The notes beneath the pieces were generated by a model. The model was not told where the DNA came from, made no database searches, and was given only the letters and a program-made list of their open reading frames with translations. DNA of 24,000 nt from Gammaproteobacteria bacterium (GTDB lineage: Bacteria > Pseudomonadota > Gammaproteobacteria > UBA6429 > Thiohalophilaceae): the NCBI GenBank assembly GCA_029881995.1, contig JAOULO010000010.1:38772-62771 (forward strand), written 5' to 3'. Numbering within the stretch: the stretch's first letter is position 1; every line of letters begins with the position of its first letter. Positions 1-24,000 of the stretch are shown in pieces. A program made the translations under genes and the position numbers.

Positions 1-108
1 CGCCTTGGCCTGGAAAGTGTGCCACTACTCAAACGTATGCTACCGATTCAGGGCAAAGATCCTATTGTCCTGTCCAGTAAAGTCAAAAAGCAAGCTCCTG
101 ACGTCTGA
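1..108 (+). CDS. 3' end of an unidentified CDS (start lies upstream of the window)
   Basis: Frame 1 is open from the window edge to TGA at 106-108 (RLGLESVPLLKRMLPIQGKDPIVLSSKVKKQAPDV*). Only 35 codons, so no family can be assigned. Confidence 0.35.
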   Translation, partial: RLGLESVPLLKRMLPIQGKDPIVLSSKVKKQAPDV

Positions 109-223
109 TCTCACACATTCTTAAAATAATTATAACTATTTGATTTAGTTATAAATTAATTACTTTAATCCTCGTAAAACCAGCCGATAGCAAAGTAGGA
201 TCTTTTAATTATTGGAACAAGTC

Positions 224-385
224 ATGTCATACCTGCTCTTTGCCTTAATCGGAACTATTGTATTTGCCACGCTGTTTCATGTTCGAAAACAATTTCTGCA
301 AACCGCTCATATTCGCCAAAGTCTGAACCAAGCCCGTGCCAGTCAGACACTTACCGGTATGCATAAGCTAAGAAAGGATACGTAA
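224..385 (+). CDS. possible 53-aa small membrane protein (below ORF-track cutoff)
   Basis: ATG 224 to TAA 383-385: MSYLLFALIGTIVFATLFHVRKQFLQTAHIRQSLNQARASQTLTGMHKLRKDT. One hydrophobic N-terminal helix followed by a basic tail. No convincing Shine-Dalgarno, so tentative. Confidence 0.25.
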   Translation: MSYLLFALIGTIVFATLFHVRKQFLQTAHIRQSLNQARASQTLTGMHKLRKDT

Positions 386-398
386 GAATAAATAGAAA

Positions 399-420
399 GC
401 CGGGTAAATTATTACCCGGC
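399..420 (-). terminator. Rho-independent terminator candidate downstream of rsd
   Basis: GCCGGGTAA-atta-TTACCCGGC forms a 9-bp GC-rich stem. Read on the minus strand it lies about 35 nt after the rsd stop and is followed by TTTCTATTTATT. There is no T-tract on the plus strand. Confidence 0.5.
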
Positions 421-455
421 CTGGTGACATCAACAAAATTGATTAACAGCGAAGA

Positions 456-914
456 CTAGGCTCGTTGTCCGCTGTAACTTGAAATGATTTGATCTTCCAG
501 GGTAATCCTATCCGCCAGTACTTCACCCAGCTTTGATAAGTCCTGTTCCAGGTTGGCCAGGTTGTCACAGTGATCTTCACAGTCATACTTCTCATTGAAA
601 TCGAGAATAAAACGGGTCGAGGCCGAAATTTCCGGATAAATCTTTTCTGCCACCTTACGCACCTCGGTACGTCGCTCGGCATCTTCCTCAATAAACCGGT
701 AGAGCTGGAAATGAGCACTTGCCGTGTAGTCGACCAGGGCCTCACAGAACTCCTGAATCGTCCTTTGCATCTCCTTATCCGGATTAAACGGCCGCATTCC
801 AGCCAGCTGGCTGAACAGCGTCAGGGTCGCGTTACGGGTTTCTAGTAAGGTATGCAGCTTTTCAAATGAACCAGTACGTCTTTCGACTGGAGCAGATTGT
901 GTTGACGTCATCAT
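456..914 (-). CDS. rsd: Rsd/AlgQ family anti-sigma-70 regulator (regulator of sigma D)
   Basis: Hand alignment to E. coli Rsd: FCEALVDYTASAHF vs FCQSLVDYLSAGHF, and a C-terminal TLEDQII vs VLEDKLI. The track start at 926 is TTG. An ATG-ATG pair at 914/911 sits just behind a GAAGGGGA Shine-Dalgarno, so I moved the start. Confidence 0.85.
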   Translation of the reverse strand: MMTSTQSAPVERRTGSFEKLHTLLETRNATLTLFSQLAGMRPFNPDKEMQRTIQEFCEALVDYTASAHFQLYRFIEEDAERRTEVRKVAEKIYPEISASTRFILDFNEKYDCEDHCDNLANLEQDLSKLGEVLADRITLEDQIISSYSGQRA

Positions 915-985
915 TGTCCCCTTCAATTTTTTACTATTAGTCGGTTTGGAACACCCTAACTATGCACTTAGTATGCCATGGTCTG

Positions 986-1846
986 TCAAGACTCTTTTTC
1001 TCGACTGACTGGACGGTTTGGGTCCGTTATCCACTCACTCCATGATCCTGGATAGAGCAGGCTTCCCTTCAAGCCTATGATTTCCATGGCTAAAATATTA
1101 TGACAAGCTGTGACGCCTGAGCCACAACTGTGAATAATCTTTTTTCCTGTGAAATTCGTTACATTTTGTGAAATCTGAGCTTGCAATTTATCTGGTGTCA
1201 AAAATTTTCCCTGCGCGTCAAGATTATTTTCAAATGGACTATTGATTGAACCGGGAATATGACCCGCCACTTTATCCAGTGGCTCCACTTCTCCGAGGTA
1301 ACGAGCTTCGTCACGGGCATCCACCACGATAGCAGTCCCTTTTTCCATGGCCTCTTTTACTATCTCGCTTGAAACCCATAGTGCATCGTTAGCACTGGCC
1401 TGAAAGTCTGAAGGTAGTATGGTAGGAACATCCGAACTCACAGGCAATCCTGCCTCCTGCCAGGCGGCAAACCCTCCATTCAAAACTGCCACCTTGTCAT
1501 GCCTCAACCAACGACTGAGCCACCAGAGGCGACTGGCAAGGGCGCCAGCCTGACCATCATAGACAACCAACTGAGTATCACGAGTGATTCCCCACTGGGA
1601 AAATCGCCCTGCCAGCACACTGACATCAGGTAAGGGGTGGCGACCAGTAGTATTAGAATGGGGACCTGAAAGATCTTCTTCCAGATGGGCATAAAGGGCA
1701 TTGGGGATATGTGCTTCGTGATACCACTGTCTACCTGCCTCAGTTTTCATCAAATCAAATCGACAGTCCATAATCCGCCAGTCGGGGGCATCGACATGCC
1801 TGGCCAAATCACTGGCCTCAATGATAGTGGTATAAGCCTTGTTCAA
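986..1846 (-). CDS. sseA: 3-mercaptopyruvate/thiosulfate sulfurtransferase (tandem rhodanese domains)
   Basis: 286 aa with two rhodanese-like halves. The active-site loop CGSGVTACH is typical of mercaptopyruvate sulfurtransferases. The N-terminus parallels E. coli SseA. The start codon is TTG, preceded by GGTGA 6 nt upstream, and no in-frame ATG is available nearby. Confidence 0.85.
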   Translation of the reverse strand: MNKAYTTIIEASDLARHVDAPDWRIMDCRFDLMKTEAGRQWYHEAHIPNALYAHLEEDLSGPHSNTTGRHPLPDVSVLAGRFSQWGITRDTQLVVYDGQAGALASRLWWLSRWLRHDKVAVLNGGFAAWQEAGLPVSSDVPTILPSDFQASANDALWVSSEIVKEAMEKGTAIVVDARDEARYLGEVEPLDKVAGHIPGSINSPFENNLDAQGKFLTPDKLQAQISQNVTNFTGKKIIHSCGSGVTACHNILAMEIIGLKGSLLYPGSWSEWITDPNRPVSREKES

Positions 1847-1923
1847 GGATTGTCACCGTTCTTGTTTTACCCCCCGGCCAGAAAAGTATGGCAGATAAAA
1901 CTCTAAAGTGAATCATCTGGCTA

Positions 1924-1952
1924 TTGGGTATACAGATCGCATCGACTACAAT
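1924..1952 (+). promoter_or_regulatory. candidate sigma-70 promoter for yegQ
   Basis: TTGGGT (1924-1929), a 17-nt spacer, then TACAAT (1947-1952), about 30 nt upstream of ATG 1983. Motif match only. Confidence 0.3.
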
Positions 1953-1982
1953 ATTAGTCCCTGCTAAATTGACCCTACTATT

Positions 1983-3335
1983 ATGGCTGCTCCTGAACTG
2001 CTCCTTCCCGCCGGTACGCTGAAAAATATGCACTATGCCTTTGCCTATGGTGCCGATGCGGTATATGCCGGCCAACCCAGGTATAGCCTGCGGGTGCGTA
2101 ATAATGATTTTATGCTGGAGAATCTGGCCACCGGTATTGCCGAGGCCCATCGCCTGGGGAAAAAGTTTTTTGTTGCCAGCAACATCCTGCCCCATAACGC
2201 CAAACTCAAAACCTATCTGGCCGATATGCAACCGGTCATCGACCTGAAACCGGATGCCCTGATCATGGCCGACCCCGGCCTCATTATGATGGTGAAGGAA
2301 AAATGGCCTGACATACCCATCCATCTTTCGGTACAGGCCAATACGGTTAATTATGCCGGTGTCAAATTCTGGCAATCCATTGGGTTGGAGCGGGTCATCC
2401 TCTCACGGGAACTGTCCCTGGATGAAATCACCGAAATTCGCCAGCAGTGTCCGGACATGGAGCTGGAGGTCTTTGTCCATGGTGCCCTGTGTATCGCCTA
2501 TTCTGGCCGCTGTTTATTATCCGGTTATTTCAATCACCGCGACCCCAACCAGGGAACCTGCACCAATGCCTGCCGTTGGGAATACAAGCTGCACCAGGCC
2601 GACGAAACGGAAAGTGGTGACATCCATAAGATAGAGTTTGATGCCATGGCGGCCCTGAAAAACCCACCACCCTTTGCTGAAGCCGATGAGCGTCGCCACC
2701 CCCTGGCCGATGAGGTTTATCTCATCGAAGAGCAAGGTCGGAATGGGGAATACATGCCTATTTTGGAAGATGAGCATGGCACCTACATCATGAACTCTCG
2801 GGATCTACGGGCCATCCAGCATGTTGAGCAGTTAGCGAAAATTGGTATCGACTCCCTGAAGATCGAAGGTCGAACCAAATCCCATTATTACGTAGCCCGT
2901 ACCGCCCAGCTTTATCGGCAGGCCATCGATGATGCCGTGGCCGGTCGACCCTTCAACCCCGAGCTCTATGGCAAGCTGGAAGGACTGGCCAACCGAGGCT
3001 ATACCGAAGGCTTTTACCAGCGCCACCCGAATCAGGACTATCAAAATTACCTGCAGGGTATCTCCCGCAGCCAACACCAGCAATTTGTGGGGGAAATCAT
3101 CAGCTTTGATGATGCCAGTGGTATGGCGGAAGTGCTGGTTAAGAATAAACTCCGTGTTGGTGATCAAGTGGAAGTCATTGCACCAGCCGGTAATCAGCTT
3201 ATCACCGTACAGCATATGGAAAACCTTAAGGGGGAAGACATGCAGGAGGCCCCCGGTGGTGGTTATCAGATTCGTATTCCCCTGCCTGCGGCTCAATATG
3301 AGAAAGGCTTACTGGCCAAATACCTGCAAAATTGA
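1983..3335 (+). CDS. yegQ: U32-family peptidase-like protein YegQ/TrhP (tRNA 5-hydroxyuridine formation)
   Basis: 450 aa, near-colinear with E. coli YegQ as I recall it (PELL.PAGTLKNM.YAFAYGADAVYAGQPRYSLRVRNN; ALC.AYSGRCLLSGY.N.RDPNQGTCTNACRWEY; EDEHGTYIMNS.DLRAI.HVE.L; SLKIEGRTKS.YY.ARTAQ.YR.AIDDA). Confidence 0.88.
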   Translation: MAAPELLLPAGTLKNMHYAFAYGADAVYAGQPRYSLRVRNNDFMLENLATGIAEAHRLGKKFFVASNILPHNAKLKTYLADMQPVIDLKPDALIMADPGLIMMVKEKWPDIPIHLSVQANTVNYAGVKFWQSIGLERVILSRELSLDEITEIRQQCPDMELEVFVHGALCIAYSGRCLLSGYFNHRDPNQGTCTNACRWEYKLHQADETESGDIHKIEFDAMAALKNPPPFAEADERRHPLADEVYLIEEQGRNGEYMPILEDEHGTYIMNSRDLRAIQHVEQLAKIGIDSLKIEGRTKSHYYVARTAQLYRQAIDDAVAGRPFNPELYGKLEGLANRGYTEGFYQRHPNQDYQNYLQGISRSQHQQFVGEIISFDDASGMAEVLVKNKLRVGDQVEVIAPAGNQLITVQHMENLKGEDMQEAPGGGYQIRIPLPAAQYEKGLLAKYLQN

Positions 3336-3416
3336 GCCTGCTACCATGAACTAAAGTTTTCCATCCACCTGCCGGTAAATAGATAAATAGTGGGTTAGCG
3401 ACAATAATAATAGTTC

Positions 3417-4868
3417 ATGTCCATTGACTTCTTATCAAGCAAAGAACTCTTTCTGACCATCGATCAAGGTGGCCATGCCACTCGTGCCATTGCCTTTAAT
3501 GGCCAGGGCGTCATGATCGCTGAAACCCATCAGGACATTCAGGTCCAGCATCCGCGGGAAGATTATGTTGAGCATGATGCCCAAGAACTGGTTAACTCAG
3601 TACAAACCGTACTTAATAAAATGGTCGAGACACTCGGGGATCGAGTCAGTGATGTCATTGCGGCAGGCATGGCAACACAACGCTCGAACATCGTTTGCTG
3701 GGATAAACGTAGCGGTAAAGCATTAACACCCATCATTAGCTGGCAGGATCGACGCAACCACCAATGGCTAAAACAGTTCAAACCCCGTGCCGAAGAAATT
3801 CATAAAACCACCGGACTGTTTTTGTCACCCCATTACGGGGCCAGTAAACTGCGCTGGTGTCTGGAAAACTATCCTGAACTACAAGACGCTCTTGATTCTG
3901 GCGATCTTTGTATGGGCCCCATGGCCAGTTACTTTGTCTTCAGTATCACCAAAGAACATAATTTCCTGACCGATGTGGTGAATGCCTCACGCACCCAGTT
4001 ATGGAGCCTGCATACCAGTGACTGGGATCCTGCATTACTTAAGTTGTTTGATATTCCTCTACAGGCCTTACCGCTTTGTAAACCCAGCGCTTCATGTTTC
4101 GGCCATATACAGCTGGCAGATAAAGATATCCCGCTTAATCTCGTAACCGGAGATCAATCGGCGGCCATGTTTGCCTATGGTCACATTCAACCAGATACCG
4201 CCTATATTAATACCGGCACTGGAGCCTTTGTCTCTCGCCCTTCCGGCCCATTAAAAATCTTTGGCCGCCGTTTACTTACCAGCTTGATCAATCAATCAGA
4301 ACATGAAAGCCAGTATGTCCTGGAAGGTACCGTGAATGGTGCAGGCAGTGCCCTGAGCTGGCTGGCAGAGGAACATAATGTAACTGATATTGAAAACAGG
4401 CTGGCCGACTGGCTGGAACAAGTGACCTCACCCCCTCTGTTTTTTAATGGTATCTCAGGACTGGCGGCCCCATTCTGGATTGCCGACTTCCCCACCCGTT
4501 TTGAAACCGAAAACTGTAGTGACGCTGAAAAGGCCGTTGCAGTAATTGAGAGCGTGGTTTTTTTACTCTGTGCCAATATTGAAGAAATGCAAAAACTTTC
4601 TTCACCACCCGAACAAATCCAGATTACCGGTGGCCTGGCCATTCAGGATGGGTTGTGCCAAAGGCTGGCCGACCTGACCGGTCTTCCCGTCTATCGACCT
4701 GTTGAATGTGAAGCCACTGCCAGGGGAGTTGCCTATTTACTGGTGGAAGAAGTGGATCAATGGCCGGAACAGGAACCTGGTGTCTGGTTTGAACCTGCTA
4801 ACAACCCTGGACTGGAGGAGCGTTATACCCGCTGGACCCAGACCATGTTGGCGATCATGAGAAATTAA
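3417..4868 (+). CDS. FGGY-family carbohydrate kinase, glycerol-kinase-like
   Basis: 483 aa. Aligns by eye with GlpK (IDQGGHATRA vs LDQGTTSSRA; VEHD; TDVVNASRT vs TDYTNASRT; GDQSAAMFA vs GDQQAALFG; NTGTGAF vs TYGTGCF). Shorter than and diverged from E. coli GlpK, so substrate is uncertain. Confidence 0.7.
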   Translation: MSIDFLSSKELFLTIDQGGHATRAIAFNGQGVMIAETHQDIQVQHPREDYVEHDAQELVNSVQTVLNKMVETLGDRVSDVIAAGMATQRSNIVCWDKRSGKALTPIISWQDRRNHQWLKQFKPRAEEIHKTTGLFLSPHYGASKLRWCLENYPELQDALDSGDLCMGPMASYFVFSITKEHNFLTDVVNASRTQLWSLHTSDWDPALLKLFDIPLQALPLCKPSASCFGHIQLADKDIPLNLVTGDQSAAMFAYGHIQPDTAYINTGTGAFVSRPSGPLKIFGRRLLTSLINQSEHESQYVLEGTVNGAGSALSWLAEEHNVTDIENRLADWLEQVTSPPLFFNGISGLAAPFWIADFPTRFETENCSDAEKAVAVIESVVFLLCANIEEMQKLSSPPEQIQITGGLAIQDGLCQRLADLTGLPVYRPVECEATARGVAYLLVEEVDQWPEQEPGVWFEPANNPGLEERYTRWTQTMLAIMRN

Positions 4869-6038
4869 TCAGTTAAACGAAGACGATACTGGGTTTAACA
4901 TCAATTTTGCCGTATCAGCAATCGGCTTCCTTGCTGGCAAAATAGGCCTGAGTTGTTTGAGCACCTGCAGTGCCGTTGCACGATAGCCCGTTAACTTACC
5001 ACCATATAACGTTAACAATGACTCAAGGCTGGCGTGTTGATACAAGATAGTGTCTCTGGGACGATGAAAATAATGATGATTTGTTCTCGGTAAAACCCGC
5101 AGGCCCGAGAAACTGCCAGTCATCTCATCCTGCCCATCAAAATAATGTCCATAGACCTCTAATAAATATTCAATTTCATCATCGAGTGGTTTGGAATTTG
5201 CGGGATCGCCCAAAAATGGGGTCTCAGTCGTTCCCACCATGGTCCCACCCTGCCATGGCATAACAAAGACCGCACGCCTGTCCTGTGGTGCCTCAACGTA
5301 ATAGATTCCATTCGGTGCCGGTTGTGACAACACAATATGTGTTCCCTGCACCAGATCCATTTCCAGTTTGGGTACCTCTGGTGACACACTGTCCAGCACC
5401 CGATTGACCCATGGTCCGGCGGCATTCACTACAACTTTACACTGACATTCTTTTTCCTGATCCTGTTGTTGATAAGCAATGGCAAATTGATGCTGCTGAT
5501 GTGTTATCTGAATAACCCTGGCAGGACATACCAGTTCTGCGCCAAGCTCCATAGCTGACTGCATGACGGACCGTGTCAGCGCTTTATCATCGGTCTGTGC
5601 ATCAAAGTATCGATAGACGGCCTGTAGTGATGTCGTATTCTTTAATTCAAGTCCAGATACAGTATCACGATCGAGTTTTGTAAAACGGGCATCATGGGTG
5701 AAGTTACCCAGCATGGCATATAGAGACAGACCGGCTCTGATCTGCCAGGATCGACGCGAGGTTTCAGGATAAACAGGTATATAAAAGGGAACCAGTTTGA
5801 CCAACTCAGGTGCCAGCTTGAGTAACAGGGCCCGCTCCAGCAGAGCCTTTCTCACCAGACTGAACTGGCCACTTTCAAGATATCGCAAACCACCATGGAT
5901 CAATTTACTGGAACGACTCGATGTCCCTGAGGCCAGCCCATCCTGTTCAAATAGAATAACACTGTAACCGGCAGCCGCAGCTGCCTGCGCCACTCCAACC
6001 CCCTGAATCCCTCCACCAATAACTGCCAGGTCATACAT
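4869..6038 (-). CDS. FAD-dependent oxidoreductase, short glycerol-3-phosphate dehydrogenase/oxidase-like (GlpD-type N-terminus)
   Basis: N-terminal dinucleotide fold YDLAVIGGGIQGVGVA, followed by the GlpD-like signature GTSSRSSKLIHGGLRYLE. 389 aa. An AGGTAA Shine-Dalgarno lies inside the end of the upstream GDPD gene, with a 5-nt gap. Confidence 0.7.
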   Translation of the reverse strand: MYDLAVIGGGIQGVGVAQAAAAAGYSVILFEQDGLASGTSSRSSKLIHGGLRYLESGQFSLVRKALLERALLLKLAPELVKLVPFYIPVYPETSRRSWQIRAGLSLYAMLGNFTHDARFTKLDRDTVSGLELKNTTSLQAVYRYFDAQTDDKALTRSVMQSAMELGAELVCPARVIQITHQQHQFAIAYQQQDQEKECQCKVVVNAAGPWVNRVLDSVSPEVPKLEMDLVQGTHIVLSQPAPNGIYYVEAPQDRRAVFVMPWQGGTMVGTTETPFLGDPANSKPLDDEIEYLLEVYGHYFDGQDEMTGSFSGLRVLPRTNHHYFHRPRDTILYQHASLESLLTLYGGKLTGYRATALQVLKQLRPILPARKPIADTAKLMLNPVSSSFN

Positions 6039-6043
6039 ACAAA

Positions 6044-6790
6044 TTAATTACCTGCAATATCTCGAGTCTGCTCAAGCATTTCTCCAATGGCAAAGGTCTC
6101 AACAAACTCTATTCCTCGTTTATGAAGTGCTACCGCCAGCTTGGGATCGGTACATTCATAAACTGCCAAATGAGTATTATTCAACTTTAAATCACCTTCA
6201 GCAGGCACGGTTTCCAGATCACAAAAAAAGTATTGTGGATTTAGATCAGCAATAGCCTCATTGTTCCTCTCTTCCCAGTCATCATGTACCGCACCTATAG
6301 GCCATTGGTACTGCTCTGAGACATAGGCTAATGCTTCGATACTGTAGGAAATGATGACACACTGATCTTTAACCGGTTCCAGCGTCGATAAAACCTGCTC
6401 AACCATGAATTCAATACCAAACTTTTCCAGGCTGCTTCGTTTTAGTTCGATAAAAACCGTCACCTTAGGATGAGTCTGCATCAACCCGACCAGATCAAGC
6501 AATGTGGTAATTGGGTTATCGGCAAACTTATTACCAAATCGCCCTGAGTCACTGGCACGAAATTCATTTAATTCAGATGCTGTGTAATCATGTAGGCTAC
6601 CTGCTTGATCACAGAGCCGCTGCATGTCCCGATCATGAAATAGAAAGGGAACCTTGTCCTTACTAAGCTGGATATCAACCTCAAGAAAATTTGCTCCTGC
6701 TTCGATGGCTGCCCCCAAACCCACTAGAGTATTCTCAGGGTAATTTAAGGTATAACCACGATGGGCGACCAAGTTAACTGATTTTTCCAT
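6044..6790 (-). CDS. glycerophosphodiester phosphodiesterase (GDPD family, UgpQ-like)
   Basis: 248 aa. GDPD catalytic N-terminus VAHRGYTLNYPENTL...GANFLEVDIQLSKDKVPFLFHD. Confidence 0.8.
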   Translation of the reverse strand: MEKSVNLVAHRGYTLNYPENTLVGLGAAIEAGANFLEVDIQLSKDKVPFLFHDRDMQRLCDQAGSLHDYTASELNEFRASDSGRFGNKFADNPITTLLDLVGLMQTHPKVTVFIELKRSSLEKFGIEFMVEQVLSTLEPVKDQCVIISYSIEALAYVSEQYQWPIGAVHDDWEERNNEAIADLNPQYFFCDLETVPAEGDLKLNNTHLAVYECTDPKLAVALHKRGIEFVETFAIGEMLEQTRDIAGN

Positions 6791-6828
6791 AACTAAATTT
6801 TACAGGTTATTTTTTATTGAAAAAATAA

Positions 6829-6843
6829 TGTGAATAATTCACA
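6829..6843. promoter_or_regulatory. perfect 15-bp palindrome TGTGAATAATTCACA in the GDPD/luxR divergent intergenic region
   Basis: Seen directly: TGTGA-ATAAT-TCACA. The half-sites equal CRP half-sites, but the spacer is 5 nt rather than 6. It lies about 40 bp from the GDPD start and about 120 bp upstream of the luxR TTG start. Confidence 0.3.
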
Positions 6844-6963
6844 AAATTAATGTTAATTTTTCTCTAACATAATTTTACATTTTTTATAGAATTTATGTTA
6901 ATTTTACCCCAGTACAAGGAAGTTTAGACTAATCATTCTAGTACATTAAAAGTGGGTTAATAG

Positions 6964-7710
6964 TTGGAAAACCTCAAACTTTTTGAATTCATAGACCGAC
7001 TAAACACAGCAAATACTTACGACGTGATTCATGGCGTCTGTATGGACTTTTGCGTGCAATATGGTTTTGACAAGTTTATCTATGCTGCCCGCATTCCAAC
7101 CTCTCTCGTCAGTCCTAACTATATATTTATCAACGGCTACCCGCAGGAATGGCGCGATCATTATGTAGAACAGGACTATTTACGAATCGACCCTACAGTT
7201 TCCCACTGTTTTTCAAAAACCACACCAATTTACTGGGAACATATTGTAAATACAGCATGTAAGGAAAATAAAAATGTTGATAAGCTTTTTGCTGAGGCAG
7301 GTAGTCTGGGCCTGCAAAATGGGATCAGTTTTCCAATTCATTGCATCCATGGTGAAAGTGCCATGTTCAGTATGGCGGTCAATCTGAGTACCGACAAATC
7401 CCGGGACATCATTAAAGAAACCGTCGCTCTTGCACATCTGTTTGTTACCTATGTACATGAAGCGGTCGTCCGCGTCCCCGATAATGGGCTGGTCGCCCAG
7501 GTCAATGCACAGCTTACCTCACGCGAGAAAGAGTGCTTACTATGGACAACAGAGGGAAAGACATCCTGGGAGATATCCCAGATATTAAATATTTCTGAAA
7601 GGACTGTAGTTTTTCACATTAATAATGCAGTTAAAAAACTTGATGTTGTCAACAAACAACATGCCGTAGCTCGTGCGATTTCTCTTGGCCATATTAAACC
7701 TGTTATATAA
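6964..7710 (+). CDS. luxR: LuxR-family AHL-responsive transcriptional regulator (autoinducer-binding domain + GerE/LuxR HTH)
   Basis: 248 aa. All six hallmark pocket residues occur at TraR spacing (EW-RDH-Y...RIDP...PIYW...HGES), and the HTH is LTSREKECLLWTTEGKTSWEISQILNISERTVVFHINNAVKKL. The start is TTG. The next in-frame ATG would remove 26 conserved N-terminal residues. Confidence 0.9.
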   Translation: MENLKLFEFIDRLNTANTYDVIHGVCMDFCVQYGFDKFIYAARIPTSLVSPNYIFINGYPQEWRDHYVEQDYLRIDPTVSHCFSKTTPIYWEHIVNTACKENKNVDKLFAEAGSLGLQNGISFPIHCIHGESAMFSMAVNLSTDKSRDIIKETVALAHLFVTYVHEAVVRVPDNGLVAQVNAQLTSREKECLLWTTEGKTSWEISQILNISERTVVFHINNAVKKLDVVNKQHAVARAISLGHIKPVI

Positions 7711-7760
7711 GGGACATTTAGTAAAACAGTTAATACCATGCAGTAAACCTAATGTAATCT

Positions 7761-7780
7761 ACCTGTAATATTTGACAGCT
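7761..7780 (+). promoter_or_regulatory. lux-box-like 20-bp inverted repeat upstream of luxI
   Basis: ACCTGTAATATTTGACAGCT. 7 of 10 positions pair in the dyad, and 14/20 are identical to the V. fischeri lux box ACCTGTAGGATCGTACAGGT as I recall it. Centre is about 72 bp upstream of the luxI ATG. Confidence 0.6.
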
Positions 7781-7842
7781 TACCCAAAGACTTAAATCAA
7801 GATTTACTTCTCCTGACGACAACTTGAATTGGGAGAAATAAT

Positions 7843-8454
7843 ATGACTATCTACTTTGGCAAAGCTGATGAATTTATTTATGACCACCATACACTCTACA
7901 ATATGTTTAGATTCCGCCATCATATATTCCATGATCGACTCAAGTGGGACGTAAATAGTATTGGTGGAATGGAATACGATGAGTTTGATACGTTGAACCC
8001 ATATCATATGATAGCGGTCAACCACGATCAACAGGTAGAGGCATGCTGGCGTCTCTTACCAACGACAGGCCCCTATATGTTACAGAAAACATTTTCACAA
8101 TTGCTTAAGGGTGAAAATGCACCCTCACAAAATGACGTGTGGGAGTTGAGTCGGTTTGCTGTGATCTCCTCTAATCAGAAAAAATCAACCCAGGCGGTAA
8201 TGAGTGAACTTTCATTTCAAATGTTTCAGCAAACGTATGAATTTGCTATTCAAAATAATATAAAATCCTATGTTACCGTTGTTAGTGCCGCCGTTGAAAG
8301 AATGTTTATGCGTGCAGGCTTTCCTATGCGACGGTTTGGTGATGGTGAGTCACAAAAAATTGGCAAAATTACCACAGTTGCATGCTGGATGGATGTAAAT
8401 GAACAATATAAGGATGCAGCATATCAGCTAAGTAATAGTCGTAATGCCGCATAA
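7843..8454 (+). CDS. luxI: acyl-homoserine-lactone synthase (LuxI family)
   Basis: 203 aa. LuxI signature residues are present: FRFRHHIFHDRLKWDV, EYDEFD, CWRLLPTTGPYML, WELSRFAV. A GGGAGA Shine-Dalgarno lies 6 nt upstream of the ATG. Confidence 0.9.
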   Translation: MTIYFGKADEFIYDHHTLYNMFRFRHHIFHDRLKWDVNSIGGMEYDEFDTLNPYHMIAVNHDQQVEACWRLLPTTGPYMLQKTFSQLLKGENAPSQNDVWELSRFAVISSNQKKSTQAVMSELSFQMFQQTYEFAIQNNIKSYVTVVSAAVERMFMRAGFPMRRFGDGESQKIGKITTVACWMDVNEQYKDAAYQLSNSRNAA

Positions 8455-8466
8455 GTCTTTAATGTG

Positions 8467-8520
8467 CTGTGAACAGGTATCTTTTCAGGCTACAATACCT
8501 GTTCACAGTCTCTATTTTTC
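8467..8520 (+). terminator. strong hairpin plus T-tract between luxI and the second luxR (terminator/attenuator candidate)
   Basis: Perfect 14-bp arms CTGTGAACAGGTAT (8467-8480) and ATACCTGTTCACAG (8495-8508) with a 14-nt loop, followed by TCTCTATTTTTC. Starts 13 nt after the luxI stop. Confidence 0.5.
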
Positions 8521-8536
8521 AAATCAGGTTATTAAA

Positions 8537-9262
8537 ATGGATTTTGACAGCTTATTGGGAAATTTAGAAAATACTAATTGTGTTGAGCAACTTCGAAGCT
8601 GTTGCAATATTTTTGTAGATATACATAACTATGATTATTATTCATTATATGGCTCGATATATACAAGCTTACTAAGTCCTTCCTTACATAAAATTTCAGG
8701 CCCCCATAACAAACGTCCTAAAAATAATGAAACCGAACATGATATCTTACAGACATGCATAGATTCTACAACACCGGTTATATTAGGAAATTTTTCTGAT
8801 TCAAAGTTAATATTTAATCCATTAATCCGTACTATTCACAAACCAAATGCAAGAAAGCTTGATATCTACTTCCCTATACATTTTCCTGTTGGGAAAATTG
8901 CTATTTTTCATCTAACCAAGCGATCCAAAAAAGAAAACATAGAAGAGAGTGTATTTAATATACTACCTAAAGGTAGACAGTTTGCCAGTGAGGCAGGACT
9001 TGCGTTTGTATCACTTATAGAAAAAGAATGGGAAAATATTTATCCCGAACTTTCACAACGAGAGCGCCATTGTCTTTTATTAACTGCGGATGGTTTGTCA
9101 CCAAAAAATATCGCCGAAGAAATAGGCCTTTCCCAGCATACTGTGATCTTCTACTTAAAAAACGTCAGAAAAAAATATGATGCTAAAAATATTCAAAGTG
9201 CCATTAGTAAAGCCATTTTAAAGGGTGACATCATGCCCCAAATGGTTTCAGTTGAAACATGA
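8537..9262 (+). CDS. second LuxR-family regulator with a degenerate autoinducer-binding-like N-domain and intact LuxR/GerE HTH
   Basis: The HTH is LSQRERHCLLLTADGLSPKNIAEEIGLSQHTVIFYLKNVRKKY. The N-domain aligns by eye with the neighbouring LuxR (TSLLSPS / TSLVSPN, STTPV / KTTPI, FPIHFPVGKIAIF / FPIHCIHGESAMF). The track start at 8444 would overlap the luxI stop and read through the hairpin, so I chose the ATG at 8537 (241 aa). Confidence 0.75.
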   Translation: MDFDSLLGNLENTNCVEQLRSCCNIFVDIHNYDYYSLYGSIYTSLLSPSLHKISGPHNKRPKNNETEHDILQTCIDSTTPVILGNFSDSKLIFNPLIRTIHKPNARKLDIYFPIHFPVGKIAIFHLTKRSKKENIEESVFNILPKGRQFASEAGLAFVSLIEKEWENIYPELSQRERHCLLLTADGLSPKNIAEEIGLSQHTVIFYLKNVRKKYDAKNIQSAISKAILKGDIMPQMVSVET

Positions 9263-9739
9263 CTGTTCGCCAGGCTTAGCTTCATGTAGCCAGTTCATAT
9301 ATGCTTTCACTTCAGCAGTATTTTCTTCAGGTGCCCAACTGGCAAAGTCTTTATCGGTCAGCGGAATATATGGTCCCTGCTTGACCTCAAAAAAAACGGC
9401 CCCGTCTTCCAATGCAAGGACGGTATGCCATGTATCAGGTTTTATTTCTGCTCCCAGCACATCACCATTAGCTGAAAACTCTATACGTTCTGTGACTTTT
9501 CCACCATCATCAAATATCAATGCTGCAAAAGCCCCTTTTACAGCAATAAACAGTTCAGTCTTTTCTTTTTCAGGGTGTCGATGAGGCCTGACATAACTAT
9601 CCGTTTGCATGGCAATAAAAAGTTTCTGTAGCGGGGCATCAAGCGATTCATGCAGGTTTAGATTTGTTCTTCTTCTGGGTGATGAAACAGCTTCCTGATT
9701 GAGCCTTTCCAGCATTTTTTTATCCAGTTGCTTAATCAT
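9248..9739 (-). CDS. WbuC-family cupin-fold metalloprotein
   Basis: 163 aa. The N-terminal SPRRRTNLNLHESLDAPLQKLFIAM....YVRPHRH matches the WbuC-family pattern as I recall it. The ATG is 1 nt after the upstream gene's TAA, with a GGGTGA Shine-Dalgarno. Confidence 0.7.
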   Translation of the reverse strand: MIKQLDKKMLERLNQEAVSSPRRRTNLNLHESLDAPLQKLFIAMQTDSYVRPHRHPEKEKTELFIAVKGAFAALIFDDGGKVTERIEFSANGDVLGAEIKPDTWHTVLALEDGAVFFEVKQGPYIPLTDKDFASWAPEENTAEVKAYMNWLHEAKPGEQSCFN

Positions 9740-9740
9740 G

Positions 9741-11717
9741 TTAAATCACCCGATCATTACCACCATCTACAGGCAATTGGGCACCCGTAGTTTTGGCGAA
9801 TAGTTTGCCACACATTTCGGCCACCAGTTCAGCCACATCATGGCTACTAACTTCTGTTTTAAGAATATTTTTCCGTTTGTACTCATCGACCGAAAGGCCA
9901 TAGGATTCGGCTCTGGAGTTCAGCACTTCATCCGTCCAGATGCCTGTATCAAACACAGCATCCGGGTGTAGGGTATTGACCCGGATATTATCCTGCCCCC
10001 ATTCCAGGGCCGCCACCCTGGCCAATTGATTGATTCCAGCCTTGGCTACCGAATAGGCCGCTGCACCGGGGCCAGGGGCCAGCACGTTCTTGGATCCCAT
10101 CATCACAACCCGACCACCATTAGGCGCAATTTTCAATAGTGGATAGGCCTCTCGCATTAACATGAGATTGGAATCCAGATTAATCTGCATCACTTCACGC
10201 CAGCTTTCATCACTGAGTGCATATATATTTTGACTCTTTGGAAAAATCCCGGCATTCAAAATTAACATATCAATACCACCAAAGTGTCTTACAGCCTTTT
10301 CCAGGGCCAGCTCTACATGTTGCCTGATACTCACATCACAGCTTATTCCTAAATAAGCCGGCTGTTGCTCAAGAGACTCAACAGCATCATTAATATCCAG
10401 ACCAATTACAGCAGCACCTCTGGCCAGAAATGAGTTTACACAGGCCAGACCTATTCCAGATGCTGCGCCTGTAATAAGGACAACTTCACCCATAAACTCC
10501 GGGCTTGCTCCTGATTTTTTCAGTTTTGCCTGCTCCAGTTCCCAATACTCAACATCAAAAATATCTTTTGCCGGTAATGCCCGATATTCACCTAAGCGAG
10601 TAGCCCTGGTAATAACATCAATGGTGTGATCATAAATATCAGCAATTATTGCTGTCTCTTTTGCAGTAGCCCCAACAGTCCCGACTCCAAGTTCATGATC
10701 CAGAATGACTCGTGGAGTAGGATCCAACATCGATAACGCCTGTTTTGCACTGGACTCATGGGCTTTGAAATATTTTGTATACTCCTGTACATAAGCATCT
10801 ACGTCCATGCCTAACATTGGCAACCTTTTGGTCCGAATCACATGATCAGGTGTTGCCGGTCCTTCCTGAGAAATATCGCCGAGGTCTTCCCGGTTGACAA
10901 AATCAAGATTCTTGAGGCCTGAATTAAAACTAACCAGCATCGGTTTTTTGGCATGCTTCGAAATATCACTGCGGAGTTCAGAAATTTTCTGAACATGAGA
11001 CTTGCCATCATCCACCTCTTTGTTGGAACTCAGGATAGTCCAGGCCTTGTTTTGTTTGATGTAGGATTCAGCCATGCTTACCAAAGAAATCATTCTTTCA
11101 TAAGACTCTTTGGCTGTTTCACCAAATGAGAAAATTCCGTGGTTCATTAATACCATCCCAATGGTGTTGTCATTCACCTGCTTGGGAAATTCTGTGGCAC
11201 ATAACCTTGCCAGATCGAAACCGGGCATGCAGTAGGGAAGAATTACAACTTTGTCTCCATAGATATCCTTGATTCGGTTCAGACCATTTGGTGTATTGGT
11301 TATGGTCACCAGTGAATCAGCATGGGTATGGTCAACATATTTATACGGTAGAATCGCATGTAAAATTGCCTCAACCGAAGGTGTAGGAGCCGAAGCATTG
11401 GTCATGTGGGTCTTTAACTCATTGACCATCTGTGAATCACTCAGGGTTTCGAGTTCCGCCAGGCGAACCAGATGATTTAAACGTACAGGTGAAAAACCGG
11501 GGCGTTCTATAAACTCAAGATCCCAGCCACTACCTTTCACATACAGAATCGTTTCTGTTTCACCCAGAATATTCTGTTCATCAATCTTGACCGAGGTATT
11601 TCCACCTCCATGTAAAACCAGTGTCTTGTCTCTACCAAGTAATCGTGAACTATAGACCCTTAGATCAAGTTCATCTTTACACTGTTCAGCCTCTTCCGAA
11701 GTCCACAAGCTATTCAT
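9741..11717 (-). CDS. bifunctional class II aldolase/adducin-domain + short-chain dehydrogenase (rhamnulose-1-phosphate aldolase/alcohol dehydrogenase-like)
   Basis: 658 aa. The N-terminal half is aldolase-like (LHGGGNTSVK, VDHTHAD). The C-terminal half is an SDR (VVLITGAASGIGLA Rossmann motif, NAGI, YSVAKAG catalytic Y-x3-K). The track start at 11720 is TTG. The ATG at 11717 overlaps the upstream TGA (TGATG). Confidence 0.85.
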   Translation of the reverse strand: MNSLWTSEEAEQCKDELDLRVYSSRLLGRDKTLVLHGGGNTSVKIDEQNILGETETILYVKGSGWDLEFIERPGFSPVRLNHLVRLAELETLSDSQMVNELKTHMTNASAPTPSVEAILHAILPYKYVDHTHADSLVTITNTPNGLNRIKDIYGDKVVILPYCMPGFDLARLCATEFPKQVNDNTIGMVLMNHGIFSFGETAKESYERMISLVSMAESYIKQNKAWTILSSNKEVDDGKSHVQKISELRSDISKHAKKPMLVSFNSGLKNLDFVNREDLGDISQEGPATPDHVIRTKRLPMLGMDVDAYVQEYTKYFKAHESSAKQALSMLDPTPRVILDHELGVGTVGATAKETAIIADIYDHTIDVITRATRLGEYRALPAKDIFDVEYWELEQAKLKKSGASPEFMGEVVLITGAASGIGLACVNSFLARGAAVIGLDINDAVESLEQQPAYLGISCDVSIRQHVELALEKAVRHFGGIDMLILNAGIFPKSQNIYALSDESWREVMQINLDSNLMLMREAYPLLKIAPNGGRVVMMGSKNVLAPGPGAAAYSVAKAGINQLARVAALEWGQDNIRVNTLHPDAVFDTGIWTDEVLNSRAESYGLSVDEYKRKNILKTEVSSHDVAELVAEMCGKLFAKTTGAQLPVDGGNDRVI

Positions 11718-12169
11718 CAATTTGTTACCACGATATGTTCAAGGTTGTTGTTATCTAATGAACCCCGAATGCCAAATACGTCTGGATATACCTCCGAATA
11801 AAAAAAATGGCTTTCGCACTTACAATCAGAGGAACCAAGCCCCGGCATCGGGATTTGTAATTTTATAGTGTAATACAGCCTGTCGGACCAGGCATGTTCG
11901 CATTTAATATTATCCGTACTATACCAGAGCTCACGCAGAAGGAGATGGGGACGAATATAGTCCAGGTGCCAGTGTGGTTTCTTACTAACTCCCTGGTGAT
12001 GACGTATTCTGGCCCGAAGTCCTCCTGAACCGAAAGCGCTACCGACATAGAAATAATATCCTGGCACCAGTTCCAGGCTACCGCGTCGCCCGACATTCAC
12101 CATGACCTGTTTGTCCGATTGAAATACCAGCAGGTATGTCCCTGCTATCGGTGGAATATCTTCAAGCAT
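11717..12169 (-). CDS. DUF123 / GIY-YIG nuclease-superfamily protein
   Basis: 150 aa. GTYLLVF...PGYYFYVGSAFGSGGLRARIRHH....KPHWHLDY, then a C-terminal GLGSSDCKCESHFFY. This is the DUF123 pattern as I recall it. Confidence 0.75.
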   Translation of the reverse strand: MLEDIPPIAGTYLLVFQSDKQVMVNVGRRGSLELVPGYYFYVGSAFGSGGLRARIRHHQGVSKKPHWHLDYIRPHLLLRELWYSTDNIKCEHAWSDRLYYTIKLQIPMPGLGSSDCKCESHFFYSEVYPDVFGIRGSLDNNNLEHIVVTN

Positions 12170-12248
12170 TCACAGATTATAAAAAGGTTAAGGATAGGCT
12201 GCGAGCTAAAAATAAGAAGTTAGTACGAGAGTGTAATCACATCGCCTT

Positions 12249-13229
12249 CTAATCGAAACGCTTACGATCATGGGGTAGGCCGTAATCGATGGCTGGCCCC
12301 TTGGGCACAATCCGGCTGGGATTAATGGTGGGATGACTCCAGTAATAATGGCGCTTGATATGATCCATAAAGACTGTCTCTGCAATACCTGGCTGCTGAT
12401 ATAAATCTCGCAAATAATTTGACAGGTTTGGATAGTCAACAATACGCTGACGATTGCACTTGAAGTGACCAACATAGACAGGGTCAAACCTTACCAGGGT
12501 TGTAAATAGACGCCAGTCGGCTTCAGTTATTTGTGTGCCCGTCAGATACCGTTGCTGGCCAAGGCGAGATTCTACCTCATCCAGAGCAGAAAAAAGATTG
12601 TCAAAGGCCTTCTCATAGGCCTGCTGACTGGTCGCAAAACCCGTTCGGTACACGCCGTTATTAATATTGTGATAAATAAACTCATTGATTTTATCGATAT
12701 CCGAACGCAGGTTTTCCGGATAATAATCTGCGGTATCACCTGTCAGGGTATTAAAGGCGGTATTGAACATCCGGATGATCTCGGAAGACTCATTGTTCAC
12801 AATGGTCTGCTGCTGTTTGTCATACAGTACCGGGACAGTCACGATGCCTGAATAGTCCGGCCTGGCCTGTTGATAGACCTGGTACATGAAATCACAGTTA
12901 TTAAGATGATCCTCTGTGGCCCCATCAAAGCTACCAAACTTCCAGCCTTCCGGCCCCATATCCGGACTGACCACCGAAACACTGATCAAATCCTCGAGTT
13001 TTTTGAGTTTACGAAAGATCAGGGTGCGATGTGCCCAGGGACAGGCATGGGAAATATAGAGGTGATAACGACCGGCTTCGGCTTTAAAACCGTCACCGCC
13101 GCTTTGACCTGCCGTTCCGTCCGCCGTTACCCAATGCCTGAATTGAGAGTCCTGCCGGATGAATTCCCCCTCTTCCGAGGTCGAGGGCTCCCAGTCCAGC
13201 CTAAGTTCACCATTTAATAAGATACTCAT
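12249..13229 (-). CDS. yqjG: glutathionyl-hydroquinone reductase (Xi-class GST, YqjG/ECM4 family)
   Basis: 326 aa. Has the characteristic GRYHLYISHACPWAHRTLIFRKLK motif with the CPWA active site, followed by a GST C-terminal-like domain. Confidence 0.85.
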   Translation of the reverse strand: MSILLNGELRLDWEPSTSEEGEFIRQDSQFRHWVTADGTAGQSGGDGFKAEAGRYHLYISHACPWAHRTLIFRKLKKLEDLISVSVVSPDMGPEGWKFGSFDGATEDHLNNCDFMYQVYQQARPDYSGIVTVPVLYDKQQQTIVNNESSEIIRMFNTAFNTLTGDTADYYPENLRSDIDKINEFIYHNINNGVYRTGFATSQQAYEKAFDNLFSALDEVESRLGQQRYLTGTQITEADWRLFTTLVRFDPVYVGHFKCNRQRIVDYPNLSNYLRDLYQQPGIAETVFMDHIKRHYYWSHPTINPSRIVPKGPAIDYGLPHDRKRFD

Positions 13230-13538
13230 AAGCTAAAAGCATACCTGATTATGCAAAAGAAAGAGACCGGGCAAGCCGGCCTCCTTTGTCTGTGCATAGA
13301 CATGAAAAACATCCTAAACAAACCAAATTCCAGGCCATCTCATTAGAGTAAATATTCACTAATTGCCCAGTAATTGATCTGATAACTTGTTCCAGTATTT
13401 TATCCCTATCAGAATCACCGCCTTGTTTTACGGAATTTGGCCATAAATGACTTGTTACATTAATTATGGTGCAAATTTTTCGATTGAAAAGTATAATAAT
13501 TTGTTCAATAGTATCGTAATTTTAGATGTATAGGTGTT

Positions 13539-14462
13539 ATGGCTCATCCTAAGGTGACATTAGAGCAGTGGCGGGTTCTGCAGGCCGTCATCGATACCGG
13601 AGGATTTGCCCAGGCCGCAAAGACCTTGCACCGCAGCCAGTCTTCGGTCAGCTATGCCGTACAAAAACTCCAGGAACAATTAGGTACCCGGCTTTTGAGA
13701 ATTGTTGGTCGCAAGGCAGAACTCACTGAAGCCGGTAAGATCCTTCTCCAGCAGTCTCGTCTACTGCTGGAAAAGGCCGGTGAGCTGGAAGATATGGCCC
13801 ATATGATTAATTCGGGCTGGGAAACGGAAATACAACTGGTCGTAGATGTTGCCTACCCTACCCGTGATTTAATCCATGTCCTGAAACAGTTTGAACCCCT
13901 GAGCCAGGGCACCCGAGTACTCCTCAAAGAGGTTGTCCTGTCAGGAGCCGAAGAGGCCCTGATACAGGGCAATGCCGACCTGGTCATCACTGCCGTCATG
14001 CCTCAGGGCTTCCTGGGCGACTTACTGACAGAAATTGAATTCATTGCCGTCGCCCACCCGGAACACTCGCTTCACCAGATGAAAAAGGAACTTGTGGCCA
14101 GTGATCTACAGCAGGAACTCCAGGTGGTCATCAGTGATTCCGGCGTACTCCAACAAAGGGACGTTGGCTGGCAGGAATCCCGTTACCGCTGGAGTGTGAC
14201 CCGCCTTGAGACGGCTGTTGAGACCATCAGCAGCGGCCTTGGCTTTGCCTGGTTACCTGTGCACATGATAGAAAACCAGCTCAGACGAGGGGAGTTACAA
14301 GCCCTGCCTCTCCGTGAAGGCCAAACTTACAAGGCACAACTCTACCAGGTAATGGTTAACCCTGCTCAACCCGGCCCCGCCACAAGTCAGCTGGCCAAAC
14401 TCTTCCTGCAATACGAGCAGGCTCGACAGAGCACCCAGGAACAACTGCTCGCCCATATGTAA
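13539..14462 (+). CDS. LysR-family transcriptional regulator
   Basis: 307 aa. N-terminal wHTH (LEQWRVLQAVIDTGGFAQAAKTLHRSQSSVSYAVQKLQEQLG) plus a substrate-binding-like C-domain. Divergent from yqjG across 309 bp. Confidence 0.85.
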   Translation: MAHPKVTLEQWRVLQAVIDTGGFAQAAKTLHRSQSSVSYAVQKLQEQLGTRLLRIVGRKAELTEAGKILLQQSRLLLEKAGELEDMAHMINSGWETEIQLVVDVAYPTRDLIHVLKQFEPLSQGTRVLLKEVVLSGAEEALIQGNADLVITAVMPQGFLGDLLTEIEFIAVAHPEHSLHQMKKELVASDLQQELQVVISDSGVLQQRDVGWQESRYRWSVTRLETAVETISSGLGFAWLPVHMIENQLRRGELQALPLREGQTYKAQLYQVMVNPAQPGPATSQLAKLFLQYEQARQSTQEQLLAHM

Positions 14463-14597
14463 TATTGTCGATTTTCCTTACACTTTCTACATATTTATAT
14501 TAACCAATACCTTCAACCCTCTGTTTAACCAGCATTTTTTGTAATGGCATAGTCTCTGCACATATCTCTCGCAATAATCATAAAGCGAGAATTCAAA

Positions 14598-14882
14598 ATG
14601 AAATTAATGAACGTATTCGGATTTAGCCTTGTTTACTTTTTGATGAGCACAACTGCCCATGGGGGAATTAACACCGGCACCACCAGCGGTATTCTCAGCA
14701 GTAAGGAAAAATGTGCAGCTGCCCTGAATAGCTACCTCAGCTATCGCCATGAAAGCCACTCAGAAGACGCCTATAAAATCCAGAAGCTGGAAAACCAGGT
14801 CGATGCCCTGTGCGAGGGTTACCAGATCCAGTTAATGGAAAATGAGGGCGTCATGACCGGAGTTGTCGAACTGGCAGAGTAA
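14598..14882 (+). CDS. small secreted hypothetical protein (94 aa, signal peptide, two Cys)
   Basis: MKLMNVFGFSLVYFLMSTTAHG looks like a Sec signal peptide. No family recognised and the Shine-Dalgarno is weak. Confidence 0.45.
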   Translation: MKLMNVFGFSLVYFLMSTTAHGGINTGTTSGILSSKEKCAAALNSYLSYRHESHSEDAYKIQKLENQVDALCEGYQIQLMENEGVMTGVVELAE

Positions 14883-14889
14883 TCTCTTT

Positions 14890-15063
14890 TTAATACGCAA
14901 TCGCGTAATAAATGACATACACCCAGGACAACAGGCCATGGAATATGGCCCACAGGATAGATTTGTTGGCGGTATATGAAATAGCAATGGCCAGGGCCGT
15001 ACCAAAGGTAATACCGGTCCGGGCCATTTCCCAACGATAGGTATACATCGCATTTGATCTCAT
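14890..15063 (-). CDS. 57-aa small integral membrane protein missed by the ORF track
   Basis: My own translation: MRSNAMYTYRWEMARTGITFGTALAIAISYTANKSILWAIFHGLLSWVYVIYYAIAY*. An AGGAGAGGA Shine-Dalgarno ends 4 nt before the ATG. There are two hydrophobic helices. It starts 15 nt downstream of the alkD-like stop. The two longer track ORFs in this interval (other frames) translate to implausible Pro/Cys/Trp-rich sequence. Confidence 0.55.
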   Translation of the reverse strand: MRSNAMYTYRWEMARTGITFGTALAIAISYTANKSILWAIFHGLLSWVYVIYYAIAY

Positions 15064-15078
15064 TAGTCCTCTCCTGAT

Positions 15079-15801
15079 CTATTTTTTCAAATAAGCCTGC
15101 CGCAAGGATGACGGAAACTTTTCAATCGCGTAACGCAACATGGTGCGTGGCATTCTGGCTATGTGCCGGTCAAGAAAATCCTCTGCCCGTTTACGATCTC
15201 GCTTGCCCACTTCCCGTATCATCCATCCCGACGCCTTATGGATTAAATCCTGTTTGTCCGTTAACAGTAAAGTCGCCAGCTCCAGAGTCAAATCATACTG
15301 CCCCTGCCGAATAAAATAGAGGGTCGCCATCATCGAAATGCGACGCCGCCAGAGATCTCTGGATCGAGCCAGCTTTTCCAGGACTGCGATATCCTGAGGA
15401 TGATGATACAACCAGGCACCGACAATCTTATCGGCCGAAACATCCACCAGATCCCAGTTATTAATAACATTCGTGTGTTTAAGATAGGTACGATAAATTT
15501 TTTTCTGCAGGGACTCATCCCCTTGCTGAAACTGCTGTATCAGGATCAGCAGGGCCAATAATCGGTGCTCATGGATCCTGGACTGTAACAGTTGCAAGTT
15601 ATGAATAATGGGCAAGCTGGCATGCTGCCGGGCCAGCTTTCGCAATACCGGCACACGCACCCCAATAAATCGGTCACCCTCACCGTATTCACCTGGCCCA
15701 GTTTTAAAATACCGTGCCTGATGCTCTGCATCCTGCTTATTGGCCAGGGCCTTGAGTTGCTTTCTTATCTCCCCAACGGTGCTTTCCCTTGCCTGAACCA
15801 T
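15079..15801 (-). CDS. DNA alkylation repair protein (AlkD-like HEAT-repeat family)
   Basis: 240 aa. ARYFKTGPGEYGEGDRFIGVRVPVLRKLA, NNWDLVD, and ASGWMIREVGKRD match the DNA_alkylation family pattern. Confidence 0.8.
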   Translation of the reverse strand: MVQARESTVGEIRKQLKALANKQDAEHQARYFKTGPGEYGEGDRFIGVRVPVLRKLARQHASLPIIHNLQLLQSRIHEHRLLALLILIQQFQQGDESLQKKIYRTYLKHTNVINNWDLVDVSADKIVGAWLYHHPQDIAVLEKLARSRDLWRRRISMMATLYFIRQGQYDLTLELATLLLTDKQDLIHKASGWMIREVGKRDRKRAEDFLDRHIARMPRTMLRYAIEKFPSSLRQAYLKK

Positions 15802-15814
15802 TATCCGTAATACC

Positions 15815-16840
15815 TTATACCCGGTTCCGACCCACCACTACCGCCTCACGGTCATCTCCAAACAGGTACACCTCGGCCTGCATGCCGACCCGCTCAAACT
15901 CCCCGACAATCTCGTCGGGACGAAGGAAGTGGTTCCCCTGCACATGCTCTGAAAGGTTCTGAAACGCCATACCACGTCGACCAGGCTCGCGAAGCAGGCT
16001 GCGCTGCTCAGGCCAATTAGGTTCCCAGATGATGACTACCCCATCTGGCTTGAGGTGCTCCTTCATAATCCGAAAAACATTTTCTTTCTGGTCCCAGACA
16101 TGGTGCAAGGCACGATTCATGGCAATCAAATCGGCCTGCTCGGTAATTCCAAAATGATTAATATCGCCGGGTTTGAAACTGACCCGATCCGCAATACCTG
16201 CCTGCTCTGCCAGCTCACTGGCCTGACGAATATTCTCATCAAAACCATCCAGCCCAATTCCACGCAGGTTGGGCAGGCGCTTTGCCAGGCCTCGTAAATA
16301 CCAGCCATTACCACAACCAAGGTCCACCGCCAGCCCCTGCCGGGCATCTACCTCCTGATAGGCTGGCACATTAGGGATAATGTCACTTTCCAGAAACGGC
16401 CCAAACATCCCTTCCAGCATGGGACCAAACCATGGCAACACGGTCTTTCTCTCAGCCAGGACACGTTCCCCTGGTCGCTCTCCACTTGGCATCAGTTCTG
16501 CCGCACGCTCTGCCATATGAGCGCCGAGTACGGCATTGACAGCAAAAGGCATCAGGCTACCCGGTATATCGGGTAAAAACTGTCCGCCCAATTCCGACAG
16601 TGTAAACAGCCCCGCCTCAACTTCATCCAGTAACTCAAAGGCATAGGCACTATCACACCAGCGGTTAACATAGGCTGCATCCATGTCAGATTCGCTGGCA
16701 AGCTCCGCAGCTGTCGCCGAGCCTAACTTTTGCAACACAGTAAACAGATGGTTAACGATCCCGATATAGGCAATATTTAAAAACAGCGCCCCCTGAGTTC
16801 GGCGCATTATTTCCTGACGTATTTCAATACTCATAACCAC
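15815..16840 (-). CDS. class I SAM-dependent methyltransferase with N-terminal winged-helix/dimerisation-like domain
   Basis: SAM motif I is LAVDLGCGNGWYL. The post-I acidic residue and the C-terminal Rossmann strands are present. The track start is GTG at 16840, and an alternative ATG lies at 16834. Confidence 0.75.
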   Translation of the reverse strand: MVMSIEIRQEIMRRTQGALFLNIAYIGIVNHLFTVLQKLGSATAAELASESDMDAAYVNRWCDSAYAFELLDEVEAGLFTLSELGGQFLPDIPGSLMPFAVNAVLGAHMAERAAELMPSGERPGERVLAERKTVLPWFGPMLEGMFGPFLESDIIPNVPAYQEVDARQGLAVDLGCGNGWYLRGLAKRLPNLRGIGLDGFDENIRQASELAEQAGIADRVSFKPGDINHFGITEQADLIAMNRALHHVWDQKENVFRIMKEHLKPDGVVIIWEPNWPEQRSLLREPGRRGMAFQNLSEHVQGNHFLRPDEIVGEFERVGMQAEVYLFGDDREAVVVGRNRV

Positions 16841-16884
16841 TCACACTTAAGTTAATACACTTACTCGAATCTGATAATTTTATC

Positions 16885-17799
16885 TTAGTTTTCCTGCCTG
16901 GAATAATAACGGGCACCGATAGCCCGTAACCAGGGATAAGTCCAGAGAATCAAAACCAGCCCCAATCCGACAATCGACAGGCTATCACGAATTCCTGCTG
17001 GGTGAAGATGGAATGACTTCACTAGGATGGTATCAGATTTAGTAAAATGACCTTGCAAGGAAATCATTTGCTGCACATCAACTGCGACACCCTCAATCAG
17101 TATCTTTTCGTTCAGGTCCGTTAAAACATGACTCGTGGGAGAGGGGAAATAACGGACTCGATCCAGTTCAATATATTTGCCAGTCCGATTTTCATAATAC
17201 CGTAGAGTCTGAACAAAATGACTGTTTGTACTTTCTGCCTGTGATAAGAAATAAAGAGGTAAAAACAAATAACAGCAAAAAAAGAATACTGAGAGACCGC
17301 CTTGAACACTCCTTCTAAATCTGACCACTACGCCACTTGACAAACTTTCCCGCCAGTAATAAATCAAATATCCCAGACCAAGTAAACTAAGACCATAGCT
17401 TACCAGGCTATTCGGCCAGAACAGGCCAATATTCAGTTGTTCCCAGTTAAGCGGTGCAAACAGATGAACCCCATTGGCCCATTTGGTCTGAAGAGCATCG
17501 AGGACTAAATGTAGAAAGATACCTAGAGCAAGCACCCAGAACACCTGACGAGCATTTTTTGCAAGCAGGCTACATGCCACAGCAAATATTAAACAACAAA
17601 TCAATGATGCCTGAATCGATGCGTAGAGTTTAATATCATAGGGAAATATATCTATCGCTATGGTTTTAACAATCCGGCGCAAGATCCATGGAATATCTGG
17701 AATAATTGCCGCCAGACAGATCCACTTTAAATCGACTGTCCTGTCGATACTTCGAGTAATCAGTCCCTGAATTCCGATATGGGCCAGAGTATTTGGCAT
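16885..17799 (-). CDS. polytopic membrane protein, YdjM/DUF457-like membrane-bound metal-dependent hydrolase N-domain plus unknown C-domain
   Basis: 304 aa. N-terminal His (TLAHIG) and FLHLVLDALQ resemble the YdjM family. Multiple TM helices. A GGTGGAGA Shine-Dalgarno is present. The family call comes from motif memory only. Confidence 0.5.
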   Translation of the reverse strand: MPNTLAHIGIQGLITRSIDRTVDLKWICLAAIIPDIPWILRRIVKTIAIDIFPYDIKLYASIQASLICCLIFAVACSLLAKNARQVFWVLALGIFLHLVLDALQTKWANGVHLFAPLNWEQLNIGLFWPNSLVSYGLSLLGLGYLIYYWRESLSSGVVVRFRRSVQGGLSVFFFCCYLFLPLYFLSQAESTNSHFVQTLRYYENRTGKYIELDRVRYFPSPTSHVLTDLNEKILIEGVAVDVQQMISLQGHFTKSDTILVKSFHLHPAGIRDSLSIVGLGLVLILWTYPWLRAIGARYYSRQEN

Positions 17800-17942
17800 T
17801 AATTTGTCTCCACCATGGTCTATTTGTTACAAGTCATACTATCGAGCTCTATCAAGTATCAGGCTGGTGTTTATAATTCAGTGTGCTAAGGTCACTGTCT
17901 TTTCTCGCAAAACCTTAATATATAAACTATAAATCAACCAGT

Positions 17943-18695
17943 ATGCTACTTAAATATCTGCTAAGAATTTCATGGATTATATACAGTTGGTGTGAACTGG
18001 TCATTGCCACCGCCCTGCTCTATACACTTTCCTATTTCCCTCGGCTCATTAGCCGTACCCTGTATTTCTATCTGTTTCGAACCTGGTGCAAAGTTTTTGT
18101 CAGTGCCCTGGGTGTAAATTTACGCTTGCACCAGAAAAATACCCAACCGATACCCAAAAATTTTATTCTGGTTGCCAATCATCCTTCTGCCTTTGAAGAT
18201 ATCGGTATCCCGGCCCTGTTTAATGTCTATTCCCTGGCCAAGGCAGAAGTGGCTGAGTGGTGGTGGGCTGGGCGTATTGTCGAGGCCGCTGGGAATCTAT
18301 TTGTAAAACGTGAATCCCGCGAAGCTCGAAAAGTCGCAGCTAAAAGAATAACTGACTTTGTCAAAAGCGGGAAAAATATTGTGATCTACCCTGAAGGAGG
18401 ATGTAAGGGTCGCCGGATATTTCATACCTTCATGCACGGGGCATTTGATATTTCCATGCAAACCGGTGTTCCTATATTGCCTGTTTTTTTACACTACGAA
18501 TCTCAGGATGATTTTGAATGGCGTAATCCACAGACACTTCTACACAAACTCTGGCACATGATGGTTACCCAAAACAATCGGGCCAATTATTATTTATATG
18601 ATGCAGTTTACCCTGACAAGTTTGAGAACAAGGAAGCCTATAATGAATATGTCCACAAGCTCTATATTGAGTGGCAGGAGCGTTATTTAAAATAA
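17943..18695 (+). CDS. lysophospholipid (1-acyl-glycerol-3-phosphate) acyltransferase family protein (PlsC-like)
   Basis: 250 aa. N-terminal TM helix, an acyltransferase block I variant NHPSAFED, and block III IYPEGG. Confidence 0.7.
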   Translation: MLLKYLLRISWIIYSWCELVIATALLYTLSYFPRLISRTLYFYLFRTWCKVFVSALGVNLRLHQKNTQPIPKNFILVANHPSAFEDIGIPALFNVYSLAKAEVAEWWWAGRIVEAAGNLFVKRESREARKVAAKRITDFVKSGKNIVIYPEGGCKGRRIFHTFMHGAFDISMQTGVPILPVFLHYESQDDFEWRNPQTLLHKLWHMMVTQNNRANYYLYDAVYPDKFENKEAYNEYVHKLYIEWQERYLK

Positions 18696-18709
18696 CACTG
18701 CAAAAAGAT

Positions 18710-19315
18710 TTACTCTTCTCCCCAAACCGCCTTATAGAAACGCTTCAAGCCATGAATCGCCGTATATTCACGATTATGGAAGTTCTCCTGGCTTTTTGAG
18801 GTGACTTTCAATGTGGCCTGATGCTTTTTAAGTAATACGTTTACAGAAAATTGGACATTGCTGGCAGATAATATTTTCTTCAGCAATTTTCTGGAGCCAG
18901 TAAAACGTATTTCTGCATCATAGGTCTTGGAAAAAACACCACTCTCCCGGTTTAAAATAATGGAGTCCTTAACACGCGTTAACTGCTCTGGCTTACCATC
19001 GATGGAAATTTCAAATGTCCCAGCACTTTTTTTCAGATCTTCCATATTGGTCTGTTCAGAAATGGGGAACTGTATGATTAAACGAAGCTCTTCTCCATAT
19101 CGTTCATCCCACACCACACCAAGGCGAAAAGTACTAGGACTGCTATCGGCATCAAATAAAGAGGCAGGATGTAGCAGGACATATCGTTTGCCATCATAGA
19201 CAGCCTTGCCCTTGATCAGTTTTCCAGGTGTATCCCCTTCAAGGGCCTGACTGATATTGGTTGTTACCAGGAATAAAAACAGGACAGACAGAATCGACTT
19301 GAAATACTTTTTCAT
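18710..19315 (-). CDS. secreted hypothetical protein (201 aa)
   Basis: The signal peptide is MKKYFKSILSVLFLFLVTTNISQA. A GGGGAA Shine-Dalgarno is present. No family recognised. Confidence 0.55.
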   Translation of the reverse strand: MKKYFKSILSVLFLFLVTTNISQALEGDTPGKLIKGKAVYDGKRYVLLHPASLFDADSSPSTFRLGVVWDERYGEELRLIIQFPISEQTNMEDLKKSAGTFEISIDGKPEQLTRVKDSIILNRESGVFSKTYDAEIRFTGSRKLLKKILSASNVQFSVNVLLKKHQATLKVTSKSQENFHNREYTAIHGLKRFYKAVWGEE

Positions 19316-19393
19316 ACTGATTTCCCCACGGAAAATAACTGGTTATAAGTTAATGATTTCTAATATCACTTAACGGCAGGAAACCCTGTCACT

Positions 19394-19588
19394 TTACCAG
19401 GTATATTTTCGGCCCTCGCCGGGTTTCATGAAGAATTTTCGATAAATAAAGGTAGGTAGTACAAAGAAAATGGCGATAAACAGTACACTGTAGATATATG
19501 GATACTCCATAATCAGCCAACCAACAATAATTGTGCCAGTCAGCAACCAGATTAACATCATCACCGCTTTTGGGATATCTTCAGGCAT
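19394..19588 (-). CDS. small two-TM membrane protein (64 aa)
   Basis: Two hydrophobic helices (VMMLIWLLTGTIIVGWLI and YSVLFIAIFFVLPTFIY). An AGGAAG Shine-Dalgarno lies 8 nt upstream of the ATG. Confidence 0.5.
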   Translation of the reverse strand: MPEDIPKAVMMLIWLLTGTIIVGWLIMEYPYIYSVLFIAIFFVLPTFIYRKFFMKPGEGRKYTW

Positions 19589-19711
19589 TTTAGAGGCTTC
19601 CTAGTTCTTGCAATTTAACAGCCTCCCCGGTCAGGGAGAATCCCCCAATGATCATGTAGTTTCGTTCCCTAGTCAATGCTCGCCCGGAAGATTTCCGCTC
19701 AGGGAAAACAC

Positions 19712-19999
19712 CTATGCCTTAATGATTTCAATGCCTTGCTCATCACCCGGAGGCAAAACCGGCTCATAGGCCACAACCTGGGGTTCATGGATGGGGATTT
19801 CTACCGTGATCATGCCATCATAAACTGCTGACTGTTCATTCTCAGTTTCAGAAGTTGCTGCTCCTTTGCTTGTCAGTTTTTTAGCCAACAATGAAGCCGT
19901 CTCATTAAACAAGAGCCTGTCCAGCACTTCTCTTAGTGCTAGTGCTAACGGAGGAAAGACCAAAACTGATAGTAAAATAAGGCTTACGGTTATTTCCAA
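19712..19999 (-). CDS. hypothetical membrane-anchored/secreted protein (95 aa)
   Basis: TTG start preceded by a strong GGAGAGGGA Shine-Dalgarno. Hydrophobic N-terminus (ITVSLILLSVLVFPPLALAL) and an acidic C-terminal half. Confidence 0.5.
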   Translation of the reverse strand: MEITVSLILLSVLVFPPLALALREVLDRLLFNETASLLAKKLTSKGAATSETENEQSAVYDGMITVEIPIHEPQVVAYEPVLPPGDEQGIEIIKA

Positions 20000-20067
20000 T
20001 GTTCCCTCTCCCTTTCAGAATGGTTAAATAGTAGGGACAGTCCCAATTAAAATCTGTGAGTTAATTC

Positions 20068-20652
20068 TTATTTGTAGTTTCTCTTGTATTTCTTAAGGTA
20101 ATTGACAACTCGCTTATGCCGGTATCGTTTTGCCAGTCCCTCGGCATCAAACCCAGCAGTATTGCGGCTATTAATATCTGCATCATGGGCTAGCAGGTAA
20201 TCAACAACCATAAGATGTCCTCCTCTTGCCGCTTTTAGCAGTGGAGTCCATTTATTGTTATTTTGAATATTGACTTCCGCACCATGATTAAGAAGATATT
20301 GCACAATTCGTAAGTGACCATAACGGGAAGAGAAGCTCATGGCATTATGTCCCTTGCCGGATTTGGCATTAACCTTTGCCCCTTTGCCTACCAGTATGGT
20401 TACCAGTTCGTACCGACCCGCTCTTGCCGCAATCATTAACAGGGTTTCAGTTTTGATACGATAATCGACACTCAGTCCCTGAGACAATTTATGATTAATA
20501 AACTCGACATCATTGTGCTGGATTGCATTGACTAGCTGCGCATTCAGGTCGACAGCATACGCAAGGGGGATATAAAGCAGGATTAACAGGCCAAGGCTGG
20601 GTAGACCCCATAATTTTTTGTTAACTGATAACACGACACCACTACAGAACAC
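20068..20652 (-). CDS. ankyrin-repeat protein with N-terminal signal/anchor sequence
   Basis: 3-4 ANK repeats are readable (TLLMIAARAGRYELVTILVGKGAKVNA; NAMSFSSRYGHLRIVQYLLNHGAEVN; WTPLLKAARGGHLMVVDYLLAHDADIN). The N-terminal KKLWGLPSLGLLILLYIPLAYA looks like a signal peptide. The track start is GTG and the true start is uncertain (an internal GTG is possible). Confidence 0.8.
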   Translation of the reverse strand: MFCSGVVLSVNKKLWGLPSLGLLILLYIPLAYAVDLNAQLVNAIQHNDVEFINHKLSQGLSVDYRIKTETLLMIAARAGRYELVTILVGKGAKVNAKSGKGHNAMSFSSRYGHLRIVQYLLNHGAEVNIQNNNKWTPLLKAARGGHLMVVDYLLAHDADINSRNTAGFDAEGLAKRYRHKRVVNYLKKYKRNYK

Positions 20653-20707
20653 TTAACATATAAAAAATTATAGCCAAGCTCTAACGGGTATCCACCATTA
20701 AACAGAT

Positions 20708-21475
20708 TTAATGACGGGTAAAAACCCAGTTGTTCCCTTTTGATAAGGATTTATTAAAACCATAGCCATCTTCGTCGAATGATTGAATATCTTCAGGATC
20801 CGACAGGCGATTTTTTATTATATAACGACTCAGCATTCCACGGGCCTTCTTGGCATAAATGCCAATCATTTTATATTCACCGTTTTTCTTTTCCTTGAAT
20901 GCTGGTGTAATAATGTCGGCCTTAAGGGCTTTTGGTTTAACAGCCTTAAAATATTCATTCGATGCAAGATTTATCAGGCAATCTGAACCGATTTTATTCA
21001 ACTGCTCATTCAGGCCTTCAGTAATAATCGTTCCCCAGAATTCATATAGATTCTTACCACGATCATTCTGTAGCCTTGTCCCCATCTCAAGTCGATAAGC
21101 CTGCATCAAATCAAGAGGTCTCAACAGCCCATACAGGCCAGATAAAATCCGCAGATGCTCCTGGGCAAACTTGAAATCTGTCTTGTTGAATGAGTATGCC
21201 TCTAGCCCCGTATATACATCGCCTTTAAACGCCAGCACGGCCTGCCTGGCATTACTGTCGTTGAAAGGCTTTTTCCAAGATGTATACCGATCGACATTTA
21301 AATCGGCTATTTTCATACTGACCTTCATCAACTCAGCAATATCCAGTGGAGAAAACTGCCGTAGACGATTAATCAACTGCTGGGAGTGATCCAGAAAGTC
21401 CGGTTGACTGGCAATGTCGGTCGGGCGCTTTGATTCATAGTCCAGCGTCTTGGCGGGAGAGACAACAATCAGCAT
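20708..21475 (-). CDS. yaaA: peroxide stress protein YaaA (UPF0246/DUF328)
   Basis: 255 aa, colinear by eye with E. coli YaaA ([10 protein letters not shown]; [15 protein letters not shown]; [22 protein letters not shown]; INLAS.EYFK.VKPK; YAKKARG..SR.II.NRL). Confidence 0.9.
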
Positions 21476-21551
21476 AGTTCAACTCAATCGTTAAAAAGAA
21501 GGCATTTTATCAAATTAGCTAGCATCCTCAATCCTTAACAACTGGAAGGAG

Positions 21552-22586
21552 TTAATTTGAGCTCTGAACGGCCTCTTTCAGGGCCTTTCGCCAGCGGCGA
21601 TCACCCAGATAGGCCCAGCTGGCAGGGTCTTCAAGAATGCTCTTTTCAAAATAACTGACATAATGCTGCACCGCCTGTTCCACATTATCCGGAATCAGCG
21701 GCTCACCAAAAACAAGATGAATTTCTTTACCAATAGAACGAAAATATAGCGGTAACATGGGTACCTTTCGCTTAACGGCGACCTTGGCGGCCCATGGATT
21801 AAAGCCACGGGTCAGTCCAAAAATAGAGGCCTTTATGCCTCGTTCAGAATGGTCCATGTTATCCAGAGTTGTGGCAATGACATATTTTTCCTTCAAGGCC
21901 GAGAACATGGCCCTTGAAAGTTCGACGGGGCTCCCCCCTCTGACCATAAGAATTTTAACTTCCATAGCACTGAAAAACTCCAGAGCCATACGAGTTCTTC
22001 CAATGGTAGAAGGATTACGAGCTACCAACAGGGTTGGCCAGGTCATATTCAACTTCATACCAGAAAAGGCACTACCGATATTGTGTGGGATATTAAATAA
22101 CAAACCACCATGCTCCAGGCGCAGCTTTTCCACCATCTCGGCATCCTCATGACTGATAACAACCCGGTGATGAATACCTTTCGCACCTTTCTGATATAAA
22201 CGAATGTAATGACAAAAGATGGTTCTGATATTCGTCAGGAAATCCTGATAGAGCTTTTTGGGTTCATGTCGAATCCCCTTTTTAGCCGCAAGCTGGCTTA
22301 TATACTCACATGTCTCACGAATAGGGTTTTTACGAAAAGGATACAGTAATCGAAAAAAACCAACCATTAAATAGACAGGAATAATCGCCAAAGGGTAAGG
22401 CATATACTTGGCCGCCCGGTAAAATAGTGGCATGAACATCTCTTTGAGATGGGTACCACCAAAACGTTTCCCGGTACAACCTTCATACTCCACCACTTCC
22501 AGTTCATCCTGGTAGAGTGCGGGTGAAGTTACAATTTCTGTTCGGGTAATTTTAATTTCTTGCTCGGGTGAAGTGACGTCAGACAC
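21552..22586 (-). CDS. LpxL/HtrB-like (lipid A biosynthesis lauroyl/myristoyl) acyltransferase family protein
   Basis: 344 aa. GGLLFNIPHNIGSAFSG parallels LpxL VVGVHFMSLELGG, and the C-terminal DPASWAYLGDRRWR parallels PEQYLWIHRRFK. GTG start with AGGAG 10 nt upstream and an in-frame stop 2 codons upstream of the GTG. Confidence 0.6.
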   Translation of the reverse strand: MSDVTSPEQEIKITRTEIVTSPALYQDELEVVEYEGCTGKRFGGTHLKEMFMPLFYRAAKYMPYPLAIIPVYLMVGFFRLLYPFRKNPIRETCEYISQLAAKKGIRHEPKKLYQDFLTNIRTIFCHYIRLYQKGAKGIHHRVVISHEDAEMVEKLRLEHGGLLFNIPHNIGSAFSGMKLNMTWPTLLVARNPSTIGRTRMALEFFSAMEVKILMVRGGSPVELSRAMFSALKEKYVIATTLDNMDHSERGIKASIFGLTRGFNPWAAKVAVKRKVPMLPLYFRSIGKEIHLVFGEPLIPDNVEQAVQHYVSYFEKSILEDPASWAYLGDRRWRKALKEAVQSSN

Positions 22587-22664
22587 AGATTATGAACTCC
22601 TGATAAACAAACCTGTAATAGTAATACGTATTATCAAAAAGACCTTGTTGAAAATCAAATAAAC

Positions 22665-22687
22665 AGACCAGCCTGCTCGACTGGTCT
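22665..22687 (-). terminator. Rho-independent terminator after the CheY-like gene
   Basis: AGACCAG-9 nt-CTGGTCT stem. On the minus strand it is followed by GTTTATTTGATTTTC, and it begins about 40 nt after the stop at 22728. Confidence 0.6.
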
Positions 22688-22727
22688 TGAATATTATGAA
22701 TGGGAAAGGATAGATGCTAAGTCAGAC

Positions 22728-23090
22728 TCAGGTCAGCATGGTGGTAACGGCTTTTTCTAGTCTGCCAGCATCGAATGGTTTCTGAATCCAGCCATTTGCC
22801 CCCATATTTTTGGATTTTTCCTTTTTGAAATCTGCGGTTTCTGTCGTAAGCATCAGGATTGGAACCGATTTATAGGCATCAAGGCGTCGAAGCTTGTAGA
22901 CCAGGCTAATACCATTAATATTTGGCATATTAATATCGGTCAAAACCAGGTCAACCGTTGTATCCCGGGCTATATTCATCGCTTCAGCACCATCACAGGC
23001 AACGATGACTTCATGTCCTAAATTTCCAAGAATGGTACTGACCATTTCGCGTATAGTTCTGGAATCATCCACTGCGAGTATTTTCGCCAT
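22728..23090 (-). CDS. stand-alone CheY-like response regulator receiver protein
   Basis: 120 aa. Receiver residues are all present (AVDDS, LVLTDINMP, MLTTE, QKPF). The track start at 23105 is TTG. The ATG at 23090 sits 5 nt behind AGGTGA, so I moved the start. Confidence 0.85.
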   Translation of the reverse strand: MAKILAVDDSRTIREMVSTILGNLGHEVIVACDGAEAMNIARDTTVDLVLTDINMPNINGISLVYKLRRLDAYKSVPILMLTTETADFKKEKSKNMGANGWIQKPFDAGRLEKAVTTMLT

Positions 23091-23324
23091 ATATTCACCT
23101 GCCAATTTATTGCTCCGGTATATTATTTACGGAGCATTTTAGATAAAACTTGAGTGCTAAATATTAAAGTTTAACTGGCGAAGAGAGGCAGAGGCTTACC
23201 TACTGTTGCCCTTGATAAATAGCCAGTCATCATATCGGCATTATTTTAGTGGGCTTTAATAATTATTTACAAAAGCGGTGATGCCATTGGAATTATTTCA
23301 ATATCATTTAGGATACCAGCCCCA

Positions 23325-23597
23325 TTAGGCGACTTCATGCTGTTCAAGGTTTACTGGCAGGCCATCCTCTTCAATCTCATCAGGTGACAGTACATCAAGC
23401 ATGGAAACCTGCTCATTTTTCAACTCATCACCAAATGATATCTCACCCGTTTGAGGATCAATTTTATAGAAAAATGGGTTCCCTGCAATTGAATCTAACC
23501 GACGTAGTCGAGCCATTCTTACCAGACGGTAACAAAGCAGCACAATGACGGGAATAGCGAGTAATAGGATCAGATTTAATACGGTATCGTATGTCAT
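23325..23597 (-). CDS. small single-TM protein with acidic C-terminal tail (90 aa)
   Basis: The TM helix is LNLILLLAIPVIVLLCY, followed by RLVRMARLRR and an acidic tail. AGGAG lies 9 nt upstream of the ATG. No family recognised. Confidence 0.5.
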   Translation of the reverse strand: MTYDTVLNLILLLAIPVIVLLCYRLVRMARLRRLDSIAGNPFFYKIDPQTGEISFGDELKNEQVSMLDVLSPDEIEEDGLPVNLEQHEVA

Positions 23598-23670
23598 AAC
23601 TATCCACTCCTGTAGATAATATAATAAATAGTATAGACATCTCTGACACTATTGCAGAAAAAATAGATTG

Positions 23671-24000
23671 CTAAATTGATGCAGGATATTCCACACCGAG
23701 TAATTCCTGTTCAACATCAATCTCCTTATAACTGTCTTCTTTCAATTGAAATGCGAGACTGACCGAAAGCCCGGCCATAAACCCCAATAGACAGAAAAAA
23801 CTGGTAGGCGGCGTCTCCGGACGAAGTGTATGAATATCTCCCAGGACAAACCCAATTTTAATCACTAATGCGATCAGCAGCCCCTGTAGCAAGCCCTGAA
23901 AAAGATACCTGGCATAAGGTTTAAATTGAATTTTAAAACTGGAAGTAAACGGAACCGTATCCAGACGATAGGCCGACATCACGACAACCACAAAGGCAAT
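23671..24000 (-). CDS. hypothetical membrane protein, probably 5'-truncated by the window edge
   Basis: The frame stays open to position 24000 (IAFVVVVMSAY...). Contains hydrophobic helices (LLQGLLIALVIKIGFVL, FFCLLGFMAGLSVSLAF). The track's start at 23991 is GTG and may be internal. Confidence 0.4.
   Translation of the reverse strand: MAFVVVVMSAYRLDTVPFTSSFKIQFKPYARYLFQGLLQGLLIALVIKIGFVLGDIHTLRPETPPTSFFCLLGFMAGLSVSLAFQLKEDSYKEIDVEQELLGVEYPASI

Follow-up and report, generated by a model that had tools for sequence, protein, structure and literature searches.

A quorum-sensing cassette of uncultured Gammaproteobacteria carries a second LuxR predicted to have lost its signal pocket

A luxR gene, a luxI gene and a second luxR-type gene lie in the same orientation within positions 6791-9262 of the 24,000-nucleotide stretch of gammaproteobacterial DNA analysed here (hereafter, the window). 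From the sequence, this block had been read as an AT-rich quorum-sensing island, perhaps gained by horizontal transfer, with an atypical gene order and a degenerate third gene. Two questions follow: has the trio been acquired recently or inherited in place, and what could a second LuxR protein be doing next to an apparently complete receptor/synthase pair? The three open reading frames were all found where the original prediction had put them, and so were the neighbouring genes, with a glycerophosphodiester phosphodiesterase (GDPD), a glycerol-3-phosphate dehydrogenase and a glycerol kinase on one side, and a WbuC cupin and an aldolase-SDR fusion on the other.

The first gene, luxR1 (6964-7710, plus strand), encodes a canonical acyl-homoserine lactone (AHL) receptor/transcription factor of 248 amino acids, starting at a TTG codon. 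Its product matched PF03472 (Autoind_bind, 2.5e-36) and PF00196 (GerE, 4.3e-19), and the closest solved structures were QscR (2.5e-36) and LasR (1.3e-33). All nine hallmark residues of LuxR proteins, as defined in PMC10134790, are present: W63, Y67, D76, P77, W91, G120, E188, L192 and G198, invariant in five orthologues, are the equivalents of TraR W57, Y61, D70, P71, W85, G113, E178, L182 and G188, the positions being mapped to TraR numbering through an alignment with LasR. The gene call in the metagenome, which starts 30 codons later and gives 218 amino acids, is truncated, since the N-terminal 30 residues are conserved among orthologues. The second gene, luxI (7843-8454, plus strand; 203 amino acids), adjoins luxR1 132 bp downstream and encodes a LuxI-type synthase for which AHL synthesis is predicted. 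It scored 145.7 bits against PF00765 (cutoff 24; E 1.5e-42; profile positions 6-179 of 183), and its best solved relative was LasI (1ro5, 1.2e-38, residues 2-194), with a residue-level alignment that takes in RxxxF, W, CWRLLPTTGPYML and WELSRFA. Scores against the NCBIfam TraI-type AHL synthase models were under their cutoffs, and a prediction of the acyl chain from the likeness to LasI was dropped because the similarity is too weak. Nineteen orthologues of LuxI were found at 63% identity or more, followed by a gap down to 54% or less; the nearest outgroups, one of them named Sulfuricaulis sp., are about 50% identical. The third gene, luxR2 (8537-9262, plus strand; 241 amino acids), codes for a paralogue with the LuxR fold, in which the GerE helix-turn-helix is intact and the ligand pocket degenerate; among the three profiles proposed for checking the locus (PF00765, PF03472 and PF00196), it matched PF00196 only, while the identities of luxI and luxR1 were confirmed. 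The domain matches of LuxR1 and LuxI support the view of this locus as an AHL quorum-sensing system. It is a real LasR/LasI-type system plus a second LuxR, and its LuxR/LuxI core is otherwise ordinary.

The idea of a foreign origin had been based on composition. Six of the seven G+C counts done by hand were reproduced exactly, the one for 8581-8640 being 17/60 instead of 18, and the block as a whole is indeed poorer in G+C than the remainder of the window (0.367 vs 0.457). Calculated over whole genes, the skew is much more local. The 20 other genes in the window have a mean GC of 0.465 (sd 0.039); luxR1 (0.419, z -1.2) and luxI (0.397, z -1.7) are both within range, and their codon-usage distances are ordinary (z 0.3 and 0.7, respectively). 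The dip corresponds to luxR2, with a GC of 0.335 (z -3.3), a GC3 of 0.256 and the only codon-usage distance that is high for gene length (z 1.6), and to the divergent spacer between the GDPD gene and luxR1 (6791-6963, GC 0.208), presumed to be the luxR1 promoter region, whose sequence is not conserved among relatives. Thus, the AT-rich dip stands, but it does not extend to luxR1 and luxI. In relatives, the GC of luxR2 tracks that of each host, so its AT-richness is lineage-specific and not a foreign signature; in the window it reflects the faster divergence, in this lineage, of a gene under weak constraint, and not a foreign origin.

Comparison of gene order led to the same view. The arrangement GDPD-luxR1-luxI-luxR2-WbuC is present in six other genomes (L001, L016, L002, L003, L080 and L082), with flanking proteins 58-79% identical to those of the window, and two more (L081 and L084) have both luxR genes at the same site, with luxI missing. 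The site is occupied in every relative with a GDPD at least 55% identical whose contig covers it, whereas 66 more distant loci have no trio in the vicinity of GDPD. The convergent genes luxR2 and WbuC overlap at their 3' ends by 15 bp (9248-9262), an overlap of 15-21 bp being conserved in all five genomes compared. The closest metagenome-assembled genomes bear the label Chromatiales or are unclassified Gammaproteobacteria; Acidiferrobacterales, the label of further relatives, also occurs among the nearest GDPD relatives of the window. As the original prediction had stated, no integrase, transposase, tRNA or flanking repeat was found in the window, where repeats are at chance level with the exception of a hairpin at 8466-8509, described below; nor did the locus match anything in plasmid and phage collections. 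PADLOC returned only a generic helix-turn-helix match, and a defence system was therefore rejected as a reading.

Recent horizontal acquisition of the trio, as an island between two metabolic operons, is therefore very improbable. The results that the original prediction had named as evidence against acquisition were for the most part obtained. The lower overall GC, the GC3 of luxR2 and the variable gene order upstream of GDPD outside the clade would be in keeping with such an event, as would the distant locus L033, in which WbuC directly adjoins GDPD and there is no trio; against it are the shared site in six genomes and two luxI-less derivatives, the ordinary composition and codon usage of luxR1 and luxI, the host-like GC of luxR2, the lack of mobility-associated elements and the conserved overlap with WbuC. 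The expectation that GDPD and WbuC would be adjacent where the trio is missing did not hold among the close relatives, all six of which keep it in place, L033 being the only case of adjacency; the other outgroups have unrelated genes upstream of GDPD. A search for an ancestral empty site thus yielded only the distant L033, from which the insertion history cannot be reconstructed. Because of L033, the trio may have been inserted long ago, at the base of the clade, which would not make it a recent island. In summary, uncultured Gammaproteobacteria of one clade inherit the trio at a constant position, with GDPD and WbuC as its neighbours.

The unusual element of the cassette is therefore luxR2. 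Its open reading frame opens at 8444, and the ATG at 8537 agrees with the N-termini of orthologues. In Pfam, the protein showed only the GerE domain (PF00196, 1.4e-13), and PF03472 was not matched by the window protein even at E values up to 1, although three of five orthologues gave weak matches (best 1.4e-05). Profile and structural comparisons point to homology along the whole protein: alignment with the LuxR1 profile using hhalign covered 238 columns (probability 99.8, E 2.8e-30), and an AF2 model (pLDDT 80.4, pTM 0.66) retrieved QscR, RhlR and SdiA with Foldseek (E 8e-12 to 1e-10, TM 0.55-0.62, around 240 columns). By sequence and model, LuxR2 is a full-length paralogue of LuxR1 with a predicted LuxR-type fold over both domains. 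A search of 5.8 billion proteins with the single sequence returned only itself, and a profile built from orthologues found by synteny recovered a family of about 10 sequences in that collection. In these 10 members, the equivalents of W57, Y61, D70, P71 and W85 are missing without exception, and that of G113 is retained in just four. The position of W57 is occupied by R, I, S, T, V, T, V, G, I and A, there is a five-residue deletion at the D70 region, and no member has a tryptophan anywhere in residues 1-160; the pocket alignment (residues 45-75) is uncertain, with a model pLDDT of 60-72 in that segment, and the absence of tryptophan is independent of it. By contrast, the equivalents of the DNA-binding residues E178, L182 and G188, as well as the pattern of the recognition helix, are invariant in all 10, and mean pairwise identity is 56% in the DNA-binding domain vs 34% in the N-terminal domain. 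The description of the third gene as degenerate was therefore right for its ligand domain, with five pocket residues lost throughout the family.

Such a pattern could be that of a decaying relic, i.e. a duplicated receptor under relaxed selection that has no regulatory role and becomes richer in AT as it turns into a pseudogene in this lineage. The dN of LuxR2 is 2-5 times that of neighbouring genes, its family is tiny, the ligand-pocket residues are lost, and the copy in the window is the most diverged (31-41% identity to four orthologues, which share 39-54% among themselves), with the lowest GC and GC3; this copy could be drifting towards loss in this lineage. We nevertheless regard decay as an unlikely explanation. 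The reading frame is unbroken, at 241-261 amino acids, in all lineages seen (at least 10), the helix-turn-helix residues and recognition helix do not vary, the 10 members share 38 invariant columns, an FPxH core among them, the structural model is confident, and the gene has been retained after the loss of luxI in two genomes. The dN/dS ratio (Nei-Gojobori) was also below 1, at approximately 0.2-0.3, in two pairs where it was measurable; most pairs are saturated at synonymous sites (pS 0.7-0.9) and only two or three are usable, so the strength of purifying selection is poorly quantified. Considering the intact frames, the conserved DNA-binding domain, dN/dS and the retention without luxI, luxR2 looks still functional.

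A different possibility is that LuxR2 is a receptor for a non-AHL ligand and a second input to the circuit, with a pocket remodelled as in PluR/PauR or the plant-associated OryR-type proteins. The predicted retention of the ligand-domain fold, in which the pocket residues have been replaced and the domain not deleted, would fit with this, and there are precedents of LuxR proteins with non-AHL ligands (PMC10134790, PMC6691176). This also appears improbable, to a degree similar to decay: the replaced positions vary among the 10 members, which argues against a shared specific pocket, the identity of the N-terminal domain is low, the D70 region has a deletion, and there are no biosynthetic genes for another signal nearby.

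How the three genes may be connected is suggested by the intergenic regions. A 20-bp dyad of the CT-N12-AG type, ACCTGTAATATTTGACAGCT, is located ahead of luxI (7761-7780, plus strand) and is the predicted operator, or lux box; it is the sole match in the 24 kb, where shuffled sequences gave an expectation of 0. A lux box with the consensus ACCTGTCAAATTTGACAGCT is found at the same place in L001, L016, L002, L003, L082 and the luxI-less L081. Visual alignment revealed a conserved -10-like hexamer, TTTACT (7803-7808, plus strand), 22-23 nt past the lux box, that reads TTTACT or TTAACT in relatives; given this hexamer, the centre of the lux box would be near -44. It is followed by a conserved C-rich element, CTCC/CTCCC-TGAC (7809-7836, plus strand), which can pair with the luxI Shine-Dalgarno sequence GGGAG and may either form a hairpin in the leader or serve as a promoter discriminator. 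Single-sequence folds of the luxI leader from six loci had z values of -1.7 to -3.2, and the fold of the alignment (RNAalifold) was weak (four pairs, -1.6 kcal/mol). A riboregulator is not claimed here, as transcription may begin downstream of the 5' arm. The scan for promoters and terminators gave only generic promoter-like matches, no more than in shuffles, and an Rfam scan of 6500-9600 gave nothing at E values up to 1.

Between luxI and luxR2 there is a hairpin (8466-8509, plus strand) with a perfect 15-bp stem and a 14-nt loop, followed by TCTCTATTTTT (dG -21.9 kcal/mol, z -4.1; the repeat search placed its arms at 8467-8480 and 8495-8508). With a loop longer than 8 nt, it escaped the terminator scanner. 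Hairpins of other sequence occupy the same place in L002 (z -4.7), L003 (z -4.4) and L001 (z -1.5), and none was found there in L016. The hairpin in the window is probably a partial terminator or attenuator. The palindrome (8467-8508) was also considered as an operator for LuxR2, and this was rejected as the primary reading, since the arms are spaced 28 bp centre to centre, which misfits a 20-bp LuxR box, and the sequence differs in each species while the helix-turn-helix of LuxR2 is conserved. In the window, the luxR2 ATG follows the hairpin at a distance of just 28 bp, and TACAAT occurs in the hairpin loop and 3' arm.

Taken together, these data make us favour, with moderate confidence, a model in which the autoinduction loop of LuxR1 and AHL has a signal-blind LuxR2 as a further output, at a site inherited within the clade. 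LuxI would produce an AHL, and the LuxR1-AHL complex would bind the lux box at 7761-7780 and activate the luxI promoter, in a positive autoinduction. luxR2, which begins 82 bp downstream of luxI behind the hairpin, would most likely be expressed by read-through from the luxI promoter, the two genes being presumably co-transcribed. LuxR2, with a LuxR fold and helix-turn-helix kept, would probably not bind AHL; it would be a quorum-induced, signal-blind DNA-binding regulator, because the helix-turn-helix is conserved and the AHL-contacting residues are lost. It may act as a downstream relay, or as a brake through competition for lux boxes or heterodimers with LuxR1. TrlR/TraS-type proteins are dominant-negative derivatives of TraR, TrlR being devoid of the DNA-binding domain and keeping the ligand domain. 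By analogy, LuxR2 could poison or modulate its cognate receptor through heterodimers, although its organization is the reverse of that of TrlR, with the DNA-binding domain kept and the ligand pocket lost. Some elements do not favour the model: L080 has no recognisable lux box, and the hairpin at 8466-8509 may terminate transcription efficiently, in which case luxR2 would need a promoter of its own.

The two luxI-less loci add an evolutionary dimension to this model. L081 has lost the coding sequence of luxI; the lux box and the -10-like element are kept approximately 155 bp upstream of luxR2, and a remnant of the luxI start persists as well. The twin-luxR state of L081 and L084 is demonstrably derived from the luxR-luxI-luxR2 order by deletion of luxI.

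Among known systems, the closest parallel is LasR/LasI with QscR in Pseudomonas aeruginosa, LasI being the best solved relative of LuxI, and QscR and LasR those of LuxR1. The two receptor domains, the nine hallmark residues, the CT-N12-AG dyad before the synthase gene and the co-directional receptor and synthase genes are all shared. The relationship is distant, however, with the NCBIfam SdiA, TraR and TraI equivalog models below their cutoffs; the host is uncultured, a gammaproteobacterium with Chromatiales and Acidiferrobacterales labels on its nearest GDPD relatives; and there is no rsaL between the two genes and a third, LuxR-fold gene follows luxI. Two luxR paralogues with one luxI also exist in Aliivibrio salmonicida and A. 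logei, where luxR1 and luxR2 flank the lux locus. Inactivation of either luxR in A. salmonicida lowers the AHLs made by LuxI, and a heterodimer has been proposed (PMC4377199). The Aliivibrio paralogues are both described as AHL-responsive activators (PMC8224577) and have luxCDABEG between them, whereas the LuxR2 described here lacks the AHL pocket residues.

LuxR-fold regulators that do not respond to AHLs include MalR, CepR2, CarR, the OryR-type proteins and PluR/PauR (PMC10134790), and LuxR2 is predicted to resemble them in this respect. The extent of the change is different: the six pocket residues are all present in MalR, CepR2 and CarR, and the OryR-type solos alter only W57 and Y61, while five are gone from LuxR2, in which G113 survives in some members. 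Neither is it a LuxR solo in the window, since solos are defined by the absence of luxI within about 3 kb (PMC4357305) and luxI ends 82 bp upstream; only the copies in L081 and L084 correspond to that definition. These two loci are similar to the 'twin luxR' topologies (PMC4357305), with an adjacent co-directional pair in which one member is devoid of AHL-binding motifs, but here the pair arose by deletion of luxI from the three-gene cassette. Extra genes are also known in other quorum-sensing cassettes, such as rsaL, rsaM, mupX, and BCAM1871, which is located downstream of cepI and co-transcribed with it; in the known cases the extra gene tunes the circuit, usually in a negative manner (PMC3386692, PMC3356288). 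luxR2 is likewise a conserved extra gene within a receptor/synthase cassette; unlike its product, the proteins encoded by these four genes are not LuxR-fold, and rsaL and rsaM lie between the receptor and synthase genes. The view that a luxR-luxI-luxR order is atypical was borne out, no such class being described in the consulted parts of the 2012 text on quorum-sensing topologies (PMC3386692).

This work documents, from sequence, a predicted AHL quorum-sensing system in uncultured Gammaproteobacteria of a clade about which little is known, and a conserved cassette whose third member appears to be a LuxR with its DNA-binding residues kept and its signal pocket lost. The locus is also a caution, as a local AT dip resulted from one fast-evolving gene and not from horizontal transfer. 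More tentatively, and short of an even chance in our estimation, LuxR2 may be the founder of a small, clade-restricted class of paralogues within a quorum-sensing cassette, which have shed the pocket, are controlled by the lux box, act as relay or brake, evolve fast and outlast the synthase. On this reading, the retention of luxR2 after the loss of the synthase would turn the locus into an eavesdropping cascade from LuxR1 to LuxR2. The luxI-deletion variants represent a natural evolutionary experiment on the rewiring of receptor paralogues.

The three co-directional ORFs of the original prediction were all found where they had been placed, and HMM searches agreed with its quorum-sensing annotation: luxR1 (6964-7710, + strand) matched Autoind_bind (2.5e-36) and GerE (4.3e-19), luxI (7843-8454, +) matched Autoind_synth (1.5e-42), and luxR2 (8537-9262, +, or from 8444 in the longer ORF call) matched GerE alone (1.4e-13). 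The metabolic genes on both sides were also confirmed, with a glycerophosphodiester phosphodiesterase-type gene (GDPD), an FAD-dependent glycerol-3-P dehydrogenase (G3PDH) and a glycerol kinase flanking luxR1, and a convergent WbuC-family cupin and class-II aldolase/SDR fusion (AldSDR) flanking luxR2. In each of the five genomes compared, luxR2 and WbuC share 15-21 bp where their 3' ends overlap. A public metagenome call for luxR1 begins 30 codons late, at the GTG at 7054 (218 aa, omitting 6964-7053); since residues 1-30 from TTG 6964 are strongly conserved in five orthologues, that call is too short and the predicted coordinates are right.

LuxR1 and LuxI form an ordinary system of the LasR/LasI kind. 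The best solved relative of LuxI is LasI (1.2e-38, nearly full length, with the conserved motifs present), and those of LuxR1 are QscR and LasR. LuxR1 has the full set of nine residues by which AHL-type LuxRs are defined (listed in PMC10134790), and they are invariant across five orthologues. The closest outgroup luxI genes (~50% identity) lie in luxR-luxI-orf-GGDEF/EAL cassettes of three more distant loci (L074:6624-8802, L076:6628-8408 and L078:6621-8472; one source organism is named Sulfuricaulis sp.), the first of which has two tandem luxR genes ahead of luxI. The orf encodes a conserved protein of 143-150 aa that has no counterpart in Pfam at E values of 1 or below. Such a gene order suggests that AHL signalling is wired to c-di-GMP turnover in these loci.

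The third gene is of another character. A single-sequence search with LuxR2 in 5.8 billion proteins returned nothing beyond LuxR2 itself, and a profile built from five syntenic orthologues gave ten family members, all other matches being GerE-domain response regulators. An exhaustive HMMER search of 1.84 billion cluster representatives yielded 4-5 LuxR2 family clusters; the next matches, after a sharp fall in score from 183 to 118 bits, were ordinary LuxR receptors of 248 aa bearing YPxEW...DP...W motifs. The LuxR2 and LuxR1 profiles aligned in hhalign over 238 columns (probability 99.8%, E 2.8e-30), PF03472 was weakly matched by three of the five orthologues, and the AlphaFold model (pLDDT 80.4, pTM 0.66) matched full-length QscR, RhlR and SdiA in Foldseek (E 8e-12 to 1e-10, TM 0.55-0.62). 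By profile and predicted fold, LuxR2 is thus a full-length LuxR paralogue.

Its ligand pocket, as judged from the joint alignment, is gone. The equivalents of W57, Y61, D70, P71 and W85 (TraR numbering), together with LasR Y56 and S129, are replaced in 10/10 members, and five residues are missing in the region of D70; the description of the third gene as degenerate thus holds for its ligand domain. Residues 1-160 of all ten are also devoid of tryptophan, an observation that needs no alignment. The DNA-binding domain keeps E178, L182 and G188 unchanged in every member. LuxR2 could have been a receptor for a non-AHL ligand, but the replacing residues are not conserved among the ten members, which argues against a shared ligand. 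All six pocket residues are still present in the ligand-independent LuxRs MalR, CepR2 and CarR, and just two are changed in plant-signal solos (PMC10134790); all of these are, unlike LuxR2, solos by definition.

The trio had been proposed to be horizontally acquired, on the basis of an AT skew. Species-representative genomes were scanned with the flanking GDPD protein, giving 71 loci, all but two from MAGs and labelled mostly Gammaproteobacteria, Chromatiales, Acidiferrobacterales or Thiohalophilus, with which all window proteins were compared by tblastn. The order AldSDR-WbuC-[luxR2-luxI-luxR1]-GDPD-G3PDH was found exactly in the four closest loci, L001, L016, L002 and L003 (GDPD identity 72%, 67%, 59% and 59%), and luxI/luxR were absent within 10 kb in all remaining 66 GDPD-bearing loci. 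Two further loci with the same arrangement (L080, L082) came from the genomic context of additional LuxR2 homologues, as did two with the same GDPD/WbuC site but lacking luxI (L081, L084) and a short contig (L083) on which a luxR2-like gene (30% identity) directly follows a luxI (47% identity). The trio is therefore kept at one site in six relatives and conserved at this position for the clade; this synteny contradicts a recently transferred island and leaves acquisition unsupported. As originally stated, no integrase or transposase was found among the called genes around the locus, and searches found neither a tRNA gene nor flanking repeats, and no similarity to plasmids or phages. GDPD-WbuC adjacency without the trio was seen in the distant L033, where WbuC lies immediately upstream of GDPD, but not in the other outgroups, which carry unrelated genes there. 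An ancient insertion is possible.

The window shares 99.9% identity with two contigs, one from an ENA metagenome (ERZ27296342, here L072) and one from Logan (SRR7132771). Collinearity with L072 ends at 13092 (L072:14556), inside a GST-family gene (12249-13229), past which L072 has DoxX and a LysR-type gene; the break may come from strain-level rearrangement or from an assembly join. Within 6044-11720, identity pairs the window with L001 for LuxR1 (82%), LuxI (76%) and WbuC (71%), and L001 with L016 for AldSDR (83%), GDPD (74%) and LuxR2 (50%), which could reflect rate heterogeneity or within-clade recombination of part of the cassette.

Regarding the skew itself, six of the hand G+C counts were reproduced exactly and one was off by one. 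The 20 other window genes have a GC of 0.465 ± 0.039; luxR1 (0.419, z -1.2) and luxI (0.397, z -1.7) are within range, with ordinary codon-usage distance to the pooled window genes, while luxR2 (0.335, GC3 0.256, z -3.3) is the only one with a distance high for its length. Sliding GC (500 nt) falls to 0.32-0.35 at 6500-7250 and 8250-9250, and the spacer 6791-6963 has 0.208. The "island" therefore reduces to a single AT-rich gene and an AT-rich promoter spacer. In relatives luxR2 GC tracks that of the locus (L001, 0.53 and 0.53; L016, 0.44 and 0.45; L002, 0.50 and 0.53; L003, 0.39 and 0.44). Because the window copy is the most diverged (37-41% to L001/L016, which share 50%) and alone lies markedly below its host's GC, the skew is best explained by a lineage-specific acceleration of drift in luxR2, a gene under weak constraint. 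For the same genome pairs, identity is 31-54% for LuxR2, 65-82% for LuxR1, 64-76% for LuxI and 50-83% for flanking proteins. LuxR2 dN exceeds that of neighbouring genes 2-5-fold (window vs L001, 0.63 vs 0.11-0.22), and in the two measurable pairs, synonymous sites being saturated, dN/dS is 0.22-0.29 for LuxR2 and 0.06-0.16 for the neighbours. Mean pairwise identity is 56% in the DNA-binding domain vs 34% in the N-terminal domain.

The luxI ATG is preceded, at a distance of 62 nt, by a 20-bp dyad, ACCTGTAATATTTGACAGCT (7761-7780), which is the sole lux-box match in 24 kb (chance expectation, none). The box (consensus ACCTGTCAAATTTGACAGCT) occupies the equivalent position in L001, L016, L002, L003, L082 and L081, and among the relatives' luxI upstream regions compared is missing from L080; outgroup luxI genes, roughly 50% identical, are preceded by similar boxes. 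A TTTACT/TTAACT element is conserved 22-23 nt 3' of it. Taken as -10-like, it would put the box centre near -44, the usual position at LuxR-activated promoters. Just 3' of this hexamer, a conserved C-rich element (CTCC/CTCCC-TGAC, 7809-7836) has in 6/6 loci the complement of GGGAG, the Shine-Dalgarno of luxI, and in one of them, L016, the two sides appear to covary (GUCCC/GGGAC). The element may form a leader hairpin that sequesters that site, or it may be just a GC-rich discriminator.

Most of the 82 bp between luxI and luxR2 is occupied by a hairpin (8466-8509; perfect 15-bp stem, -21.9 kcal/mol, z -4.1) and a T-rich tract, leaving 28 bp before the luxR2 ATG. Long-stem, large-loop hairpins of unrelated sequence lie there in L002 (8187-8262), L003 (3216-3296) and L001 (4040-4148), and none in L016; this pattern, present in 4/5 genomes, is the one typically shown by terminators or attenuators. 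In the window, TACAAT, a good match to a -10 hexamer, falls in the loop and 3' arm, so that a promoter may be embedded in the palindrome. The putative luxR2 ribosome-binding site has a 1-nt indel (8527-8531 vs L072:9990-9995; CAGG vs CAGGG) relative to two other same-organism assemblies; no other indel occurs in the 13 kb over which identity is 99.9%.

In L081 (3476-3675) luxI is deleted except for an 8-codon remnant (ATGACT...) directly upstream of luxR2, and the lux box (3502-3521) and -10-like element are intact, now ~155 bp upstream of luxR2. In L084 (1270-1308) luxI is lost, 39 bp separate luxR1 from luxR2, WbuC has degenerated, and another luxR1-like gene comes next. Both resemble the "twin luxR" topology (PMC4357305), here visibly derived from R-I-R'. 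Retention of luxR2 behind a lux-box promoter after synthase loss argues for a functional gene and an output of LuxR1. A decaying relic, possible for this lineage, is opposed by this retention, the intact ORF and the conserved helix-turn-helix.

In the proposed mechanism LuxI would make an AHL; judging from these conserved parts, LuxR1 with that AHL would activate the lux-box promoter, leading to autoinduction, and LuxR2 would be delivered by read-through of the hairpin, as L081 supports. More speculatively, LuxR2 might be an AHL-blind, DNA-binding LuxR that passes the quorum signal on to other promoters, or one that dampens the loop, through either competition for the box or heterodimers with LuxR1. 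Aliivibrio salmonicida also has two luxR genes around one luxI, both needed for LuxI-made AHLs (PMC4377199), but both its LuxRs respond to AHL, unlike the pocket-less LuxR2. Third genes of other quorum-sensing cassettes, rsaL, rsaM, mupX and BCAM1871, are not LuxR-fold (PMC3386692; PMC3356288). LuxR1 and LuxI belong to known families, and what is distinctive is an R-I-R' cassette whose LuxR2, the most interesting element of the locus, evolves fast and lacks the pocket.

Follow-up and report, generated by a model that had tools for sequence, protein, structure and literature searches.

A LuxR paralogue lacking the AHL-contact residues, encoded downstream of luxI in a conserved quorum-sensing module of uncultured Gammaproteobacteria

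Introduction

The canonical AHL receptors TraR, LasR, QscR, RhlR and SdiA consist of an alpha/beta/alpha N-domain and a GerE-type HTH. Most work on altered-pocket LuxR proteins concerns solos, which have no adjacent luxI and are recognized by their Autoind_bind domain. They include PluR, PauR and the OryR/PsoR class, which have substituted hallmark residues and a conserved alternative motif, and which still score as Autoind_bind. In the plant-type solos only W57 and Y61 (TraR numbering) are changed, and PluR and PauR are linked to non-AHL synthases (ppyS, darABC). VisN/VisR of Sinorhizobium is a LuxR-type pair with a receptor-like N-domain and no known AHL ligand, which controls motility and is not linked to a synthase.

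Additional regulators have also been described alongside receptors. Adjacent LuxR paralogues, 30-40% identical to each other, suspected to be duplications and with substituted invariant residues, were reported by Subramoni et al. (2015; PMC4338825); no luxI lies between or next to them, and it was the Autoind_bind domain that led to their identification. TrlR/TraS of Agrobacterium and CerN of Cereibacter are LuxR homologues that inactivate a full-length partner; they lack the HTH, retain the AHL pocket and act in an AHL-dependent manner (PMC11655674). Finally, an extra regulator gene, RsaL or RsaM, can be embedded in a luxR/luxI locus, with possible feedback (PMC10710839).

The protein described here, LuxR2, resembles each of these in part. 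Like the canonical receptors it is encoded next to luxI and has a GerE domain, a homologous N-domain with the same predicted fold and the HTH triad (TraR E178/L182/G188), but it has none of the six ligand hallmarks, no match to PF03472 and degenerate capping segments, and its HTH region no longer has the GKT motif or the invariant Trp (TraR W184). It shares substituted hallmarks with PluR, PauR and OryR/PsoR, but all six are changed, it is linked to a synthase (the exceptions being its relatives in loci L008 and L078), its family has no conserved replacement motif, and it is invisible to PF03472. It differs from the tandem solos in its R1-I-R2 layout and complete hallmark loss. Like TrlR/TraS and CerN it is a duplicated receptor gene within a quorum-sensing system, and could possibly modulate the cognate receptor, but the pattern is the opposite one, with the HTH kept and the pocket lost. 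Its similarity to VisR (NCBIfam) is limited to the HTH (7.8e-10, residues 171-232), and whereas RsaL and RsaM belong to unrelated protein families, LuxR2 is derived from a receptor. It stands apart from the solos as a fully hallmark-less receptor paralogue, under purifying selection, inside a conserved synthase module.

Organization of the locus

The window analysed is a 24 kb stretch of DNA from an uncultured gammaproteobacterium, in which the module comprises three genes, one lux box and one hairpin. The ORF check gave the same gene positions as the initial annotation. The first gene, luxR1 (6964-7710, plus strand, TTG start), encodes a canonical AHL receptor of 248 aa, in which the six pocket hallmarks and the HTH triad are complete; it matches Pfam Autoind_bind (2.5e-36) and GerE (4.3e-19), and among PDB sequences QscR and LasR match it best. 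It is followed by luxI (7843-8454, plus strand), which encodes an AHL synthase of 203 aa (Autoind_synth, 1.5e-42), 64-76% identical to its orthologues. The third gene, luxR2 (8537-9262), lies 82 bp downstream of luxI on the same strand and encodes 241 aa. Its start is supported by alignment of the orthologues, all of which start at the position of 8537. A longer ORF, from the ATG at 8444, was discounted, since it would overlap the luxI stop and cross the hairpin and has no counterpart in the orthologues.

The module recurs among the uncultured Gammaproteobacteria of a small clade, in a single chromosomal context. The position of luxR2 is conserved in at least 10 loci, with an ORF of 241-253 aa, and LuxR2 is always accompanied by LuxR1. 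This includes L008 and L078, two relatives that have lost luxI and kept both regulators. The 3' end of luxR2 overlaps by 15 bp that of a convergent DUF6016 (cupin-like) gene (9248-9739, minus strand) in all loci examined apart from the P0130 contig, which has DUF6016 upstream of luxR1; the DUF6016 gene is a marker of the conserved context of luxR2. Neighbouring genes in the window are GDPD, DAO, DUF6016, aldolase/SDR, DUF123, GST and LysR. Rfam and tRNA scans of the whole window gave no matches.

The lux box (ACCTGTAATATTTGACAGCT, 7761-7780, plus strand) lies 63 nt before the ATG of luxI, and CTGT-N8-ACAG occurs nowhere else in the window. In 7 loci a lux box precedes luxI by 60-68 nt, and in L008, which has no luxI, it is directly upstream of luxR2. 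LuxR2 is also present in L078, which has no lux box, and in L010, which has none in the spacer, and so it cannot depend on a lux box everywhere. No convincing second conserved box that might be a LuxR2 operator was found upstream of luxR1 or elsewhere.

The spacer between luxI and luxR2 contains a perfect 14-nt inverted repeat followed by a T-rich stretch (8467-8508, plus strand), similar to a terminator or attenuator, with a folding energy of -21.9 kcal/mol (z=-4.1). Five of 6 orthologous spacers have a strong hairpin of unrelated sequence. The repeat was considered as a lux-box-like operator, but loop length ranges between about 8 and about 21 nt across loci and the sequences are unrelated, so that an RNA hairpin fits better than an operator of fixed spacing. 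A dispersed REP element was ruled out, the sequence being unique within the window. The 27 nt that separate the hairpin from the luxR2 ATG showed no sigma-70-like promoter. We infer that luxI and luxR2 are co-transcribed from the lux-box promoter, with some transcripts passing through the hairpin.

Domains and fold of LuxR2

Pfam identifies a GerE domain (PF00196) at residues 172-225 of LuxR2, with E=1.2e-13 and 50.9 bits (cut-off 23.5). The profile check proposed in the initial annotation, against the autoinducer-binding domain PF03472, gave no match for LuxR2 even at E<=10, and 8/10 members of its family match this profile weakly (best 1.4e-05). The N-domain (residues 1-165; 8537-9031, plus strand) is nevertheless predicted to be a divergent autoinducer-binding domain, without the AHL-contact residues.

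The N-domain alone matches LuxR1 by BLASTP with E=4e-06. Profile-profile comparison of the LuxR2 and LuxR1 families using hhalign gave E=4e-40 at full length and, for the N-domain only, a probability of 99.4% and E=5e-21 over 158 columns. The N-domain profile matches close members of the LuxR1 clade with E values of 1e-12 to 1e-17, weakening with distance, and does not match TraR or LasR (E=0.1-0.2). The two proteins are thus true paralogues, as had been suggested from a hand alignment, and the similarity is confined to the close LuxR1 clade. A search of 1.84 billion representatives with the N-domain found 5 matching proteins only, and a single-sequence search of 5.8 billion proteins found only LuxR2 itself; orthologues were collected via their synteny with LuxR1. 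A phmmer search of the PDB with LuxR2, and a search of it with the family profile, hit nothing but the HTH and are uninformative on the N-domain. One apparent relative, the repetitive 595-aa protein P0125 (residues 14-77 of LuxR2, E=2.4e-07), was rejected as a match driven by repeats.

A structure prediction had also been suggested. The AlphaFold2 (AF2) model of LuxR2 has a pLDDT of 88, and a control model built from rows of the LuxR2 family only, without LuxR1, has a pLDDT of 80. Foldseek gave the same matches for both, to RhlR, QscR, SdiA and the LasR LBD, at about 1e-12 and with TM scores of about 0.65-0.73. The best structural matches are thus canonical AHL receptors, and LuxR2 is predicted to have the receptor fold.

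The six pocket hallmarks were compared using TraR numbering verified against 1h0m_A. The LuxR1 hallmarks (W63/Y67/D76/P77/W91/G120) are invariant across the LuxR1 family. All six are present in the window LuxR1, as the initial annotation stated, although their spacing is not exactly that of TraR, the distance from W85 to G113 being 29 rather than 28. At the positions of TraR W57/Y61/D70/P71/W85/G113, LuxR2 has R60/N64/H68/D69/L83/D109. The profile alignment thus places no Trp, Tyr or Asp at W57, Y61 or D70, and the proposed loss of the AHL-contact residues is borne out. The His, Asp and Leu assigned earlier to positions 70, 71 and 85 are correct, whereas the Gly and Lys assigned to 57 and 61 should be Arg and Asn, because the profile alignment has a 5-residue gap between 61 and 70; neither residue is aromatic in either register. 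The Gly113 equivalent was thought to be retained, but G119 in FPIHFPVGK in fact aligns with TraR G123, and the true G113 site is Asp109, which leaves 0/6 hallmarks rather than 1/6. W57, Y61 and W85 are missing from 13/13 members of the LuxR2 family, in which position 57 is R/V/I/S/I/T/A/V/A/G/G/T/T. To judge from sequence, this argues against AHL binding by LuxR2.

DNA-binding domain and dimerization helix

The HTH of LuxR2 (residues 172-225; 9050-9211, plus strand) has E176, L180 and G186, equivalent to TraR E178, L182 and G188, and this triad is invariant in 13/13 family members, in agreement with the initial description of its HTH residues as intact. A column-by-column comparison shows that the recognition helix has H201, K208 and R211, invariant in the LuxR2 family, where LuxR1 has R/N/V. 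The recognition helix is thus unlike that of LuxR1, and LuxR2 probably binds DNA sites of its own, which may serve distinct targets. The long dimerization helix is kept, with L143, F149, A150 and R159 common to both proteins, while the highly conserved H-E-A motif of LuxR1 on this helix is substituted.

Given that LuxR2 has been kept in a small clade, the most likely conclusion is that it is a signal-independent regulator wired into the quorum circuit. In the mechanism that we propose, LuxR2 would be a lineage-specific duplicate of the cognate receptor LuxR1, which kept the receptor fold, the long dimerization helix and a working GerE-type HTH, and lost the AHL pocket. AHL-bound LuxR1 would activate the lux box, and transcription of the luxI-luxR2 unit, in which luxR2 is the distal gene beyond an attenuating hairpin, would lead to some LuxR2 being made. 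LuxR2 would fold and bind DNA without ligand, and would in turn regulate the quorum response, as a feedback element or at a second tier. In its most specific form, as an AHL-blind LuxR1 duplicate that is lux-box-driven through the hairpin and binds DNA alone with an altered recognition helix, this account has in our estimate an even chance of being right.

The alternative that survives best is that LuxR2 forms heterodimers with LuxR1, acts against it as an anti-activator or competes with it for the lux box, and so damps or reshapes the response. An AHL-blind LuxR2 would pair with LuxR1 via their common N-domain and dimerization helix, with a function like that of TrlR, RsaL or RsaM. Descent from a LuxR1-like ancestor with the scaffold and long helix kept, the constant company of LuxR1 even in the loci without luxI, and a gene downstream of the lux-box promoter, as expected of a feedback element, all fit this, and there are precedents for LuxR homologues that antagonize a full-length partner in TrlR-TraR and CerN-CerM (PMC11655674). 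However, the known LuxR-derived anti-activators have no HTH, whereas the HTH of LuxR2 is strongly conserved, with 24/27 conserved columns kept in the window protein. The recognition helices differ at invariant positions, so that competition for the same box is not expected, and this difference together with the replaced H-E-A motif leads us to lean slightly against a heterodimer or anti-activator. Moreover, LuxR2 evolves 2-6 times faster than LuxR1, which is atypical of a tightly co-evolving interface. We consider this alternative rather unlikely.

Variability of the ligand pocket

A second alternative, raised in the initial annotation, is that the LuxR2 pocket has been remodelled to sense a non-AHL ligand, in the manner of PluR with pyrones, PauR with dialkylresorcinols and the plant-signal solos. 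There are precedents for altered-pocket LuxR proteins (PMC4235431, PMC4414361), LuxR2 retains the receptor fold, and some positions on the β-sheet floor (S40, S111, F121 and H125) are conserved within its family.

The pocket-lining columns give a different picture. They have an entropy of 2.02 in the 13-member LuxR2 family, compared to 1.77 for the rest of the N-domain (p=0.30), and of 1.28 compared to 2.12 in the LuxR1 family (p=0.0009); the positions used are those described as pocket-lining in structural work on LasR and TraR. The LuxR2 pocket is thus degenerate, with constraint released across the whole family. Given that these columns are unconstrained in the LuxR2 family and constrained in the LuxR1 family, a shared ligand in the canonical pocket is disfavoured; a shared new ligand would be expected to leave a new set of conserved residues, and none is seen. 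The region equivalent to the pocket-capping helices (in TraR, the W57/Y61 helix and the helix after W85) comprises residues 55-106 (8699-8854, plus strand), and carries R60, N64, H68, D69 and L83. It has a 5-residue deletion relative to LuxR1, has the lowest pLDDT in both models (below 50 for residues 58-63 in the control) and is coil according to DSSP. Finally, no candidate signal-synthesis genes other than luxI were found in the conserved neighbourhood. A new ligand specificity is not favoured by these results, and we regard it as doubtful.

Evolution of the LuxR2 family

Across the family, pN for luxR2 is far below pS (for example 0.14 compared to 0.87). With synonymous sites saturated in all pairs (pS 0.65-0.94), the result can be stated only as pN<<pS and not as a dN/dS value, but it shows that luxR2 is under purifying selection. 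Small ORFs downstream of luxI in two distant LuxR1 relatives (L076 and L077) were considered as HTH-less relatives of LuxR2, and were rejected for lack of similarity (E>=0.05).

The window copy is an outlier in both rate and composition, and may therefore be under relaxed constraint. It is on the longest branch of the LuxR2 tree and does not pair there with L009, whereas in the LuxR1 tree the window and L009 pair in 200/200 bootstraps. The dN between the window and L009 is 0.63 for luxR2 and 0.11 for luxR1, and arithmetic on pairwise distances gives a window-branch dN of about 0.42 and about 0.05, respectively. GC3 is 0.26, a value well under the 0.34-0.41 of the neighbouring genes and unlike that of every orthologue, and this is also the least PF03472-like member of the family. 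These features would fit a gene that is decaying in this genome, a relaxed and soon-to-be pseudogene of an otherwise functional family. Against this, the ORF is full length with no frameshift or stop, the window copy agrees with its family at 35/45 conserved columns (the losses being mostly conservative) but at only about 20-25% of the variable ones, the HTH has remained well preserved and the AF2 fold is confident. Decay is therefore improbable.

That LuxR2 still binds the cognate AHL via non-canonical contacts, as its location beside luxI and its receptor fold might suggest, is highly improbable, given the replacement of W57, Y61, D70, W85 and G113 by Arg, Asn, His, Leu and Asp, a family without a conserved replacement set, and the retention of LuxR2 where luxI is lost.

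Conclusions

The reading that we prefer, of LuxR2 as a signal-independent regulator in the quorum circuit, can be taken one step further. LuxR2 may be a quorum governor that acts by an unrecognised route: a receptor copy that has been blinded, has kept its HTH and dimerization scaffold, and has been placed under the system's own lux-box promoter. It would either feed back, via a heterodimer with LuxR1 or via operators of its own, or relay the quorum signal to a separate regulon. We offer this joint proposal tentatively, as possible rather than probable. The two loci that have LuxR1 and LuxR2 without luxI suggest that the pair also works for eavesdropping on the signals of other cells.

It is worth adding that LuxR2 diverged past standard domain detection within a shallow clade. 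Copies of this kind are missed by standard domain searches, and censuses of quorum sensing may therefore undercount accessory regulators derived from receptors. If LuxR2 is indeed a governor of the quorum response, similar hidden paralogues may exist in other lineages, unseen by censuses based on Pfam.

Loss of the ligand-contact residues in LuxR2

The window contains three co-directional genes: the AHL receptor LuxR1 (6964-7710; Pfam Autoind_bind, 2.5e-36, and GerE), the AHL synthase LuxI (7843-8454; Autoind_synth, 1.5e-42) and the receptor paralog LuxR2 (8537-9262), whose only Pfam match is the GerE HTH domain (residues 172-225, 1.2e-13). In the ortholog alignment every LuxR2 starts (M-x-F/I-D) at the counterpart of 8537, which is therefore taken as the start. 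A longer reading frame, from an ATG at 8444, was rejected: it overlaps the luxI stop and crosses a hairpin, and its start is not shared by the orthologs.

The initial annotation had proposed, from a hand alignment, that LuxR1 carries six pocket hallmarks (TraR W57, Y61, D70, P71, W85 and G113) and that LuxR2 has lost the AHL contacts. Both proposals hold. Residues were read off a merged alignment, using a TraR sequence identical to PDB chain 1h0m_A as the ruler. At TraR positions 53/57/61/70/71/85/113 LuxR1 has Y/W/Y/D/P/W/G, its W63, Y67, D76, P77, W91 and G120 being invariant in 31/31 family sequences. The LuxR2 residues are P56, R60, N64, H68, D69, L83 and D109, and none of the six hallmarks is left; nor does the protein match Autoind_bind (PF03472) at a threshold as loose as E≤10. 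W57, Y61 and W85 are absent from all 13 LuxR2 family members, and position 113 is Ser in nine, Gly in three and Asp in the window copy. The HTH triad is intact, as claimed (E176, L180, G186). Two details need correction. The Gly and Lys assigned to positions 57 and 61 came from a backward count, anchored on the TTP motif, that allowed no gap; with the 5-residue deletion that profile alignment places between TraR positions 61 and 70, the residues are R60 and N64, although the aromatics are lost in either register. The supposedly retained Gly113 is G119 (in FPIHFPVGK), which aligns with TraR G123, the true site being Asp109.

Origin and distribution of the LuxR2 family

LuxR2 is 24% identical to LuxR1 over the full length (BLASTP E=2e-19), with most of the score coming from the HTH. 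The common ancestry suggested earlier is nevertheless upheld by the N-domains alone, both by BLASTP (E=4e-06) and by profile-profile comparison of the two families (probability 99.4%, E=5e-21, 158 columns; full length, E=4e-40). Single N-domains of the LuxR1 clade match the LuxR2 profile with E from 1e-12 to 1e-17, the score falls off gradually with increasing distance of the LuxR1 relative, and TraR and LasR give no match (E=0.1-0.2). This specificity for the LuxR1 clade shows that LuxR2 is a duplicate of a LuxR1-like ancestor and not an unrelated LuxR, an origin that also accounts for the failure of the generic Pfam model to recognise it.

A single-sequence search with LuxR2 against 5.8 billion proteins recovered no relative. 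Orthologs were reached through the contigs of LuxR1 orthologs (60-83% identical), each of which has a GerE-only reading frame of 241-245 aa downstream of luxI, within a conserved context of FGGY, DAO and GDPD genes upstream and DUF6016, aldolase/SDR and DUF123 genes downstream. Scanned exhaustively by HMMER with the N-domain, 1.84 billion representatives yielded only four other proteins. A profile search gave nine, including a deeper branch of 253 aa (P0130-P0132; L012:1167-1928), likewise in luxR1-luxI-luxR2 synteny. This branch lacks the 5-residue deletion of the core family, still has the Tyr equivalent to TraR Y53 and retains a weak PF03472 score; pocket loss may be at an earlier stage here. 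A further match, P0125 (595 aa, highly repetitive; four stretches against LuxR2 residues 14-77, E=2.4e-07), is probably repeat-driven or spurious.

Full-length relatives occur in only four species of a 185,579-species genome set, all uncultured Gammaproteobacteria MAGs, one of them labelled Chromatiales, and LuxR1 relatives of about 46-51% identity carry luxR-luxI without luxR2. The duplication is thus confined to a shallow clade, even though LuxR2-LuxR1 identity falls to about 24%. In two loci of these distant relatives (L076:5512-5961, L077:3143-3556) luxI is followed by a small reading frame (137-149 aa, no Pfam match) and then a GGDEF/EAL gene; the two small proteins share HC..G, YDW..(L/I)DG, VEW...G(I/V)LQLHC and FEY(Y/H)AP, and show no relationship to LuxR2.

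It is worth adding some observations on the surroundings. The luxR1-luxI-luxR2 block (6001-9500) has a GC content of 0.36-0.40 against 0.44-0.53 in the flanks, compatible with old acquisition of a module or with AT-rich regulatory genes. The 3' ends of luxR2 and the convergent DUF6016 (cupin-like) gene overlap at 9248-9262 with no terminator between them. The same junction, with overlaps of 14-21 bp, is found in L001, L004, L007, L008, L009, L010 and L013, and transcription from the opposite side could disturb either gene; on the P0130 contig DUF6016 lies upstream of luxR1. At 12170-12248 DUF123 is followed directly by a GST-like gene, without the Pirin gene that separates them in L001, L004, L007, L008, L010 and the P0130 contig.

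DNA-binding domain

The HTH is the most conserved part of LuxR2, and the window copy retains 24 of the 27 columns conserved in the other members. In the recognition region the family invariants H201, K208 and R211 replace R, N and V of the LuxR1 family; the Trp invariant in LuxR1 and TraR (W184) is Leu, and a GKT motif is lost. These changes point to a DNA specificity unlike that of LuxR1. The best-supported reading, to which we give about an even chance, makes LuxR2 a DNA-binding regulator that derives from the receptor but is blind to AHL, and that would act on its own sites without ligand as a relay or feedback element. A role as heterodimer partner or anti-activator of LuxR1 would suit the constant co-occurrence of the two proteins and has precedents in TrlR and CerN (PMC11655674), but an HTH that is retained yet altered weakens it, and we consider it unlikely, though a serious contender.

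Predicted fold and constraint on the pocket

AlphaFold2 models were made from 59 alignment rows of both families (pLDDT 88, pTM 0.79) and, as a control, from nine LuxR2-family rows (pLDDT 80, pTM 0.65). The order of secondary-structure elements is identical, and for both models the best Foldseek matches are RhlR, QscR, SdiA and the ligand-binding domain of LasR (E about 1e-12, TM up to 0.73), so that LuxR2 is predicted to have the AHL-receptor fold. The segments of lowest confidence, residues ~55-70 and ~85-106, are both non-helical (58-63 fall below pLDDT 50 in the control); in canonical receptors the equivalents are helices, which bear W57/Y61 and, beyond W85, cap the pocket.

A set of 21 LasR ligand-contact positions, taken from the literature on the LasR structure, was mapped onto both families. 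For LuxR1 the columns are much more conserved than the other N-domain columns (mean entropy 1.28 vs 2.12, Mann-Whitney p=0.0009), and for LuxR2 they show no extra conservation (2.02 vs 1.77, p=0.30). Conservation in the LuxR2 family lies in the β-sheet core (I110, F112, P113, H115, G119), at helix positions C23, G39 and P80, and at G146/F149 on the long helix. A new ligand shared by the family would be expected to leave a conserved set of residues in the canonical pocket; none is seen, and this unconstrained pocket makes the sensing of a new ligand improbable.

Since LuxR2 has the fold, HTH and HTH triad of LuxR receptors and lacks the PF03472 match and hallmark residues, it is classed as a variant within them. 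Altered pockets are well known among LuxR solos. Variable substitutions have also been recorded in solos encoded next to each other (PMC4338825), and the Cereibacter cerR/cerM/cerN/cerI cluster shows a change in no more than one hallmark (PMC11655674), whereas LuxR2 has lost all six. Full-text literature searches, which do not prove absence, turned up no account of a full-length paralog, linked to the synthase, that has lost all six hallmarks and is conserved as a luxR1-luxI-luxR2 module.

Divergence of the window copy

Synonymous sites are saturated in all comparisons, so dN/dS could not be quantified and selection was judged from pN and pS. For LuxR2 pN is far below pS (L001/L007: 0.14 vs 0.87), a sign of purifying selection. 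The window copy is only 30-41% identical to any other LuxR2 and has the longest branch of the family. Against L009 it is 37% identical, compared with 82% for LuxR1, 76% for LuxI and 70-79% for flanking genes; the two loci pair in 200/200 bootstraps for LuxR1 and 0-10/200 for LuxR2. Three-taxon arithmetic gives a dN of about 0.42 on its branch, about 0.21 for L009 LuxR2 and about 0.05 for LuxR1. Its GC is 0.33 (GC3 0.26) against 0.40-0.45 (0.34-0.41) in neighbouring genes, whereas all the orthologs match their own neighbours. The low GC and long branch fit relaxed constraint under AT-biased mutation, and also a xenologous replacement whose donor lineage is unsampled. Even so, the reading frame is intact and keeps 35 of 45 family-conserved columns, with mostly conservative replacements, against only about 20-25% of the variable ones. 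We take the divergence of this copy to reflect relaxation or acceleration specific to its lineage, and its outright decay is doubtful. That LuxR2 still binds AHL through non-canonical contacts, none of the hallmarks being left, is very unlikely.

Lux box, hairpin and loss of luxI

The 24-kb window has a single CTGT-N8-ACAG site, a lux box at 7761-7780 (ACCTGTAATATTTGACAGCT) that is conserved in seven loci, 60-68 nt upstream of luxI. In most loci a second conserved block (7797-7812; alignment A6 columns ~110-128; consensus GTTTAACTACTCCTGAC) follows the box after about 25-30 nt. Judged by its spacing, this block resembles the -10 region of a class-II LuxR-dependent promoter, in which the box would be centred near -42.

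The 82-bp luxI-luxR2 spacer holds an inverted repeat, perfect over 14 nt (8467-8508; -21.9 kcal/mol, z=-4.1), with a T-rich stretch after it; the repeat is not a dispersed one. Counting the window, 5/6 loci have an equally strong hairpin in this spacer (the window, L001:7482-7563, L004:7509-7589, L007:6276-6349 and L009:3132-3237; z from -2.2 to -5.6), and L010 has none. Their sequences are unrelated and loop lengths vary, the structure being kept. The hairpin is probably a partial terminator/attenuator or mRNA-stability element setting the luxI:luxR2 ratio. No sigma-70-like promoter was found between it and the luxR2 ATG. If LuxR2 is indeed an AHL-blind regulator, it would be made from the lux-box promoter through read-through of the attenuating hairpin, would work on its own DNA sites without ligand, and would serve as a relay or feedback element.

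In L008 (3476-3675) a clean loss of luxI has left the lux box and promoter region directly upstream of luxR2, the box 155 nt away. In L078 (3007-3607) luxI is cut to its C-terminal 88 codons (residues 116-203) and the box is gone, with LuxR1 and LuxR2 both intact. These losses are apparently independent, and both receptors are kept in each. LuxR2 thus persists with LuxR1 after synthase loss and is, at least ancestrally, part of the lux-box unit. The two losses suggest that the pair is functional also without self-made AHL.
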